64,000 bases of DNA from Clostridia bacterium (lineage in GTDB: Bacteria > Bacillota > Clostridia > Oscillospirales > QAKW01): assembly GCA_017440465.1 (NCBI GenBank), contig JAFSHF010000022.1, positions 159-64,158 of the forward strand, written 5' to 3'. Both the position numbers and the translations under genes were made by a program. Shown here piece by piece: positions 1 through 64,000 of this stretch (the stretch's first letter is position 1; each line of letters begins with the position of its first letter). The notes under the pieces are model-generated. The model was not told the origin of the DNA. It searched no databases and worked only from the letters and a program-made list of their open reading frames with translations.

Positions 1-2
1 CA

Positions 3-638
3 GAACTGGAACGTATCTTCCTCTATCTGTGCAATGTATCTTCTGAAATTGTTTCGATTGAAGCAATAACGAAAGAACTTAACGGCGTTTCACGTACAAC
101 GGTAGAAAATTATATCCAGTATCTTGAAAGTGCAAATCTTATATATCAAAGTTGGCCGGTAGATATGGCAGGTAAAAAAGTTCTCAAAGCCAGACCGAAA
201 ATCTATATTGCTGATGCAGCGATCCGAAATGCCGTTTTAATGGATGATTCTATCATGACTGATCCTGTGGGTATGGGCAAGGTTGTCGAAACCGCGGTGT
301 ATAAGCACGTAGCTGCTTTTTATTATCAGTTCGCAACATCGATTGGATATTTCCGTGGCGGTAAAAAGAACAAGGAAATAGATATCGTTGTAGATTATCC
401 TAATATTAGAAACATTTTAATTGAAGTTAAATATCGCGAGGGTGCTCCTATCGCAGATGATGATGCAATTGTTGAATTGTGTGAAGAAGCATCTGCCGGA
501 ATTATTGTCACAAAGGCCGCGTCTGATTTTGGTGTGCACAACACCCCCAGCGGAAAAGAATTGTTACGAATTCCCGCATTCGCCTTCCTCTATCTATTAG
601 GTAATGCTGAAAAGCATGGCTACCGCGGAATTGAATAA
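3..638 (+). CDS. AAA_14-type ATP-binding protein with DUF4143 C-terminal domain (5' truncated by window edge)
   Basis: Frame is open from base 3 (ELERIFLYLC...TVENYIQYLESANLIY) into KIYIAD...VVETAV...EIDIVV...IEVK, typical DUF4143 motifs. Confidence 0.8.
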   Translation, partial: ELERIFLYLCNVSSEIVSIEAITKELNGVSRTTVENYIQYLESANLIYQSWPVDMAGKKVLKARPKIYIADAAIRNAVLMDDSIMTDPVGMGKVVETAVYKHVAAFYYQFATSIGYFRGGKKNKEIDIVVDYPNIRNILIEVKYREGAPIADDDAIVELCEEASAGIIVTKAASDFGVHNTPSGKELLRIPAFAFLYLLGNAEKHGYRGIE

Positions 639-649
639 GTTTTACAAAC

Positions 650-675
650 GCTCCCGTGGGATTTCCCACGGGAGC
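650..675. terminator. GC-rich hairpin after the DUF4143 gene
   Basis: GCTCCCGTGGGA-TT-TCCCACGGGAGC inverted repeat; only a weak U-tract. Confidence 0.5.
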
Positions 676-682
676 TACTTAT

Positions 683-871
<189 letters not shown>

Positions 872-1050
872 AGATACTGCTCCCTTGACATCTTCTGACA
901 AATCTGCTACACTATAATCAAATTGACCACTATATCTTAGGCTCATATCTTTTTAAGATAAGTTCCGAAGGTGAGGTGTGTCAATTTTTCTTTTTTAAGC
1001 ACTGTTTATCGTACTTTAGTTGTGATATAATGCTCTCGAGAGGTGAGAAT

Positions 1051-1731
1051 ATGGAACGCATTAAAGCACTCGTTGAACTTTGCAAGGAGCAACCATTCAA
1101 CATTGATAAAATTCAAACATACCTTCTTGAAAATGAACTAAATAGTGAAGAAATTACGCGAGTAGCTATTGAGGTCTGTGAGTATGGCGATTTTTCTTAT
1201 AGCGATTTTAAATTTCAAAACAACAGAGAATCGCAACCACAAGAATTGATTACCTATAATTGGGAAAAACTATTTGACGTTTTTATTGAAAACGGTTTAG
1301 ATGCAAACCTCGTATTCTGTGATGATGGAATAAACCACGAAAACATTTTGCAATCCGTTCAATACTTTGATGATGGCGATTTGGGAGCAAGGGTTTTAAG
1401 AAATATTTTAACTAAAGGTGGAAATCCCAATATTTTGATTGATAACTATCCATTCTTTGCGGAAGTTGATTCGGATTTTATCATGGACATTCAGATGGGT
1501 TTATATCCTGAAAAGTGGCAAGTGGATAATGCCTTTCGGTTTTGGCTGGTTTTAATGGGCTTTGGCGGTGTTATAAAGGATGGTAAATGCCCCGTTCATT
1601 TGTGTCCCGGATACATTATAGACGCCTTCAAAGAGTTTGAAAAGTTTGACTATAAGATCCTTTACAAGAATAACGACTTCGAGTTGCAAATCTTTGACAT
1701 AGAAACCGGCAATATTATAGCCACTGTATAG
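1051..1731 (+). CDS. Hypothetical acidic protein (ankyrin-like GLDAN/GGNPN motifs)
   Basis: GAGGTGA RBS before ATG 1051, TGnTATAAT upstream; 226-aa ORF. Confidence 0.7.
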   Translation: MERIKALVELCKEQPFNIDKIQTYLLENELNSEEITRVAIEVCEYGDFSYSDFKFQNNRESQPQELITYNWEKLFDVFIENGLDANLVFCDDGINHENILQSVQYFDDGDLGARVLRNILTKGGNPNILIDNYPFFAEVDSDFIMDIQMGLYPEKWQVDNAFRFWLVLMGFGGVIKDGKCPVHLCPGYIIDAFKEFEKFDYKILYKNNDFELQIFDIETGNIIATV

Positions 1732-1757
1732 ATGAAATATATTTGTGAGGTGATAAA

Positions 1758-2390
1758 ATGAACCTTAAAAAAAGAGATTGTGGGGTCAAAATAAAGTTGA
1801 AGCCTTTAGGTGCATATTACTTAAGCGTGCATTTTGATTTTTATGGAAACGAAATCTCGTTTGAACCAAGTTCTGCAGTTGGTTTGCAATTCGGCGATTT
1901 TTTATGTGCATTATATACTTTGTATCGCGAAAACGGCGAAGGACATAGCGAATGGACACCACGAAAATATCATACGGAAAATGGTACCAATCACGTTATC
2001 GCTGTTTCTACAACTATTGATTGGGATAACGAAGGCGAAATCATGACCATTGAAATGACTAAACATTACGAAGGCGGGAAGATAAACGATCTCTTTTTCA
2101 GAATAACAACTGATTACGGTGAAACTTATACCGAGTTTTCTGTAAATGAAAAAGACTTTTGTTATGCAGTTGCAAAAGCCTGTACAGAAGTTTTAAAAGA
2201 ATACGGTTTTTATGGATATCGGTATTCAACCGAATATGATAGTTTTAATCTCAATCATTTAATATTCATAAAAGCATATGCATTAGATTGTTTAGAGGTA
2301 CGTGAATTTAAGAATACAACAAATAAACATACAAGTACCGGAAAAACGAATTTTAATAAAGAAATTGAATTACTCCTTTTCGATATGTAA
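1758..2390 (+). CDS. Hypothetical protein
   Basis: GAGGTGA RBS, 210-aa ORF followed by terminator. Confidence 0.7.
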   Translation: MNLKKRDCGVKIKLKPLGAYYLSVHFDFYGNEISFEPSSAVGLQFGDFLCALYTLYRENGEGHSEWTPRKYHTENGTNHVIAVSTTIDWDNEGEIMTIEMTKHYEGGKINDLFFRITTDYGETYTEFSVNEKDFCYAVAKACTEVLKEYGFYGYRYSTEYDSFNLNHLIFIKAYALDCLEVREFKNTTNKHTSTGKTNFNKEIELLLFDM

Positions 2391-2398
2391 GACCGTTC

Positions 2399-2427
2399 AG
2401 CCGAGCAGTTCCCTGCTCGGCTTTTTT
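2399..2427 (+). terminator. Intrinsic terminator
   Basis: AGCCGAGCAG-TTCC-CTGCTCGGCT-TTTTT. Confidence 0.8.
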
Positions 2428-2569
2428 ATCCGTTGAAAAGCGGCGGCATCTGTGTTATAATCAGTTCAATACTTTTCACTTCACCCGCGGTTTATTTTCC
2501 CCACTAAACCAACGGTAGGTGTGATTTTTGCTTTCCATGCGCTATACTGTAAACGAAAGGAGAACCTGT

Positions 2570-3178
2570 ATGGATCAAATTAAAATCGGAAAATTTATTG
2601 CCGCTTGCAGAAAAGAGCAACAGTTCACCCAACTGCAGCTGGCAGACAAGCTGGGAATCACCGATAAGGCAGTATCCAAATGGGAGCGGGGCATCGCCAT
2701 GCCCGATACGTCCATTATGCTGGACTTGTGTGAGATCCTGCAGATCAACGTCAATGAATTATTAAGTGGGGAGAAAATCACTATGGAAAACAAACATCAA
2801 AAAAATGAAGAGCTGATGCTCGATCTGGCGAAGGAGATCGCCCAAAAGAACAAAACCATCTGGACGACCATGTGGGTCATTCTGGCGGTAAGTATATTGG
2901 GGTTGCTCGGAGGCGCCGCCGCCGTATATTTCTTTGTACCGGAAGGGGTCTGGCAGGTGGTATCCGTTATCGGAATCTGCATCCTCTTTTTAGTGCCCTG
3001 TTTTTACGCATTAAAGCTGGAGGTCAGCGTGGGTGCCTATAAATGCAAAAACTGCGGGCACGAATTTGTACCCACCTATACGCAGGCATTGAACGCGATG
3101 CACACCGGCACCACCCGCCACCTGAAATGCCCCGAATGCAGCAAGCGCACCTGGTGCAAAAAAGTTTGGAAGAAATGA
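2570..3178 (+). CDS. XRE-family HTH regulator with two TM helices and C-terminal zinc ribbon
   Basis: IGKFIAACRKEQQFTQLQLADKLGITDKAVSKWERG HTH; hydrophobic segments; CKNC...CPEC; AAGGAG RBS. Confidence 0.85.
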   Translation: MDQIKIGKFIAACRKEQQFTQLQLADKLGITDKAVSKWERGIAMPDTSIMLDLCEILQINVNELLSGEKITMENKHQKNEELMLDLAKEIAQKNKTIWTTMWVILAVSILGLLGGAAAVYFFVPEGVWQVVSVIGICILFLVPCFYALKLEVSVGAYKCKNCGHEFVPTYTQALNAMHTGTTRHLKCPECSKRTWCKKVWKK

Positions 3179-3179
3179 C

Positions 3180-3215
3180 AAAAGCCGAGCAGAGTGAAAA
3201 CTCTGCTCGGCTTTT
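3180..3215. terminator. Bidirectional intrinsic terminator
   Basis: AAAAGCCGAGCAGAGT-GAAA-ACTCTGCTCGGCTTTT between convergent genes. Confidence 0.8.
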
Positions 3216-3306
3216 GTTATGCTATGTGGTCTAAACCATTTGTAAACTGCTCAAAGTCAAAATTGAAATCGATCTTCACCTCGGGTTATCTGCAAAGCGA
3301 TGAATA

Positions 3307-3684
3307 TCATGATATTTTTTCTTGTATTTCCAATATGACTTCCTCAGCAGTAATTTCAATACCTACGCCATCAAAGATTATTGAAATCACGTTCGAGACC
3401 TTAAAGTCAACCTCATATAACCATCTTACAACAACATCTAAATTTATATTGAATTGTTGTAATCCGTTGATATGAAAATGAAACAAGGTTTCGTCCTCAT
3501 AAGATTTTACTGTCACTTGAGCACTTTTTCCGTCACAGGAAATATATTCGAGACTCCAATCATGCAATCGATCCTTAGCATTGACCTCGCCAATGATTTC
3601 AGTGATATCAGTAATTTTTGTAATTTGGGTTTTGTGTTCTTTTTTATCACTGTCATTGAAAATCAGATATTCTTGAGTCCTCAT
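3307..3684 (-). CDS. Hypothetical protein
   Basis: 125-aa ORF, AAGGAG RBS inside the upstream gene end, last of a three-gene run. Confidence 0.65.
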   Translation of the reverse strand: MRTQEYLIFNDSDKKEHKTQITKITDITEIIGEVNAKDRLHDWSLEYISCDGKSAQVTVKSYEDETLFHFHINGLQQFNINLDVVVRWLYEVDFKVSNVISIIFDGVGIEITAEEVILEIQEKIS

Positions 3685-3687
3685 GTT

Positions 3688-3888
3688 CTATGCTCCTTTT
3701 TCGCTTTGTTCCGTTACTTCGCCGGTCAAAATATGACTTTTCAATGTGATAATTTTGCCGTCGCGACCAAAGACCCAAACGTTGACGGCAGGTTGTTCGT
3801 ACCATACATCCGTTTCTTTTTCGCCGTAATTTTCCAAATAATATTCGCGCAGGTTCTTTGCGAACCGTTCTTTATCAAAAATACTCAT
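3688..3888 (-). CDS. Small hypothetical protein (MSIFDKERF...)
   Basis: AGGAG RBS before ATG 3888; operon-like spacing. Confidence 0.65.
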   Translation of the reverse strand: MSIFDKERFAKNLREYYLENYGEKETDVWYEQPAVNVWVFGRDGKIITLKSHILTGEVTEQSEKGA

Positions 3889-3898
3889 TTCATCACTC

Positions 3899-4132
3899 CT
3901 ATCTGAATAATGATCTTGCAAACAAGAAAGCAAGAAATCCCCACCCCAAAAGGCAGTCGATCGACTCCCAATCAGCACCGCTGAAAATAAAATATATCAG
4001 CATATAGGCGACAATTACGATAACAACCCAACCGCAGCCAAAGTCGGGGCCGCACCCGCCACCGGATCCGCCGCTGCCGCCCGAACCACCGCTTGTGCTG
4101 TTGAAAGCGTGAAAATCATTCATATCAGGCAT
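3899..4132 (-). CDS. Small membrane protein with Gly/Ser-rich N-terminal linker
   Basis: SGGSGGSGGSGGG then two hydrophobic segments; AAGGGG RBS. Confidence 0.65.
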   Translation of the reverse strand: MPDMNDFHAFNSTSGGSGGSGGSGGGCGPDFGCGWVVIVIVAYMLIYFIFSGADWESIDCLLGWGFLAFLFARSLFR

Positions 4133-4157
4133 AATGCAACCCCTTTCTTCTTCATTG

Positions 4158-4198
4158 TCTGAATTTTAACACAGTTGCAGTCCGATAAAACGGACTTA
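4158..4198 (-). promoter_or_regulatory. Operator-like GTCC-N8-GGAC box plus extended -10 (copy 1)
   Basis: Minus strand TAAGTCCGTTTTATCGGAC-N8-TG-T-TAAAAT; 35/41 identical to 11263-11303. Confidence 0.65.
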
Positions 4199-4214
4199 TG
4201 TGCCCCAAAAACAG

Positions 4215-4250
4215 AAAAACCTCGATAAAAAAGTTTTTATCGAGGTTTTT
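4215..4250 (-). terminator. Intrinsic terminator after nicotinamidase-like gene
   Basis: AAAAACCTCGATAAAAA/TTTTTATCGAGGTTTTT inverted repeat. Confidence 0.75.
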
Positions 4251-4252
4251 GA

Positions 4253-4753
4253 TTATACCACGTCCACCTGACACATTTGCATGGTTTTTAAAGCAGCTTG
4301 GTGGCTCTCGGGGGTGACACCGGCACAGCAAGCGGAATCCACCTTCACCTGCGCGTCGGGGAATTGCGCTTTGATGATGAGCGCGTTGGAAACCACGCAG
4401 ATATCGGTGCAAAGACCGATCAACTCCACGCTTTCAAGCATTTCCTCATCCCAATGGGGCCACCCGAAATTGGGCTTGTCAATAATTTTTGCGCCCTCGA
4501 CGTAAAGACCGTCGGCAATCTCCCAACCTTTTGTGCCCTTGATGCAATGCGGAACAGGAAGATGTTTGCCCTCTGTGGTATCGAGATAATTCTCAAAATG
4601 GGTATCTCTTGTAAAAATAATCTCGTCGCCGTTTTGGGTGTATTCCTGAATCTTTGCCTTGACCTTGGGGACGATGGCAACCGCCTCCTTGGTGCCGAGT
4701 ACCATATCGATAAAATCGTTTTGCATATCGACGACGATCAATGTCTTTTTCAT
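4253..4753 (-). CDS. Nicotinamidase/isochorismatase-family cysteine hydrolase
   Basis: VDMQNDF, TRDTH, PHC, GLCTDICV motifs; GGAGG RBS; own TGGTATAAT promoter at 4787-4795. Confidence 0.88.
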   Translation of the reverse strand: MKKTLIVVDMQNDFIDMVLGTKEAVAIVPKVKAKIQEYTQNGDEIIFTRDTHFENYLDTTEGKHLPVPHCIKGTKGWEIADGLYVEGAKIIDKPNFGWPHWDEEMLESVELIGLCTDICVVSNALIIKAQFPDAQVKVDSACCAGVTPESHQAALKTMQMCQVDVV

Positions 4754-4884
4754 CATCAGACCTCCAATGTGCGTTTGGTTGGATTTATTATACCATACAT
4801 CGATAAAATTTTCTACCGCTATATTAACAAAAAATCGCGTATAGATTTTAATCATCTTTTGGCTGAAAGCGGAGAATTCTTTAT

Positions 4885-4933
4885 AAAAAAGCAAAAAATC
4901 AGCACCGTAAAGGTCATCCTTTCGGTACTGATT
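4885..4933 (-). terminator. Intrinsic terminator lying inside the reading frame of the small basic ORF
   Basis: Minus strand AATCAGTACCG-AAAGG-ATGA-CCTTT-A-CGGTGCTGATT then TTTTGCTTTTTT. Confidence 0.75.
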
Positions 4934-5071
4934 CTTTTTTCTGTTATATCGTTTGCGATTTGGGCGTTTGCGTGTGATGGGGTTCAGGCTGCCCCACGTT
5001 TTTCGTCTTCTGCTGTCTGCTTTTCTCTTTTCTTTCTTTGATGGTTTTTCGTATGCAATAAACCGTTCCAT
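4886..5071 (-). CDS. Small Lys/Arg-rich protein, putative ArfA/BrfA-like ribosome rescue factor; no stop codon before the terminator
   Basis: MERFIAYEKPSKKEKRKADSRRRKTWGSLNPITRKRPNRKRYNRKK; AAAGGA RBS; immediately downstream of rtcB; end coordinate is the terminator, not a stop. Confidence 0.6.
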
Positions 5072-5114
5072 TATCATTTTTCCTTTCTTCGCGCCGATCA
5101 GCATAGGCGGCGGA

Positions 5115-6323
5115 TCACTCCGCCGCCTTAAAGTTATAAATGGGTTTGATATGGGCAATGATTTCGGCGGTAGGCTCGATATTGGCAACGATCTCATCCA
5201 TATTCTTATATGCCATGGGGGACTCATCCTGCGTATTGGTATTGACACAGGTGGTGTAGATCCCCTCCATCTGCTTTTCATACTCTTCCATCGTCAGCCG
5301 CTCAAAAGCGGCAGAACGGGACATCAAACGGCCGGCACCGTGGGGCGCGGAAAAGTTCCAATCCGCGTTTCCCTTGCCGATGCAGATCAAACTTCCGTCC
5401 CGCATATTGATGGGGATCAACAGTTTCTCCCCTGCCTTTGCGGAAACAGAGCCCTTACGGAGAATCCTCTCCTCTACATCGATATAATTATGGATCGTCT
5501 GGAAGGTTTCGATTGCCTCAAGGCCGGTCTTTTGGAGCAAGATCTCCGCCATCTTCTCGCGGTTCCGCTTGGCAAATTGCTGGCAGATATTGATATCGTG
5601 CAGGTAATCCTCCATAAACTTGCCATAGAGGAAGCAAAGTTCGCGGGGCATGGTGGGCTCTTTGGCGTCCCACTCCCTTGCCATCTGCTTTAAGGTGGAT
5701 TGGATCTCGCTTCTGCGGCCCTGCTCCTTATAGGTACGGATGATCTCATCCCGCTTTTTGAAATACTCCTCCTTGCCGAGATTCAAGTCGACGGCGATGC
5801 CTTGATAAATTTCCGCCACTTGAGTACCGAGGTTTCGGCTGCCGGAATGGATGATCAAATACTTATTTCCATCCTCATCGGCATCGATCTCGATGAAATG
5901 GTTTCCGCCGCCCAAGGTACCAAGGCTTCTCTCCAGACGCTTGGAATGCTTCAGGCTTCGGTAGCAACGAAGCTTTGTCAGATCAAAGCGCTCTATTCTC
6001 CCCTCCCAGACATTTCTGCCGCAGGGAATGGTGTGTGCCGCGGCATCGAATGCCGCAAGATCGATATCGGTCTTACCCAGATTTACGGTATACATCCCGC
6101 ACCCGATATCCACACCGACCATATTGGGAACCACCTTATCCACAATGGTCATGGTGGTACCGATGGTACAGCCCTTTCCTGCGTGCACATCGGGCATAAT
6201 GCGGATCTTTGAATTGGCAAAAGCCTCCTCATTGCATACGGTTTCGATTTGCTCGTATGCGGTGGGCTCTAATGTATCTGTATAACATATGGCAGTATTA
6301 AACTTGCCTATAATCTCAATCAT
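5115..6323 (-). CDS. rtcB: RtcB family RNA ligase (3'-phosphate/2',3'-cyclic phosphate to 5'-OH)
   Basis: MPDVHAG, VGVDIGCGM, GTLGGGNHFIE, IHSGSR, SAPHGAGR, DESPMAYK motifs. Confidence 0.95.
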   Translation of the reverse strand: MIEIIGKFNTAICYTDTLEPTAYEQIETVCNEEAFANSKIRIMPDVHAGKGCTIGTTMTIVDKVVPNMVGVDIGCGMYTVNLGKTDIDLAAFDAAAHTIPCGRNVWEGRIERFDLTKLRCYRSLKHSKRLERSLGTLGGGNHFIEIDADEDGNKYLIIHSGSRNLGTQVAEIYQGIAVDLNLGKEEYFKKRDEIIRTYKEQGRRSEIQSTLKQMAREWDAKEPTMPRELCFLYGKFMEDYLHDINICQQFAKRNREKMAEILLQKTGLEAIETFQTIHNYIDVEERILRKGSVSAKAGEKLLIPINMRDGSLICIGKGNADWNFSAPHGAGRLMSRSAAFERLTMEEYEKQMEGIYTTCVNTNTQDESPMAYKNMDEIVANIEPTAEIIAHIKPIYNFKAAE

Positions 6324-6338
6324 AATATTCTTCCTTTC

Positions 6339-6370
6339 AAAAAAAGAGGCGAGAAATGAATCCCACCCCT
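6339..6370 (-). terminator. Terminator/attenuator-like hairpin between DUF2828 gene and rtcB
   Basis: AGGGGTGGGA-TTCATT-TCTCGCCTCT (3 G-U pairs) followed by T-run just before the rtcB RBS. Confidence 0.55.
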
Positions 6371-6376
6371 AAAAAT

Positions 6377-7876
6377 TTATGCCGCTATTTTCTCGTACCG
6401 TTCGCCGCAAAGCACCTCCAGCATGATCTGGTAAGGGGTTGCAGCGGATACATTGCCTTCTGCAATCATCGAGAACAAGCGCGGCGTGCAGCCGGAAACC
6501 AGCGCAACACCTTGTTCATTTTTAGAAACAGGCTGTTGGCGGTTGCGGCTGGCAACATTCCAGAACACCACCTCAGGAAGCTTATAACCGGCCGCCACGA
6601 ATTTTTTCTTCGCATTATTGAAGTTGGTAGTACCCGCATTTTTTACACACGCATTAAACTCCATATCGGAGATAATGATGAGTTTATCGGGCAGTTCTGA
6701 CTGTGGCAGGTTGTTGTTAACTGCCGCATTCAAAACAAGGTCGAAAACAGCTTCTATATTCGTATCTGCGATCTCATTGAAAGAGCAGATATATTGCAGC
6801 TTTTCTGCAAAAGTATCGCCTTTGATTTCAATGAGTTCCGGCTTACTTGAAAACTCAATAAAATGGTTTTTAAACACACCGGTATTATGTTCTGCAAAGT
6901 AAATGCCAAGAGATAATGCAACTGCAGCAGGAAGAGGCTTTGCATCGCAATACATCGAACCGGAAGTGTCGATAACGGCGAGTGCATTGGCCTCACTGCC
7001 AAAAGCGGGAAGTGCTTCCCAAGTAGCATTGAGGCTCTTTTTTTCTTCCGCGGTTATTTGCTTCATAAATGAATGGTGACCGTTATACCAATAAGGAGTC
7101 AAGTAGGGTTCCACAAGCTCGTAGGGGGCGAGCGTAGAGGCGTTTAACTTTGCCTCACCGGAGGACACGCTATTCAAAAAGGTGTTGTACCGTTCCGCGT
7201 CGTTGCGCGCAAAGGCGTTGCGGTATTTGAACATCGCCTTGGAGGGTTGCTTTTCGTAGTCAAAGGTATAATCCTTCTCCCGAAGGTTATTCTCGATGAT
7301 CCGAATCTGCCCACGCAGGCGGGTAAGGGTTTGGCGGTAGGTCTTATCGTCCATCCCGAGATATCGTGCGATCTTCTTTGCGGTCTTGACCGTTTCGGCA
7401 TTGGATGCATTGACCGAAGGCAGCCATTTTCCGAGCAAAGACACCTCTTCCCCGTTGTTCATCGCAGAAATATCGCGATGCAACTGTTCGCGGATCAGGG
7501 AAAGCATCTCCTTCTCAACCGGAGTGCCAAACAGGACCAGCAGGTCATCGTAGCGACCGTATTCTGCGATGTAGGCAAGGTTTTTGCGCACAGTATTGGG
7601 CTCATTTTGCGCCAACCATTTCAGAATGACGCGAAACACCTTCCGCTCGCCAAGGCCGCCCCGAATATCGCGGGCGAAGAACAGAAGCTTCATGGCAATA
7701 TCCTTATCTTCTGTATAAGCACGCATAAAACGGGCGATGATCTCATCGTCGCTTTGGCGGCGAAGGGCGCCGACGGTGGCAAACAGATCCAGGCAATCCG
7801 AGAGAGTCGATTGAAGGGTCGCCGCACCGTTTTCGGTGAAGGTTTTATTGGATTCTTGTTTTAAGTATTGCAGCAT
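6377..7876 (-). CDS. DUF2828-family TROVE/Ro60-like protein with C-terminal vWA domain
   Basis: TENGA, LDLF, RDIRGGLGER, YGRYDDL, KWLPS, MIDAS DTSGSM, IISDMEF, VFWNV, LVSG motifs; AGGAG RBS before ATG 7876. Confidence 0.88.
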   Translation of the reverse strand: MLQYLKQESNKTFTENGAATLQSTLSDCLDLFATVGALRRQSDDEIIARFMRAYTEDKDIAMKLLFFARDIRGGLGERKVFRVILKWLAQNEPNTVRKNLAYIAEYGRYDDLLVLFGTPVEKEMLSLIREQLHRDISAMNNGEEVSLLGKWLPSVNASNAETVKTAKKIARYLGMDDKTYRQTLTRLRGQIRIIENNLREKDYTFDYEKQPSKAMFKYRNAFARNDAERYNTFLNSVSSGEAKLNASTLAPYELVEPYLTPYWYNGHHSFMKQITAEEKKSLNATWEALPAFGSEANALAVIDTSGSMYCDAKPLPAAVALSLGIYFAEHNTGVFKNHFIEFSSKPELIEIKGDTFAEKLQYICSFNEIADTNIEAVFDLVLNAAVNNNLPQSELPDKLIIISDMEFNACVKNAGTTNFNNAKKKFVAAGYKLPEVVFWNVASRNRQQPVSKNEQGVALVSGCTPRLFSMIAEGNVSAATPYQIMLEVLCGERYEKIAA

Positions 7877-7913
7877 AAAGCTCACTCCTTTTCAGATAAA
7901 ATGTTAAAATAAT

Positions 7914-7993
7914 CAAGGCACCATGATACAACGCGCAAAGGCGCATCAATATTGAAATTGGAAACATCATATACGATTGCTGTTCGTGCCTTT
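7914..7993 (-). ncRNA. Array unit 8 (distal)
   Basis: AAAGGCACGAACAGCAA...GTGCCTTG. Confidence 0.7.
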
Positions 7994-8070
7994 TGGTTTG
8001 ACCCGAGTGGGAGTCGAACCCACCGTCACGGGGATTTCGAGTCCCCACTCGGCCGCTGAGCTACGGGTCA
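7994..8070 (-). tRNA. tRNA-like element, anticodon CGA (Ser-like but short variable loop), ends AACCA
   Basis: TGACCCG TA GCTC-AGCGGCC-GAGT GGGGA-CTCGAAA-TCCCC GTGAC GGTGGG-TTCGACT-CCCACT CGGGTCA AACCA. Confidence 0.6.
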
Positions 8071-8076
8071 TATAAA

Positions 8077-8156
8077 CAAGGTGCTCGGCAGATTCCCACC
8101 TGCCATAGTTTTATAGGATTACGCCTCGCGGAAGAAACAATGCTGCAAGCACCTTT
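8077..8156 (-). ncRNA. Array unit 7
   Basis: AAAGGTGCTTGCAGCAT...GAGCACCTTG; internal GGCAGG-TGGGAA-TCTGCC hairpin. Confidence 0.65.
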
Positions 8157-8164
8157 GTCAGCAA

Positions 8165-8270
8165 CAAGACACCATTTAAAAACATGATAATCGTTTGATA
8201 ACGACCACTTCTGTCCTCATGTCAAAGATAATAATCGATACTTTATAAAAATCTTGCTGTTGGTGTCTTT
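8165..8270 (-). ncRNA. Array unit 6
   Basis: AAAGACACCAACAGCAA...TGGTGTCTTG (9-bp closing stem). Confidence 0.7.
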
Positions 8271-8368
8271 GGGGATAAGGAAGAGTATCGTTGAATTTTA
8301 AGGTGCCCCTTAAGCAATGAGCTTCGATAAGTTTTCATTGTAACGATCCTCTTTTTTATGACCCCTTC

Positions 8369-8448
8369 TTCGCTGCATGCGGGGAATCGAACCCCGCGCA
8401 ACTCCTGCCCCGAAAGCAAGCGCCTATCCTTAGGCCATATGCAGCGAA
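8369..8448 (-). tRNA. tRNA-like element, anticodon TCG (Arg-like), extended acceptor stem, no encoded CCA
   Basis: TTCGCTGCAT ATG GCCT-AAGGAT-AGGC G CTTGC-TTTCGGG-GCAGG AGTTGC GCGGGG-TTCGATT-CCCCGC ATGCAGCGAA. Confidence 0.6.
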
Positions 8449-8473
8449 TGGATGAAGGAATCGTTGAAGAAAA

Positions 8474-8583
8474 CAAGACGCGTATGATTTCGCGCAAGGA
8501 TTCGAACCTTGCTAACTCTTGCTTATAAGGCAAGCGCTCCCCACGGAGCCAGCGGTCTCCCATGTGTTGCTGTTGGCGTCTTT
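8474..8583 (-). ncRNA. Array unit 5: motif stem enclosing a tRNA-like D/anticodon(TAT)/T module
   Basis: AAAGACGCCAACAGCAA...GCTC-CGTGGG-GAGC G CTTGC-CTTATAA-GCAAG AGTTA GCAAGG-TTCGAAT-CCTTGC...GCGTCTTG. Confidence 0.75.
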
Positions 8584-8653
8584 ATAAAACACTTGCCGTT
8601 TACCTTAATAGGCTCCAATTGCCGTTAGGAACAGCGAAATGTTTTTTAAGGAA

Positions 8654-8734
8654 CAAGGTACATCTTTAATGATAAGCTTCGCAGTTGCCTCCTAAGCTAT
8701 TCTAAAAAAAGAAAACATTGCTGAATGTACCTTT
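8654..8734 (-). ncRNA. Array unit 4
   Basis: AAAGGTACATTCAGCAA...ATGTACCTTG. Confidence 0.7.
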
Positions 8735-8735
8735 A

Positions 8736-8802
8736 CAAGATGCGTTACCGCGGTCAAAACTTCCTTGACAATAAATACGAAAAAATTGCTGCTTGCATCT
8801 TT
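8736..8802 (-). ncRNA. Array unit 3
   Basis: AAAGATGCAAGCAGCAA...GCATCTTG. Confidence 0.7.
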
Positions 8803-8807
8803 GGATT

Positions 8808-8894
8808 CAAGACGCATTTCCAGAGCCTTACCTCCGAGTGTGATCAATCATAGCCTCGGCATTCTTAGTATGGAGCGTTGCTGTTTGCGTCTTT
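8808..8894 (-). ncRNA. Array unit 2
   Basis: AAAGACGCAAACAGCAA...TGCGTCTTG. Confidence 0.7.
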
Positions 8895-8895
8895 C

Positions 8896-8980
8896 CAAGG
8901 CGCATTTCCCGGATGGATCAGATCCGTTTAGCTTCTAAGTGTTTCAGACTCATGCTTGGAGCATTGCTGTTTGCGCCTTT
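8896..8980 (-). ncRNA. Array unit 1 (promoter-proximal)
   Basis: AAAGGCGCAAACAGCAA...TGCGCCTTG; two internal 5-bp/7-nt-loop hairpins. Confidence 0.7.
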
Positions 8981-8989
8981 TGTGTCTAC

Positions 8990-9018
8990 ATTGTACCTCC
9001 AAAATTTTCCTTTATCAC
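8990..9018 (-). promoter_or_regulatory. Putative sigma-A promoter of the ncRNA array/DUF2828 transcript
   Basis: GTGATA-17 nt-TACAAT; predicted start site a few nt before unit 1. Confidence 0.6.
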
Positions 9019-9020
9019 GG

Positions 9021-9059
9021 AAAAAAAGCTGCGAACTCATAAAAGTTCACAGCTTTTTT
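9021..9059 (-). terminator. Intrinsic terminator of the WYL operon
   Basis: AAAAAAGCTGTGAACT-TTTATG-AGTTCGCAGCTTTTTTT overlapping the WYL stop codon. Confidence 0.75.
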
Positions 9060-9945
9060 GACTTTTCAGTTTGGCAATGATCAAATTTTTAAAGTGCTCC
9101 GATTCCAAAACCTCGACCGTCGGACCGAAGGACAAAACGCGGATCACCATCTCCGGCTCATCGTCCCGATGAAATTTGATATGCAACAGATAATGGTCGC
9201 CCACCTTTTCCGCCCGCTTTTCAAAATGGGCAAAATGAAGCATACACCGCTCCAGTGTGTTTCTCTCCTCGCTCACTCTCAAAGTGATCGTATCCAGATG
9301 AACTTCGGGCTCGGCGGATGGAATCACCGTATCGCCGTTATAAATTTTACATTTGGTGATACGGGCGATATTAACGGTACGGATAAAATGGCATCCGGTT
9401 GTGACAAGGCGGAATTTATCGTCCTTCTCGGAATATTCCAGCCGCTGAGGGACGCACCTTGTATACACTGCATTGCCTTTGCGGTTGACCATTTCAAGCT
9501 TGAGGTTTTTCTTATGCTTCAGAGCAAATAGAATGGTACGGAAGTGCTTTATATACTTCTCATCCTCGAAGGGATCACCATCGCTATACCGATCATAGAC
9601 ATAATAATCCGACGGAGTAAACAGCGGCTCCACATCCTCAAGCCCGCTCAGTTCCACCCCAAACAACTTGATACGCGGATCGAGAGAGATCGCCTTCAGC
9701 CATTGCTTTTGAATGAGGGTCAGCGGCATGGTGGGCTTATGCTGCAGAGGAGTTGTCATATCTGCCCGGATCAACTGCCATTTTTCACTTTTCAGAGCAG
9801 GCAACACCGTCAGCATACTCTCACCAAAGGCGTGGTCGCAGACGATTTGGTTGAACTCTCTTTCGTCGGTTTTTCCGTCGAGCACAGCGGTGATGATCTT
9901 GGCGACCGCGTTATAGTAGGCAGAATAAATTTCATTAAAAATCAT
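9037..9945 (-). CDS. WYL domain-containing protein
   Basis: ALKHKKNLKLEM...PQRLEYSEKDDKFRL...RTVNIARI WYL core, C-terminal WCX-like RVLSFGPTVEVLE; ATGA overlap with upstream gene. Confidence 0.85.
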   Translation of the reverse strand: MIFNEIYSAYYNAVAKIITAVLDGKTDEREFNQIVCDHAFGESMLTVLPALKSEKWQLIRADMTTPLQHKPTMPLTLIQKQWLKAISLDPRIKLFGVELSGLEDVEPLFTPSDYYVYDRYSDGDPFEDEKYIKHFRTILFALKHKKNLKLEMVNRKGNAVYTRCVPQRLEYSEKDDKFRLVTTGCHFIRTVNIARITKCKIYNGDTVIPSAEPEVHLDTITLRVSEERNTLERCMLHFAHFEKRAEKVGDHYLLHIKFHRDDEPEMVIRVLSFGPTVEVLESEHFKNLIIAKLKSQKSCELL

Positions 9946-11195
9946 GCTTCCACCTCCTCAAGCCCATACATACGATACATTGCTCGGATGTCCTTTTTGA
10001 ATTGCGTTTCGAAAGCCTTGTTAGAAAAATGAAGCTCGGTAATTCGGCAGATAAAGGTGCGGATCCAAGGAATGATCTCGCTGGTATCATAAATATCTGC
10101 CGAAAACCGATAGGTATGCTCATCAAGTTTTTCGACCGTTCCGCACCGCTTCTCCCGCTCCAGACGGCGAATGATATACTCCTCATTTTCCGCCACCCGA
10201 ACGGTAAAATCAATATGTTCCAAGCATTCTTCTTCATGCCGCTTGGTCTTGACGGTAACACCCCACATATGCGCTTGCTTTTGATCCAATTCAGCGCGCA
10301 GCTCATCAAAACGGGGAGTTGGTTCTTCGATCTTAACATCGGAGAGATAATCGATCCGAAATGATTTGATCACGTTGAAATCCGGCTGATAGGCAAGTAA
10401 ATGCTGCCTACCGTTTTGCACGCTGATGAAGATACGCAAAGGTATAATTCTGTTCTGTCGCGGCTCATCGGCGCGGCGGCTCATATTGGAAACGGTGACA
10501 ATGCATTTTTTGTGCATCGCCTTAAAGAGCATTGCCAGAACATTGCTGTCCATGGCAGAAGTAATGTAGTGATGCTTAAAACTGAAACTATCGGTCTTTT
10601 CTTCCAGCTTATCCAGCAGAAAAGAGCCGACCACACCGCAGGGAGCCACCTCGGAATAGAAATTGAGAATATCGGTGATCTCCGGCAACGGAATATTTTC
10701 CGCCCGATGATACAGCATTTTTCGCCCCTTTTTTTGACCGAGAATGATCTCCTGCTCCATATATTCCTTCAGCTTCTTGCGCACCGTAGACTCATCAAAC
10801 ACCATCGGGCTTGCAAAGCCATCTAAATATTCATCGATCTTCTCAAGGATCTCGGGCAAGGATAAAACCACCTCGGGAGAGTGCAGAATGTCAAACAGAA
10901 TAAAATGCAGCGTAATATCCCCATCGGTAAAGCTCTTCGCTTTCAATGCTTTATAAAAAGGATTGTGTTGCGAAACGCGGCTATCGATCGAAATGAAAAC
11001 ATTTTTGCCTTCAGGAGTGCGGACAAAGCTCATATGATCCCCCAGCCAGCTTTCCATCCTGCGACGCTCGTCATCATAGGAACGGGCGCTTTTTTTATTG
11101 TACTCTTCTCTGCTTTTGAATCCGTAGACATAGAATTCACGCATATAGCTTCGTATCTTTTCAAAGTTTTTGATCAGTTCGCTATAAGACGACAT
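9942..11195 (-). CDS. WYL domain-containing transcriptional regulator
   Basis: N-terminal HTH-like regions, IIPLRIFISVQNGRQHLLAY...KSFRIDYL WYL core, IIPWIRTF WCX-like; GGAGG RBS before ATG 11195. Confidence 0.85.
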   Translation of the reverse strand: MSSYSELIKNFEKIRSYMREFYVYGFKSREEYNKKSARSYDDERRRMESWLGDHMSFVRTPEGKNVFISIDSRVSQHNPFYKALKAKSFTDGDITLHFILFDILHSPEVVLSLPEILEKIDEYLDGFASPMVFDESTVRKKLKEYMEQEIILGQKKGRKMLYHRAENIPLPEITDILNFYSEVAPCGVVGSFLLDKLEEKTDSFSFKHHYITSAMDSNVLAMLFKAMHKKCIVTVSNMSRRADEPRQNRIIPLRIFISVQNGRQHLLAYQPDFNVIKSFRIDYLSDVKIEEPTPRFDELRAELDQKQAHMWGVTVKTKRHEEECLEHIDFTVRVAENEEYIIRRLEREKRCGTVEKLDEHTYRFSADIYDTSEIIPWIRTFICRITELHFSNKAFETQFKKDIRAMYRMYGLEEVEA

Positions 11196-11215
11196 AGTTT
11201 TCACCTCCGAATATC

Positions 11216-11224
11216 ATTATAACA
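11216..11224 (-). promoter_or_regulatory. Extended -10 promoter of the WYL pair
   Basis: TGTTATAAT just upstream of the RBS. Confidence 0.6.
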
Positions 11225-11262
11225 CAGATTCAACGGTATTTCACATTTTTCGCTGATCTCTA

Positions 11263-11342
11263 TCTGAATTCTAACATAGTTTGTGTCCGATAAAATGGAC
11301 TTACTTATAAGTCCTGTTTATCGGACATATGCCATGATAGCA
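11263..11342. promoter_or_regulatory. Back-to-back operator/extended -10 motifs (copies 2 and 3)
   Basis: Minus TAAGTCCATTTTATCGGAC-N8-TG-T-TAGAAT; plus TAAGTCCTGTTTATCGGAC-N8-TG-A-TAGCAT. Confidence 0.6.
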
Positions 11343-11547
11343 TAAAAATATAATAATGATTGAAAAAAGAACAAAAACAAGGTATGCTTAAGATACGAAA
11401 TACCATCAAAAAAAGAAATGAACGGTAGATATCAAGTCGGATCGGGTCGTATAGTGGCCGTCACGCATGATACTCCGTTCATCATTGTCATTATATGTTT
11501 TTTAATTCAAAATGTCAACTGTTACATTCAACACAGGAGGAAAGAAC

Positions 11548-12447
11548 ATGGAGTTTTGCCAAACAAATAAAGAAGTTCAGGAATATATTCGCCCGATCCT
11601 TCAAAAAAAGAAAGATTGCAAATTAAAGAAAATCTTTTCAAATGAATACCACAAACTGAAAGAAGGGGGTATTTGGGAGGTTGAGGATACCCTTTTTCTT
11701 TTGTTTGAAGATGATACCTGCATGGAGATCGGCGGTTTTATCTTTGGACAAGTCTATTTTGATGACGATGCACTTTTGCCGGATGATGAAGAGGACTGCT
11801 TTGATTTCTTCAATACCACACAGGGACGATATTGTGAAGCGACCGCTCATAAAGATGAAACGATCACCTTCCAAATGAACTACGGTGCCGTCAAAGGCAT
11901 TTCGGGCTTGGAAACAAACGGGGTTTTGGATCTGCTGATCATCGAAACAGAGGGCGGAGAGATACGAATTCATCCAAAATCCTCCCGTTATTGTACAATG
12001 GAAGTATGGTCGCCGACCGCAATAATAACGTCGGAGGAGGAAACGGCGGAATATGATCTTGTCTTTTCAGATTTAGATGAAGATGTACACATTTTCTTCT
12101 TCGTCAACTCGGGAGAATTGCCTCCTTTTGAATTGGATGCCACAATGTCTTTTGTAACAGATCTTTATGATTATAAATGGCGCCTTTTCCTTTCAAAAGA
12201 TGAATTTTTCGAGTTTTCCGAACAAATTAAAGATTTAGAATTAGAACTCACTGATCGGGTAGAATTCAAATTTTGGGCTATGATTATGGACGATATTAAA
12301 AAGCACGGCTTTGAAGACTTTGATTATTCAGAGCAGGGCGAGCTTACATTAACCGTCCAAAGAAAAGGTAACCAATTTTTAGTAAATTTCTGCGACGGAA
12401 CCCAGACTCCCCCTATGAACATTGAGTTTCTTTCCAAATGGGATTAA
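11548..12447 (+). CDS. Hypothetical acidic protein
   Basis: AGGAGG RBS before ATG 11548; 299 aa. Confidence 0.7.
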   Translation: MEFCQTNKEVQEYIRPILQKKKDCKLKKIFSNEYHKLKEGGIWEVEDTLFLLFEDDTCMEIGGFIFGQVYFDDDALLPDDEEDCFDFFNTTQGRYCEATAHKDETITFQMNYGAVKGISGLETNGVLDLLIIETEGGEIRIHPKSSRYCTMEVWSPTAIITSEEETAEYDLVFSDLDEDVHIFFFVNSGELPPFELDATMSFVTDLYDYKWRLFLSKDEFFEFSEQIKDLELELTDRVEFKFWAMIMDDIKKHGFEDFDYSEQGELTLTVQRKGNQFLVNFCDGTQTPPMNIEFLSKWD

Positions 12448-12462
12448 GGGAGGAATAATAAA

Positions 12463-12684
12463 ATGGCTCTTTCAAAAAATTCAAGAATACTTCTGAAAGC
12501 GTTGGCATTACTCGAAATGGATATCGATGACATATGTGTTATGTTTTTGCTTTTAGAAACAGAACCAAACATAGAAAAAATGATAGCATGGATGTGTAAA
12601 AACATTGATTCTAATGAAAGCGAAATAAAAAAAGCGGCCTTGCGAATTTCAAGTTCTGCAACAGAAGAGGATGCGCTTTTTTAA
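12463..12684 (+). CDS. Small hypothetical protein
   Basis: GGAGG RBS; 73 aa. Confidence 0.6.
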   Translation: MALSKNSRILLKALALLEMDIDDICVMFLLLETEPNIEKMIAWMCKNIDSNESEIKKAALRISSSATEEDALF

Positions 12685-12857
12685 AAAATATGATATAATA
12701 TCCACACAAAGCATTGATGTCCATCAATGCTCGCAGACATTACGGATATTATGCGATGTCCGATTTTCTTGCCTGCGTGGCAGGCAACCGAAAATGATGG
12801 ACAATTACATCAAAATGCGTCGCATTTATGATATAATAGATTTGTGAGGTGAGAAAT

Positions 12858-13781
12858 ATGCAAAATATCTTTGAAATGAATAGCCTTGAATCCAAACTGA
12901 AATACATACAGATTTCAGCACCTGCTGTTTTTGAAAGAGTTCAATCCGAAATAGAAGAAGGCGCCGCTTTGAAAAACAGCCTAATTGTTACGCAGGCGAT
13001 ATTCGAAGCGTTTGATCTTTCCGGAAACGAAGCAATTATCACAACCCATTTCAACGATACTCTTGGTATATTTAAATATTTGACCAAACAAACGAGTGCA
13101 TATATTCACGGAAAATATAAAGTTATCGAAAGCAATTGCTTCTCTCATTGCCCTTCTTTGAAAACAATTATTTTTGAAGAGGGTGTTGAACAGATCAATT
13201 CAGGTGTATTATGCGAAAACCAAAGGATAACTTCAATTGCTTTTCCTAAATCATTAAAATCCATAGGAAATGATGCTTTTCGTAATTGCAAAAATCTGAA
13301 AGAAGTAATTTTTAATAATTCCAAAACTTGGATTTCACCCGACGCTTTTGAAGGAACAATGTGGTTAGAGCAACAGACCGAAGAATTCGTTGTAGTCAAT
13401 GATCAACTTTTAAAATATAACGGCAACAGCGAAACGGTCATTATTCCGGAAGGAATTTTGCATATTGGCGATCAGGTTTTTGAAAATAACCAAATTATAA
13501 AAACGTTGATTTTACCCACATCGCTTAAATCAATATGGACTTATTCCTTTGCTGATTGCAGCAATCTAAGTAAGGTTGTTTTTAACAATAACCTTCATAT
13601 AATTGGCATATCTGCATTTGAAGGTTGCATCAACTTGAACGAAGTTTATTTACCGAAACACTTGAAAGAGTTAGGTGCAATTGCGTTTGATAGAAACACT
13701 ATTATACACTTTTATGATACGGACAAAAATCTGACCAGGCATATCAAGAAAAACTATCCGAACTGTATCAGCATGGATTAA
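12858..13781 (+). CDS. BspA-type leucine-rich repeat (LRR_5) protein
   Basis: Repeated xIGxxAFxxCxxLxxVxxP units; GAGGTGA RBS. Confidence 0.85.
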   Translation: MQNIFEMNSLESKLKYIQISAPAVFERVQSEIEEGAALKNSLIVTQAIFEAFDLSGNEAIITTHFNDTLGIFKYLTKQTSAYIHGKYKVIESNCFSHCPSLKTIIFEEGVEQINSGVLCENQRITSIAFPKSLKSIGNDAFRNCKNLKEVIFNNSKTWISPDAFEGTMWLEQQTEEFVVVNDQLLKYNGNSETVIIPEGILHIGDQVFENNQIIKTLILPTSLKSIWTYSFADCSNLSKVVFNNNLHIIGISAFEGCINLNEVYLPKHLKELGAIAFDRNTIIHFYDTDKNLTRHIKKNYPNCISMD

Positions 13782-13838
13782 GTTAATGGATTGTATCATA
13801 TGATGACTCATCGGTCATTATAACAGAAGGAATAAAAG

Positions 13839-14054
13839 ATGGATATTCAACAACAGAAATTGAAAAATTATTGCCGACTGGTAATCTTGCTTATGGGCAG
13901 GTATTCAAAATCTACCGTTCTAAAGACGGTGGATTTGTTGAAATCAGAGAGTACAATAAAAGAAACGCAGGACCTTATCGAGCAAAATCTCTCCGAGAAA
14001 AACTTCTTGAGGAAGATAGAGAAGATCCTTCAAAAGTTGGATACACATCCATAG
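13839..14054 (+). CDS. Small hypothetical protein
   Basis: AAGGA RBS; 71 aa; terminator follows. Confidence 0.5.
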   Translation: MDIQQQKLKNYCRLVILLMGRYSKSTVLKTVDLLKSESTIKETQDLIEQNLSEKNFLRKIEKILQKLDTHP

Positions 14055-14065
14055 ATGAATGAATA

Positions 14066-14144
14066 AAACCCGCTTCCATAGGAAATTCCTACGGGAGCGG
14101 GTTTGCTTTTTCGGGGGTATAATTTTGCGTATGTCGGGAGCGCG
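14066..14144 (+). repeat. Hairpin plus degenerate tRNA-Ala 5' half; imperfect direct repeat of 646-713
   Basis: GGGGTATAATTTTGCGTATGTCGGGAGCGCG vs GGGGTATGATTTTGCGTGTGTTGGGAGAGCG (27/31), both preceded by a related hairpin ending ACGGGAGC. Confidence 0.65.
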
Positions 14145-14261
14145 GATGAGCGGTGTTCCTTATACGGTAAAATGCCGATTTCTTTTTTCAACTTCATCTT
14201 GCATCCTTTGCCCCCATCTTGTATAATAGTATCAGACTCTGACGAAAAAAGGAGAACCTTT

Positions 14262-15554
14262 ATGAAACGATTGATCCGAACGGTTGTTGCAGTAGCAGGG
14301 CTGGCGATCCTCTTTGGCGTTGCCATTTACTTTTTGATGGGCGGCAACTCCCCCGCCGAGAAGTTGATGAAAGAGCACCCTTATATTTTTGAGACGGAAA
14401 AGAGCCTCGGCACCGAGCGGCAGGACAGCTACGCTTTGGGCGAGGGTTGCGTATACATTGCCTATCCCAAGACCAAAAATAAAGCGACGGACAAGGCGAT
14501 CGAGGCCTATCTCGACGAAGCCAAAGACACCTTTAACGATCTTCTGGAGCAGCGCAAGGATGCCGATCGCGCCGAGACCGAGCACATTGAAATTCCCCGC
14601 TTGGTTTTTGACTACACCACCGAGCCAAGCGGCGACTACACCCTTTTAAACCTTTCCTATAAGATTGAAATTTTGAATGAAGAGGCGGCGGCAAGTGCCC
14701 CCAACGATACGCCGAAGCTGAGTACCACCACCTTCTGCATCGGCAAGGAAAATGAGATCTTGGATCTCAACGGCATTTTAGGCGAGAACGGCGAAGCCAA
14801 GATCCGCAATATGCTGAAGGTCAAAAAGATCGCCTTCGACGATATGACGCATTTCACCGTCAGCGGCGATACGCTGACCATTCATTTTCCCGATAACAGC
14901 GAAGCGTTTTCCATCAATGCGGTCAAGCGCGCAAACCTGATCGATCCCGACAAGCCGATGGTCGCGCTGACCTTCGACGACGGCCCCGGCGGCTATTCCA
15001 AGGAGCTTGCCGACCTTTTTGAGCAATACAACGGCCGCGCCACCTTCTTTGTTCTGGGGCAGTTGGTTCCCCACTATGAAGAATCCTTGAAATACGTTTA
15101 TGAAAAAGGCAACGAGATCGGCAGCCACACCTACAGCCACAAAAATCTGAACATCCAATCCGAAGCCACCGTCCGCAAGGAGATCGACGACACCAAGCAG
15201 GTGATCTTCGATGCCATCGGCGCTTATCCGACCGTCATCCGCACCCCCTACGGCAACGCCAACAGCACGGTGATGAAGATCATCGACGGGCCCAACATCC
15301 TTTGGAGCGTGGACACCTTGGATTGGCAGAGCCGCGACAGTTCCAAGATCGTCAGCAAGATCTTAAACGAGACCTCCGACGGCGACATTGTTCTGATGCA
15401 CGAGATCTACGGATTTACCTTCAATGCGGTCAAGACCGCCATTAAAACGCTGGCGGATCGGGGCTACCAATTTGTCACGGTCAGCGAGCTGATGCAATAT
15501 AAGGGCGTCGAGCCCGAGGGCAAGGTCTACAGCGCCGATTGGCAGGTTAAATAA
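14262..15554 (+). CDS. Membrane-anchored polysaccharide (peptidoglycan) deacetylase, CE4 family
   Basis: N-terminal TM; TFDDGP, HTYSH, RTPYG, DTLDW, LMHE motifs. Confidence 0.9.
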   Translation: MKRLIRTVVAVAGLAILFGVAIYFLMGGNSPAEKLMKEHPYIFETEKSLGTERQDSYALGEGCVYIAYPKTKNKATDKAIEAYLDEAKDTFNDLLEQRKDADRAETEHIEIPRLVFDYTTEPSGDYTLLNLSYKIEILNEEAAASAPNDTPKLSTTTFCIGKENEILDLNGILGENGEAKIRNMLKVKKIAFDDMTHFTVSGDTLTIHFPDNSEAFSINAVKRANLIDPDKPMVALTFDDGPGGYSKELADLFEQYNGRATFFVLGQLVPHYEESLKYVYEKGNEIGSHTYSHKNLNIQSEATVRKEIDDTKQVIFDAIGAYPTVIRTPYGNANSTVMKIIDGPNILWSVDTLDWQSRDSSKIVSKILNETSDGDIVLMHEIYGFTFNAVKTAIKTLADRGYQFVTVSELMQYKGVEPEGKVYSADWQVK

Positions 15555-15558
15555 AACC

Positions 15559-15589
15559 AAAAACCGCGATGCATTGCATCGCGGTTTTT
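15559..15589. terminator. Bidirectional terminator
   Basis: AAAAACCGCGATGCA-T-TGCATCGCGGTTTTT. Confidence 0.75.
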
Positions 15590-15594
15590 TATCT

Positions 15595-16329
15595 TTAGAT
15601 TTCGATATCTGCGTGGATCCAAGGATGGTCGCTGGCGCCGCGCTCGCCATAGGTGACTGCGGCATCGTGTTTTTCGATATTGCAAAGATAGATATTATCG
15701 ATGCGGGTTTTGGGCTCCTCCACCGAGAAGTCCTTTCCGCCGTTGAGCGGATATACCTTTTCGGTATCCACACATTCCTTTTGTTTTTCAAAGATGAGAT
15801 TGAAATCACCGGTGAGGACGACAGGGCCTTCTTCGGCATAGATCCGATTCATCAATTCCTTCAACTGATACTGCGCAAAGATCTTATTGCCCTCTAAACC
15901 AATGCGCGTATGGCCGGAGGTGGTGAGATGCGCATTATAAAATACCAGTTCTTTTCCCTCCACATCGATCACCGCGCGGCAGTATTTACGCCGCTCACTG
16001 ATCTGAACGGAAAATTCTTTATCCTCCGGCTCCTTGATGGGATATTTACTCATAATTGCATGGCCGTATTTCCCCTCGGTGCCTTTGCCTTTATCAACGG
16101 TATAGGTAAAATGATAATAGGGATATCCCAATGTCTCTGCCAGATATTTGGTCTGGTCATAATCGCCGGTACGCGCCAGAAAATGATCGACCTCCTGCAG
16201 GCCGACAATATCGCCGTCCAACCGGCGCAACACTTCGGCAACATCCTCCCGCCGATCGATGTTATTGCGGGGATTTTCCGGATCATAGCGCATCGATTTG
16301 ATATTATAAGATACGATCTTTAATTTCAT
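15595..16329 (-). CDS. Endonuclease/exonuclease/phosphatase (EEP) family protein
   Basis: SYNI, GLQEVD, TGDFN, IDNI, SDH motifs. Confidence 0.88.
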   Translation of the reverse strand: MKLKIVSYNIKSMRYDPENPRNNIDRREDVAEVLRRLDGDIVGLQEVDHFLARTGDYDQTKYLAETLGYPYYHFTYTVDKGKGTEGKYGHAIMSKYPIKEPEDKEFSVQISERRKYCRAVIDVEGKELVFYNAHLTTSGHTRIGLEGNKIFAQYQLKELMNRIYAEEGPVVLTGDFNLIFEKQKECVDTEKVYPLNGGKDFSVEEPKTRIDNIYLCNIEKHDAAVTYGERGASDHPWIHADIEI

Positions 16330-16355
16330 TTTTATTGCCTTTCACAAGGGATCCA

Positions 16356-17489
16356 TTACTTGATCTTAAAATAAGACCACAAAGGATCATGGTCGCTGGA
16401 GGTTTCCATGCCGACAAAGACGCTCATTCCCTCTCCATCCACATAATAATCCAACATATTATTGACAAAAATGTTATCGATGCCGATCATATCATGGAGT
16501 TTCTTTTGCGTTTTACCGCCGTTCATCGAGGTCATCTTTGAACGGTCAAACAACTTGAACTGCGTTTTGATAGGCAAATTATAGTCGGCGGTCATCAGCG
16601 CGGGGCGCTTTTCCTTTTGTATGATGTCTGCCACCTCGCGGAACTGCGATTCCCCTATGGTAGTGTCTCTGGTACCGTCGGCTAAGTATTCTCCCTGGGT
16701 GCATAGATGGGTGTTGATGTAGACAACCTCCTGCCCATCGATCTCCAGAATCACGCGGGTGTATTTACGCAGCTCGTTATTTTGCTCCCTAAACGTCCCT
16801 ACTTCGACCTTCTTGATGGGAAAGCGGGACAAGATCGCATGACCATAGTCTCCACCATCTTTTTTAACGGTATTGGTAAAATAATAGTACTCATACCCCA
16901 GTTGCTCTGCCAGCCATTTGGGCTGATCGACATTGAAGCTGCGGGGTACTATGCTGTCCACTTCCTGCAGACCGACGATATCGGCATCAATCGCCTTCAT
17001 AATTTCAACCGTCTTTGCCCGCATATCTGTACCGGTAGATTCGGTTTCGGGATTATACCACATCGATTTGATATTAAAGGAAAGAATTTTATACCAACCG
17101 GAGCCTTCGGCGTCGGGATCGACTGCGGCGGGTGCCTCATTGCCCTCATCGTCGGAAGTTCCTTCCTCGTCGGGCGTTCCTTCCTCGTCGGGGGTTCCTT
17201 CTTCGTCAGGAGTTCCTTCATCATCGGGAGTTCCTTCGTCATCGGGAGTTCCTTCATCGTCGGGAGTTCCTTCGTCGTCGGGAGTTCCTTCGTCCTCGGG
17301 ATCCACTTCGTCGTCGGTACTATCGTTGCTTGCTGCGCCGCCGTTCGGGATGCCGCCGATCCCCTCGCCATCGACATTACTGCCATGGCCGAGGTCTACG
17401 CCCAATGCCGCCTTATTCTCATTGGCACAGCCGGCACACAGGCAGACGGTCATTGCGAGCACGATCGCAAACAAAAAGAAACGTTTCAT
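16356..17489 (-). CDS. EEP-family lipoprotein with acidic DEGTPD repeat linker
   Basis: Signal peptide with lipobox-like CAGC; SFNI, GLQEVD, ADYN, IDNI, SDH. Confidence 0.85.
   Translation of the reverse strand: MKRFFLFAIVLAMTVCLCAGCANENKAALGVDLGHGSNVDGEGIGGIPNGGAASNDSTDDEVDPEDEGTPDDEGTPDDEGTPDDEGTPDDEGTPDEEGTPDEEGTPDEEGTSDDEGNEAPAAVDPDAEGSGWYKILSFNIKSMWYNPETESTGTDMRAKTVEIMKAIDADIVGLQEVDSIVPRSFNVDQPKWLAEQLGYEYYYFTNTVKKDGGDYGHAILSRFPIKKVEVGTFREQNNELRKYTRVILEIDGQEVVYINTHLCTQGEYLADGTRDTTIGESQFREVADIIQKEKRPALMTADYNLPIKTQFKLFDRSKMTSMNGGKTQKKLHDMIGIDNIFVNNMLDYYVDGEGMSVFVGMETSSDHDPLWSYFKIK
17143..17301 (-). repeat. Coding 18-bp tandem repeat, ~9 copies (TPDDEG)
   Basis: Plus-strand CCTTCNTCRTCRGGNGTT units. 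Confidence 0.9.
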
Positions 17490-17639
17490 ATTCCATCCTC
17501 CACTATAAGAAAATTTTTATATAATTATAACATACAGGTACTGATAAAACAACCGTTTTTTCTTGATTTGATATCAAGTTTCTATTTTGTTTCCTCTCTT
17601 TAAAAAATCCCCCTGTTTTTCAAAAACAGGGAGATTTTA

Positions 17640-18593
17640 TTATACATCGAAATAGCCCAGAACCAAAATACCGAGAATGGCGGCCGCCAGGCAGAGATAA
17701 TGCTTCCAGGAAAGCTTTTCCTTGAGGAAAATGGCGCTCCAGACCATCGAGACCAGGCAATAGGAAGAGATGATGACCAAGCCCGGGATATAACCGCTCA
17801 CCACCACCTTGGCATAAAAGATCTGACCGACTGTTTCGCAGGTACTGCCCAGCAGTTTCACACCGTCGAATTTCTTATTGATCTTTTCTTTCTTAATGCC
17901 GAACACATAGATGGCAAAAGCGATGGCGATGATCATCCAGGTCAGCTCATAGGCGGTGTTCATCACATCGCCCGCCAGATCTTCATTCCCGATCCGCTCC
18001 ACATAGCCCTCGGCGATGAGGGTATCCACAAAGGTGCCCAGCGAATCCAATACGCAATAAAGCACCGGCAGTAAGATCGCCCAAAGGCTCTTGGTATATT
18101 TTCGGTTCGCCTTTTGCTGGCGCAGGGCGCGCAGTTCGGGGTCTTCGGTGCTATCGACGATGCCCAAAAAGAGGATGCCGCCGATGACCAGCACCAAACC
18201 GGCGATGATCCAGCCGTTGAGATAGATGGCGTTGCCGTCGAACTCCGGATTGAAGGTGACACCGAAGACGAGCATACAAAGGAGCGCCGAAACCGCGCCC
18301 GACCCATTGCAGATGGGCGAAGAGATGGAAAGTTCAATGTACCTGAGTCCGACATAGCCCACCACCATCGAAACGATATAAAAGAAGGACGCGGGCAGAT
18401 AATGGACGATATCCATCAGCGAGAAGGGAATCTTCTCAATAAAGATCATATAAAGCGCGTGCAAGCCCATAATTCCGCCGACGGCGATGCCGACTTTATA
18501 ATGGCTTGTCTTTTCGGTTTGGGGCGAGCCGATCTTGCTGAAGATATCCGATCCGCTCCAGCAAAGCATCGCAATGACTGCAAATAACCACAT
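17640..18593 (-). CDS. DMT/EamA-family transporter
   Basis: About 10 hydrophobic helices, C-terminal FLKEKLS. Confidence 0.8.
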   Translation of the reverse strand: MWLFAVIAMLCWSGSDIFSKIGSPQTEKTSHYKVGIAVGGIMGLHALYMIFIEKIPFSLMDIVHYLPASFFYIVSMVVGYVGLRYIELSISSPICNGSGAVSALLCMLVFGVTFNPEFDGNAIYLNGWIIAGLVLVIGGILFLGIVDSTEDPELRALRQQKANRKYTKSLWAILLPVLYCVLDSLGTFVDTLIAEGYVERIGNEDLAGDVMNTAYELTWMIIAIAFAIYVFGIKKEKINKKFDGVKLLGSTCETVGQIFYAKVVVSGYIPGLVIISSYCLVSMVWSAIFLKEKLSWKHYLCLAAAILGILVLGYFDV

Positions 18594-18594
18594 A

Positions 18595-18834
18595 TTATTG
18601 TTCTTCCTCCATTTTCTTGAATACCTCGCTTGCCGCCTTGGAAACCACTTCGGGGCGGGAGATCAGAATTCCGCTGGCATCATCCCCTAAGATCAATAGG
18701 GTATCGCCCGGCTCGATTCCAAACATAGTGCGCGCTTCCTTGGGGATGACGATCTGCCCCTTTTCGCCCACCTTCACCGTTCCGTAGATATGTTTGCCCT
18801 TCGGCAAGCCGTAAAGATGCTTTCCCTTTGCCAT
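18595..18834 (-). CDS. AbrB/MazE/SpoVT-family DNA-binding protein
   Basis: VKVGEKGQIVIPKEARTMFGIEPGD. Confidence 0.9.
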   Translation of the reverse strand: MAKGKHLYGLPKGKHIYGTVKVGEKGQIVIPKEARTMFGIEPGDTLLILGDDASGILISRPEVVSKAASEVFKKMEEEQ

Positions 18835-18983
18835 TTTGCTCTCCTTTTTATCTTAAGAAAGTCATACTTGTAGGAAAAGTATAACTATAATAGCATAGTT
18901 TTTTATCAAGTGCAACCCCTTGACGATAAAATAATAACATAATATAATAAAAACATCAAGATTTAAGGTAGCAAGAGGTTTTT

Positions 18984-20498
18984 ATGATTATAAAGGATCT
19001 TCGGTTGGCGGTGGACCATTCCGCGGCGCAGCTGCAAAAGAAAATAGAAAAAGCCGGCGGCATCCGCAATGCAAAATGGCGGATTTTGCGGCGGGCGATC
19101 GATGCCCGCAAGCAACCGGTCTGCTATTGCTATACCGTCGAAGCGGTCCCGCAGGGAGAGCCCTTTGAAGAGCGCAAACCCTTGGAAATCCCGCGTTCCA
19201 GGCTCAAGCAACGCCCCATCATTATCGGCTGCGGGCCGGCAGGTCTGTTTGCCGCCTTGATCCTTGCCAAAGCAGGCGCAAATCCCCTGCTTTTGGAGCG
19301 GGGCAAGCCGGTGGATCAGCGGCGGGCGGATATCGAAAAATTTCAGCGGGAAGGGGTGTTTGAGCCCGATTCCAATGTGCAGTTCGGGGAGGGCGGCGCA
19401 GGGACCTTTTCCGACGGGAAACTGACCACCGGCATCCACGACCCCTTATGCCGCGAGATCTTGGAAACCTTTGTCTCCTTCGGTGCGCCCGATACGATCT
19501 TATATGAAGCCAAGCCCCATATCGGCACCGATCTTTTGCAAAATGTCATCCGCAAAATGCGGCAGGAGATCCTTGCTTTGGGCGGGGAGATCCATTTCAA
19601 CGAGCCGATGCGGAAATTGCTGATCGAAAACGGCAAGATCATCGGTGTGGTGGGCAATGAGACCTACCCTGCCGAGCAGGTGATCTTAGCCATCGGCCAT
19701 AGCGCCCGCGATACCTTTGAGATGCTTTTGGAAGAGCAGATCCCCCTGCAACCCAAAGCCTTCTCCGTCGGCGCGCGGATCGAGCACCCTCAACCACTGA
19801 TCAATCAGGCGCAATACGGCGAGGATGCCCGCTATCTCGGCGCGGCAGACTATAAATTATCCTGGCATACCCCCGAAGGGCGGGGGGTCTATACCTTTTG
19901 TATGTGCCCCGGCGGCGAAGTCATTGCCGCCGCAGGGGAGGCAGGCGGCGTCTGCACCAATGGGATGAGCTACCACGCCCGCGCAGGCGAAAATGCCAAC
20001 AGTGCTCTTTTGGTGGGCATCACCCCCGCCGACTACGGCACCCACCACCCTCTCGCGGGGATGCATTTTCAGCGCAGGCTGGAGCGCGCCGCCTATGAAT
20101 ATTGCGGCGGCTATCGCGCCCCTGCCCAGCGGTTGGAGGATTTTATGCTGGGGCGGAAAACGACCGCCTTCGGCGCGGTACAGCCCAGCTATCGGCCCGC
20201 TGTCGTTCCCGCCGATCTGGCAGAACTTCTGCCCGCCTTTGCGGTCGATGCGATGCGGCAGGCGATCCCTGTCTTTGATCGGCGGCTGAAGGGCTTTGCC
20301 CTGCCCGATGCGGTGCTGACCGCACCGGAAACCCGCAGTTCCTCCCCCATCACCATTTTAAGAGACCGCCAAACGCTCCAAAGCGAAATTCAAGGATTAT
20401 ATCCTTGCGGCGAGGGTGCGGGCTATGCGGGAGGGATAATGAGTGCAGCCGCCGATGGGGTCAAATGCGCTTTAAGTATATTGAGAATAGACCGTTGA
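18984..20498 (+). CDS. FAD-dependent oxidoreductase (HI0933-like)
   Basis: IIGCGPAG, GEGGAGTFSDGKL, FCMCPGG, GEGAGYAGGIMSAA. Confidence 0.88.
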   Translation: MIIKDLRLAVDHSAAQLQKKIEKAGGIRNAKWRILRRAIDARKQPVCYCYTVEAVPQGEPFEERKPLEIPRSRLKQRPIIIGCGPAGLFAALILAKAGANPLLLERGKPVDQRRADIEKFQREGVFEPDSNVQFGEGGAGTFSDGKLTTGIHDPLCREILETFVSFGAPDTILYEAKPHIGTDLLQNVIRKMRQEILALGGEIHFNEPMRKLLIENGKIIGVVGNETYPAEQVILAIGHSARDTFEMLLEEQIPLQPKAFSVGARIEHPQPLINQAQYGEDARYLGAADYKLSWHTPEGRGVYTFCMCPGGEVIAAAGEAGGVCTNGMSYHARAGENANSALLVGITPADYGTHHPLAGMHFQRRLERAAYEYCGGYRAPAQRLEDFMLGRKTTAFGAVQPSYRPAVVPADLAELLPAFAVDAMRQAIPVFDRRLKGFALPDAVLTAPETRSSSPITILRDRQTLQSEIQGLYPCGEGAGYAGGIMSAAADGVKCALSILRIDR

Positions 20499-20793
20499 AA
20501 TGGGCGGCTTTTCCGATTTTTCGGTCTTGCCGTATCGACATACGCCTGCGCCCGAAGAAATCAAAAAATCCATCCCATTTGAACGGTCTGAACTACAATT
20601 CTTTTTGTTTTAAAGAAAAAACAACATATTTCCTAATTCTAAACCGTTCAAATCAGATGCAGATTTTCATTTCTTTAACCCTCGGCTATATATCGATATG
20701 CCGAGGGTTAAAAAATGAGAAAGACATTAAAATAGCCGCTCCTTATGGAGCGGCTATCCTTATTCTTGTCGGTCTGCGCTGATTTCAACGGCT

Positions 20794-21480
20794 TTATAAG
20801 GTTTTCATTGCTTCGGTTAGTATATTTATACTTTGTTTTGCGGCTTTCTTGACAAATGCGGGAAAATCCATCACTGCCTCTTCGCTTGCACCGTCGGAGA
20901 TAGCGCGCAGGACCGCGAAGGGCACCTGATTGACATAGCAGACCTGCCCGATGGCGGCACCTTCCATTTCACAGCAAGCGGCATTGAAGCGACCGCGGAT
21001 GAGGTTCTTCTTTTGCTGCTCGGCGATAAACTGATCGCCCGACGCCACCACACCGCAGACGGCTTTGGCACCCGCTGTTTCTGCCGCCTTGGTAAAGGCT
21101 TTGATCAATTTTTCATCGGCAGGCAGTTCCACTTGGTTGATGCCCGAGATCATCCCGACAGGGTCGCCCAGCGGGGAGGTATCCATATCGTGTTGCACCA
21201 CCTGCTCGGCAACGACAATATCCATAATCTCCAACGCGGGATCTAAAGCACCCGCCACTCCGGTATTGATGATGCAATCGGGATGATATGTAAGGATCAT
21301 TGCCTCAGCGCAGAGCGCGGCAAACACCTTGCCCACACCTGCTGTCGCCACAACGATATCTTTGCCGCACCATTTGCCGCAGACAAAGCGGACTCCGCTG
21401 ACGGTCTGCGCCTCTACCTGCTCCATCCCGCGAATGATGGCGGCGGTTTCCGATTCCATAGCTCCGATAATTCCGATCAT
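20794..21480 (-). CDS. mtnN: 5'-methylthioadenosine/S-adenosylhomocysteine nucleosidase
   Basis: MIGIIGAMESE, GVGKV, SGDQFI, EMEGAAI, RAISD. Confidence 0.93.
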   Translation of the reverse strand: MIGIIGAMESETAAIIRGMEQVEAQTVSGVRFVCGKWCGKDIVVATAGVGKVFAALCAEAMILTYHPDCIINTGVAGALDPALEIMDIVVAEQVVQHDMDTSPLGDPVGMISGINQVELPADEKLIKAFTKAAETAGAKAVCGVVASGDQFIAEQQKKNLIRGRFNAACCEMEGAAIGQVCYVNQVPFAVLRAISDGASEEAVMDFPAFVKKAAKQSINILTEAMKTL

Positions 21481-22283
21481 TTCCAATTCTCCTTTTTGAT
21501 TTCCAAGGTATCCAATACCTTGATGCCGCAATCCTTGGCGACCTTTTCCATAATGGCGGTATATTCCGCATCCCCCGCAAATTGCGGCTGATGGGCATCG
21601 CAACCGAAGACGGCGGTACACCCTTCCTCCGCCGCGATCTGCCAAAAGGCAGGGACGGGGTAACTATCGGCAATATCCTTGCGGCGCAGACCCTGGGCAT
21701 TGATCTCCAGCGGCAAGCCGCAACGCTTAGCCTCTCGGCAGAGCCGCCGCATATGCTTGCGGTAGACGGCGGGGTCGCCCCTGAAAAGGCAGACATCGGG
21801 GTGCGCTAAATATAAAAACTTCCCGGTCTGCATCCCTGCGGCGACCTGCTCGACATAGTTTGCCAATTTATATTCCTCGCCCCGATCCCAAGGGTAGGTA
21901 TACCACTTATTCGGGTTTTCTACGTCATATTCATTAGCGGTGCAATGCTGACCCAAGATCAGATACTCCACCCCCGGATACTGACGCAATAATGCCAGAA
22001 GATCGCCGAAGATCTCCGGCATATATTCCGCTTCCAGCCCGCAATGCAGTTCGATGCGGTCGCCGTATTGCTTTTTTAAATGTTCAATGGTTTGAATATA
22101 CTCGGGCAGTTGCTCGGGAAGCATCCGAACCTTGGATACATAACCATTCGGAAAAATCTGCGGGGAATGGTCGGAAAACCCCAAGATCTTCAGGCCGTTT
22201 GCAATGGCGGCTTCCACATATTCCCATTCTTCCCCCTGCGCGTGATTACATCGCACCGTATGGGTATGATAATTGGCTATCAT
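21477..22283 (-). CDS. PHP-family histidinol-phosphatase-like protein
   Basis: NYHTHT, SDHSP, GLEAEY, AHPD, GCDAH. Confidence 0.85.
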   Translation of the reverse strand: MIANYHTHTVRCNHAQGEEWEYVEAAIANGLKILGFSDHSPQIFPNGYVSKVRMLPEQLPEYIQTIEHLKKQYGDRIELHCGLEAEYMPEIFGDLLALLRQYPGVEYLILGQHCTANEYDVENPNKWYTYPWDRGEEYKLANYVEQVAAGMQTGKFLYLAHPDVCLFRGDPAVYRKHMRRLCREAKRCGLPLEINAQGLRRKDIADSYPVPAFWQIAAEEGCTAVFGCDAHQPQFAGDAEYTAIMEKVAKDCGIKVLDTLEIKKENWK

Positions 22284-22300
22284 TCAAATATCTCCTAAGA

Positions 22301-22335
22301 ATAATCCGAACCTAATTTAAGGTTCGGATTATTTT
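22301..22335 (-). terminator. Terminator-like hairpin after ftsH
   Basis: ATAATCCGAACCT/AGGTTCGGATTAT inverted repeat. Confidence 0.6.
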
Positions 22336-22344
22336 TGCTCAAAC

Positions 22345-24225
22345 TTATTCTTCGTTATTTTCGGGATTTTTCCCATCCGCTTCGGGTGCAGATTCTTGCT
22401 CAATGGGCGCAAAGATGGCGGCAAATTCCTCCGCGGTCAATCGCTCTTTGGTCAGCAAGGCTTCGGCGGTGGCGCGGACCTCCGCTTCGTGGTCTTTGAG
22501 GATCTGCTCGGCGGTCTTATAGGCGCGGTCGATGATGGCGTGGATCTCTTCGTCGATCTTCGCCGCCACATTCTCCGAATAGGCGCGTTGAGTAGTGAAA
22601 TCGCGACCGATAAACACCTCATCATTATCACTGCCGTAAAGGATGGGACCGAGTTTTTCGCTCATACCGTATTTGGTCACCATCTGGCGGGCGATGCCGC
22701 TGGCGCGCTGAATATCATTGGACGCACCGGTGGAGATATCCTCCAGATACAACTGCTCCGAAACCCGCCCGCCCAGCAGGCCGACGATCTGCTCAAACAT
22801 CACCTTGCGGGTGGAATAGGAAAGATCTTCCTTGGGCAGAGAAAGGGTATATCCACCCGCTCTGCCGCGGGGGATGATAGAAATCTCGTGGACCGGATCG
22901 GCGGTCTCCAAAAACTGCGCGACCACTGCATGGCCCGCTTCGTGGAAGGCGGTCAAGCGACGCTCTTTTTCCACAATCTTGCGGCTCTTCTTCTCGGGGC
23001 CGGCAATCACTTTCATAATGGATTCTTCGATCTCCTGCTGGCCGATCTCCTTCTTGGCGCGGCGGGCGGCAAGCAACGCCGCTTCGTTGAGCAGGTTTTC
23101 AATATCCGCGCCGGTAAAGCCGATGGTCCCCTTGGCGATATTGGAAAAATCCACATCGGGCGCAAAGGTCTTTTTGCGGGCGTGGACCTTCAGGATGGCT
23201 TCGCGGCCCTCCTGATCGGGGTAGCCCACATAGATCTGGCGGTCGAACCGACCGGGGCGCAGCAGCGCGGGATCTAAAACATCGGCGCGGTTGGTGGCGG
23301 CGATGACGATGATGCCCGCATTGGAGCCGAACCCGTCCATCTCCACCAGCAATTGGTTCAAGGTCTGCTCGCGTTCATCGTGGCCGCCGCCCAAGCCGGT
23401 ACCTCTGCGCCGACCCACCGCGTCGATCTCATCGATAAACACAATGCAGGGATTATTCTTTTTAGCTTCGCCAAACAGTTCGCGGACACGGGAGGCACCC
23501 ATACCCACATACAACTCAACGAAATCCGAGCCCGAAATGGAGAAGAAGGGAACACCCGCCTCCCCTGCCACCGCTTTGGCAAGCAGGGTCTTACCGGTTC
23601 CCGGAGGGCCCACCAAAAGCACGCCCTTGGGGATCCGCGCACCCAATTCCATATATTTCCGCGGTGCTTTGAGGAAATCGACGATCTCCACCAATTCTTC
23701 CTTTTCTTCATCGGCACCTGCCACATCGGCAAAGGTCTTTTTATCCGCAGGATCCACTTCGTTGCGGATACGGCTCTTGGTGAAGCCGGTACGCCCTGCG
23801 CCGTTCATCTGGCGGTTCGTCATCACAAAGAAGAGGATCAGCGCGCCAAACAAGAACACATAGGGCAGAAAGCTGACCCACCAGGGCAGGACAAAGCCTT
23901 CGGAGAAATTATAATCCTCGATGATGCCCGCCTTTTGCTGCTCCAGCACCATCGGCATAATTTCTGCCTCAAACATCCCCAGACTCAACAGCTCGTGTTG
24001 CACCTTGGTTCCGTCTTTGAGCTGGCAGGTGAGTTTTGCCCCCTCCAATTCAAAGAGGGAGACCTGCTCGGTATTAAAATAATTCACCATCTCGCCGTAG
24101 GAGATCTTTTTGACCTCCTCGCCCTTATTAAAATAGGAAAAGACAGCAAATACTAAGGCAAACAGCAGAAGAACATAAATGATCCCCCGCGCGCCAAAAC
24201 GCTTTTTATTCAAGTTTCCATTCAC
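22345..24225 (-). CDS. ftsH: ATP-dependent zinc metalloprotease FtsH
   Basis: [21 protein letters not shown], two N-terminal TMs. Confidence 0.97.
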
Positions 24226-24228
24226 TCC

Positions 24229-24777
24229 TTATCCGCCGTAAACTTCTTCTTTCAGGATCCCGACATACGGCAGGTTGCGGAATCGCTCATCATAATCCAG
24301 ACCATACCCGACAATAAACGCATCGGGGATCTCGAAGCCGATATATTTTGCTTCTACCTCCACTTTTCTGCGGGAAGGCTTGGAAAAGAGGGTGCAGATC
24401 TCGATGGATGCCGGCTCTCTTTGCCGCAAAAGATTCATCAGATTATGCAAAGTAACTCCGCTATCCAGAATATCCTCCACGATCAGCAGGTTTTTCCCCT
24501 TGATATCCACATCCAGATCCTTTAAGATCTTCACAGCACCTTTGGTCTCGGTGCCGGACCCGTAGCTGGAAACATTCATAAAGTCGATCTGCAGCGGCAG
24601 ATCCACCGCCCGCATCAGATCCGCCATCACCATCACGCTCCCTTTGAGAATGGAGACCATCAGCAGATCCTTGCCTGCATAGTCCTTGGTAATGGCGGCG
24701 CCCAGCTCGGCGATCTTCTCGCGGAGCTGCTGCTCGGTGCAAAGCACCTCTTTAATTGCATAATCCTGCACTGTCAT
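24229..24777 (-). CDS. hpt: Hypoxanthine phosphoribosyltransferase
   Basis: VEDILDSG, VGYGLDY; tilS-hpt-ftsH synteny. Confidence 0.96.
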   Translation of the reverse strand: MTVQDYAIKEVLCTEQQLREKIAELGAAITKDYAGKDLLMVSILKGSVMVMADLMRAVDLPLQIDFMNVSSYGSGTETKGAVKILKDLDVDIKGKNLLIVEDILDSGVTLHNLMNLLRQREPASIEICTLFSKPSRRKVEVEAKYIGFEIPDAFIVGYGLDYDERFRNLPYVGILKEEVYGG

Positions 24778-24792
24778 TCTTCATAATCCCCT

Positions 24793-26088
24793 TTAGTTTT
24801 TCCCAATTTTCACAGTATAAACCTGTTTTGTATTTTCATCGGGCGCAAATTCCTTCGCCGCGCCGTATCCTTCGGCCCAAAGCAGAGTCCCTTGCTCATC
24901 GCAAAGCACCCAAAGTTGCTCGCGGGCGGTGCGGGGAACGCGGTCGTTTTTCAACCGTTTTTGCAGGCGGGAGGTCCCGCCGCCTGCCTTGGCAGGCAGA
25001 AAACGGTCGCCGTCGCGCTTATGGCGAAAGATCAGATTGCCCTTTATTTTATCACAGTCTAATTGAAAATGTGTAAACGCACTGTTAATTTCTTCTGAAA
25101 GTACCAAAAACTCCCAGTCGCCCCAGCGGGCGATTTGGTTTGGAATCGCGGCGATCTCCGGTGCTTCTTGGGGCACCGTAAATACGCATTTTCCATATTC
25201 GATGCGAAAATACCGCCCCTGCGGCAGTTGCAACTGCGCCGACGGCGGATTTTTGCGGATCAGAGCGGCGATCTGCTCAAAATGCAGGCGGGATAACAAA
25301 CTCCCGTTCCTCCGATCCAGCACCCGCTTTAAAACAGCATCGGGCAACGCCGCCAACGCTTCGGCGGCATCGGTCTGAATACTTTCCGCCCATTGGTTTA
25401 AAGCCTGATCCTCCGCTTCCAGGCAACGCATTGCCGCCGCCAGCCCTTCGGAGAACTTCCCCTCCTGCCGTTGATTTAGACGCGGCAGAATTTCGTATCG
25501 CAAAAAATTGCGCAGGTAGGAGGTATCCTCATTGGTCTCATCCCAGACATAGGGCAACCCTTGCTCTGCGCAATAGGCAAGGATCTCCTCTTTCTCCCAT
25601 TCCAAAAGCGGGCGGAGATAGCCGCCGCGGCGGGCTTTAATGCCCGAAAGGCCGCTGCTGCCGCTGCCGCGATAGAGGTTGATGAAAAAGGTCTCCTCCC
25701 GATCTCGGCGATGGTGGGCGGTGGCGCAAAACTGCATCTGCCCATCGGCAAAGGAATCCAAAAAGCCATAGCGCAACGCGCGGGCGGCTTCTTCCGGACT
25801 CATCCCCTGCTCCTTTGCCAAGGCGGGGGCATCCCCCTCAAAAATATGCAGAGGGATCTCCCAATCCTCGCAAAGGGCGCGGCAAAATTCCAGATCCCTG
25901 CGGGAGGCTTCCCCGCGGATACCGTGCTCAATATGCGCCGCCTGCAGGGAAAAGGCGCGGTTCGGTAATTCTTTCAGCAGATGCAAAAGCGCCACCGAAT
26001 CGCTGCCGCCGCTCAAAGCGACGGTCAGCACGCTCCCTTGGGGCAGAGAAAACTCCTCCATTGCTTTTTGAAAGCGTGCTTTCATCAT
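24793..26088 (-). CDS. tilS: tRNA(Ile)-lysidine synthetase
   Basis: SGGSDS, TAHH, RPLL, RNFLR. Confidence 0.93.
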   Translation of the reverse strand: MMKARFQKAMEEFSLPQGSVLTVALSGGSDSVALLHLLKELPNRAFSLQAAHIEHGIRGEASRRDLEFCRALCEDWEIPLHIFEGDAPALAKEQGMSPEEAARALRYGFLDSFADGQMQFCATAHHRRDREETFFINLYRGSGSSGLSGIKARRGGYLRPLLEWEKEEILAYCAEQGLPYVWDETNEDTSYLRNFLRYEILPRLNQRQEGKFSEGLAAAMRCLEAEDQALNQWAESIQTDAAEALAALPDAVLKRVLDRRNGSLLSRLHFEQIAALIRKNPPSAQLQLPQGRYFRIEYGKCVFTVPQEAPEIAAIPNQIARWGDWEFLVLSEEINSAFTHFQLDCDKIKGNLIFRHKRDGDRFLPAKAGGGTSRLQKRLKNDRVPRTAREQLWVLCDEQGTLLWAEGYGAAKEFAPDENTKQVYTVKIGKN

Positions 26089-27455
26089 ACCGGCGGAGCC
26101 TCTTCCGGCAAGGGAATACCGCCGGGCATCGCATCTTTTTTGGCTTTATAATCGCCGAACTTGGTCAAGGTATTATTCCAAGAGAGATAGACCGTTTCGG
26201 TGGGACCGTGGCGGTTCTTGGCGATGATCAATTCAATTTTATTGGGGTTGGCGGTCTCTTTATTATAGATCGCATCGTTATAAAGGAACAGAATGGCATC
26301 TGCATCCTGCTCAATAGAGCCCGATTCACGCAGATCGGAGGGCATCGGGCGTTTATCCCCCTCCCGCTTTTCGGGGGCGCGGGAAAGCTGGGAAAGACAC
26401 AGGACAGGAACATTAAATTCCTTTGCCATCATCTTCATGGAACGGGAGATCTCCGATACCGCTTCCACGCGGCTGGCGGATTTACTGCCCGAACTCATCA
26501 ACTGCAGATAGTCGACGATGACCAGATCCAAGGAGGGCAGACGGCGCAGTTTGGCTTTCATCTGCGCAACCGTCATATCGGGGGTATCGTCCAGATAGAC
26601 GGTAGCACCGGAAAGCTGGGATGCCGATTGCCCTAAGCGGATCCATTCCGCCTGGGTCAGCTCGCCGGTACGGAATTTTTTATTATCCACCGCGCTATGG
26701 CTGGCAAGCAAGCGGTTTGCCAACTGCTCGTTGCTCATTTCCAGCGAGAAGATGGCAACGGTCTTGCCCTTTAAGCCCACATTCTGCGCGATATTCAACG
26801 CCAACGAGGTCTTACCCAAACCGGGGCGGGCGGCGAGCAAGATCAGATCGCTCTTGCCAAAGCCCGAAAGGACACGGTCCAGATCGCGGAAATTGGTTTT
26901 GAGCCCCGCAAATGCCGCAGGATCTTGAGAGATCTTGGTGACCCGCTCAAAGCTTTCGATCAGGGCGGTACGCAGTTCCACCATCGAGGTATTGCTCTGG
27001 CGGTCGCGGATCTCAAAGATCTTCGCCTCCGCCATATCCAAAATCTCCTGCACCTCGTCGCTGCCGGAATAGCAGGCCTCGGTGATCTGATCGCAGGCGG
27101 CGATCAGGCGGCGCAGGTTGGCTTTCTCCACAATGATCTTGGCGTGGGCGACCGCGTTTTTGACGCTGGTGACCGAGGATGCCATATCATAAAGCAATGC
27201 CTTGGCTTCCGCCTCTTCATAGATGCCTTCCGCCACCACACGGTTGAGAACGGTGACGAAATCGATGGGTGCGCCGGTGGCATACATTTCGCTGATGATA
27301 TCGTAAATTTTGCCGTATTTATCCACATAGAAGTGTTCGGGGCGCAATACCGCCGCCAGATCTTCCATACACTTATAGTCCACGATCAAAGCGCCGATGA
27401 CGCTTTGCTCCGCTTCCATACTATGGGGGGTACGTTTCAAATCTTCAAATTCCAT
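26085..27455 (-). CDS. dnaB: Replicative DNA helicase
   Basis: AARPGLGKT, VDYLQL, SQLSR, DLRESGSIEQDAD, KNRHG. Confidence 0.96.
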   Translation of the reverse strand: MEFEDLKRTPHSMEAEQSVIGALIVDYKCMEDLAAVLRPEHFYVDKYGKIYDIISEMYATGAPIDFVTVLNRVVAEGIYEEAEAKALLYDMASSVTSVKNAVAHAKIIVEKANLRRLIAACDQITEACYSGSDEVQEILDMAEAKIFEIRDRQSNTSMVELRTALIESFERVTKISQDPAAFAGLKTNFRDLDRVLSGFGKSDLILLAARPGLGKTSLALNIAQNVGLKGKTVAIFSLEMSNEQLANRLLASHSAVDNKKFRTGELTQAEWIRLGQSASQLSGATVYLDDTPDMTVAQMKAKLRRLPSLDLVIVDYLQLMSSGSKSASRVEAVSEISRSMKMMAKEFNVPVLCLSQLSRAPEKREGDKRPMPSDLRESGSIEQDADAILFLYNDAIYNKETANPNKIELIIAKNRHGPTETVYLSWNNTLTKFGDYKAKKDAMPGGIPLPEEAPPV

Positions 27456-27469
27456 TTTGAAGATCCTCC

Positions 27470-27913
27470 TTACTCTTTTTCAACCGATACGTTGATTTTA
27501 GCGGCAATGCCGGTATAAAGCTTAACGGTGACGGCATAGGTGCCGAAATTCTTGATGGTATCCACTACCAATTTTTTCTTATCCACCGCGATGCCGCTTT
27601 CCTTTTCGATCAGCGCGGCGATCTCCTTGCCGGTGATGGCACCGAAGAGCTTGCCGCTCTCGCCGCCCTTGGCTTTCAAAACAAAGGTCTTGCCTTCTAA
27701 TTTGGCTTGGTTTTCCTTAGCGGCGGCGGTATCGACATCGATCTTATGCTGCGCCGCGGCGGCTTTGCCCGCAAAATCATTCTGCACCTGAGCATTCAGT
27801 TCGGTGGCAAGCCCGCGGGCGATCAAAAAGTTTCTGGCATATCCGTCGGATACATTGACGGTATCCCCTTTCTTTCCTTGACCTTTGACATCTTGTAATA
27901 ATATTACTTTCAT
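27470..27913 (-). CDS. rplI: 50S ribosomal protein L9
   Basis: [16 protein letters not shown]...GYARNFL. Confidence 0.97.
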
Positions 27914-29907
27914 TTGCTTTCTCCTTCTTCCTCGTTTTCTTGGCAGATCAGCGCGACCAATTTGGCTTGGATCTCCTTGAGAGTTCCTTCCACCTGCGCT
28001 CCTGCCGCGGCGCGATGACCGCCGCCGCCCATCTGCTCTAATATGATCTGGACGTTATAGGTATTATCGCAACGGCCGGAGATATGGACCACGCCATCCT
28101 CTTCATAAAGGACAAACGCGCCGTTGATCTCCGCCACGTTCAAAAGTTCATCCGCCGCTTTGGCGGCAATGACCTTGATTCCTTCAAACAATTCGCCGTC
28201 CCACGCGGCGACCGCAATATGCTCACTCACCATCTCCGCTTTGGTGATCATCTCCATCTGCCTGCGGTAAGAGGCCATATCGTTTTTGAAATAACCGCGG
28301 ATCTCCTGCGGATCGGCACCCGCCTTGCGCAAGGCGGCCGCCGCCTCAAAGGTGCGGGAGCCGGTGCGCTCGGTAAAGTTCTTGGTATCTAAAATGATGC
28401 CCGCCAGCAACGCCCGCGCTTCGATCTTATTCAACTTACAGTTGCGGATATTTTCGGTCAGTTCTGTCACCATCTCGCTGGCGGAAGAAGCATTGGGCTC
28501 GTGGAAGGAGACCACCGTATCGGTGATCGCGCCCTCCACCGCTCTGCGGTGATGGTCGATGACAACGACCTTGCGGAAGAAATTCAAGATCCGCGCGCTT
28601 TCGATATAATCGGTATCGTGGGTATCCACCACAACCAACAGCGCATCCTCCGCCATCGCTTTGGTCATATGGGAAGCGTCCAAAAGAATCTCTTTATAAT
28701 CGGTCGCCATCAAAGCATCCAGCATATCCTGGCAGAGATTTTCCTCCGGATTATAAAGGATATGGGGCTTTTTGCCGAGGGCGGATACACATTTGGCAAC
28801 ACCCACCGAAGCCCCCAGGCAATCCAGATCGGCAAACTTATGGCCGATAATATAGACCTCCTCGACCCGCTCGATCTGCGCCCGCAACGCATCGGCGACC
28901 ACCCGCGCCTTGACGCGCTTGCGGCGGTTGCCGCTCTCGGAATTGCCGCCGAAAAATTCATAGCGTTCTTTATCGGCGTTGGTCAGCGCCGCCTGATCGC
29001 CGCCGCGGCTGAGTGCCAATTCCAAGGCACTGCGGGCGGCATCGTCGGTCTTAAGGATATCGCCGTCGCCGATGCCGATGCCGATAGATAAGGTGGCGTG
29101 GAGCACATCTTCGATGCGGATATCCTTGATATCATTCAAAATCTTAAATTTATTTTCTTTGAGTTTTTCTAAATAGCGGCGCTCGAAAAAGATGATATAT
29201 TTATCCTTTTCGGTCTTTTGGAGCAGGCCGTTGACCATCCTCGCCAACTGCCGCACCCGCACATCCACACGGTTGATGAAATTGGTCTTTTGCATCGCGG
29301 GGATGTTTTCGGGGATCTCGTCATAAGAATCCAGCAGAATATACGCCATACAAAGCGCATCCCCGCGGAACTTATGGATCTGCTCGTGCAGGGTATGATT
29401 ATCCATCCAATAGACAGCGTAGAAATGGCCCTTGCCCTCTTCCCCTTGGCTGAGGATATACACCGTGTAGCGTTTATCGGCAAAGGTGATGTCGTATTTC
29501 CCGCTTTGGTTCTTTTTGACCTGATCGAAGGAGATATTCTTATTGATCGCGTTGACCTTTCGGCCGAAGATCTCATCCATATTCCCATCGTGGAGCACCT
29601 GATGAAACAGCTCATTGTACCAAATGATCTCCCCCCGCTCATTCAGCAGGGTGATGGGCATAGGAAAGTTGGTCAAATTTTCCCGCGTCGCTTCATCCAG
29701 ATAAGAGGTGATGCCGCGGAGATAGCTATAGATATTGCGATTGCGCTTATTGATATTCAAAAGGCTGAAGGCAATATAGAATACGGTAAACGCCAGCTCC
29801 GCCAACCCCAACCAGAGGTGCACATATATCGTCACCAGCGAAAACGCCGCCAGCACACAGTATAAGACGATCTCGATCGGCGAAAGATGAATCCTGAACG
29901 ATTTCAT
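27910..29907 (-). CDS. gdpP: c-di-AMP phosphodiesterase GdpP (PAS, GGDEF-like, DHH/DHHA1)
   Basis: RGGDQA, IDHH, GGGGH; upstream of rplI-dnaB. Confidence 0.9.
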
Positions 29908-29927
29908 ACTTTGGTTCCTTTCTCAAA

Positions 29928-30926
29928 TTAAGGAGTCTTTTTTACAATTATAACACGGGGCATGGTGGCGATCACCAGCCCTGCCATCATCAGCAAGGAA
30001 TAGACGCTGACCAAGGAATTGCCCGCCGAGCAATAAGCCAGCGCAAACAATCCGCCGATGATCAGCCGCCGCAAAAACCGCCCGCAATTCTTGCGGCGCA
30101 AAAATTGCAAAAGGGCATACAATGCGGTAAATACATAGAAAAATCCGAATAAATGGAAGGTCGCCATAATGTTGGTATAACGAGGCTCGGCCAAAAACAT
30201 CGCAAAGAAATAGCCCAGCATAAAGATCCAACTGATCCCTCGGGAAGGGATCAGTGAATACCAACCGCCCAAAATACGCTTTTCCGCCATCCGATCCGCC
30301 GCCCACACGCTGAGAAAGAAGGTTCCGAACAGCGCATAGGCGATAAAGACGATGCAGAAAAAGCCGATGACTCGATCCATCCCCCGCATCATCTCCAGCA
30401 TCTTCGTAAGTTGCTCGGGGAAGCCTTCGGGATAAATCCGGCGATAGATCTGCTCCATCTGCTCCACCGCGGCCAGATACTTATCGGCGATCTGTGCCAC
30501 CGAAGCGTTCAGCGCCCAACTGCCGAAATGCAGCTTGCTGTAGAGCAGGGCACCCGAAAGCCAGATGCCGCCCGCCAAAGGCAGCGCCGCTATGGAGAGG
30601 GGGCGGATCTTTTCCCGACGGGACCAAACCAGCGAGACGGCCAGCGGTGTGCCGCAGGTCAGTGCCCAAAGGAGCAACGCCGTTCCACTCTCCTTGCAAC
30701 CAACCAAGCAGACGACCAAGCCGATCGCCATCGCCGCCCAGGCGGGAGCCGCACCCAGCAGGCGATAGCCCGCTGTATACAGAATTCCTGCGCCCGCCAT
30801 CGCGCCGAACAAGGTCAAAGTGAACAGACCGCTGAAACCGCCGCCCCGATAAAGCACGCTTGCATAGAAAAGGATCAAGGTGGCGATCCCTAAATATAGA
30901 AACCCTTTAAATTTCGTTTTCTTCAT
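29928..30926 (-). CDS. Membrane protein, YybS/DUF2232-like
   Basis: Multi-TM protein in the yybS position before gdpP. Confidence 0.65.
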   Translation of the reverse strand: MKKTKFKGFLYLGIATLILFYASVLYRGGGFSGLFTLTLFGAMAGAGILYTAGYRLLGAAPAWAAMAIGLVVCLVGCKESGTALLLWALTCGTPLAVSLVWSRREKIRPLSIAALPLAGGIWLSGALLYSKLHFGSWALNASVAQIADKYLAAVEQMEQIYRRIYPEGFPEQLTKMLEMMRGMDRVIGFFCIVFIAYALFGTFFLSVWAADRMAEKRILGGWYSLIPSRGISWIFMLGYFFAMFLAEPRYTNIMATFHLFGFFYVFTALYALLQFLRRKNCGRFLRRLIIGGLFALAYCSAGNSLVSVYSLLMMAGLVIATMPRVIIVKKTP

Positions 30927-31366
30927 TCTTGCTCTTTTGCCGCAATGGCATTCACGCGGCGCTCATGCCGACCGCCCGCTTCAAATTCAGCACCGAAATA
31001 GGCTTCCACAATTTTTAAGCCCAATTCGATCCCCAAAACGCGGGCACCCATACAAAGCACGTTACTGTTATTATGCACCACCGTCATCTGAGCGGAGAAG
31101 CAATCCCCGCAGACCGAGGCGCGGATGCCCTTGATCTTATTGGCGGCAATGCTCATTCCAATGCCGGTCCCGCAGACCAGAATGCCTTTATCGGCATCCC
31201 CTGCAGATACTGCCTCAGCCACCATAAAAGCGGCTTCGGGATAATCGCAACCGTCCACGGTGCCATCGTATAAAATTTCATTTTCGATGCCCATGGCATC
31301 CAGTTTTTTACAGATCACAGGCAACCATTCGGTGCCCGCCTTATCGCATCCCAATACTACTTTCAT
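30923..31366 (-). CDS. rpiB: Ribose-5-phosphate isomerase B
   Basis: DYPE, CGTGIGMSIAANKIKGIR, HNNSNVL, GGRHERR. Confidence 0.93.
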   Translation of the reverse strand: MKVVLGCDKAGTEWLPVICKKLDAMGIENEILYDGTVDGCDYPEAAFMVAEAVSAGDADKGILVCGTGIGMSIAANKIKGIRASVCGDCFSAQMTVVHNNSNVLCMGARVLGIELGLKIVEAYFGAEFEAGGRHERRVNAIAAKEQE

Positions 31367-32049
31367 TTTTGCTCTTGCTCCTTTTTTCTTTCTTGATATT
31401 CCCGCTCCGCCTGCGATAATCTGAAATAGGCGGGGACTAAATTCGCCGCAGGCTCGGCTTGCAAAAAGCCTGCCGCATGGGCGATACTGCTACCCAATAT
31501 ATGATTCTTTTCGCTCAAAATGACCTGCTCCCCGTCAGCAAGGTGGGAAAGCAGATACGCGCCGTCCCCCAACAGAACCGCGGGGGCATCCAACGCCTTG
31601 ATCAATTCTTCGGCCTCCTCCACCGCGCAGGCGCGGTCGGAGATCACCGCTTGAGGGACGCCATTTTCATCAAAGGCATAGCCACCCATATACACCTGCT
31701 TGCGGCGGGCATCCAAGAGCGCCACCGCGATCCGCCCGCTTGCCCGCTCATTACAAGCCAAAGCCATCAGCGTCGGCACCGCGTAGCAGGGGCGGCCCAG
31801 CGCCATCCCCTTGACCAAGGCACAGCCGATCCGCAATCCGGTAAAGGAACCGGGACCGTTGGTCACCGCAAAGGCCTCCACCTGCGCCAAGGTCGCGTCG
31901 GCTTTCTTCAGGGTCTCATCCACCAAAGGAAGCAACATCTGGCTATGGGTCAGCCCTTCGTTTGCAAACCCTTCCGCCAGCACCCGATCCCCTTCGGTCA
32001 GCGCGACAGCGGCGGTCTTGCCCGCACTATCGATACTTAATAATTTCAT
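31363..32049 (-). CDS. tsaB: tRNA t6A biosynthesis protein TsaB
   Basis: HSQMLLP, GPGSFTGLRIG, DARR. Confidence 0.93.
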   Translation of the reverse strand: MKLLSIDSAGKTAAVALTEGDRVLAEGFANEGLTHSQMLLPLVDETLKKADATLAQVEAFAVTNGPGSFTGLRIGCALVKGMALGRPCYAVPTLMALACNERASGRIAVALLDARRKQVYMGGYAFDENGVPQAVISDRACAVEEAEELIKALDAPAVLLGDGAYLLSHLADGEQVILSEKNHILGSSIAHAAGFLQAEPAANLVPAYFRLSQAEREYQERKKEQEQK

Positions 32050-32465
32050 TTTATCACCTTAATTCTACGCTCGCCTTCCTGCTCGCCGTACGTTAAATAC
32101 AAGCGGATGGCATCGGGCGGCAAAAGAGATTCAATATTTTCGCTCCATTCGATCAGCATCAGGCCGTGATCGAGATAGTCATAATATCCGGTGCTGAACA
32201 GGCTTTCTTCCCCATCCACCCGATACATATCGAAATGGTAGATCGGAAAGGGACCGCTATGATATTCGTGCACCATCGCAAAGGTGGGGCTGGTCACTTC
32301 ATCCTCCACCCCCAAGGCCTTGCAAAGCGCGCGGATAAAGGTGGTCTTCCCTGCGCCGAGGTCGCCGAAAAACGCCACCGTTTCGTTGCCCTTCAGCGAT
32401 GCCGCCAACTCCTGCGCCGCGCCTTCGGTGGCGGCAAGATCGCGGCATATATATGCTTTATTCAT
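32046..32465 (-). CDS. tsaE: tRNA t6A biosynthesis ATPase TsaE
   Basis: GDLGAGKT, VTSPTF, HFDMYR, IEW. Confidence 0.95.
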   Translation of the reverse strand: MNKAYICRDLAATEGAAQELAASLKGNETVAFFGDLGAGKTTFIRALCKALGVEDEVTSPTFAMVHEYHSGPFPIYHFDMYRVDGEESLFSTGYYDYLDHGLMLIEWSENIESLLPPDAIRLYLTYGEQEGERRIKVIK

Positions 32466-32607
32466 CGATACTACCCCAATTTAATATAATAGTTTATTTA
32501 TTATAACATAATATATATGCATTTTCAAGGAAATAACTTGAGTTTTTTGAAAGAATTGTTATAATAGAGAGTAAAGAAACCTTAATCTACGAAAGGAGCG
32601 ATGCAAA

Positions 32608-33735
32608 ATGGGCGAGCAGATCAAACTCTTCGCGCACCATATCTATAAGCGGATCGATTGGCTGTTGCTGATCCCTATTTTGATCAGTTGCGCCTTCGGG
32701 CTGCTGCTGATCTCTTCCGCCACCGCTTCTTTCGGAACAAGTAAACTCATCATCGTCCAGACCGGCGGAATTATCCTTGGGCTGATCGCGGCGCTGGTAC
32801 TGCTCACCATCGAGCACGAAAATTTAGCGCGGTTTTCCGTTCCCATCTACGGGCTGTGTATCCTTTTTCTGGTTGCCACGCTCATTTTCGGCAAGGAAGT
32901 GATGGGCAATAAAAACTGGATCGCTTTGGGGCCCATCAATATTCAGCCCTCCGAATTTGTTAAGATCGGGTTCATCCTGACCTTTGCCAAGCACCTTTCC
33001 TCGGTGCGGGAATATATCAATAATATGCGTGCGTTAATTCCCTTGGGGCTGCATTTTGCCATCATCGCCGGCTTGGTGGCGATGGAGGGGGATTTAGGGA
33101 CTACTTTGGTCTTTCTCTTTATCTTTTTGGTGATGCTGATGGCGGCGGGGCTGCATTGGGGCTTTTTCTTAGGCGGCGGCGCGCTGGTTGCCGCGGCGGC
33201 ACCCTTCATCTTTGAGCATTTAGACGGATATCAGCAGATGCGCATTTTGGCGGTATACGATCCTTCGCTGGATCCGCTGGGCTACGGATATCATACCATC
33301 CAAAGCAAGATCGCCTTGGGCAGCGGCGGGCTTTTCGGCTCGGGGCTTTATAACGGCATCCAGACCCAATACGGCATCCTGCCCGAAAAGCAGACCGACT
33401 TTATCTTCTCGGTCTGCGGCGAAGAATTGGGCTTTGTGGGTTGCCTTTTGATCATCGCTTTGGAGCTGGCGATCCTCTTCCGCCTATTATATGTGGCGCG
33501 GTATGCCGCCGATCATATGGGTTGCTTTATCTGCATCGGGCTGGCGGCAATGCTCTTTATACAGGCGGCGGAAAACATCGGAATGTGCTTGGGGCTTCTG
33601 CCGGTCATCGGGCTGACCCTCCCCTTCTTCAGCTACGGCGGTTCGTCGGTTTTGGCATTATGTATGTCCTCGGGGCTGGCCATGTCGGTCAACGCGGCGC
33701 GGCCGAAAGAATTTTTCTTTAAGGATAAAAAATAA
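32608..33735 (+). CDS. rodA: SEDS family peptidoglycan polymerase (RodA/FtsW)
   Basis: IQPSEFVK, PEKQTDFIF, GLTLPFFSYGGSS. Confidence 0.85.
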   Translation: MGEQIKLFAHHIYKRIDWLLLIPILISCAFGLLLISSATASFGTSKLIIVQTGGIILGLIAALVLLTIEHENLARFSVPIYGLCILFLVATLIFGKEVMGNKNWIALGPINIQPSEFVKIGFILTFAKHLSSVREYINNMRALIPLGLHFAIIAGLVAMEGDLGTTLVFLFIFLVMLMAAGLHWGFFLGGGALVAAAAPFIFEHLDGYQQMRILAVYDPSLDPLGYGYHTIQSKIALGSGGLFGSGLYNGIQTQYGILPEKQTDFIFSVCGEELGFVGCLLIIALELAILFRLLYVARYAADHMGCFICIGLAAMLFIQAAENIGMCLGLLPVIGLTLPFFSYGGSSVLALCMSSGLAMSVNAARPKEFFFKDKK

Positions 33736-33761
33736 AGGTCTTTAAACATCGCCTTAATTGC

Positions 33762-33802
33762 AAAAATGCAGTGAAAAACAATGTTTTTCACTGCATTTTT
33801 TT
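33762..33802. terminator. Bidirectional terminator
   Basis: AAAAATGCAGTGAAAAACA/TGTTTTTCACTGCATTTTT. Confidence 0.7.
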
Positions 33803-34460
33803 ATTGCTCAAAAAACTTATAGGTCGCTTCGGTGGGATAGGCGACAAACCGATTGATGGGGGTGCCCATCGAAGAAAACCGCTCTTCATATTCGGTCATC
33901 ACATTGGGGGTATCGGTGCTATGGAGATCATAGGTGAGCTCCTCCAGCCGAAAGCCCATCTCGGTAAATTCCTCCACCGAAAAATCAAAGAGAGGGCGGT
34001 TATCGGTCTTAAAGCAGATCTTGCCCTCTTCTTTCAGCAAAGGCAGAAATTTTTCCACCATCCGCCGATGGGTCAGCCGCCGCTTGGCATAGCGGGCCTT
34101 GGGCCAAGGATCGGAGAAATTCAGATAAATGACATCGGCACATTCGGCGGGGAAATATTCGGTCAACTCCCCTGCATCCAAGCAGAAAAATTTAATATTT
34201 TTCAGTTCCTTACGCTGGGCTTTTTCCATCGCCATAACAATGCAATCGATCACCCGCTCAATGGAGATAAACTGCTTTTCGGGTGCTTGCTCCGCCAAGG
34301 TGACGATAAACCGCCCCTTGCCCGAGCCGATCTCCATCTCCAAGGGCTTTTCACTATCAAATTCTTGATAAAACCGCTCCTTCAGCCCTTCTGTTTTCAA
34401 GGTATAATCCGCGCACCGCTCGAAGCGGATGGGGGTATTTTTCTTTCTTCTTAAACGCAT
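33801..34460 (-). CDS. trmB: tRNA (guanine-N7)-methyltransferase
   Basis: MRLRRKK, EIGSGKG, LNFSDPWPK, KTDN, TEYE. Confidence 0.95.
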   Translation of the reverse strand: MRLRRKKNTPIRFERCADYTLKTEGLKERFYQEFDSEKPLEMEIGSGKGRFIVTLAEQAPEKQFISIERVIDCIVMAMEKAQRKELKNIKFFCLDAGELTEYFPAECADVIYLNFSDPWPKARYAKRRLTHRRMVEKFLPLLKEEGKICFKTDNRPLFDFSVEEFTEMGFRLEELTYDLHSTDTPNVMTEYEERFSSMGTPINRFVAYPTEATYKFFEQ

Positions 34461-34518
34461 AAGTACTCCTATTTTTTTCGTTTCATTTATTCTACAATTT
34501 TTGCAAAGAAAATGCAAG

Positions 34519-35628
34519 TTAAACTTGCGATTGGTTGCGATAATACGCCAGCAACAGATCCACCATCTCGCCATAGCTTTTGATGCCCGATTCCTGCCCG
34601 TTGGATTGCAGATACTGATCGTAAACTTCCTGCGAGGTTTCCCCCACCACCGTATGGCGGTAGGGTTTCCAATAATCATCCTGCGCCTGCAGATCGCGGA
34701 GCATCCCCTCCCCGCAAAGCTTGGCGATCTTCTGCGCCAAGGCGGTATCTTCCCCATAAAGCGCGCTGAAGGCATATTCAAATGCCATCAGACTGCCGCT
34801 ATAGCGAAAATCGGCGCGGTCGACATCCTTGCACGCGAGATACCCCAAGAAATTGGCCTCTTCCTCCCGCATAAAGCCGCGAAAATGGGTCAGCTCGTGG
34901 CACATGGTAGCAGGAACCGAATGGGCGGGCGCATCGACATTGATGCCCGACTCAAAGGGGATATAGATGCCGGTGGTCAGCACCATCGAAAAAAGCTTAG
35001 AGGTCAACAGCGGTTTATTGCGGATATCCGCCGCTTGCAGAGCGGGGATCTCCGCTTCTAATTTTTGATAAGCCTCCCGCGCGGCATCGGCGGTCTGATA
35101 AAAATTTGCATCCTGCAAAAGGGCAACCCCCTTTGCATCCTCCTGCAGTTTTGCGCGGTAGAAATTGCAATCGTGGACCAGCAGTTCGCAAAGGTCATAA
35201 AGTTCTTCTTTTGTACTTTTTTGCACCCGCAGATCCAGATGATCGGTGATGGGCGCGCGGTAATAATTCAGCCCCATAAACAACACAAAGCCGAAATAGA
35301 GAACGCTTGCCCCGCCGCAAAGATTCAAAAGCAGCCGCAACAGCACCCCTTTCCATCGGGCGCGGCAGCGGATCATTTTATAAATCGACCACCCGATATA
35401 AAAGAGCAACCCTGCCCCCGCCAAAAGGATCAAGATCTCCAGCACCGAAAAGGGCACCAGCGAGAGCAGCCAGCCCAAACTATTGGCAAACAGCGGATAG
35501 ATATATTTGGAATGGATCGCCTCCACCCAGCCGTTATCTACCCTTGCCATCAAGGTCAGCAATAGCCCCAGCGGTGCCAAAAGCAGTAGCCATATTCTTT
35601 TATAACGAAAGATTTTTTGCAACATCAT
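34519..35628 (-). CDS. DUF3810-like membrane protein with HExxH motif
   Basis: Three TMs, GLNYYR, CHELTH, EEEANF, FRYSG. Confidence 0.8.
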   Translation of the reverse strand: MMLQKIFRYKRIWLLLLAPLGLLLTLMARVDNGWVEAIHSKYIYPLFANSLGWLLSLVPFSVLEILILLAGAGLLFYIGWSIYKMIRCRARWKGVLLRLLLNLCGGASVLYFGFVLFMGLNYYRAPITDHLDLRVQKSTKEELYDLCELLVHDCNFYRAKLQEDAKGVALLQDANFYQTADAAREAYQKLEAEIPALQAADIRNKPLLTSKLFSMVLTTGIYIPFESGINVDAPAHSVPATMCHELTHFRGFMREEEANFLGYLACKDVDRADFRYSGSLMAFEYAFSALYGEDTALAQKIAKLCGEGMLRDLQAQDDYWKPYRHTVVGETSQEVYDQYLQSNGQESGIKSYGEMVDLLLAYYRNQSQV

Positions 35629-35712
35629 TTCCGCCTTAATACCTTTTTAAACTATTATACCGAAGAACCAAAGGATTTGCAAGGAATAGAATAAATAAAC
35701 GAGGTGTTTACC

Positions 35713-36297
35713 ATGCAGATTTTGACCACAGAAGGTTCTTTTCATTTCCCTGCCGATTTCCCCCGCTGGCTGATGCTCTTTTATTACAGCGGGGATTTTC
35801 TCCCTGTCTCCGCCACCGAACTAATGGCGCTGGCGCAACTGAAGCACACATTCAAAAAAAAGCAATGCGATCTGCTCTGCATCAGCGCAGACCGCATTGC
35901 TTCCCATCTTGCTTTTATTAAGACTTTAAACCGCTATCGGCTGGCGGAATACCCCGCCCCCGTCACCTTTCCTCTGGGGGAAGACCCCGAAGGAGCGTTG
36001 CGGCGGACTTGGAATTTATCGCCAAACCAAAAATACCTTTGGATCTTTGCCCCCGGCGGGGTACCCAAAGCGCAGTTTACCTACCCTGCCGAGGTGGGTG
36101 CCAACTTCACCGAAGCATTGCGCACCCTCTCGGCATTGCAGTTGGGCAGACCCACCCCCTGCGGCTGGGTGCCCGAAGCCTATCCTTTGGCTCTGCCGCC
36201 CCAAACCCGCGCCGAAAGCGATTGCTTTATGGCCGAGACCGAAAGAGAGGGCGGCATCGCCATCGATTGGTATATCAGCCTAACGCCACCATACTGA
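35713..36297 (+). CDS. Peroxiredoxin-like protein lacking the peroxidatic Cys
   Basis: GDFLPVSATEL (canonical DFTPVCTTE), ISAD, FPL, YPAEVG, TPCGW. Confidence 0.6.
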   Translation: MQILTTEGSFHFPADFPRWLMLFYYSGDFLPVSATELMALAQLKHTFKKKQCDLLCISADRIASHLAFIKTLNRYRLAEYPAPVTFPLGEDPEGALRRTWNLSPNQKYLWIFAPGGVPKAQFTYPAEVGANFTEALRTLSALQLGRPTPCGWVPEAYPLALPPQTRAESDCFMAETEREGGIAIDWYISLTPPY

Positions 36298-36700
36298 AAA
36301 CGAGCGCAAACAAGGCAACCGTCTCGCAAAGGCCGACAACGGTGATATACTGCGAAAAGCCCTTGCCGGTTTCCGCCAAAGCGTCGGCACCTGCGGCGCC
36401 TGCCTTGCCTTGGAAAAAGGCAGAGAATGCCATCGCCAAGCCGGATGCAATACCGAGAACAAAGAGGAATCCGGGATCCGCCGCGGCGGTCTTCATTTGC
36501 TGCATCAAAAGAAATCCGTAGATGGTCTGTGTCAGCGGTGCGCCGGCAAAAACGGTGAGAATAAACGGCGCCGCCTTATTGCTCACATAACATTTTTTCC
36601 AAGATCCGATGGCGGCCTGACCCGCAATTCCGATACCGAATGCCGAGCCGATCGCGGCAATACCCATGGCTAATGCTGCTCCCAATAATCCAAAATTCAT
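36275..36700 (-). CDS. V/A-type ATPase subunit K (proteolipid)
   Basis: PLTQTIYG, QGK, CETVALF; Na+-ligand pattern like NtpK. Confidence 0.9.
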   Translation of the reverse strand: MNFGLLGAALAMGIAAIGSAFGIGIAGQAAIGSWKKCYVSNKAAPFILTVFAGAPLTQTIYGFLLMQQMKTAAADPGFLFVLGIASGLAMAFSAFFQGKAGAAGADALAETGKGFSQYITVVGLCETVALFALVFSMVALG

Positions 36701-36714
36701 AATCCTTCTCCTTT

Positions 36715-38628
36715 TTAATCAATTTCTTCTTTAAATGGTTTAAATTTATGACCGCTCCACGACATATCTAAATGCGAGGAGAATTCCAAGGTGTTTAATC
36801 GGATGCCGTGCATGATGATCGAAAGAACGTTTAAGATCATATTCAGTCCGTGCCCGAACACCAGCAGAACGATTGCAAGGATCGCAAACATAAAGTTTCC
36901 GAAAAACGGACCTGCCAGCTCATTGACGGTGGCAGAGATCGCGGCGCCTGCAAGGCCGACCGCCCAAAGCCGTATATAGGAAACGATATCCGAAAACACA
37001 TTGACCACCCCAAGCAGGACCGATACAATGTCGGCAAGACTTGTGAGGATGGATTTTATGAGGTTTCCTTCATAGTTCGAGAATACGAACCCCAAAACAA
37101 AGCCTACGCCTATCAATGCAATTGCCACCGTTCCTACGGGAATACCGCCGATCACAATCCCGAAACTGAACACCTCGGTATTTACAACAAGGCTCAGCAC
37201 TAAATAGTAGATTCCTAAAAGTTGCAATATCGAACCGATATCGCCAAGCATCTTAATGGAGCCCTTATTGCGCAGGGCGCCTTTTATATGCGCCACAGTC
37301 AACTGTATCAACGCCAATGAGAAACAAAAGATCTGCAAATTCTGGGCTGTGGTCAGCCCTGCGGTGCCGTCGGTCCAGAAGGGATACCAGATCTTATCGG
37401 CATACACGTTGGAGATGACCGGAACGGACAACTTCTGTATCCATACAGGCAGTTGCTCCGCCGAAAGCCCAAACCAGGTGCAGGTAAGGGTACCCCACAG
37501 CACCGTCGAAAGCCCAAACAGCCCCACAAGCAAAAACATCGGCGAGATCTGCTTTTTGGTGATCAGCGATCTTACGATGGGGATCGCCGCAACGGCGCAG
37601 ATAAACAATCCGTATCCGCCGTCGCCGAAAATAATTCCGAAGAAGATGAGGATGAACGCCAAAAACCAAGCCGAAATGTCGTATTCAAAATATCCGGGGA
37701 CGGTACCCAAAAAGTCCGTCAACGGATAAATGAGGCTGACAAACTTATTGTTTTTCAGCTTGGTGGGAACGGGATCCTCTTCTGTCGGGTCTTCCGCGAG
37801 AAGCCCCCAGGCGTTCCTTTCCGCCGTTTGCTTGAGTCGATCCAGATTTTCCGCCTCGATATATCCGGTGAAATAGGAAACGGACACCGCCTCCTTGCCC
37901 TCCGAGGATAGATTTTCCTCCGCCATCCCTGTGGCGTAGGTTTCAAATTCCATCTCCTTTTCGATGGCTTGGACCGCCCGCTTTATACTCTCGGCAAAGC
38001 AAGCATCGGAGGCGATCGTCTCATCGATCGCATCGATGCGCCCATTCAGTTCCGAAAGCCTCTGCTTCATCTCAACTGTGGAGGTCTGCGGCAATGCCAA
38101 ACGGTACATATTCAGCGATGCATCTGTTTCATCCGCCGCCGCTTTCAGCAACATAAATCGAACCGTCGATTTTGTCGCATCGATCCGAACGGTCTTAAGG
38201 TCTTCGGGGAGCGAGGCATATTCGGCCTTCGGCATCTCATAAAAGGAGATCTCATACCCTTTTGCTTCCAGATCGCTGATGCTGCTCGGATCGATCTCTC
38301 CCCAGCTTTTTAAACGCTCAAGTTCTGTTTGGAGCATGATCCGCTCTGCCAGACATTGCGTTTTTTCTTCTTCAAGCGCGGCAATGCGGGCCGCAATCGC
38401 CAGCACCTTAGCAAGGTCTGCGTTCTTTTGCTCGGTATTTTTATTTTTGCCGACGGTATAGAGCGCGCTCTCAAGCAAAGCCCTTTGCTCCCGCAGTTCT
38501 TCCAACCGCTGCCCCGCGCCTTCCGCAATCTCAATATGGATGATCCCTAATTTGCGGAGGGTTTTCAGCGTTTGTTGTTTTTGTTCCCCCCGTATGATGA
38601 GGGATACTTTTTTCATCGGCACGATCAT
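36715..38628 (-). CDS. V/A-type ATPase subunit I
   Basis: FGDGGYG, SDIVSYIRLWAVGLA, HGIRLNTLEF. Confidence 0.92.
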   Translation of the reverse strand: MIVPMKKVSLIIRGEQKQQTLKTLRKLGIIHIEIAEGAGQRLEELREQRALLESALYTVGKNKNTEQKNADLAKVLAIAARIAALEEEKTQCLAERIMLQTELERLKSWGEIDPSSISDLEAKGYEISFYEMPKAEYASLPEDLKTVRIDATKSTVRFMLLKAAADETDASLNMYRLALPQTSTVEMKQRLSELNGRIDAIDETIASDACFAESIKRAVQAIEKEMEFETYATGMAEENLSSEGKEAVSVSYFTGYIEAENLDRLKQTAERNAWGLLAEDPTEEDPVPTKLKNNKFVSLIYPLTDFLGTVPGYFEYDISAWFLAFILIFFGIIFGDGGYGLFICAVAAIPIVRSLITKKQISPMFLLVGLFGLSTVLWGTLTCTWFGLSAEQLPVWIQKLSVPVISNVYADKIWYPFWTDGTAGLTTAQNLQIFCFSLALIQLTVAHIKGALRNKGSIKMLGDIGSILQLLGIYYLVLSLVVNTEVFSFGIVIGGIPVGTVAIALIGVGFVLGFVFSNYEGNLIKSILTSLADIVSVLLGVVNVFSDIVSYIRLWAVGLAGAAISATVNELAGPFFGNFMFAILAIVLLVFGHGLNMILNVLSIIMHGIRLNTLEFSSHLDMSWSGHKFKPFKEEID

Positions 38629-39257
38629 AATGAACAAACCTCCTTTTCGGAAGCCATCGCATTACGAAGGGCGATCTTGCGTTTTGATATTTTGGAACGC
38701 ACAACGGCACTGACCTGCTGGTCTGCCATATAAATCGATATTTTTTTGATATTTTCCTCGGTTTCGGGGATCTTAACCTTTTCAAACAGGTTGACTCTTT
38801 GCGAAGTTGCAAGCAATTCCTTCTCTAATAATCCGACCTGCTCGTCTAACACTTCCGCCTCTAAATCGAGAGACATTGCCTTCTCCATATGGTTTGCGGC
38901 GATATCCACCCAAAGGGGCGTTTCGTAAAGATCGTAATCTCCTCGCGCAAAATCCGCGCCCTCATACGTGGGAATATCCACCCCTGCAATATTGCCCTTT
39001 CCTTTGCGAATATTGCAGACGGTGATGATGCCCTGCGGGAACGCCTCGGTCTCGCTGAAGACAGCGATCCAATCGCGAAAGCCGAATTCCAGATCTTCCC
39101 GCGCTTTTCGCACCGCCTTCGCCTTGGCTTCAATGATGCGGATCTCCGATTGGAGCTGTTGCTTTTTCAGTGTCAGAGTAGGCAAATATCGGCGGTACAT
39201 TTTAAGTGCGTCCTTTTGTACCTTTAACTCATTTTTAGTTAATTTGATTTTTGCCAA
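38625..39257 (-). CDS. V/A-type ATPase subunit D
   Basis: LPTLTLKKQQL, QRVNLFEKVKIP. Confidence 0.92.
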   Translation of the reverse strand: MAKIKLTKNELKVQKDALKMYRRYLPTLTLKKQQLQSEIRIIEAKAKAVRKAREDLEFGFRDWIAVFSETEAFPQGIITVCNIRKGKGNIAGVDIPTYEGADFARGDYDLYETPLWVDIAANHMEKAMSLDLEAEVLDEQVGLLEKELLATSQRVNLFEKVKIPETEENIKKISIYMADQQVSAVVRSKISKRKIALRNAMASEKEVCSL

Positions 39258-39271
39258 AGCTTCTGCCCCCC

Positions 39272-40573
39272 TTAACCTTTAGGCCAAAATTCATCGGTTA
39301 GGTTTGACTTGATTCCGGTCTCATCCTTTTCAAAGCACTCCGCCAGGATCTCCCAGCCTAAATCGAGAGCATCCTCCAGCGGAAGATTGACCGAAAGCGA
39401 CATCAGTTTGCTTTCAAACAGATGGCCGTATTTCAGCAGTTTTTCATCCCAACGGCTCATGGAAAAGCCCATATTTTTCTTTTCGACGGTTTCTTTATAA
39501 GAAGAATACAGGCGGATCATCGCATCCATCAACGCGCGATGGTCTGCGCGGGTCTTGCCGTTTACATTTTGCTTGAGTCGGGAAAGAGAACCGAACGGCT
39601 CAATGCGCCCACCCTTGAGGTAATACTGCCCCTCGGTGATATATCCCGTATTATCGGGGACGGGGTGCGTCACATCGTCACCGGGCATCGTTGTCACCGC
39701 CAGGACAGTGACCGAGCCCGAATCGGCAAAGTCCACCGCCTTTTCGTAGCGGGAGGCCAGCTGAGAATACAGATCGCCGGGATATCCGCGGTTGGAGGGC
39801 ACTTGCTCTTGCGTGATGGCGATTTCTTTCATCGCATCCGCAAAGTTGGTCATATCGGTCAACAGCACCAAGACATCTTTATTCTGCAGCGCAAACTGCT
39901 CCGCCACCGCCAGCACCATATCGGGAATCATCATACACTCGACGGTAGGATCGGAGGCGGTATGAACAAACATCACTGTCTTGCTGAGGGCTCCGCCCTT
40001 GGAAAGCACCTCTTTAAAATACAAGAAATCATCGTATTTCAACCCCATCCCGCCCAGAACGATGACATCCGCCTCCGCCTGCATCGCGATGCGGGCAAGA
40101 AGCTGGTTATAGGGCTCGCCGGAGATGGAGAAGATCGGCAGTTTCTGCGAAACGACCAAGGTGTTGAACATATCGATCATCGGAATGTTGGTTCTCATCA
40201 TTCGGTTGGCAAGGATCCGCTTGGTGGGGTTGACCGAAGGGCCGCCGATCGGCTTCATATTTTCTGTGAGCGCAGGGCCCTTATCTCTCGGCTCGCCCGA
40301 ACCGTTGAAGATCCGCCCCAAAAGATCTTCGCTGAAGGAAACGCGCATCTCGCGGCCGAGAAACCGCACTTCATCGCCGGTGGAAACACCCTGCCCGCCC
40401 GCAAAGACCTGCAGGGAGACGATATCGCCGTCGATCTTATTGACCTGCGCCAGCGACTTGCCGAAGCGGGTCTGGATCTGCGCCAATTCCTTATACTTGA
40501 CATCGTTTGCGCGGACGGTGATGACGTTTCCGTTAATGGATTCGATTCGATTATATACTTTATTCACGTTCAT
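39272..40573 (-). CDS. V/A-type ATPase subunit B
   Basis: [29 protein letters not shown]. Confidence 0.95.
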
Positions 40574-42339
40574 TCACCGTCCTTTAACAGTTTTTCGGCG
40601 GGTGCGGATAATTTACCGTCCCCTTTACGATAGAGTTGATCGATCTTCTCTTCTGCATTTTTGAACGCTTCGCTTTCAAACTCGGCATAGTTCCAGTCGA
40701 TAAATCTCTGGCGCATACGGTTAAAGAAACCGCGCGCATCGTCTTTATTTTCCAAAGCGTAGTTACTGCCTAAAATATATACAAGTTTATCGGTAACATA
40801 CTGCTGGCGCGCTTTCCCGCAGTTTGCCTCCACCAAATCAAAGGAGTTCTGTTGCAAATACACCGCATCCAGCATTTCGGCTTTCAGATAGGTGATATAA
40901 TCCGAAAGGGTGGTACCCTCTTCGCCGACCACCTTCATCATCGAACCGATCTCGTCGCCGTGGTGAAGAATATCTTTGCAAAAGTCCAATTTTTCATTGG
41001 CAATCACACTGTTATATTTCGACCAGGAGATCAGCGGGTCGATGGCGGGATACTTTCTTGCGTCCGAACGCTCGCGGGAAAGACCGTGGAACGCGCCCAC
41101 TACCTTTAAGGTCGCCTGGGTCACAGGCTCCTCAAAGTTGCCGCCCGCAGGGGATACGGTACCGCCGATGGTGACCGAACCGGTGCTGCCGTCCGGCAAG
41201 CGCACATAGCCTGCCCGCTCATAAAATGCCGCGATATACGATTCAAGGTATGCGGGGAACGCCTCTTCCCCGGGGATCTCTTCCAATCGGCCGGACATTT
41301 CACGCATCGCCTGCGCCCAGCGGGAGGTGGAGTCTGCCAGCATAAGAACGTGCAGCCCCATCTGCCGATAGTACTCGGCAAGCGTTACCGCGGTATAAAC
41401 CGAGGCTTCGCGGGATGCGACGGGCATCGAAGAGGTGTTGCAGATAATAATGGTGCGTTCCATCAGCGAACGACCGGTTTTGGGGTCGATCAGTTCGGGG
41501 AACTCGGTCAAGGTTTCAACAACCTCGCCCGCACGCTCGCCGCAGGCGGCGATGATAACGATATCCACATCTGCATATTTGGATGTGGTATGCTGCAATA
41601 CGGTCTTTCCTGCGCCGAACGGACCGGGGGTGCAATAGGTTCCGCCTTTGGCCACAGGGAAGAAGGAATCGATCAGCCGCACCTTGGTCTCCATCGTCTC
41701 CATCGGTGCCAATCGCTCGCTATAGCACTTCACTGCGCGCTTTACGGGCCATTTAAACGACATTGATACAGAGATCTCACGCCCCCGCTCATCGGTCAGC
41801 ACCGCAATCGGTTCTTTGACGGTATATTCGCCCTGCTCTGCGATGGATTTTACCGTATAGTTTCCGAGCAGATCAAAGGGGATGAAAATTTTATGAGTGA
41901 ACGGACCTTCGGGAACTGTCCCGATATATTCGCCGGCGCGGACAACATCCCCCGCCTTCGCTGTCGGCGTAAATGCCCATTTCTTTTCAGCGTCAAGTCC
42001 GTCGGCGTAAATGCCTCTTTCCAAAAACCAGCCCGCCTGCTCTGCCAGAACAGGGAGGGGATTTTGGAGTCCGTCGTAGATCTGACCGAGCAATCCGGGG
42101 CCGAGCTCTGCCGAGAGCATATCGCCGGTAAATTCCACCGTATCTCCGCATTGGATCCCGTCGGTCATTTCATAAACCTGCACCTGCGCCACATTGCCTT
42201 TGATGCGGATGACCTCACTTTTAAGAGCGGTCTCCCCCGCAAAAACATAGCAGATTTCGTTCATGGAAACGTTGCCGTCGAATTCCACCGACACCAGGTT
42301 TCCGTTGATGCTTACTACCTTTCCTTTATTTTCGGTCAT
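40570..42339 (-). CDS. V/A-type ATPase subunit A
   Basis: [37 protein letters not shown]. Confidence 0.95.
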
Positions 42340-42893
42340 TGTCTTGCCTCCAACCTGTCTCCGTTTAAAATGGAGCCGTATATATTCTTGTATGCCGCCT
42401 CTCCGCTCTTGGCATCAAACTGCCGAATGCGAAGAAGCAGTTTCAGTTTCAGTCCGTAATAGAAGAGATAATCCTCCGAAAAAGGATCCGCGGGTCTCAG
42501 TGTTTCCAATAGGTCCAAGCGGCAGCGGTTTAAATATTTTTCCGCTTCCATCGGGTTTTCAATTTCCATTGCCGCGCTTGCCGCCCTGATATACTCCGCA
42601 GGGAACTTTCTGCCCTCGGTATCAAAGGGTTTGCCCATTTTCTCTGCCCGCATCTTGGCAAGAGCAAACCGAAGCGTCCGCTCGCTTTCATTCCAAGCAT
42701 CGATCAACGCTGAGCCCGAACGCTCGGGCTTTTTGGCAGGGGATAACGTGCTGTTTTTCATCGCCTGCTGCGCCTTTTTCCCTAAAAATCGGGCGCAAAG
42801 CTCCGCAAAATACTCTTCGGTGATCGGAAGCGGCGCATTTTCACCGATCCCATCCAAAGACGGCAACTGAGATATCAAATAATATTCAGCCAT
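42336..42893 (-). CDS. DUF2764-like V-ATPase accessory (subunit C-like) protein
   Basis: YYLISQLP N-terminus, between E and A subunits. Confidence 0.8.
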   Translation of the reverse strand: MAEYYLISQLPSLDGIGENAPLPITEEYFAELCARFLGKKAQQAMKNSTLSPAKKPERSGSALIDAWNESERTLRFALAKMRAEKMGKPFDTEGRKFPAEYIRAASAAMEIENPMEAEKYLNRCRLDLLETLRPADPFSEDYLFYYGLKLKLLLRIRQFDAKSGEAAYKNIYGSILNGDRLEARQ

Positions 42894-42898
42894 CGTTG

Positions 42899-43507
42899 TT
42901 ACTCCGCCTCTTTCAAAAGTTCGGTAACCTTCGGGCTGAGATAGTTGGAAAGCATCTCCGCAACCGCTTCTGCCGAGTAATCATAGTACGCGCCGCCTTC
43001 GTTTACAGAAATGCGGAATCCGCCGTCGAAATTGTCGTTTGCTTTCAGCGTGATGCCCTTGGAAAGTTTTTCTTTCAGCGCCGCAAGGGCGGTCTCTTCC
43101 AATTGATTAAGGTCTTGCGTATTCAAGATCACCGCGATCTCTTCTGCATCCGGTGTATTTGCCCAATTTTCCACAATGCGGAGGATCAGCTCCCCAAAGG
43201 CATCCGATGCATATACCGCGCCGACGTTTTCGCCCACGATCGTTTTGAGTTCTCTTGCCACGCTTTCTCTGAAGGAAATCAGCAGATTGCGCCCCGCCTG
43301 GCGGATCGCATCTTCGCTCGACCGTGTCATTCGCTCGGTCTCTGCCTTTGCGTCTGCCAGCATCTTCTCTGCCTGCGCCTGCGCATCGGCAAGGATCTTT
43401 TCGGCATCCGCCTGCGCCGCTTCGACAATGGTCTTGGCTTCCGCCTCGGCGGCCGCGACCCCGTCCTTTTTGATCTGCTCAATCAGTTCCTGAAGTTGAA
43501 CTTCCAT
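42899..43507 (-). CDS. V/A-type ATPase subunit E
   Basis: LQELIEQIKKDGV, coiled coil, GGFRIS. Confidence 0.88.
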   Translation of the reverse strand: MEVQLQELIEQIKKDGVAAAEAEAKTIVEAAQADAEKILADAQAQAEKMLADAKAETERMTRSSEDAIRQAGRNLLISFRESVARELKTIVGENVGAVYASDAFGELILRIVENWANTPDAEEIAVILNTQDLNQLEETALAALKEKLSKGITLKANDNFDGGFRISVNEGGAYYDYSAEAVAEMLSNYLSPKVTELLKEAE

Positions 43508-43538
43508 ATTTCGATCTCCTTTTTATATTTATCAAATT

Positions 43539-44552
43539 TTAAAGAATGGGAATCCCTGCTTCGCGGCAGGAGTTCAAGGTGTTTTCATCCCAGATAGAAG
43601 ATTGCACCTCGCCGATATGAGCACTGCCCAGCATCAGCATACAAAGGCGGCTCTGACCGATGCCGCCGCCGATGGTGAGCGGCAGTTCGCCCGCCAGCAA
43701 CGCTTTATGGAAGGGCAGGTCCTTGCGGTCCTCGCAATCGGCGATCTTCAACTGCCGCGCCAGACTTTCGGGGCTGACGCGGATGCCCATCGAAGAGATC
43801 TCAAAGGCCTGCTGCAGGGTCTCGTTCCAGAATAAAATATCGCCGTTGAGTGCCCAATCGTCATAATCGGGGGCGCGGCCGTCGTGCTTCTTGCCGGAGC
43901 GCAGCACTCCGCCGATCTCCATCAGCAAAACGGTTTTATATTCTTTGGCGATGGCATTTTCCCGCTCCTTGGGGGTGAGATCGGGGTAACGGTCCTCCAA
44001 TTCCTGGGTGGTGATGCAATAGACCTCGCGGCAGAGCGCAGGGCGCGCCTGCAGCTGCGGGAACATCACCCGCAGGGTCTGCTCGGTATCGCAGATGGCG
44101 TCCACGATCTTGCGGACCACCGCTTGAAGATACTCTTTGGTGCGGTCTTCTTCGGCGATGATCTTCTCCCAATCCCATTGATCCACATAGATGGAATGGA
44201 TATTATCCAACTCTTCATCGCGGCGGATGGCATTCATATCGGCATAGAGACCGGTATCTTCCCCAAAGCCGTAGTCCCGCAGTGCCTGCCGCTTCCATTT
44301 GGCAAGGGAATGGACCACTTCCGCATCCGCGCCGGTATCCTTGACATCGAATTTCACCGGCCGCTCCACGCCGTTGAGGTTATCATTCAGCCCCGAATCG
44401 GAGGGGACGAACAGCGGCGAGGAGACCCGCCGCAGATTCAATGCGCCGCAAAGCATATCTTCAAATAAGCGTTTGATCAACCCAATGGCTTTTTGGGTAT
44501 CATAAAGAGAGAGTGCCGGACGGTAGCCGGCGGGAATCATTACTTTGCTCAT
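43539..44552 (-). CDS. asnA: Aspartate--ammonia ligase
   Basis: [43 protein letters not shown]. Confidence 0.96.
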
Positions 44553-44556
44553 AATT

Positions 44557-45753
44557 TTACCTTTCTTTAACTCTGCGAATAATAGCGTTAGCGGGAAGAT
44601 CAATGCCGATCTCCACCTTCATTTCCGCGTGGGGCGCGGATTCGATGGGCTCGCCTGCTTGGTTTTTCAGCTCGCCCAATGTAATCTCATAAGGGGTGCA
44701 GTTCGGTGCCAGCACCTGCAGGGTCTCCCCTGCTTCAAATTTATTTTTTTGAATGACCCAGCCGGGCTCGTCCGCCGCGATGGCGACCACATCGGTATTG
44801 CGGATATAGCCGCCGTTCTCAAAATTCTGGGATTCGGCACCCGCCGATCGGAATAAAAAGCCGGTGGTATAGTCCCGATGGGAGACCGCCCGCAACTCTT
44901 CCAACAGCGCAGGGTCATAGGGCTTGCCCGCCGCAAGATCATCCAACGCCCGCCGATAGGCTTGGGTGACGCAGGCGACGTAGTAAAAACTCTTCATCCG
45001 CCCCTCGATCTTTAATGAGGCGATGCCCGCATCCTGCAGTTCCTTCAAATAGGGCAGCAGGCAGAGATCCTTGGAATTGAACAAGTAGGTCCCCCGCGCA
45101 TCTTCCTCGATGGGGAAATATTCGCCGGGGCGTTGGCTTTCCATCAGTGCATAATTCCAGCGGCAGGGCTGGGCGCAGGCACCTTGATTGCCGCTCCGCC
45201 CTGTCATCACCGCCGACATTAAGCACCGCCCCGAATACGCCACACACATCGCCCCATGGGCAAAGGCCTCCAGCTCGGTATCCATCGGCAGTTTCTGCCG
45301 CAGATCGATGATATCGGCAAGGCGCATCTCCCGCGCCAGAACGATGCGGGAAGCACCCAATTCCCGATAGACCATCGCCGCCTCATAGTTGGTGACATTG
45401 GCTTGGGTGGAGATATGGATCGGCAGGCTCGGCGCATACCGCTTTGCCAGTGCCATCACCCCTAAATCCGCAATGATCAATCCGTCGGGACGCAGTTGCT
45501 CCAGCAACTCAAAATAGGCAGGCAATGCCTTCAGATCTCCGCTATCGGGATAGATATTGCAGGGGATATAGATTTTTTTGCCGTTTTTGTGGCAAAAATC
45601 GATGGCTTGTTTGAGTTCTTCTTTATCAAAATTCTCGCTGGCGGCGCGCAGGCCGAACTGCCGATAGGCGGCATACACCGCATCGGCACCGTACCACACC
45701 GCGTACCGCAGTTTTTCCATATTGCCCGCAGGGGCTAAAAGTTCCATCTTCAA
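44557..45753 (-). CDS. U32-family peptidase-like protein (tRNA hydroxylation type)
   Basis: [31 protein letters not shown]. Confidence 0.9.
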
Positions 45754-47087
45754 GATACTGTTCCTGTTCCGCGGAGATGCTCGCCCGCTTTTTTCAGATT
45801 AAGCAGATGCTCCACACGGCTTTGGGTAAAGAACATCTCGCCGTCCTCCCGTGTGACAAAATAAAGATCCTCGGTCTCTTCCGCATCCAGCACCGCCAAG
45901 ATCATCTCTTCGCTCGGATTGGCGATGGGGCCTTCGGGCAGGCCTTTATTACGATAGGTGTTATAGGGATCGGAGGTGCGGATATCGGTTTCGGTGATCT
46001 CGCCGTGCCCCGCAGGCAGGATATACGCCACCGTTGCCTGGGATTCCAGATAAGGTACGGTCTCGCTTTCCAGACGGTTGAGATAGACTCCCGCCGCCTT
46101 TTTGGGATTCTTGCCGCTCTCCTTTTGGAGAATGGATGCCAAGGTAATGACCTCATCTAAATCATAATCGGAATCGCTGATCTTTTTCATCGTTTCGTCG
46201 GTCAGTACCTTTTCTTCAAAGCGGCTGAGGATGCGGCGCACCACCGCCACCGCCGATTCCCCTTCATACATTTCATAGGTATCGGGGTAAAGATAGCCCT
46301 CCAACCGATAATTGCGCTCAGGCAGGTGGGCAGCGAAGGCAAACTCGGAAAAATCATAGTTTTGCAACACATTTTCCAGCTCTTCCCGCTCCAAATATTC
46401 CAAAGAATCGCAAAGGGTGGTGACCAGATCTTCCTGGGTATACCCCTCTTTGATGGTGAATTTCACCTTATCCTTTTTGGCGGGATCCCGCTTTAGGGCG
46501 CGGATAAGCTGGTTATAGTCGCTTTTGCAGTTGAGGGTAAATTCCCCTTCAAAAAATTCTCCGCTCTTTTTCAGTTTGCTATAGAGGAAAAAGACATTGG
46601 GATGATCGATGATCTGAGCCTGCTTGAGTGCTTTTGCCACCGCCTTGACCGAGGTCTGCCCCTCTTCGATCATCACTGTGATCTCTTTATCGGGGCGCAC
46701 CAGCCCCAACACTTCGTTGCCGATATGGCAGATCCAGCAAGAGAGCAACACCGCGGCAATGAGAATAGCACCATAATACCCCAACGCGCGGGCATATTTC
46801 TGCCAGACCTCTTTGGTAAAGACCTTGCCTTCGGTGTTCTTTTCTTGTGCTTTCGGGGTTTCTGCCTTGGCAGGTTCGGTCTTGACCGCTTCGCTCTTAA
46901 CGGACTCGGTCTGCATCACTCTGGTCTGCTCCAACTCCGACTTTGCCTTGGGTTGATTGGCAATACGGATAGTGGGTTGCTCCGCTTTAGCAGAAGGGTA
47001 AGAACCCGCAGGATTAATTCTCTTAGGGCGGCTTGCGCCGTCGGCACCGGGATAAGAGCCGGTGATATTACGTTTCTTATCAGCCAT
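45750..47087 (-). CDS. mltG: Endolytic transglycosylase MltG
   Basis: Single TM, LEGYLYPDTY, ASILQKE, YNTY, GLPEGPIANP. Confidence 0.88.
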   Translation of the reverse strand: MADKKRNITGSYPGADGASRPKRINPAGSYPSAKAEQPTIRIANQPKAKSELEQTRVMQTESVKSEAVKTEPAKAETPKAQEKNTEGKVFTKEVWQKYARALGYYGAILIAAVLLSCWICHIGNEVLGLVRPDKEITVMIEEGQTSVKAVAKALKQAQIIDHPNVFFLYSKLKKSGEFFEGEFTLNCKSDYNQLIRALKRDPAKKDKVKFTIKEGYTQEDLVTTLCDSLEYLEREELENVLQNYDFSEFAFAAHLPERNYRLEGYLYPDTYEMYEGESAVAVVRRILSRFEEKVLTDETMKKISDSDYDLDEVITLASILQKESGKNPKKAAGVYLNRLESETVPYLESQATVAYILPAGHGEITETDIRTSDPYNTYRNKGLPEGPIANPSEEMILAVLDAEETEDLYFVTREDGEMFFTQSRVEHLLNLKKAGEHLRGTGTVS

Positions 47088-47178
47088 TTCGTTTCTCCTT
47101 AAGGTGATAAAAATATCTCATAGTTATACATTTTGATTATACACCACAATTTATGTAAAGTAAAGAAAAAAAGACGGT

Positions 47179-48354
47179 TTAAACCGTCTTTTTTATCATA
47201 TCTTTATCCACCGAAATGACCGCGAAATAATCGGGGTGCTTTTCTTGAATCGCCGCCTCCACTTTTTGGCAAAGTTCGCCATCGGTCAGTTCATATTTAA
47301 AGGGGACCACCAGATCGAAAAGGACATTGCTGTGGGTGGTGCCCCGCACCAGCCGCAGGTCGTGGTAGGTCACCGGCGGGAACTGCTCCAAGATCTCCTT
47401 AAGTTCCTCCCGCAGGACATCCAACGCGGGATCGGTGGTGACAATGGGGTCCATATGGATAGAGACCAAAATCCCCATCTCTTCCTTCAGATCTCGCTCC
47501 ACGTTATCGATGATATCGTGGCTGACCAGAATATCCGCCTCGGCGGGGACTTCGGCGTGGAGAGAAGCAAACATCCGCCCGGGGCCATAGTTATGTACGA
47601 TCAGGTCGTGGATGCCGACGATCCCCTCATAAGAAAGCACTTTCTCTTTGATCTGCTCTGCCAAGGTCTCATCGGCGCCCTCGCCCAAAAGCAGTTGGAT
47701 GGTGTCCTTCATCAGCATCCCGCCGGCATACATAATGATCCCTGCCACAATGACGCCCATAATACCGTCGGTATTATACCCGATCAGCGGACTGATGACG
47801 ATGGAGACCAAAATTGCCGCGGTGGAGATGACATCGTTGATGCTGTCGCGGAAATTGGCATACAGCGTATCGCTTTGGATCGCCTTGCCCATCGAGCGAT
47901 AGAACAGCCCTTGCCATAATTTAAAGGCGATGGAGAGCAGCAAAGTCACCCAAAGCAACGGAGTCACCGCCAGCTCTTGCGGATGGAAGATTTTGGGGAA
48001 AGACTCTTTTGCCAAGGTAAACCCAACCACCACCATCAACATGGAGATCATCATCGCGGCGATATATTCCATCCGCCCGTGACCGTAGGGGTGCTCTTCA
48101 TCCGCCTGCTGGTTGGATAATTTAAACCCGATTAAGGTAATGACCGAAGATAAACTGTCGGATAGATTATTAAAGCCGTCGGCAATGATGGCGATGGCAC
48201 CGAAGAGTGCCCCGATCAGAATTTTGACCGCCGCCAACAGCAGATTGGTGGCGATCCCCACCGCGCCTGCCACCGTACCGTAGCGGGCACGCACCGCAGG
48301 ATCGGCGGTGTTTTTATAATCCTTGATAAACAGGCGTTTAATCAAATTTGTCAT
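47179..48354 (-). CDS. Cation diffusion facilitator transporter
   Basis: DEEHPYGHGRMEY, HDLIVHNYGPG. Confidence 0.9.
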   Translation of the reverse strand: MTNLIKRLFIKDYKNTADPAVRARYGTVAGAVGIATNLLLAAVKILIGALFGAIAIIADGFNNLSDSLSSVITLIGFKLSNQQADEEHPYGHGRMEYIAAMMISMLMVVVGFTLAKESFPKIFHPQELAVTPLLWVTLLLSIAFKLWQGLFYRSMGKAIQSDTLYANFRDSINDVISTAAILVSIVISPLIGYNTDGIMGVIVAGIIMYAGGMLMKDTIQLLLGEGADETLAEQIKEKVLSYEGIVGIHDLIVHNYGPGRMFASLHAEVPAEADILVSHDIIDNVERDLKEEMGILVSIHMDPIVTTDPALDVLREELKEILEQFPPVTYHDLRLVRGTTHSNVLFDLVVPFKYELTDGELCQKVEAAIQEKHPDYFAVISVDKDMIKKTV

Positions 48355-48415
48355 AATTTCCCTCTCATTTTTTGCAAAAATTGACCGCGCTGAGCGCGGT
48401 CAATTTTATTATATT

Positions 48416-50422
48416 TTAAGTCATTCCGCGATAGACCGGAATGATGAAATGCGCTTTGGCATTGGGGTCGGAAAAGGCTTTTTTGAGAATGCCCGCCTCT
48501 TTAGCAGGGGCTTGCGCGTCGGTCATATAGGATTTGTTCCAAAATCCGGAATAGCGGAAGAAATAAGGGGTCACGGCACCGCGGTCCAGATATTGATCCT
48601 TGATCCAGTTGGCACCCTCTATAATGGCGGTTTCCTTCGTACTCCAATTGCGCCGCATTGCATAAATCATACAATACCTGGGATTACTGTCGTATGCACC
48701 AATCCCATAAAAATTATAATAAGTACCGCCAAGGTCAAAGGTTTCGTGATAGATTCCGGTGTCCCGATCGGTCACCTTGCTGACCGAGTTCATTCCTTTG
48801 GAATAAGGGGATGTCCCGTACCCACTCTCCAATGCCGCACGACAAGCGATATAATAGGGATTCATTAACAAAGAACTTGAAGCATTTTTGAAATAGGACA
48901 ACGCCTCCTCTTTTTTGATCGCCGTTTCGTTTACCCAAATATTTTTGATTCCTTCATCGGTCCAGCCTTCCGGATCATAGGTGTCAATATCCAAAAATGC
49001 AAAGATCTTATCTTCATTGAGATAAAAAAGAGGATCGATATATTGCTCTCGGCTGGCGCCGTATTTTTGCACCGTCTCTTCAAAGGTCAGTTCGGGGTCG
49101 ACAAAGGTAAAGGTCCAATTGGGATGCTTTGCTTTTAAGGCATTGATTTCTTCTTCATATTGGGCAGGCATCTCTACCTCTTCCCAATTCCAGCGGATAT
49201 AATTCTCTTCCGCCGTATCCTTGACATAGCCTACATAACTGTTTGTCTTGGATAACGCGCCTCCGGAATAGATCGACTTGACATATTGAACCTTCGCCCA
49301 ATCGCCCTCGGTTCCGAGATAATAAACCGTCGTCCCGCCATCCAACTTCGTCAGCACCGAAGCGGTAACAGAGGGGGTTTTCCGCAGATTGACCGAACTG
49401 CTGACTGTCACCTTGGCATAAGAATTATCCAAAGCTTCGGGATCGGTAAAGACCAGCAAATACTCCTTGGTCGATCCATCCGCCAAGGTACCGGTCAAGG
49501 TCACTTTGGTGCGCCCATAACCCAAGTCTAAAGCATCGCCCATCTTATAGGCTTCATTCAGATAGGGATAATGCCCTGCATACTGCTCCACCTGCACGCC
49601 CAGTGCTGTAAAACCGGTATAGCCGGTGATTTTACAGTTGCTGAAATCCGAAGGATACGCCAGATAATAATCATCGTTTACATCGAAATTCAGCGAAAAT
49701 CCGCTCACCTGAATGGAATAATCTTTCGGATCTCCCGGCACCTGCTCGGTGGGTGTCGAGGGGAAGTATGTATCGCAACGAATCAGCACTGTGGCGGCCT
49801 GCGCACGGGTAGCTTGGCCGCTCGGATCGAAACAGCCGGTATCCAAGCCGGTGATCAACCCCTCTGCCGAACATTTATTGACCCATTCCTTTGCCCATCC
49901 GCTGATCTTGGCATCATCCAAAAAGGTTTTGGCTCCGTCTGCTGAAAGTTTTTTGCCCAAAACGTTCTCCAAGGCTATGCCGATCATTTTGCACATCTGC
50001 TCGCGCGTAATAGGATCTTGAGGCTTAAATTCTGTGGTGCTGACGCCGTTAATGATCCCCTTATTATAAGCCCAGCTGACCGCGCCATAGAACCATTCTT
50101 CCTTGGGAACATCAGCAAAGGGAGCACCGACAGCACTATTGGCATCGACCCCGCAGTAGCGTGTTACGATCATTGCGAATTCGGCACGAGTGATATTATT
50201 ATTGGGATAAAAATTCCCATCGGCATCCCCTTTGAAATAACCCTCATTAATGGAAGTGATGACCGCATCATAATACCATTCTTTTGAATTCAGATCAGCA
50301 AACGCCGATGCCGCGGAAGCGGCAAAAGGTACGCTTATTGCCAGCATCATCGCCGCCAACACAGCGGCGACTATATTCTTAAACTTATTCAGCCCAGTTA
50401 TGCGCAACTTTCTGAACATCAT
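48416..50422 (-). CDS. SLH-domain cell-wall hydrolase (SLH x3, SH3b, glucosaminidase-like)
   Basis: Signal peptide, ITRAEF/ITREQM/ATRAQA SLH motifs, VNLRKTPS SH3, ALESGYG and YNFYGIGAYD; start uncertain, overlapping yebC. Confidence 0.8.
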   Translation of the reverse strand: MMFRKLRITGLNKFKNIVAAVLAAMMLAISVPFAASAASAFADLNSKEWYYDAVITSINEGYFKGDADGNFYPNNNITRAEFAMIVTRYCGVDANSAVGAPFADVPKEEWFYGAVSWAYNKGIINGVSTTEFKPQDPITREQMCKMIGIALENVLGKKLSADGAKTFLDDAKISGWAKEWVNKCSAEGLITGLDTGCFDPSGQATRAQAATVLIRCDTYFPSTPTEQVPGDPKDYSIQVSGFSLNFDVNDDYYLAYPSDFSNCKITGYTGFTALGVQVEQYAGHYPYLNEAYKMGDALDLGYGRTKVTLTGTLADGSTKEYLLVFTDPEALDNSYAKVTVSSSVNLRKTPSVTASVLTKLDGGTTVYYLGTEGDWAKVQYVKSIYSGGALSKTNSYVGYVKDTAEENYIRWNWEEVEMPAQYEEEINALKAKHPNWTFTFVDPELTFEETVQKYGASREQYIDPLFYLNEDKIFAFLDIDTYDPEGWTDEGIKNIWVNETAIKKEEALSYFKNASSSLLMNPYYIACRAALESGYGTSPYSKGMNSVSKVTDRDTGIYHETFDLGGTYYNFYGIGAYDSNPRYCMIYAMRRNWSTKETAIIEGANWIKDQYLDRGAVTPYFFRYSGFWNKSYMTDAQAPAKEAGILKKAFSDPNAKAHFIIPVYRGMT

Positions 50423-51107
50423 CATCGTCCTCCAAAGCATCCAGAAGCAACTGCATCTTGAACCGCTCTTTTTCATCGGTCAAGGATACATCGTTATCGG
50501 CGATGCGGGTCACCTCGGCGGTCAAAAACGCATAGCCTGCCTCCTCCAACGCCACACGCACGGCGGAAAATGCCGCGGGAGCGGTAAGGATCTCAAAGGC
50601 ATCCCCTTCGCCGTCGAAATCATCGGCGCCGTTATCCAGCGCACACATCATCAGCTCGTCTTCATCCACATCTTCTTTATCGACGATCAACACGCCCGCT
50701 TCCTTAAACTGCCAAAGAACGCTGTTGGAAGCGCCGAGATTACCGCCGAATTTATCAAAATAATGGCGAAGATTGGCGGCAGTACGGTTGCGGTTATCGG
50801 TCAGGCAATCGACCACAACGGCGACACCGCCGGGGCCGTAGCCCTCATAGACCAGATTTTCATAGTTGCTGGTATCTCCCTCGCCCGCCGCCTTTTTGAT
50901 GGCGCGCTCGATATTATCGTTGGGAACATTGGCGGCCTTTGCCTTGGCGATCGCATCCGCCAGGCGGGAGTTGGCGGCGGGATTGGAGCCGCCCTCCTTG
51001 ACGATGACGCTGATCTCCCGCGCCATCTTGGTGAAGATCTTGGCGCGCTGGGCATCGGTCTTGCCCTTTTTATTTTGAATATTATGCCATTTAGAATGTC
51101 CGGACAT
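50385..51107 (-). CDS. yebC: YebC/PmpR-family protein
   Basis: MSGHSKWHNI, YEGYGPGG, TDNRNRT. Confidence 0.95.
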   Translation of the reverse strand: MSGHSKWHNIQNKKGKTDAQRAKIFTKMAREISVIVKEGGSNPAANSRLADAIAKAKAANVPNDNIERAIKKAAGEGDTSNYENLVYEGYGPGGVAVVVDCLTDNRNRTAANLRHYFDKFGGNLGASNSVLWQFKEAGVLIVDKEDVDEDELMMCALDNGADDFDGEGDAFEILTAPAAFSAVRVALEEAGYAFLTAEVTRIADNDVSLTDEKERFKMQLLLDALEDDDDVQKVAHNWAE

Positions 51108-51246
51108 TACAGTTTCGCTCCTTAAAAACAGATATTTTGACATTTTACAGTATAACACAATATATTTATAATTTCAACCCTGCTTTTAGTTGCAAAGCCT
51201 GCCAATTCCTGCTATAATGGATTTATCAAAAAGCGAGGTTATCATA

Positions 51247-51810
51247 ATGAAAAAATTTCAATTACCCAAAAATCTGCGCTATGCGCTGATCTTTTTCTTT
51301 GTTATCTTCTTCGCCGCGCTGGCAGGGCAACCCTTCCCCGAAGGTTATTTTCACCTTGCCGATCCCTTGGTGATGATGGCGGCGGCGGTATTGCCGCTCC
51401 CCCTTGCGCTGATCACCTCGGTCATCGCCTGTGTGGCGGTGGATTGCATCAAAGGCTATACCCTGCTTGCCCTCACCACAGCGATCGCAAAGATCCTGCT
51501 GATTCTGGCGGTCAAAGGCTTATTAAAGCTTCCTGCCGCCCAAAAATTCCCCGATCTCATCGCCGCTCCTGCGGCACTTCTTTCCATCCTCTGCAACTAT
51601 CTGGGCTGTGCCGCTGTTTATTTCTATACCGCGTTTTCCGGTGAAACGTCCATCGCAAAGCAACTTAGCACAGCGCTTTCCTATGCAACCCGCGTCTTGC
51701 AAAAAGAAACCGTTCAGGCACTCTTGGGTGTTTTGCTCTTCGTTCTCCTTTACGGAGTCTATAAAAAAATGAAAGAGCGCAGAGCCAAAAAACCAACCGA
51801 CGAAGAATAA
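51247..51810 (+). CDS. ECF transporter S-component-like membrane protein
   Basis: GYFHLAD motif, about 5 TMs. Confidence 0.65.
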   Translation: MKKFQLPKNLRYALIFFFVIFFAALAGQPFPEGYFHLADPLVMMAAAVLPLPLALITSVIACVAVDCIKGYTLLALTTAIAKILLILAVKGLLKLPAAQKFPDLIAAPAALLSILCNYLGCAAVYFYTAFSGETSIAKQLSTALSYATRVLQKETVQALLGVLLFVLLYGVYKKMKERRAKKPTDEE

Positions 51811-51839
51811 AAATAATCCCCACAAATGTGGGGATTTTT

Positions 51840-53177
51840 TTATTCTAAAGTCTCTTCATCCGATGGGATCTCTTCCGGATCTTCTTCCATCGGTTCGTCC
51901 TCTACGATTGGCTCATCCTCTACGGTCGGATCGTCCTCGACGATGGGTTCATCCTCTACGATGGGTTCGTCCTCCACGATGGGTTCGTCCTCCACGATGG
52001 GTTCGTCCTCCACGATGGGTTCGTCCTCCACGATAGGTTCGTCCTCTACGGTCGGTTCATCCTCTACGATGGGTTCTTCCTCTTCTTGGGGAGAACTCTC
52101 GGTATGAGCACCCGAACCGAAATACCAGCGGGTGAGATCCACGCCGTTTTCTTCGATATATTGTTCAAAAGAAACGTCCTCAAAAATAAAGGCGTTCATC
52201 TGCTTTGCGGCATAGTCCAGATTATAATAGCAGCAGGAACCCAAGCCGGGAACATTCATACCGTATTCGATCATAATATCAAAGGAGGGCATCCGCGCCT
52301 CTTTAAATTGCAGGCCCTCATTGACCAAAATGCCCGCAAGTTCAAAGATCTCATCATAATCCAGCGAGGTCTCCATATAGGGGATCAACGCCTTGATCAG
52401 GCGGGGATATTGGGTCGCTCGCATTGAAAGTGCCTTATCAAACATCTGGCGCATCACCAGCCGTTGCCGCTCGGTGCGGCCGGGGTCGTTATTGGTGCCG
52501 TTGACGGTCGCCACCTTGCGGATGCGGGAAAACGCCACCGCCTGCACCCCATTGAGTTTCTGCACTCCCGCCTGCTCGATATAATCCTCGGCGGTGCCGC
52601 GTTCGCGGTGCATCGAACGGATATGAATATTCGCATTTCGAACCTCGGCTTCGGTCAGTTCCACCTCGATGCCGCCCACCGCCTCGATGATCTCCGCCAT
52701 TCCGACGAAATCGACGGTGGCATAATCGGTAATGTTCAGATCAAAGGTCTGGTTGAGGGTCTTGATCGCCAGCGGCGCACCGCCTAAATTATAGGCGGCG
52801 TTGATCTTTTGATGGCCGAAGCCCTCCACCTCTACCAAGCTATCTCGCATCACCGAGATGATCTTGATATCGTTATGAACGGCATCAATGGAGACGATCA
52901 TAATGGAATCGGAAAGACCGCGAAAACTATCGTTGCGCGCGTCGATGCCGAATAATGCAATGTTGGTAATTCCGTCGGGGGCGTCCATCGCCAATTCGGC
53001 GCTGATGCCAAGTTCTTCGTGATTCAATTTTACTTTATTATAACGAAAACTGTTGATGATCTCCATCACACCGCAACCCGCCATTGTAAGCAGGACGGCG
53101 ATCAAGATCATCGGAACAATAAATACCCGCAGTTTTCCTCGGGGGTCTTTCCATCTCATTCTTCGTTTTACCCTCAT
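51840..53177 (-). CDS. LCP (LytR-CpsA-Psr) family protein with acidic repeat tail
   Basis: SDSIM, RDS, KINAAY, RTERQR; start may be 53159. Confidence 0.88.
   Translation of the reverse strand: MRVKRRMRWKDPRGKLRVFIVPMILIAVLLTMAGCGVMEIINSFRYNKVKLNHEELGISAELAMDAPDGITNIALFGIDARNDSFRGLSDSIMIVSIDAVHNDIKIISVMRDSLVEVEGFGHQKINAAYNLGGAPLAIKTLNQTFDLNITDYATVDFVGMAEIIEAVGGIEVELTEAEVRNANIHIRSMHRERGTAEDYIEQAGVQKLNGVQAVAFSRIRKVATVNGTNNDPGRTERQRLVMRQMFDKALSMRATQYPRLIKALIPYMETSLDYDEIFELAGILVNEGLQFKEARMPSFDIMIEYGMNVPGLGSCCYYNLDYAAKQMNAFIFEDVSFEQYIEENGVDLTRWYFGSGAHTESSPQEEEEPIVEDEPTVEDEPIVEDEPIVEDEPIVEDEPIVEDEPIVEDEPIVEDDPTVEDEPIVEDEPMEEDPEEIPSDEETLE
51889..52083 (-). repeat. Coding 18-bp tandem repeat, ~11 copies (VEDEPI)
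   Basis: Plus-strand ATGGGTTCGTCCTCYACG-like units. Confidence 0.9.
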
Positions 53178-53453
53178 AAGGTGGCAAGAATAATCCGCAC
53201 CTGTTTTAAAAAGGCGGATTTCCGCTCACCCATCGTTAAAATACTCGCCAATGCGGCAGCATTGGCTGCGTTTTGTGCCTTGATTGAACGCAAATCCGCT
53301 CTTTTTAAAATCTCCGACCTCAAAGCGAGGAGATTTCGAGGGATTTTTGCTCTATCTTTTATGCAGATCGGCTGCCGCCGATCAAATGAAAATAAGCGAA
53401 AAGCACCGAAATGTCCCGCTTTGAGACAGATTCGGATTACTCTTGCCACCTTA
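53177..53453. mobile_element. MITE-like element (~277 bp) with ~34-bp imperfect terminal inverted repeats
   Basis: TAAGGTGGCAAGAATAATCCGCACCTGTTTTAAA vs reverse complement of the right end TAAGGTGGCAAGAGTAATCCGAATCTGTCTCAAA; TA at both ends; no transposase. Confidence 0.65.
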
Positions 53454-55601
53454 GATCTTCATGGTCAAGCCGATGCGGCTCTTTTTCAGATCCACCGAAA
53501 GGACCTTGACCTTAACAATATCGCCCACCTTCAACACTTCGCCGGGATGGCGGATATAGCGGTCGCAGATCTGGGAGATATGCACCAAGCCGTCCTCATG
53601 GACACCGATATCGACAAACGCACCGAAATCGATGACATTACGAACCGTCCCCTGCAGCAACATTCCCTCCCGCAGGTCTTCCATCTTCAAAACATCGGTC
53701 TTCAAAATGGGGCGGGGCAGTTCATCGCGGGGATCGCGGCCGGGTTTTTGCAGGAAGGAAGCGATATCCACCAAGGTGGGCAAGCCAATGCCCAGCTCCT
53801 CCGCCAGCTTTGCTCCGCCGGTGCCTTCGGTGAATTTAGAGATGCCCGAGACCGCACCGTTTTTGAGATCTTCAGCCGAGTAGCCGCACTTTTGCAAAAA
53901 CAGCCGCGCGGCAGGGTAACTTTCGGGGTGGACGGCGGTATTATCCAGCGGTTCGTCTCCGCCGGAGACCCGCAAAAAGCCCGCGCACTGCTCATAGGCT
54001 TTGGGGCCCAATTTGGCCACCTTCAGCAGTTCCTTGCGGGAGCGGAACGCGCCCTTTTCTTCCCGATAGGCAACGATGTTTTTTGCGATGGAGGAATTGA
54101 TGCCTGCCACCTGCGCCAATAGCGGTGCGCTGGCGGTATTGAGTTCCACACCCACCGAGTTGACGCAGTCTTCCACCACACCGCCCAGGGCTTCCCCTAA
54201 GCGGGCTTTGGGCATATCGTGCTGATACTGCCCGACGCCGATGGATTTGGGATCGATCTTGACCAACTCCGCCAAGGGATCCTGCAAGCGGCGGGCAATA
54301 GAGACCGCCGACCGCAGAGAAACATCAAATTGGGGAAATTCTTCCGCCGCCAATTTAGAAGCGGAATAGACCGAAGCCCCTGCTTCGTTGACAATGACAT
54401 AATGCACCGGTGTATCCAATTCGCGGATCATCTCCGCCACAAACTGCTCCGATTCGCGGGAGGCGGTGCCGTTGCCGATGCTGATGAGGCTGACGTTATG
54501 CTTTTTGATCAGCGCCTTTAATTTTACCTTTGCCTCTTCTGTTTTATTTTGGGGCGGAGTGGGATAGACCACGGTGGTATCCAAGACCTTACCGGTGGCA
54601 TCCACCACCGCGATCTTGCAACCGGTGCGGTAGGCAGGGTCCAACCCCAAGGTCACCATATCTTTAATGGGCGGCTGCATCAGCAGATGCCGCAGGTTGA
54701 CCGAAAAGACGCCCATCGCCTGCTCCTGCGCCCGCTCACTCATGGTGTTGCGGATCTCCCGTTCCATCGAAGGGTCGATCAAGCGGTTAAAGGCATCGGC
54801 GGCGGCTTCGGAAACCTGCGCCGCACTTTTGGACTCATTCTTCACATACGCCTTTTCCAAGATGGCGACAGCGGCGGTTTCATCCACCTTGATCTTGACT
54901 CTTAAGATCTCTTCCGCCTCGCCGCGGTTGAGCGCCAAAATGCGATGGCCGGGGATCTTGCGCACCAATTCCTCAAAGGCATAGTACATCGCAAAAACGC
55001 CCTTTTCATCCTTACTGTCGGCGATCTGCTCGGAAGTGACCATCGCCTCTTTCAAGTAGAATGCACGCAGGCGGCGGCGCATCTCGGCATCATCGGAGAT
55101 GGTCTCGGCGATGATATCGCGGGCGCCCTGCAGCGCATCTTCAGCGGTGGGAACTTCCTGCTCCTCGTTGATATAATTTGCCGCTTCGGCAAGGGGATCC
55201 AAGGCGGGATCCTGCTCCAAAATCGCCAATGCCAACGGCTCCAAGCCCCGCGCCTTTGCCTTGCCTGCGCGGGTCTGCTTTTTCTGCTTATAGGGGCGGT
55301 AGAGATCCTCCACCTCCGCCAAGGTAGCGGCGGCATCGATCTGCGCCTGAAGTTCCTCGGTCATCTTTTCCTGGGCAACGATGGCGGCGCAGACTTCTTC
55401 TTTGCGCTTGATCAGATTGCGCAGGTAGGTCAGCCGATCGGAAAGGGCGCGCAGCACCTGATCGTCCAATCCGCCGGTCGCTTCCTTACGGTAGCGGGCG
55501 ATGAAAGGGATGGTGTTGCCGTCGTCCATCAACGCCACCGCGGCGGCGACCTGCGTTTCTTTGATTTTTAATTCTTGAGCAAGGGTCTTATTGATATCCA
55601 T
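53451..55601 (-). CDS. tex: Tex-family RNA-binding transcription accessory protein
   Basis: TIPFIARYRKEATG, DPAYRTGCK, IGVGQYQHD, C-terminal S1 domain. Confidence 0.95.
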   Translation of the reverse strand: MDINKTLAQELKIKETQVAAAVALMDDGNTIPFIARYRKEATGGLDDQVLRALSDRLTYLRNLIKRKEEVCAAIVAQEKMTEELQAQIDAAATLAEVEDLYRPYKQKKQTRAGKAKARGLEPLALAILEQDPALDPLAEAANYINEEQEVPTAEDALQGARDIIAETISDDAEMRRRLRAFYLKEAMVTSEQIADSKDEKGVFAMYYAFEELVRKIPGHRILALNRGEAEEILRVKIKVDETAAVAILEKAYVKNESKSAAQVSEAAADAFNRLIDPSMEREIRNTMSERAQEQAMGVFSVNLRHLLMQPPIKDMVTLGLDPAYRTGCKIAVVDATGKVLDTTVVYPTPPQNKTEEAKVKLKALIKKHNVSLISIGNGTASRESEQFVAEMIRELDTPVHYVIVNEAGASVYSASKLAAEEFPQFDVSLRSAVSIARRLQDPLAELVKIDPKSIGVGQYQHDMPKARLGEALGGVVEDCVNSVGVELNTASAPLLAQVAGINSSIAKNIVAYREEKGAFRSRKELLKVAKLGPKAYEQCAGFLRVSGGDEPLDNTAVHPESYPAARLFLQKCGYSAEDLKNGAVSGISKFTEGTGGAKLAEELGIGLPTLVDIASFLQKPGRDPRDELPRPILKTDVLKMEDLREGMLLQGTVRNVIDFGAFVDIGVHEDGLVHISQICDRYIRHPGEVLKVGDIVKVKVLSVDLKKSRIGLTMKI

Positions 55602-55653
55602 TTAAATCTCCTATGGTGAAAATGTCGAAACAGCGATGCTGTTTCGACATTCA

Positions 55654-57138
55654 TTATGCGTGATAAAGTTTTTTCGTCTGATAGCGGGGTTCGCAGGTGA
55701 GGTTGACCCCCAACTTGCGGAAGGTTTGCTCGTCCACGCGGGAGAGGATGACCGAAGAATGGGCCTCCAAGCCCTTAAGTTTTTCCAACTGATCCATCGC
55801 CAGCTTGGCGCGTTCATCGGTAGCGGCGCAGATGGAAAGGGCGATCAGCACCTCATCGGTATGCAGCCGCGGGTTATGGTTGCCCAGAACACCGGTCTTC
55901 ATCCGCTGGATCGGCTCGATAATGGTGGGTGAAAGAAGCTGAACCTCATCGGGGATATCGCCCAACACCTTCAATACATTCAGAAGCATCGACGAAGAAG
56001 CACCCAGCAGGGAGCTGGTCTTGCCGGTGATGATCCGCCCGTCCTCCAATTCAATGGCGGTGGCGGGAGCGCCGGTGGCCTCTGCTTTTTCTACCGCGGC
56101 GGCGGCCACAGGGCGATCGGCGACCGAGATCTGCAGTTGGTTCATCAACAGTTCGATCTTGGAGACCTCGCTCTGCTCGCTGTTGCCCTGCCGCACTGCG
56201 CTGAGGGCGGCATAATAGCGGCGGATGATCTCCTGATTGGCGGCGGCGCGCACCGCCTCATCGTCGCTGATGGCGCAGCCTGCCATATTGACCCCCATAT
56301 CGGTGGGGCTCTTATAAGGGGATTGACCCATGATCCGCTCCATCATCGCGTTGACCACAGGGAAAATCTCCACATCGCGGTTATAGTTGATCGCGGTTTC
56401 ACCGTAGGCTTCCAGATGGAAGGGGTCGATCATATTCACATCGTCCAGATCGGCGGTAGCCGCTTCATAGGCCACATTGACCGGATGCTTTAAGGGAATA
56501 TTCCAGATGGGGAAGGTCTCAAATTTCGCATAGCCCGCTTTGATGCCCCGCTTTTGCTCGTGATAGAGCTGGGATAAGCAGGTGGCCATCTTGCCGCTGC
56601 CGGGGCCGGGGCCGGTGACAACGATCAGTTTGCGGGTGGTTTCGATAAAATCATTTTTTCCAAACCCTTCATCGCTGACGATCAAGGGAATATTGGAGGG
56701 GTATTCGGGAATGGTATAATGGCGATAGACCTTGATGCCGAGATTGATCAGCCGCTTTTCAAAAGCCACCGCCAAGGGTTGCTCGGTCCAGCGGGTGATG
56801 ACCACGCTGCCCACATATAAACCGATGCCGCGGAAGGCATCGATCAGCCGCAGGGTATCCAGATCATAGGTGATGCCCAGATCGCCGCGGCGCTTATTCT
56901 TTTCGATGGCGTTGGCATCGATGGCGATGACGATCTCTGCATCGTCCTTCAATTCCAAAAGCATCTTGACCTTGGAATCGGGCTTAAAGCCGGGGAGCAC
57001 CCGCGAAGCGTGAAAATCGTCAAACAACTTGCCGCCGAATTCCATATAGAGCTTATCGCCGAACATCGCAATGCGGTCGCGGATATTCTGCGACTGCAAG
57101 CGGACGTATTCTGCATTATCGAAACCCATCTTTGCCAT
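55654..57138 (-). CDS. DUF1846-family protein
   Basis: LYMEFGGKLFDDFHASRVLPGF, GPGSGK, YAKFETFP. Confidence 0.9.
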   Translation of the reverse strand: MAKMGFDNAEYVRLQSQNIRDRIAMFGDKLYMEFGGKLFDDFHASRVLPGFKPDSKVKMLLELKDDAEIVIAIDANAIEKNKRRGDLGITYDLDTLRLIDAFRGIGLYVGSVVITRWTEQPLAVAFEKRLINLGIKVYRHYTIPEYPSNIPLIVSDEGFGKNDFIETTRKLIVVTGPGPGSGKMATCLSQLYHEQKRGIKAGYAKFETFPIWNIPLKHPVNVAYEAATADLDDVNMIDPFHLEAYGETAINYNRDVEIFPVVNAMMERIMGQSPYKSPTDMGVNMAGCAISDDEAVRAAANQEIIRRYYAALSAVRQGNSEQSEVSKIELLMNQLQISVADRPVAAAAVEKAEATGAPATAIELEDGRIITGKTSSLLGASSSMLLNVLKVLGDIPDEVQLLSPTIIEPIQRMKTGVLGNHNPRLHTDEVLIALSICAATDERAKLAMDQLEKLKGLEAHSSVILSRVDEQTFRKLGVNLTCEPRYQTKKLYHA

Positions 57139-57310
57139 AAAAACACCCCTTCTTGTTTTTAATTGCTAAAATACCAATCAATAAAATATTATAACTAATT
57201 TCAACCCATCTTTCAAGGGCATTTTTATATTTTTCGCAAAAAGAAAGAGAAGGTTTACAAACAAATTCCCATTCGGTATAATAAAAATATAAACGATAAA
57301 GGAGAAAACT

Positions 57311-58081
57311 ATGAAAATTGCAGTGATTACCGGTGCCTCCAGCGGGATGGGGCGGGAATTTGCGGTTCAGCTCGCCGCCCAAGAACAATTCGATGAATTT
57401 TGGATCATCGCCCGCCGCGAAACGCGACTGGAAGAATTAAAGAAGGAACTTTCCGTCCCCTGCCGCGTCCTCCCGATGGATCTCACCGATGAAGCGGCGC
57501 TGGAGAGTTATAGTCTGCTCTTAAAGCAGGAACAGCCGGAGGTCTCCCTGCTGATCAATGCCGGTGGCTTTGGGCGGTTCGGACGCTACGATCAGATCCC
57601 CTTGGAGGATTGCATGGATATGATCGATCTCAACTGCAAGGCACTGGTCTCTATGACCCAGCGCACTCTGCCCTATATCCCCGACGGCGGGCGGATCCTG
57701 CAGGTGGATTCCCTTTCCGCTTTCCAGCCGGTACCCTATCTCAATGTTTATGCCGCCACCAAAGCCTTTGTTCTAAGCTATTCCCGCGCGCTCAAGGCAG
57801 AGCTCAAGGACCGCAACATTCAGGTTTTGGCCTTCTGCCCCGGCTGGGTCACCACCGAGTTTTTCGACCACGCCTACCTCACCGGCAAAGAAGCAGTCAC
57901 CTATTATAACAAAGTCTTTACCGCCGAGCAGGTGGTCAAGGACGCGCTCAATGCCTTAAAGAAGGGCAAGGACGTCTGCGTTCCGAGTTGGCAGAATAAA
58001 TTGCAGGTGCTTGGGGTGAAACTCTTACCAACCAAGCTGGTCATCAAGGTCTGGATGAAGCAACAAAAACATAAATCATAA
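57311..58081 (+). CDS. Short-chain dehydrogenase/reductase
   Basis: TGASSGMG, NAGG, YAATK. Confidence 0.92.
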   Translation: MKIAVITGASSGMGREFAVQLAAQEQFDEFWIIARRETRLEELKKELSVPCRVLPMDLTDEAALESYSLLLKQEQPEVSLLINAGGFGRFGRYDQIPLEDCMDMIDLNCKALVSMTQRTLPYIPDGGRILQVDSLSAFQPVPYLNVYAATKAFVLSYSRALKAELKDRNIQVLAFCPGWVTTEFFDHAYLTGKEAVTYYNKVFTAEQVVKDALNALKKGKDVCVPSWQNKLQVLGVKLLPTKLVIKVWMKQQKHKS

Positions 58082-58118
58082 AAAATGCCGCAGTTTTCAA
58101 AAACTGCGGCTTTTCATT

Positions 58119-58985
58119 TTAATCTTCAATTTTAAAGATTTTTTTAATCTCATCATCGATGACCGGCGGAATTTCCTCCAGCTTTTCGGGATGCGCCATA
58201 TAATCCTGGAACCGACGGAACGCCAATGCAAAATAACTTCCGCTGGCGATCCGCTCATCCATAACGATGCCCAGGGGCATACATTTTTCGTGGATGATCT
58301 CGCCGCCCTTGCGCTTGGGAACTTCGCGGTTGATACCCATCGCCATCGCCACCGAGGTGGTGCCGAATTCATAGATATGATGGTAGATGGCATTGGTACG
58401 GATGCTGGCAAGATCGGTAATGACCAACGAAATATGGAAGGGGCTCATATCGATGATGCTCTTGGGAAGCATTCCGTGCTTATCCATCCAGCGAAAGATC
58501 TTGACACCGCCCCGCAGCAAGCCGGGGAGAGAGAGCAAGGCGCTGATGATCTTTTCGGTACCGTTATCGGGGTTTTCCTTGCGGTTTTCGTCGATATACT
58601 CCGTCAGCCGCTCCTGCACCTTATACACATTATCGGTGGGTTGGAAATAGATCTTACTCATGGTTCCGCTTTGGGTGATATCGCCGCCCTGCAGCACCAC
58701 CATCCCGACCGCAATTTCATTGCGGGCATAGAAATTACTGTTTACTACAAAATGGTTGAGTTTCGGAAATTCATCGATAACGCGGATATACGCCGCCAGC
58801 AACACCGCCAGCCGCGAGATCTTCATCCCTTCGTCCCGCTTGCGGTGAACATACGCCGCCACCGGATCCACCGGGATATCGATGGTGATCATATTCATCG
58901 AGTCCACCCGCTTATCCATCACGTGCGCCGCGACGGTATACATCGGGTCGGTAATCTTCAGCCGAATTCCGTCTTTTCTTTTCAT
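58119..58985 (-). CDS. Stand-alone 2-oxoacid dehydrogenase acyltransferase catalytic-domain-like protein
   Basis: FPKLN, ITDLAS, MDERIASG (DHR-like). Confidence 0.75.
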   Translation of the reverse strand: MKRKDGIRLKITDPMYTVAAHVMDKRVDSMNMITIDIPVDPVAAYVHRKRDEGMKISRLAVLLAAYIRVIDEFPKLNHFVVNSNFYARNEIAVGMVVLQGGDITQSGTMSKIYFQPTDNVYKVQERLTEYIDENRKENPDNGTEKIISALLSLPGLLRGGVKIFRWMDKHGMLPKSIIDMSPFHISLVITDLASIRTNAIYHHIYEFGTTSVAMAMGINREVPKRKGGEIIHEKCMPLGIVMDERIASGSYFALAFRRFQDYMAHPEKLEEIPPVIDDEIKKIFKIED

Positions 58986-59154
58986 AAATTTTCCCCCATT
59001 ATGAATAATGCACTTTTATTATACAGGATTTTATCGCATTAGGCAAGAAAAATGTCGAAATGTGAAAAATTTCTAATTTTTCTTGCCCTTGATTTTCCAT
59101 ATATATCTTGTTATAATTTGAAGGAAATTTTGACTTTTACAAAAGGGATAACAT

Positions 59155-60048
59155 ATGAAACAAATTCGCAACAACCTATTCCCCATATTAGCGGCGATGA
59201 TCTGGGGCTCTGCCTTTGTCGCCCAGAGTGTGGGCGCGGAATATTTTCCGCCCTTTGCCTTCAACGCGGTGCGCTCCTGCATCGCCACCGTTGCTTTGCT
59301 GGTGGTGGTCATTCTTTTTGCCAAGGTGCGTAAAGAGTCCATCCTTCCCGCGAAAGAGCAGTGCAAAGCCCTGCTGATCGGCGGGCTCTGTTGCGGCGGG
59401 GTGCTGTCCTGTGCCTCTGCTTTGCAGCAGGCGGGGCTGGGCGAGACCGATCCCGGCAAGGCAGGGTTCATCACCGCCCTTTATATCGTCTTGGTCCCCA
59501 TCGCTTCCCTCTTTTTCAAGAAACGCGCCCCGCTCACTGTCTGGGGTGCGGTCATCCTTGCGGCGGCGGGCTTATATTTCCTTTGCATCGATCCTTCAAA
59601 GTCCTTTCAGATCCAATCAAGCGATCTGCTTTTGATCGGCTGCGCCATCTGCTTCACCGCCCACATTTTGGTGGTGGATCATTTCACCCAAAAGGTCGAT
59701 GGCGTCAAACTCTCGCTGATGCAGTTTTTCTTTACCGCGGTCTTTTCGGGCATTTTAATGCTCTTTTTTGAGCGACCCGATTGGAGCCTTTTGCCCCTTT
59801 GCACCATCCCCCTGCTCTATACCGGTGTCCTTTCCAGCGGGGTGGCCTATACCCTGCAGATCTTGGCGCAAAAGGATGCCAATCCCAGCGTTGTATCTCT
59901 TCTGCTGAGTCTGGAATCGGTCTTTGCGGTGTTGGCAGGCTTGCTCTTCGGCGATCGGATGAGCGGTTGGGAATGGCTGGGGTGCGGCTTGATGCTGATC
60001 GCGGTTGTTATCGCCCAGCTCCCGCCCTTGACAAAAAGCAAAAAATAG
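59155..60048 (+). CDS. DMT/EamA-family transporter
   Basis: IWGSAFVAQ, KAGFITALY, SLESVF; 10 TMs. Confidence 0.9.
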   Translation: MKQIRNNLFPILAAMIWGSAFVAQSVGAEYFPPFAFNAVRSCIATVALLVVVILFAKVRKESILPAKEQCKALLIGGLCCGGVLSCASALQQAGLGETDPGKAGFITALYIVLVPIASLFFKKRAPLTVWGAVILAAAGLYFLCIDPSKSFQIQSSDLLLIGCAICFTAHILVVDHFTQKVDGVKLSLMQFFFTAVFSGILMLFFERPDWSLLPLCTIPLLYTGVLSSGVAYTLQILAQKDANPSVVSLLLSLESVFAVLAGLLFGDRMSGWEWLGCGLMLIAVVIAQLPPLTKSKK

Positions 60049-60107
60049 TGTAAAATTACACTTGAGCGATTTTGCGTTGCTCGAATCTGAAAACCAGAGG
60101 TGATTGC

Positions 60108-60539
60108 ATGACGCGCGAAGCCTTCATTGCCCTTTGCGACCGCAAAGAAAAGCTGGTCCGCAATGAGCTGGGCTACAGTCAGGAAAAAATGAGTTCCCTG
60201 CTCGGCGTATCCAAAAAGACCTTAGTTGAAATCGAAAAATGGCGCTCTTCGCTGGGTTGGCAGGGTGCTGTCACTCTATGCACATTATTTGCAAATACCC
60301 GCGAGATCACCCTCGCCTTCGGCACCGATATTCCTGCCTTTCTGCGGGCAATGACCGAGGATGCCGCCTATCTTGCGCCGGTGGAATCTCCCTATGCGCT
60401 TTGGAATACCATTTTGCAGCTGGACGGAGCAACCATCGAGCAAAATACCGCCAGTCAATTGTATCGCCTGCGGGCAGGCGGGAAGACTTTGGCCGCCTCT
60501 TTTGAATTGGCAGAATTGAGAAAGAGGTGCAATGTATGA
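60108..60539 (+). CDS. XRE-family HTH protein
   Basis: KLVRNELGYSQEKMSSLLGVSKKTLVEIEK. Confidence 0.8.
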   Translation: MTREAFIALCDRKEKLVRNELGYSQEKMSSLLGVSKKTLVEIEKWRSSLGWQGAVTLCTLFANTREITLAFGTDIPAFLRAMTEDAAYLAPVESPYALWNTILQLDGATIEQNTASQLYRLRAGGKTLAASFELAELRKRCNV

Positions 60540-61567
60540 ATTGGGCTGAATATATAATCAACAGTTTCAAAAAGCTGCGTACCCAGGATGTCAAAGACTG
60601 CATCGATCAGGTGGAGCAGCGCACCGGCAAAAGTAAAGCGACGATCCTTTGGGATATGGCGCTTTGCGCCTTTCGCCATCAGGCGGGGTACCACGATTAT
60701 ACCATCTTCGGAATGTATGATATGACCGAAGAGCAAAGAAAAAATCTTCTCACCCGCGGCAAAAACCAAGCATACATCGAAGCACTCAATGATCCTGCCG
60801 ACCGCCATTATTTTGAAAATAAGAGCGAGTTTTTGGAGTTATTTGCCGATGAGATCGGCAGAGATTATCTGGATATCTCCAACGCCACCTTTGATGATTT
60901 TGATGCCTTTTTCCAAAAGCACGGTCAGATGATCGCCAAACCCGAAGCGGGGCTTGGCGGCAAGGATGTGGAAAAGGTGGATCCGGAGGAAGAGGGCAGT
61001 GTTGTCGCCCTCTATAACCGCCTGAAGACCGGCGGGCAGACCTTGATCGAAGAGGTGCTGGAGCAGCACGCGGCACTGGATGCCCTTTATCCCGATGCGG
61101 TCAATACCGTGCGAATGGTGACCATCACCGATGAACATAATGCGCCCCATCTGATCTATGCCGCTATGCGGCTGGGTCGGAGCGGTTCGGTCATCGATAA
61201 TTTCCATTCCGGCGGGCTGATCTGCCCCATTGATCTGAAAAAGGGTGTGCTGATCGGCCCTGCCGCCAGCCTGGAGGGAGAAGCCTTCGATGCCCACCCC
61301 GATACCGGAATTCATTTCGACGGTTATTTCCTTCCCTATTGGAAAGAGGTTCTTGCGCTGACCGCAAAGGCGACCCAAAAAGTGCCCGGCGTCCGCTTTG
61401 TCGGCTGGGATCTGGCGATCACCCCGAAGGGGCCGGTCCTTGTGGCAGGGACGCCCACACCGGGGCACGATATTTATCAGTTAGTTGCTCAAAATCCTGA
61501 GAAAAAGGGAATGTTGCCCGCCTTTGATGCCGCCGTCCCTTATGAATGGGTCAAATCTAAAAAATAA
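60536..61567 (+). CDS. Sugar-transfer-associated ATP-grasp domain protein
   Basis: AKP, IEE, QH, VNTVR, DNFHSGG, HPDTG, VGWDLAIT. Confidence 0.82.
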   Translation: MNWAEYIINSFKKLRTQDVKDCIDQVEQRTGKSKATILWDMALCAFRHQAGYHDYTIFGMYDMTEEQRKNLLTRGKNQAYIEALNDPADRHYFENKSEFLELFADEIGRDYLDISNATFDDFDAFFQKHGQMIAKPEAGLGGKDVEKVDPEEEGSVVALYNRLKTGGQTLIEEVLEQHAALDALYPDAVNTVRMVTITDEHNAPHLIYAAMRLGRSGSVIDNFHSGGLICPIDLKKGVLIGPAASLEGEAFDAHPDTGIHFDGYFLPYWKEVLALTAKATQKVPGVRFVGWDLAITPKGPVLVAGTPTPGHDIYQLVAQNPEKKGMLPAFDAAVPYEWVKSKK

Positions 61568-61586
61568 AGAAAAGGATATATAAACC

Positions 61587-62882
61587 ATGCTGGATATTAA
61601 GTTTATTCGCGAAAACCCCGAACTTGTCAAGGAAAACATCCGCAAAAAGTTCAAAGATGCCAAACTGCCGCTGGTAGACGAAGCCATCGCGCTCTATGAA
61701 GAAAAGCTTTCCTGCAATAAGCGCGCCGATGATCTGCGCGCCAACCGCAACCGCCTCTCCAAGCAGATCGGTATGCTGATGGGTCAGGGCAAGCGGGAGG
61801 AAGCCGAAGAGATCAAAGCCCAGGTCAGCGCGCAGGCCGATGAGCTTGCCGAACTGCAAAAGAAAGAAGGGCAGCTGCAGGCAAAGCTCAACGAAGTGAT
61901 GATGAAGATCCCCAATATCGTCGACCCTTCCGTTCCGGTAGGCAAAAACGACGAAGAGAACGTGGAAGTGGAGCAATTCGGCGAAAAGACCACCCCCGAT
62001 TTTGAAATCCCCTACCATACCGATATTATGGCAAAATTTGCCGGCATTGATAAGGAAGCCGCCGGTCGCGTGGCGGGCGAAGGCTTCTATTATCTGATGG
62101 GCGATATCGCGCGGCTGCATAGCGCGGTGCTTACTTATGCCCGCGATTTTATGATCGATAAAGGTTTCACCTATTGCATCCCGCCCTTTATGATCCGCAG
62201 CAATGTGGTGACCGGCGTAATGAGCTTTGAAGAGATGGACGCGATGATGTATAAGATCGAAGGCGAGGACCTCTATCTGATCGGCACCAGCGAACATTCC
62301 ATGATCGGTAAGTTCATCGATACCATCACCCCCGAAGAGAGCCTGCCCCTCACCCTGACCAGCTATTCCCCCTGCTTCCGCAAGGAAAAGGGTGCCCACG
62401 GCATTGAGGAGCGCGGCATCTACCGCATCCATCAATTTGAAAAGCAGGAAATGATCGTCATCTGCAAGCCCGAAGAGAGTATGGATTGGTTCCATAAAAT
62501 GTGGAGCTATTCCGTCGAGCTGTTCCGCTCGCTGGATATCCCTGTCCGGACCTTGGAGTGCTGCACCGGTGACCTTGCCGATCTGAAGGTCAAGTCCTAC
62601 GATGTGGAAGCCTGGTCCCCCAAGCAGCAAAAATATTTCGAGGTCTGCTCCTGCTCCAATCTGGGCGATGCGCAGGCGCGGCGCCTGGGCATCCGCGTCA
62701 AGGGCGAGGACGGCAAGAAGTATCTTGCTCATACCTTGAATAATACCGTGGTTGCTCCGCCCCGTATGCTGATCGCATTTTTGGAGAACAACCTGCAGTT
62801 TGACGGCGAAAAATATTCCGTTCGCATCCCCGAAGCCCTGCGCCCCTATATGGGCGGCAAGAGCCTGATCGAAGAGAAATAA
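61587..62882 (+). CDS. serS: Serine--tRNA ligase
   Basis: MLDIKFIREN, LIGTSE, CFRKE, RIHQFEKQEM, HTLNNT. Confidence 0.96.
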   Translation: MLDIKFIRENPELVKENIRKKFKDAKLPLVDEAIALYEEKLSCNKRADDLRANRNRLSKQIGMLMGQGKREEAEEIKAQVSAQADELAELQKKEGQLQAKLNEVMMKIPNIVDPSVPVGKNDEENVEVEQFGEKTTPDFEIPYHTDIMAKFAGIDKEAAGRVAGEGFYYLMGDIARLHSAVLTYARDFMIDKGFTYCIPPFMIRSNVVTGVMSFEEMDAMMYKIEGEDLYLIGTSEHSMIGKFIDTITPEESLPLTLTSYSPCFRKEKGAHGIEERGIYRIHQFEKQEMIVICKPEESMDWFHKMWSYSVELFRSLDIPVRTLECCTGDLADLKVKSYDVEAWSPKQQKYFEVCSCSNLGDAQARRLGIRVKGEDGKKYLAHTLNNTVVAPPRMLIAFLENNLQFDGEKYSVRIPEALRPYMGGKSLIEEK

Positions 62883-62903
62883 TTGAAAAGGAGAAGCTTA
62901 TAA

Positions 62904-63215
62904 ATGGCAGAACTTTTTGAAGTTGCAATGATTTTATGTTTTGGTGCCTCTTGGCCGATGAGTGTTGTTAAATCCTATAAAGCCCGCACCGCCAAAGGAA
63001 AAAGCTTATTGTTTTTATTGCTGATCATCACCGGTTATGTGGCAGGAATCACCGCCAAGCTGATCAACGAAGCCTATATGGCTTCCATCGCCACCAAATG
63101 GTATGTGCTGTTCTTCTATGTCGTGAATTTGCTGACCGTCAGTGCCGACCTTTGCCTCTACTTCAGAAACCGCAAATTGGATAAAGAAGCCGCAAAAGAG
63201 GAGGCCGATTCCTAA
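62904..63215 (+). CDS. Small PQ-loop-like membrane protein
   Basis: CFGASWP, RTAKGKS; three TMs. Confidence 0.75.
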   Translation: MAELFEVAMILCFGASWPMSVVKSYKARTAKGKSLLFLLLIITGYVAGITAKLINEAYMASIATKWYVLFFYVVNLLTVSADLCLYFRNRKLDKEAAKEEADS

Positions 63216-63853
63216 TGAAAAAAATCGTTTTGATCGGCGATTCCATTCGGATGGGCTATGATAAATATGTGCGTCAATCTTTGGAGGAGACCGCCGAAGT
63301 TTATTACCCCGATGAAAATTGCAAATTTGCCCAATACATTCTGCGTATGGTCGGCGGCTGGAAAAGTAAATGGCCCGAAGATATCGACTTGGTCCATTGG
63401 AACGCAGGTCTTTGGGATGTCATCGAGCTTTACGGTGACGGTCCGCTGACTCCCATCGAATACTATGCGCAAATGATCAAGCGGGTGGATAAACGGTTGC
63501 GGATGTTCTATCCCAACGCAAAGATCGTTTTTGCCACCTCCACCGCGGTCATCGAATCGGGCAACAGCAGCAATCATTCCCGCTCCAATGCCACCATCGA
63601 GGCCTATAATCAAGCGGCGATCGAGGCGCTGAAGGATACCGATACCATCATCAATGATCTCTATGCCCTCACCAAGGATGCCCCCGAGGAATGGCATTCC
63701 GACCGCACCCATTATAAAACCCCCAAGGCGATCCAAGCGATCGGCGGGCAGGTGGTCGATGTGATCTGCAAGGAGCTGGACATTTCCTCCAAGGAAATCG
63801 ATATGACGACCTTCGATCCCACACGCTACAGTAAAGAGAATATCGGGTTTTAA
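63215..63853 (+). CDS. SGNH/GDSL hydrolase
   Basis: LIGDSI, NAGLWD, DRTHY. Confidence 0.88.
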   Translation: MKKIVLIGDSIRMGYDKYVRQSLEETAEVYYPDENCKFAQYILRMVGGWKSKWPEDIDLVHWNAGLWDVIELYGDGPLTPIEYYAQMIKRVDKRLRMFYPNAKIVFATSTAVIESGNSSNHSRSNATIEAYNQAAIEALKDTDTIINDLYALTKDAPEEWHSDRTHYKTPKAIQAIGGQVVDVICKELDISSKEIDMTTFDPTRYSKENIGF

Positions 63854-63855
63854 CC

Positions 63856-63888
63856 AAAAAAGCAGTCTGCGAAGGCAGGCTGCTTTTT
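63856..63888 (+). terminator. Intrinsic terminator
   Basis: AAAAAGCAGTCTGC-GAAG-GCAGGCTGCTTTTT. Confidence 0.75.
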
Positions 63889-63914
63889 GATTAATACAAA
63901 ACACTCTATCAAAT

Positions 63915-64000
63915 CCGCCGCAGGCGGTATGGAATCATCGCGCAAGCGATGGATGGAATCGCTTGCTTTGGCAAGCGGATGGTATCAACGCGCAAGCGTT
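63915..64000. repeat. Tandem hairpin repeat with ATGGWATC linkers (REP-like), runs off the window
   Basis: ATGGAATC at 63929 and 63953, ATGGTATC at 63979, each separating a different short hairpin. Confidence 0.6.

Follow-up and report, generated by a model that had tools for sequence, protein, structure and literature searches.

Rescue of ribosomes on stop-less mRNAs is essential, and back-up systems decide survival when trans-translation, which is itself an antibiotic target, is lost or inhibited. To our knowledge, arfA and brfA are the only characterised genes with a stop-less terminator design. In ArfA (YhdL, PF03889; E. coli, beta/gamma-proteobacteria), a hairpin lies in the ORF ahead of the stop codon, so that a short basic peptide is encoded by a non-stop mRNA. 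As explained in the account of brfA in PMC6881298, a rho-independent terminator lies within the coding region of this gene, trans-translation lowers its expression, and its product recruits RF2. The same account describes a low cross-species compatibility of BrfA and ArfA, and its authors expect further, still unidentified systems. Small rescue factors arose more than once, since ArfT of Francisella (RF1- or RF2-dependent), another lineage-restricted small rescue factor covered there, has no sequence kinship to ArfA (PMC6881298). According to the survey results of PMC11633108, based on more than 15,000 genomes, ArfA and BrfA are found only in some Proteobacteria and 10 Bacillus species, while most Firmicutes are without ArfB. 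Release-factor-dependent back-ups are known from certain Proteobacteria and a few Bacillus species only, none being on record for Clostridia (PMC11633108, PMC6881298).

The DNA analysed here, called the window, is a stretch of 64,000 nucleotides from a Clostridia bacterium (contig JAFSHF010000022.1). Behind an rtcB gene on its minus strand lies a small ORF that can be compared with these systems. Like BrfA (YqkK, Bacillus subtilis, RF2-dependent) as presented in PMC6881298, it belongs to a Gram-positive host and would specify, in ~60-70 codons, a small basic protein; a rho-independent terminator lies within the coding region, the mRNA is predicted to be stop-less, and in most homologues the gene stands alone. 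In BrfA the encoded C-terminal residues past the transcript end are dispensable, as they would be here, and repression by trans-translation would by analogy be expected here as well (PMC6881298). The two differ in host range (Clostridia versus a subset of Bacillaceae), and the window family is much larger. As to kinship with BrfA, no match was obtained in NCBIfam, Pfam or PDB chains, libraries that may or may not include a BrfA entry. With ArfT, the window family shares lineage restriction, small size and the absence of ArfA kinship, its role as a rescue factor being that of a candidate.

The layout of arfA, with a hairpin ahead of the stop, is shared too. Both proteins have Tyr-x-Arg-Lys in a Lys-rich stretch (YNRKK in the window, SYMRKGK in ArfA), a likeness that is not significant. 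PF03889 matched none of 50 family members at E<=1, and hhalign gave a probability of 0.3% for the family profile against E. coli ArfA. A preliminary description of this DNA had likened the C-terminal tail to the basic tail of ArfA; given the hhalign result, the resemblance is compositional only, and by these comparisons the window family is not a member of the ArfA family.

Organisation of the locus

The coordinates of the features are given in Table 1. The rtcB gene ends with TGA at 5117-5115, and 37 nt further on the region of the small ORF is reached, with AAGGA followed by ATG 5071. An alternative ATG at 5077 is only 3 nt away from AAGGA, and its frame is equally free of stops down to 4253. 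The second Met (5071) was taken as the start because homologues align from there. When the frame is read from ATG 5071 on the minus strand, the first in-frame stop is met only at 4253.

Table 1. Features of the small ORF and its surroundings in the window
Feature	Position	Strand	Basis or remark
DUF2828 + DUF7788 protein, 502 aa, first operon gene, paired with RtcB	6377-7885	-	Pfam
tRNA-like elements (three), just 5' of the DUF2828/DUF7788-rtcB operon	7998-8070, 8371-8445, 8495-8551	-	ARAGORN, Rfam
rtcB (RNA 3'-phosphate ligase family)	5115..6323	-	PF01139, E 3.7e-58
GC-rich perfect hairpin with the rtcB stop codon in its loop	5106..5127	-	-22.1 kcal/mol, z -4.95
Shine-Dalgarno-like AAGGA	5081..5085	-	9 nt ahead of ATG 5071; sequence read
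Conserved coding part, codons 1-44, ATG 5071 to invariant Tyr42-x-Arg44	4940..5071	-	Family alignment and purifying selection
Terminator hairpin within the reading frame, codons 45-60	4893..4937	-	RNA folding; homologous hairpins covary
U-rich tract, coding strand TTTTTTGCTTTTTT, probable transcript end, no stop codon yet	4885..4898	-	Sequence read and folding
Remaining open frame past the terminator, unconserved read-through, by chance in frame with the next gene	4253..4884	-	Reading frame and variable homologue tails
Promoter-like site of the isochorismatase-family gene	4815-4787	-	TAGAAA-17-TATAAT with TG (extended -10)
Isochorismatase-family gene, 3' neighbour	4253..4756	-	PF00857, E 4.2e-24

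Within this frame, a bulged hairpin of 20 pairs is formed with a folding energy of -28.3 kcal/mol (z = -6.1), and none of 200 shuffles was as stable (fold of 4950-4870). On its 3' side it is followed by a UUUUUUGCUUUUUU tract reaching 4885. Whereas the hairpin of E. coli arfA is cut by RNase III, that of the window, with its A tract and U tract, resembles an intrinsic terminator. A simple terminator scan did not include it among its calls because of the bulge. A transcript stopping in the U tract would, as judged from the sequence, encode ~58-63 residues with zero stop codons, and the protein is rich in Lys and Arg. The preliminary description thus gave correct coordinates and read the locus correctly in these respects: a basic ORF of ~60 codons with its own ribosome-binding site, a strong terminator met before any stop, and a frame open to 4253.

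The frame beyond the terminator is not part of the functional product. Gene callers can produce a fused ORF of 274 aa or 342 aa over 4253-5077 (-). Since the small ORF is stop-less and in frame with the isochorismatase gene, such a call would mask the small gene in annotation.

Conservation of the stop-less design

Homologous loci were taken from species-representative genomes (the best 80 of 332 confirmed loci), and the window and a related genome (L002) were added. The small-protein domain is present in all 82 sources of this set. The invariant Tyr-x-Arg was used as an anchor and could be placed in 80 of the 82 rows. In 79 of these 80 anchored loci (best 80 of 332 plus two), a hairpin of -12 to -34 kcal/mol is found 0-9 nt past the anchor, followed by a T-rich tract. 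The in-frame terminator is thus conserved, and it covaries (see below). Among the 79 loci with a hairpin (best 80 of 332 plus two), the first in-frame stop falls inside the hairpin in two, in the first 8 nt of the T tract in six, and later or not at all within 260 nt in 71. In L091, the terminator is absent and the stop lies at +36.

A second hairpin finder without a T-tract rule was run on all 82 copies (again the best 80 of 332 plus two). It placed the stop inside the fold in six, complete at most 9 nt past the stem in 11 and later in 60, whereas none was seen in five. Four of these five have no stop within 400 nt, and the sequence of the fifth, L053, covers only 149 nt past the anchor. The stops called inside the hairpin of L046, L050, L042 and L034 are an artefact of a longer fold that swallowed the T tract, and the T-tract-anchored finder is therefore preferred for these loci. 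A metagenome set of 80 loci, of which three were too short, yielded 58 distinct rows, many of them of one common gut variant. Here, the first stop lies inside the hairpin in three rows, in the T tract in two, later in 33 and not within 400 nt in 19, the terminator being absent from one.

The preliminary description had allowed for a local mutation in the window, with homologues that normally stop before the hairpin. This was seen in none of the 79 genome loci and in none of the 58 metagenome copies. The stop-less design is conserved and not a local mutation. The window and its homologues hence share the trait of the ArfA/BrfA class, a conserved mRNA-truncating hairpin or terminator ahead of the stop.

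From the anchor to the hairpin end, one of 78 loci has an in-frame stop; frame +1 is interrupted in 3 of these loci and frame +2 in 43. Past the hairpin, in-frame stops are not avoided; with 0.065 per codon they are enriched relative to the other frames (0.036 and 0.037). This enrichment just past the hairpin would suit an ordinary small protein whose 3' end is overlapped by a terminator, with functional mRNAs that read through to the first stop and tmRNA being irrelevant. The same can be said of the 11 copies with a stop complete within 9 nt of the stem, of several more with one within ~15 nt, and of the T tracts, which are imperfect or weak in many copies. Nevertheless, such read-through is quite unlikely. 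The first stop has no conserved position among homologues, ranging from 27 to >400 nt past the anchor, and the tails after Tyr-x-Arg range from 9 to 81 aa (median 39.5 in 144 anchored representatives). Post-hairpin sequence is unconserved as well. Among near-identical metagenome copies, 1-nt T-tract indels change the frame that follows, so that the first stop is displaced from +99 to a position past +400, and the frame is therefore unconstrained past the T tract. Moreover, a considerable number of copies (the 19 metagenome rows and five genome copies mentioned above, L053 with its 149 nt included) have no stop in the available sequence within 400 nt, and in the window the product would be fused to the isochorismatase. 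Finally, read-through does not account for a hairpin that is structurally selected at a fixed position in the frame.

A minority of copies have their stop in the hairpin or right at the start of the T tract, and these may be produced constitutively. As a separate observation, natural 'constitutive' variants are offered by L091, L210, L186, L198 and L035, in which the stop lies inside or ahead of the hairpin, or in which the terminator is lost and the ribosome site of another gene abuts.

Selection on the hairpin and on the protein

In 77 aligned sequences, compensatory changes were found at 8 of the 9 basal pairs of the hairpin; one of these pairs, e.g., is A-U in 38 sequences and G-C in 36. 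Paired cells make up 93.9% compared to 74.6% after shuffling, double-change cells number 155 versus 45.8 in shuffles, and the observed score was reached by none of 500 shuffles, a test that is inflated by sequence relatedness. Slid controls preserve this relatedness, and they gave at most 0.16 against the observed 0.603. Because the amino acids encoded by the hairpin stretch vary jointly with the pairing partner, RNA structure outranks peptide sequence in this part of the gene. The hairpin is under strong structural selection and has a fixed place inside the frame.

A word-indexed protein search with the window ORF returned no candidates. This is a limitation of the index, since an exhaustive HMMER search recovered the family, with 1060 cluster representatives at E<=1e-3 and 60 at <=1e-10. 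Query residues 3-56 are common to all 150 listed representatives, beyond which the tails diverge and vary in length. The invariant residues of the family alignment are K9, K12, R23, W26, P31, T33, Y42 and R44, and YEKLSKK, NPVTRKP and YNRKK stand out as short family motifs. In codons 2-44 of 77 unique gene copies, differences at positions 1/2/3 amount to 0.219/0.174/0.483, with a pN/pS of 0.24 and a median dN/dS of 0.13. Based on this dN/dS and the codon-position pattern, the protein is under purifying selection. The small ORF is a genuine gene, whose family is large, unannotated and found mainly in gut Clostridia (Oscillospiraceae and relatives).

These values also bear on whether a protein gene exists at all. 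The region could instead be a leader peptide or attenuator acting on the gene that follows, or it could specify a small RNA with its 3' end at the terminator; a translating ribosome could in principle suppress termination, and the frame of the window does continue into the next gene. This is scarcely credible for 44 codons under such strong purifying selection. The downstream genes are mutually unrelated and in 40 of 75 loci convergent, and that of the window has its own promoter-like site. On the dN/dS and the unrelated or convergent downstream genes, the leader-peptide and small-RNA readings are rejected.

No family-wide match resulted from profile searches of Pfam, NCBIfam, PDB (0 at E<=10) and PHROGs, in which one of 50 members matched at E 0.007. 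The ESM Atlas neighbours are clusters of 'hypothetical protein' only, and no paper on a Clostridial rescue factor or on the family motifs was found in a full-text literature search. Two known families were considered and rejected. Identity with bS21 (PF01165) is a chance match, as only the window member gives a weak hit (E 0.014, 15.5 bits versus the 27-bit cut-off; one of 50 members). For DUF7230 (PF23876), no match was obtained in the genome of the window at E<=10 nor among the matches of the 50 members, and the likeness of 0.88 in the Atlas is sub-threshold. The AF2 model consists of two helices (12-24 and 44-56) joined by an extended conserved linker, without a globular fold (pLDDT 70.8, pTM 0.30). 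A peptide that takes up its fold on the ribosome could look like this, yet the model is not diagnostic.

Gene unit, neighbours and distribution

A Shine-Dalgarno-like site is found at the same place in all 76 homologous loci. A strict -35/-10 match lies ~30 nt upstream in 35 of the 76, and many others have an extended -10. Of 69 loci, 45 have a divergent gene on the 5' side; on the 3' side, 40 of 75 have a convergent one, which often reaches right up to the hairpin. Judged from these signals, the small gene is usually a stand-alone unit with its own promoter. In 17 of 76 loci, among them L046, L038, L032, L068, L047 and L065, a 15-nt motif, TTACAAATCGTTTAT (<=2 mismatches), was additionally seen in a constant position 70-74 nt 5' of the start codon, immediately ahead of the -35; ~1 Mb of remaining locus sequence contains only two matches. 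This motif may be an operator or an UP-like element of one subfamily.

The neighbouring proteins (66 upstream and 71 downstream scanned) are functionally unrelated and include antitoxin-like, HTH, sigma-factor and HNH genes. Neither a recurrent partner, e.g. an antitoxin, nor integrase, phage or conjugation genes were found among them. One of 50,697 phage records gave a match, on an unannotated 6-kb fragment, and none of 72,556 plasmid records did. On these counts and the lack of mobility genes nearby, mobile-element cargo is rejected as a general explanation.

Within the order, the family is carried by 35 of 301 genomes, in 22 of 152 genera, and a few genomes have 2-3 copies. In the genus to which the window belongs, none of the other genomes yielded a copy, and a sample of the phylum contains it in 9 of 401 genomes. 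Gain and loss are still implied, because the distribution is patchy. Such patchiness is odd for a housekeeping back-up and counts against reading the protein as a rescue factor.

A tmRNA-gated protein with another role is the main rival to a rescue factor. Such a non-stop gene might encode a different stress effector, for instance an inhibitor that binds ribosomes or RNA, a factor of the hibernation type or a small toxin. The evidence for the stop-less architecture fits this equally well, and the accessory-like distribution with occasional multiple copies is less typical of a housekeeping back-up. The antitoxin-like, HTH, sigma-factor and HNH neighbours and the lack of similarity to ArfA or BrfA can be read in the same way, whereas the AF2 model of two helices does not discriminate. 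Still, we regard another effector as rather unlikely. Characterised genes of this design, as far as they are treated in PMC6881298, are all rescue factors. The size, the charge and the absent globular fold match known rescue factors, no antitoxin-type partner recurs next to the gene, and phage and plasmid records contain next to no copies. A rescue factor hence remains the preferred candidate function.

The rtcB context of the window copy

In the window, the small ORF lies behind rtcB without a promoter-like site in between according to the promoter scan. Since the family's own promoter is missing from this copy and its ribosome site is weaker than that of the family, the ORF is probably co-transcribed with rtcB in this genome. 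The preliminary description had seen in this a factor recruited into an RNA-repair operon, functionally paralleling rtcB2-prfH. As outlined in PMC11741408, in the RtcB2-PrfH pair an RtcB ligase gene likewise precedes one whose product is thought to act on stalled ribosomes. A repair module of this kind, coupling repair with ribosome release, would agree with the distance of 37 nt to rtcB, with the DUF2828/DUF7788 protein in the same operon and with the tRNA-like elements upstream.

However, the linkage is not a family trait. RtcB, the DUF2828 protein and the isochorismatase were found by tblastn within ~4 kb in none of the 81 other loci. Within the genus, 3 of 29 other genomes have this RtcB, with identities of 90% and 87% for the two close ones. 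Both of these orthologues lack the small ORF and are followed by sequence unrelated to the window, and the identity with these loci ends exactly at the rtcB stop codon and the hairpin 5106-5127. Because the close orthologues have other sequence after the stop, the small ORF behind rtcB is a single local insertion. The hairpin may mark the boundary of this insertion, or it may be a processing or stabilising element. Conserved linkage to rtcB is ruled out by the 81 loci without it and by the same-genus rtcB orthologues without the ORF.

The parallel to rtcB2-prfH is only an analogy, since the RtcB of the window reaches 107.7 bits with the PrfH-linked 'release_rtcB' model TIGR03073, far short of its 271.8-bit cut-off. 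PrfH, a homologue of release factors, brings its own catalytic domain, whereas Pfam detects no RF-1/GGQ domain in the small protein. In the genome, which is 65% complete, only two RF-1 domains were found, those of RF1 and RF2. Overall, recruitment as a repair module is unlikely.

The tRNA-like elements were looked at separately. A 'tRNA-Ser(cga)' of 73 nt, which lacks the long arm that a tRNA-Ser should have, and a tRNA-Arg(tcg) were called by ARAGORN. Rfam gives the elements 33.5 bits (tRNA-Sec model, sub-cut-off), 34.9 and 32.1 (partial). These elements could be genuine tRNAs, or else tRNA-like RNAs that act as partners in a repair module of the Ro-like/RtcB type.

Proposed mechanism and implications

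The genome of the window encodes tmRNA (190 bits) and SmpB, on which a stop-less design depends, as well as RF1, RF2 and RqcH. From the sequence we infer termination at the hairpin, gating by tmRNA, binding to the ribosome and recruitment of a release factor. The mRNA would end at the intrinsic terminator inside the reading frame and have no stop codon, so that ribosomes translating it would stall at its 3' end. If a message ends within its frame, its product must go to tmRNA tagging. With working trans-translation, tmRNA-SmpB would tag the small peptide for degradation, whereas untagged peptide would build up if tmRNA were absent or saturated. On the model of ArfA and BrfA, it would then bind the vacant mRNA channel of ribosomes stalled on non-stop mRNAs and recruit a release factor, by which the stalled ribosomes would be freed. 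In the genome of the window, the cassette would have landed directly behind rtcB.

The steps of this scheme differ in probability. That a non-stop mRNA underlies expression of the small gene, with tmRNA as its gate, is, on the conserved layout, very probable. The full reading, a tmRNA-gated and release-factor-dependent rescue factor like ArfA and BrfA but unrelated in sequence, rests on analogy, and we would call it an even matter. What makes the gene a strong candidate is the stop-less layout, which is otherwise known from arfA and brfA. RqcH is another route for non-stop ribosomes in this genome and is counted against a rescue factor, as are the copies with an early stop, the imperfect T tracts and, in the window, the lack of the family's own promoter and the weaker ribosome site. 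A wider proposal is put forward tentatively: a large family of tmRNA-gated, RF-dependent rescue factors of gut Clostridia may represent yet another independent origin of the ArfA/BrfA strategy, in a group from which ArfA, BrfA and ArfB are reported to be missing; in the window it would be wired to an RtcB/Ro-like operon so that repair and release would be co-induced.

If true, a conserved stop-less gene in abundant human- and animal-gut Oscillospiraceae would fill the back-up gap of the Clostridia. It would also be the third or fourth independent example of small peptides sensing an empty mRNA channel, and a covarying terminator inside a conserved frame could serve as a general signature for such factors. 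The prediction is directly testable because cultured carriers exist (e.g. the isolates behind L022, L049 and L050).

Two further observations were made. Across the order (L105-L134), RF2 (prfB) was matched from residues 1-6 without an internal stop in 36 of the 41 genomes searched. The remaining five matches are partial (starting at residue 14 or later, or with the C-terminal part missing) and have no internal stop either. Since no internal stop occurs in the matched prfB genes, the programmed +1 frameshift usual in prfB appears to be missing in this group. Furthermore, one variant of the small gene recurs on dozens of gut metagenome contigs (L141-L185), its hairpin being identical to that of the copy in a cultured Vescimonas isolate (L022). 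As this variant is met so often, the carriers are common gut bacteria.

Follow-up and report, generated by a model that had tools for sequence, protein, structure and literature searches.

A tRNA-like RNA unit enclosed in a CAGCAA handle, a probable Y-RNA-like companion of a predicted Ro60-like protein of Clostridia

Introduction

Ro60 and the Y RNAs are a long-studied pair whose function is unclear, and the survey of bacterial Ro60 and Y RNAs by Chen et al. (2014, PMC4201824), as its text presents it, traced them through TROVE-annotated genomes only. One tRNA-like bacterial Y RNA, YrlA, is bound by Rsr (Ro60), for instance in the Salmonella rsr-yrlBA-rtcBA operon (Chen et al. 2014, PMC4201824). 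YrlA is described as a permuted tRNA mimic, in the order T arm, closed acceptor stem-loop and D arm (PMC4201824; bioRxiv 10.1101/312249). It is joined to the Ro-binding stem via the anticodon-stem position and has no anticodon loop, and its conserved motif is GNCGAAN0-1G (PMC4201824). Yrl1 and Yrl2 of phage phiLo, which accompany phiRo60, are reported as Y RNAs of the canonical type; RNAs of this sort occur in phages and in cells, just upstream of a Ro60-type gene (PMC12135203), and consist of an end stem and an internal loop with a short conserved motif, of the CGAA type, in one strand. Another tRNA-like RNA, the b7a-tRNA of Burroughs and Aravind (2016), described here as it is cited by Wang et al. 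(2018, bioRxiv 10.1101/312249), is a near-authentic tRNA that is associated with Band-7 and encoded beside RtcB.

Here we analyse a window of 64,000 nucleotides (64 kb) of a Clostridia bacterium. A preliminary description of this DNA had noted a chimera of a CAGCAA-bearing stem and a tRNA body, and had compared it to YrlA.

Results

Organization of the array

The pattern AAG-N7-CAGCAA occurs seven times in the 64-kb window, all copies being on the minus strand within 7977-8979; 0.53 copies are expected in the window, and none of 100 shuffles reached seven. The array comprises eight units, including one with the variant CAGCAT, and each is closed by a 7-10 bp stem made of its own ends (Table 1). 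It lies between the genes of two WYL regulators upstream and a gene coding for a DUF2828/DUF7788 protein, all on the same strand, and the last unit ends ~30 nt ahead of the DUF2828 start codon. Behind the DUF2828 gene comes that of RtcB, which is followed on the same strand by one coding for an isochorismatase-domain protein. The hexamers of a sigma-70-like promoter just upstream of unit 1 are nearly conserved across seven aligned loci, with one or two variant positions in each, and we infer that this promoter, read from 9018 to 8990, would drive the array and the genes behind it.

Table 1. Features of the handle array, of its chimeric unit 5 and of the neighbouring genes (positions in the 64-kb window)
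Feature	Start	End	Strand	Basis
RtcB RNA ligase	5115	6323	-	Domain scan; in 56/80 related loci
DUF2828 + DUF7788 protein, 502 aa, predicted Ro60-like fold	6377	7885	-	Pfam, AlphaFold2, Foldseek
Handle unit 8, nearest the DUF2828 gene	7915	7992	-	Motif and closing stem
Third tRNA-like element, 73 nt, anticodon CGA, no long variable arm	7998	8070	-	ARAGORN; tRNA-Sec model
Handle unit 7, variant CAGCAT	8078	8155	-	Closing stem
Handle unit 6	8166	8269	-	Motif and closing stem
Second tRNA-like element, 10-bp + 5-bp closing stem, without CAGCAA	8355	8467	-	Inverted repeat I6
Handle-closed tRNA-like unit (unit 5)	8475	8582	-	R1 covariance model, 69.1 bits
Unit 5, handle 3' strand GCGTCTT, then conserved G at 8474	8475	8481	-	Sequence
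Unit 5, acceptor-stem remnant, 3' strand GCG	8491	8493	-	Sequence
Unit 5, T arm GCAAGG-TTCGAAT-CCTTGC, 6 bp, canonical T loop	8494	8512	-	Sequence, tRNA model alignment
Unit 5, anticodon arm CTTGC-CTTATAA-GCAAG; anticodon TAT at 8525-8527	8518	8534	-	Sequence, tRNA model alignment
Unit 5, D arm GCTC-CGTGGG-GAGC; GG present, A14 and A21 absent	8536	8549	-	Sequence, tRNA model alignment
Unit 5, acceptor-stem remnant, 5' strand CGC, pairs with 8491-8493	8552	8554	-	Sequence
Unit 5, CAGCAA, 5' strand of internal loop	8567	8572	-	Motif pattern, conservation
Unit 5, handle 5' strand AAGACGC, pairs with 8475-8481	8576	8582	-	Helix covaries in relatives
Handle unit 4	8655	8733	-	Motif and closing stem
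Handle unit 3	8737	8801	-	Motif and closing stem
Handle unit 2	8809	8893	-	Motif and closing stem
Handle unit 1, no tRNA body	8897	8979	-	Motif and closing stem
Sigma-70-like promoter GTGATA-17-TACAAT, just upstream of unit 1	8990	9018	-	Sequence
Hairpin and T run, likely WYL-gene terminator	9022	9059	-	Inverted repeat I3
WYL/WCX-domain protein, second of the pair	9037	9945	-	Domain scan; in 60/80 related loci
WYL-domain protein, first of the pair	9942	11204	-	Domain scan; in 59/80 related loci

Two further tRNA-like elements lie between the units. The core of the second one (8371-8445) is called tRNA-Arg(UCG) by ARAGORN and scores 34.9 bits with the Rfam tRNA model and 31.0 bits with the covariance model R1 described below. 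The third scores 33.5 bits with the tRNA-Sec model, whose gathering score is 47; a 91-nt tRNA-Ser(CGA) is present elsewhere in the genome (contig C12). It is placed directly 5' of unit 8, an adjacency kept in three other loci (L014, L043 and L053).

In the one sequencing run retrieved, a gut metatranscriptome with 5% of the words, contigs that align on the array cover 8001-8087 and 8292-8458, with in addition an 18-nt handle match. All of these contigs come from relatives, and unit 5 is outside their coverage.

The chimeric unit 5

Unit 5 is 108 nt long and reads from 8582 to 8475 on the minus strand. The chimera had been placed at 8474-8583 with a D arm, an anticodon arm and a T arm, and both the coordinates and all three arms are borne out by the minus-strand reading, the Rfam tRNA model and the minimum free energy (MFE) fold. 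Between CAGCAA and the remnant of the acceptor stem there is a spacer of 12 nt, then UG separates that remnant from the D arm, and the variable loop between the anticodon and T arms has 5 nt. The motif stem does stand in place of the acceptor end, as had been proposed: unit 5 has neither an acceptor stem of seven pairs nor a free 3' end (discriminator and CCA), and what is left are the three CGC/GCG pairs, whose strands run into the handle. Since it has only three acceptor pairs and no free 3' end, unit 5 as drawn is not chargeable.

The Rfam tRNA model (RF00005) matches unit 5 with 32.1 bits, above its gathering score of 29. The alignment runs from 8551 to 8495 and covers model positions 8-63 of 71, i.e. 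the tRNA without its acceptor stem; its E-value is 0.0086 for the 64-kb window and 0.0004 when 3 kb are searched. ARAGORN makes no tRNA call on unit 5. The MFE fold consists of exactly the handle stem and the three hairpins, at -38.3 kcal/mol (z -2.06; 5 of 200 shuffles were equally good).

The nucleotides engaged in tertiary contacts in tRNA are U8, A14, G18G19, A21, T54-Psi55-C56 and A58. Unit 5 has U8, the GG of the D loop and the T loop TTCGAAT, with C at position 14 and G at position 21; U33 and A37 are also present, as in ordinary tRNA. It belongs to a subtype with a long spacer and, with C14 and G21, is further from tRNA than most of the chimeras presented below. Its L-shape is thus less certain than that of most relatives, because it lacks A14 and A21.

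A coding reading was set aside: an ORF of 106 aa (8243-8563) overlaps unit 5, and we relied instead on the covariation of the RNA. Stop-free stretches over the chimeras have a median of ~76 codons, with a few long values owed to neighbouring genes.

Comparison with known RNAs

Unit 5 and YrlA have in common paired ends with a conserved motif, an opposite end that mimics tRNA and no free CCA. By comparison with YrlA, the end motif of the handle would be the protein-binding part. Handle units also resemble YrlA in being same-strand neighbours of genes coding for a protein of Ro60 fold and for RtcB, often in several copies. In contrast to the permuted YrlA, the arms of unit 5 are in the order D, anticodon, T. 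The handle is joined via the acceptor position, which leaves the anticodon loop in place; its motif is N-ACAGCAA. The protein partner of YrlA is a TROVE protein and its regulator RtcR, whereas here they are a DUF2828/DUF7788 protein and a pair of WYL proteins.

The YrlA model (RF02553), whose threshold is 69 bits, had no match at E<=10 in 7000-10000, and none in 11 related loci or in four phage loci; its best score in the whole genome, 29.4 bits, lies elsewhere, over two real tRNAs. The looser pattern GNCGAA was found in the first 35 nt of four of the 82 chimeric units retrieved in a first pass (see below), unit 5 not being among them. A YrlA RNA would be expected at <4 kb from a TROVE Ro60 ortholog and on its strand; the neighbour of unit 5 is the DUF2828/DUF7788 gene, the fold of whose product is predicted to be Ro60-like. 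We therefore rejected membership in the YrlA family, given the failure of the model, the unpermuted order, the retained anticodon loop and the different motif, and likewise membership in Y_RNA. The likeness to YrlA that had been noted stands as an analogy and not as membership.

The handles also share with canonical Y RNAs an end stem and an internal loop that bears a short conserved motif in one strand, and a position just upstream of a gene for a Ro60-type protein, in phages as well as in cells. They differ from them in the motif, ACAGCAA instead of the CGAA type, in having no Rfam Y_RNA match, in forming arrays of up to eight units and, in phages, in being found inside tRNA gene clusters. 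Of the features of a Y RNA in the functional sense, they have a terminal stem and a conserved motif beside the gene of the protein, and they would in addition have to bind that protein. Like b7a-tRNA as described in the citing paper, unit 5 has the normal arm order and RtcB as a neighbour; its acceptor end, however, is a handle, and there is no Band-7 protein among the ten neighbouring proteins scanned. With ordinary tRNA it shares the D, anticodon and T arms, the T loop, U8, U33 and A37, and it differs in the acceptor pairs (three, not seven), in having no discriminator or CCA and in C14 and G21. Real tRNA arrays combined with handle units are found in one genomic locus (L039), where an array of ~40 tRNA genes lies just upstream, and in many phage loci. 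In Rfam 15, no family other than tRNA covers any of the units scanned. Our full-text searches gave no description of these RNAs, of which an earlier mention is possible.

Linkage of the handle to DUF2828 genes

Relatives of the DUF2828 protein are present in 11 of 201 related genomes, belonging to several families, with 60-77% identity, and in at least 268 genomes of a set with one genome per species, mostly gut and rumen Clostridia. Of 80 genome loci, 77 have the handle motif upstream of the gene and in its orientation; the matches number 225 on this strand (a hand sum of the per-locus counts) and six on the opposite one. Two of the three loci without the motif carry units with variant motifs.

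Of the 225 same-strand matches, 217 belong to stem-closed units. In the handle, the two ends of the RNA pair over 7-8 bp, with a G behind this stem, and the internal loop reads N-ACAGCAA on its 5' strand and is rich in A on its 3' strand. Within the handle sits a variable module, which in unit 5 is the tRNA body; many handle units have no tRNA body at all. The frequencies in the closed units are 0.88 for A before AAG, 0.91 for C at position 7 of the stem, 0.98 for G after CTT, 0.82 for A before CAGCA and 0.97 for its final A. The invariance of CAGCA and AAG themselves is uninformative by construction, as both are the search pattern.

Recurrence and covariation of the chimeras

With a strict search for T arms, we found such a hairpin in 37 of the 217 closed units, at a density of 0.65 per kb upstream of the gene versus 0.08 per kb elsewhere. 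A covariance model, R1, was built on 26 aligned T-arm units, including unit 5, whose R1 score is thus not independent. In this seed, 94% of the cells pair and double changes are seen at 20 of the 25 pairs; covariation scores 0.558, versus 0.190 for shuffled alignments and 0.08-0.13 for slid partners. As the units were selected for paired arms, the percentage of pairing is inflated; the double changes are not. The same-genus ortholog of unit 5 (L014:5589-5704), which was outside the seed, scores 65.7 bits with R1; its anticodon arm is identical to that of unit 5, and its spacer and D loop differ.

R1 gave 277 matches in 92 sources. Among the 150 best of these, 80 are full chimeras, distributed in 56 of 90 non-duplicate sources; the first pass had given 82, from which two real tRNAs of the L039 array were removed. 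Strict AAG...CTT and CAGC handles are present in 72 of the 80, and the remaining eight have slightly variant ones. All but one of the 82 first-pass chimeras lie within 3 kb upstream of the gene and on its strand. The other 34 sources have no full chimera among the 150 best matches, and a full tRNA body is thus not obligatory. Pair counts on the 150 model-aligned rows are similar to those of the seed, in an alignment that is fitted to R1 and includes 29 plain tRNAs. The Rfam tRNA model, which is independent of R1, called 12 chimera bodies in 11 other loci, with 30-57 bits. With respect to tertiary contacts, U8 is present in 72 of the 80 chimeras, A14 in 49, the GG of the D loop in 55 and G15:C48 in 32.

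R1 proved not to be specific when 151 whole genomes were searched: at 50-62 bits it also aligned ordinary tRNAs with their flanks, and the four such matches that we inspected have neither a handle nor a DUF2828 gene nearby. Of the matches, only those that reached 65 bits (in G148, G127, G000 and G013) came from genomes with DUF2828. The handle and all the arms covary in relatives, a sign of selection on just this shape.

A protein of predicted Ro60-like fold

A Pfam scan of the DUF2828 protein gave no TROVE domain at E<=10, a profile of 11 homologs gave no match at E<=10 to PDB sequences, and there is no TROVE protein in the genome, which is 65% complete. We modelled the protein with AlphaFold2 on an alignment of 45 sequences (pLDDT 80.3, pTM 0.66). 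The top 12 PDB matches of the model in Foldseek are all Ro60, Rsr or TROVE structures, including those of phage TROVE proteins, over 519-580 columns with E-values of 1e-7 to 5e-6, and are followed by vWA/MIDAS domains. The structural matches are modest, with TM-scores of 0.39-0.53 and rmsd values of 9-13 Å. Residues D306, S308, S310, T375 and D407 are invariant in the DUF2828 homologs, and we take them to fit a MIDAS motif. The DUF2828/DUF7788 protein is thus predicted to be Ro60-like by its fold. Phage homologs are already annotated as 'Ro-like RNA binding protein' or 'RNA-binding protein', and one of them, LeBron gp53, is reported to be moderately toxic on overexpression (PMC13148394).

Handles in viral contigs and cultured phages

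Relatives of the DUF2828 protein with ~40-44% identity are encoded in at least 526 viral contigs. Of 73 non-identical viral loci, 55 carry the motif upstream of the gene and in its orientation (145 matches on this strand, two on the other). Near the DUF2828 gene, RtcB was found in only four of 80 viral loci and WYL proteins in two. The RNA therefore tracks DUF2828 and not RtcB or WYL, since the viral loci keep the motif while the other two are mostly absent nearby. Viral units are usually interleaved with phage tRNA genes (401 ARAGORN tRNA calls in 60 of 80 viral loci), scattered through the tRNA arrays up to ~3 kb from the gene, and a GAU loop is found in phage chimeras.

By tblastn, the DUF2828 protein is encoded in 696 records of cultured phages, and all five phage homologs that we scanned have DUF2828 and DUF7788 without TROVE. 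We analysed four cultured phages, namely Bacillus FADO, Listeria LMSP-25, Mycobacterium Faith1 and E. coli pinkbiff, and all four have variant handles beside DUF2828. In each of them, three or more units share the strand of the gene and lie no further than ~3 kb from it, in a relaxed scan that also gave one or two opposite-strand matches per locus, without the shared handle features. The phage handles differ in their stem sequence and share N-ACAGCAA, the A-rich strand and the 3' G. Stems that are wholly different between phyla and yet paired are, at the level of sequence, covariation at long range. Handle units are mixed in among the tRNA arrays of FADO, LMSP-25 and pinkbiff; in Faith1 and pinkbiff, they lie downstream of the DUF2828 gene. 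In LMSP-25, the units and DUF2828 are followed by genes for an HD phosphohydrolase, RtcB and an RNA ligase. There is no full chimera in the four cultured-phage loci; one FADO unit has a T-arm-like hairpin only.

Discussion

We propose, with a probability of about 60%, that unit 5 is a non-chargeable tRNA mimic and a Y-RNA-like handle RNA that partners a Ro60-like protein within a WYL-controlled RNA-repair system. Judging from its sequence relatives, it most likely belongs to a family of conserved small handle RNAs. The preliminary description had arrived at a non-chargeable tRNA mimic tethered to DUF2828. The first part holds as far as computation reaches, and the tether is favoured by the predicted Ro60 fold and by the fact that the handle follows the DUF2828 family into phage loci without RtcB and WYL, binding itself being what these would imply. 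It had also drawn on the UAU anticodon, normally avoided by bacteria with TilS. TilS is indeed encoded in the window (25483-26028; 169.5 bits versus a cut-off of 93.6), but the UAU anticodon says little, because homologous chimeras carry many different anticodon loops.

From the computed anatomy, conservation, covariation, gene linkage and predicted fold, we infer the following scheme for transcription, processing, binding and function. Transcription from the promoter at 9018-8990 would yield an RNA that spans the array, and perhaps also the DUF2828 and RtcB genes, and this RNA would then be cut into units. The Ro60-like DUF2828/DUF7788 protein would bind to the handle, as Ro60 binds Y RNAs at their stem and loop motif. 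The tRNA-shaped end might present a tRNA surface and an anticodon loop to RtcB, modification enzymes or nucleases, and the particle would thereby be tied to the surveillance or repair of tRNA damage.

A more ambitious reading, which we put forward only tentatively, is that DUF2828 proteins and ACAGCAA handles form a second widespread Ro/Y-RNA-like particle, whose library of anticodon arms serves as decoys or sensors against tRNA-cutting toxins. Its carriers may be gut Clostridia, Felixounavirus, P100-like Listeria phage (Pecentumvirus), cluster L mycobacteriophages and Bacillus phages. If this were true, it would be an RNA-level arm of the conflict between phages and hosts over tRNAs.

The decoy or sensor role of the anticodon arms is the most interesting variant of the Y-RNA-like reading, and we consider it rather unlikely. 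It would have the repertoire of anticodon arms soak up or report anticodon nucleases. Just as doubtfully, RtcB might reseal the cut units, or the WYL regulators might sense the fragments and switch on the operon, and in phages, by an equally uncertain extension, the handle RNAs might shield the phage's own set of tRNAs. An anticodon loop of 7 nt, which YrlA does not have, is kept in 65 of the 80 chimeras (U33 in 51, a purine at position 37 in 63). These 65 loops are diverse and yet skewed (CAU 16, GAA 10, UAU 7, AAA 5 and UCG 5), in counts that come from related genomes and so are not independent. The presence of RtcB and two WYL regulators in the operon and the interleaving of phage units with tRNA arrays, in viral contigs and in three of the cultured phages, would also fit such a role. 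YrlA itself has been considered as a possible competitive inhibitor of an anticodon nuclease (Hughes et al. 2020, PMC7790460); the same report, in its account of Salmonella, describes YrlA fragments as unseen under tRNA-cutting conditions (PMC7790460). A decoy role cannot cover the whole family, because many units have no tRNA body.

The remaining explanations are less likely. tRNAs punctuate some polycistronic transcripts, and the tRNA-like bodies could be signals for RNase P or RNase Z to cut the array transcript. The two other tRNA-like elements between the units, the conserved position of one of them directly 5' of the last unit and the alternation of phage units with real tRNA genes are all in keeping with this explanation. 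The body of unit 5, however, is enclosed by the handle and has three acceptor pairs, so that cutting there would destroy the handle helix. An RNA with few acceptor pairs is a poor substrate of RNase P, and 74 of the 80 chimeras have 0-5 contiguous acceptor pairs, only six having 6-7. Moreover, the anticodon and D arms are also maintained by covariation. We thus regard processing punctuation as improbable.

Still more improbably, the array could be a structured 5' UTR that regulates the DUF2828-rtcB mRNA in cis, for instance by binding the protein or uncharged tRNA-binding factors, without giving rise to stable RNAs acting in trans. Its position between the conserved promoter and the DUF2828 start codon, so close to the latter, is what one would expect of a leader. 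Such a role is at odds with the varying number of units, from one to eight per genome locus, with the loci in which RtcB is inserted between the array and DUF2828, with the downstream units of Faith1 and pinkbiff and with the scattering of viral units. Finally, it is scarcely credible that unit 5 is a tRNA gene, be it a tRNA-Ile in decay, trapped between repeats, or a tRNA-Ile(UAU) that still works: its Rfam tRNA score is above the gathering score and the L039 locus has a tRNA array just upstream, but it has no 7-bp acceptor stem or 3' end, ARAGORN is silent, the handle and arms covary, chimeras of this build occur in 56 of 90 sources and TilS is present.

The Y-RNA-like reading of the handle units thus describes a system parallel to that of Ro60, composed of a protein family without detectable TROVE sequence similarity and of a different RNA motif. 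Our analysis points to a cousin of the Ro/Y-RNA system that has not been described. In variant form, the motif stands beside DUF2828 in phages that infect E. coli K-12, B. subtilis and M. smegmatis, and is directly testable there. The chimeric unit is an informative member of the family, as it mimics tRNA by a topology opposite to that of YrlA and keeps its anticodon loop. Since a mimic with an anticodon loop is a possible substrate of nucleases or ligases, one can now ask why particles of the Ro type carry a tRNA-shaped RNA.

Additional elements in and around the array

The array codes for a second tRNA-like body besides that of unit 5, the handle unit with the UAU anticodon loop. It is bounded by a closing stem of 10 bp (TTCGCTGCAT/ATGCAGCGAA) plus 5 bp more and is devoid of the CAGCAA motif of the handle units (small RNAs closed by paired ends, with CAGCAA in the 5' strand of an internal loop). 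It thus appears to be a tRNA mimic closed off in another way within the same array. The two long hairpins between units also lack the handle motif.

A further tRNA-like gene precedes the last handle unit, the one nearest the DUF2828 gene, by 5 nt. It has a Ser-type anticodon, yet no long variable arm. The adjacency of a tRNA-like gene and a handle unit recurs with different anticodons at the related loci L014 (CAA) and L015 (AAA), and, as judged by similarity, at L043 and L053.

Coordinates of additional features in the window
Feature	Position	Strand	Remarks
Second tRNA-like body	8355-8467	minus	ARAGORN tRNA-Arg UCG; Rfam 34.9 bits
Long hairpins between units (two stretches)	8272-8370, 8585-8652	minus	Inverted repeats I2, I4
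tRNA-like gene	7998-8070	minus	73 nt; CGA (Ser) anticodon
Isochorismatase-domain protein	4253-5281	minus	Next after RtcB
Region upstream of unit 1	8985-9059		Terminator hairpin, promoter and initial bases of unit 1, the first handle unit

Gene order and tRNA genes at related loci

At L045, L049, L050, L068, L078 and L061, the RtcB gene separates the handle array from the DUF2828 gene, and hence the order is WYL-WYL-array-RtcB-DUF2828; the contig of L061 begins inside rtcB, and the array is not captured there. The isochorismatase-domain gene is present in only two of the 80 related loci, and its product is therefore probably not a member of the module.

At L039, from an Anaerovoracaceae MAG, ~40 consecutive tRNA genes (2118-5282) immediately precede the handle units and the DUF2828 gene; neither WYL nor RtcB was found near them. 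L030 harbours a DUF3268 RNA (11496-11619; 71.3 bits) that adjoins tRNA genes a few kb downstream of DUF2828-RtcB.

At the locus of the cultured Bacillus phage FADO (L193; NC_073050.1, 79586-91043), at least 15 tRNA genes identified by ARAGORN and Rfam precede the DUF2828 gene; the annotation table of NC_073050.1 lists none of them for this interval. In that of Listeria phage LMSP-25 (L194), the tRNA cluster preceding the DUF2828 gene includes a ROOL-like RNA (3470-4021; 88.5 bits, short of its gathering score of 99.1) as well as a drum RNA (983-1081), which at 50.2 bits exceeds its own of 43.

Candidate operator

The region upstream of unit 1 is 78-88% identical over six related loci, and the array itself is conserved far less. 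This region is likely to be an operator for the WYL pair.
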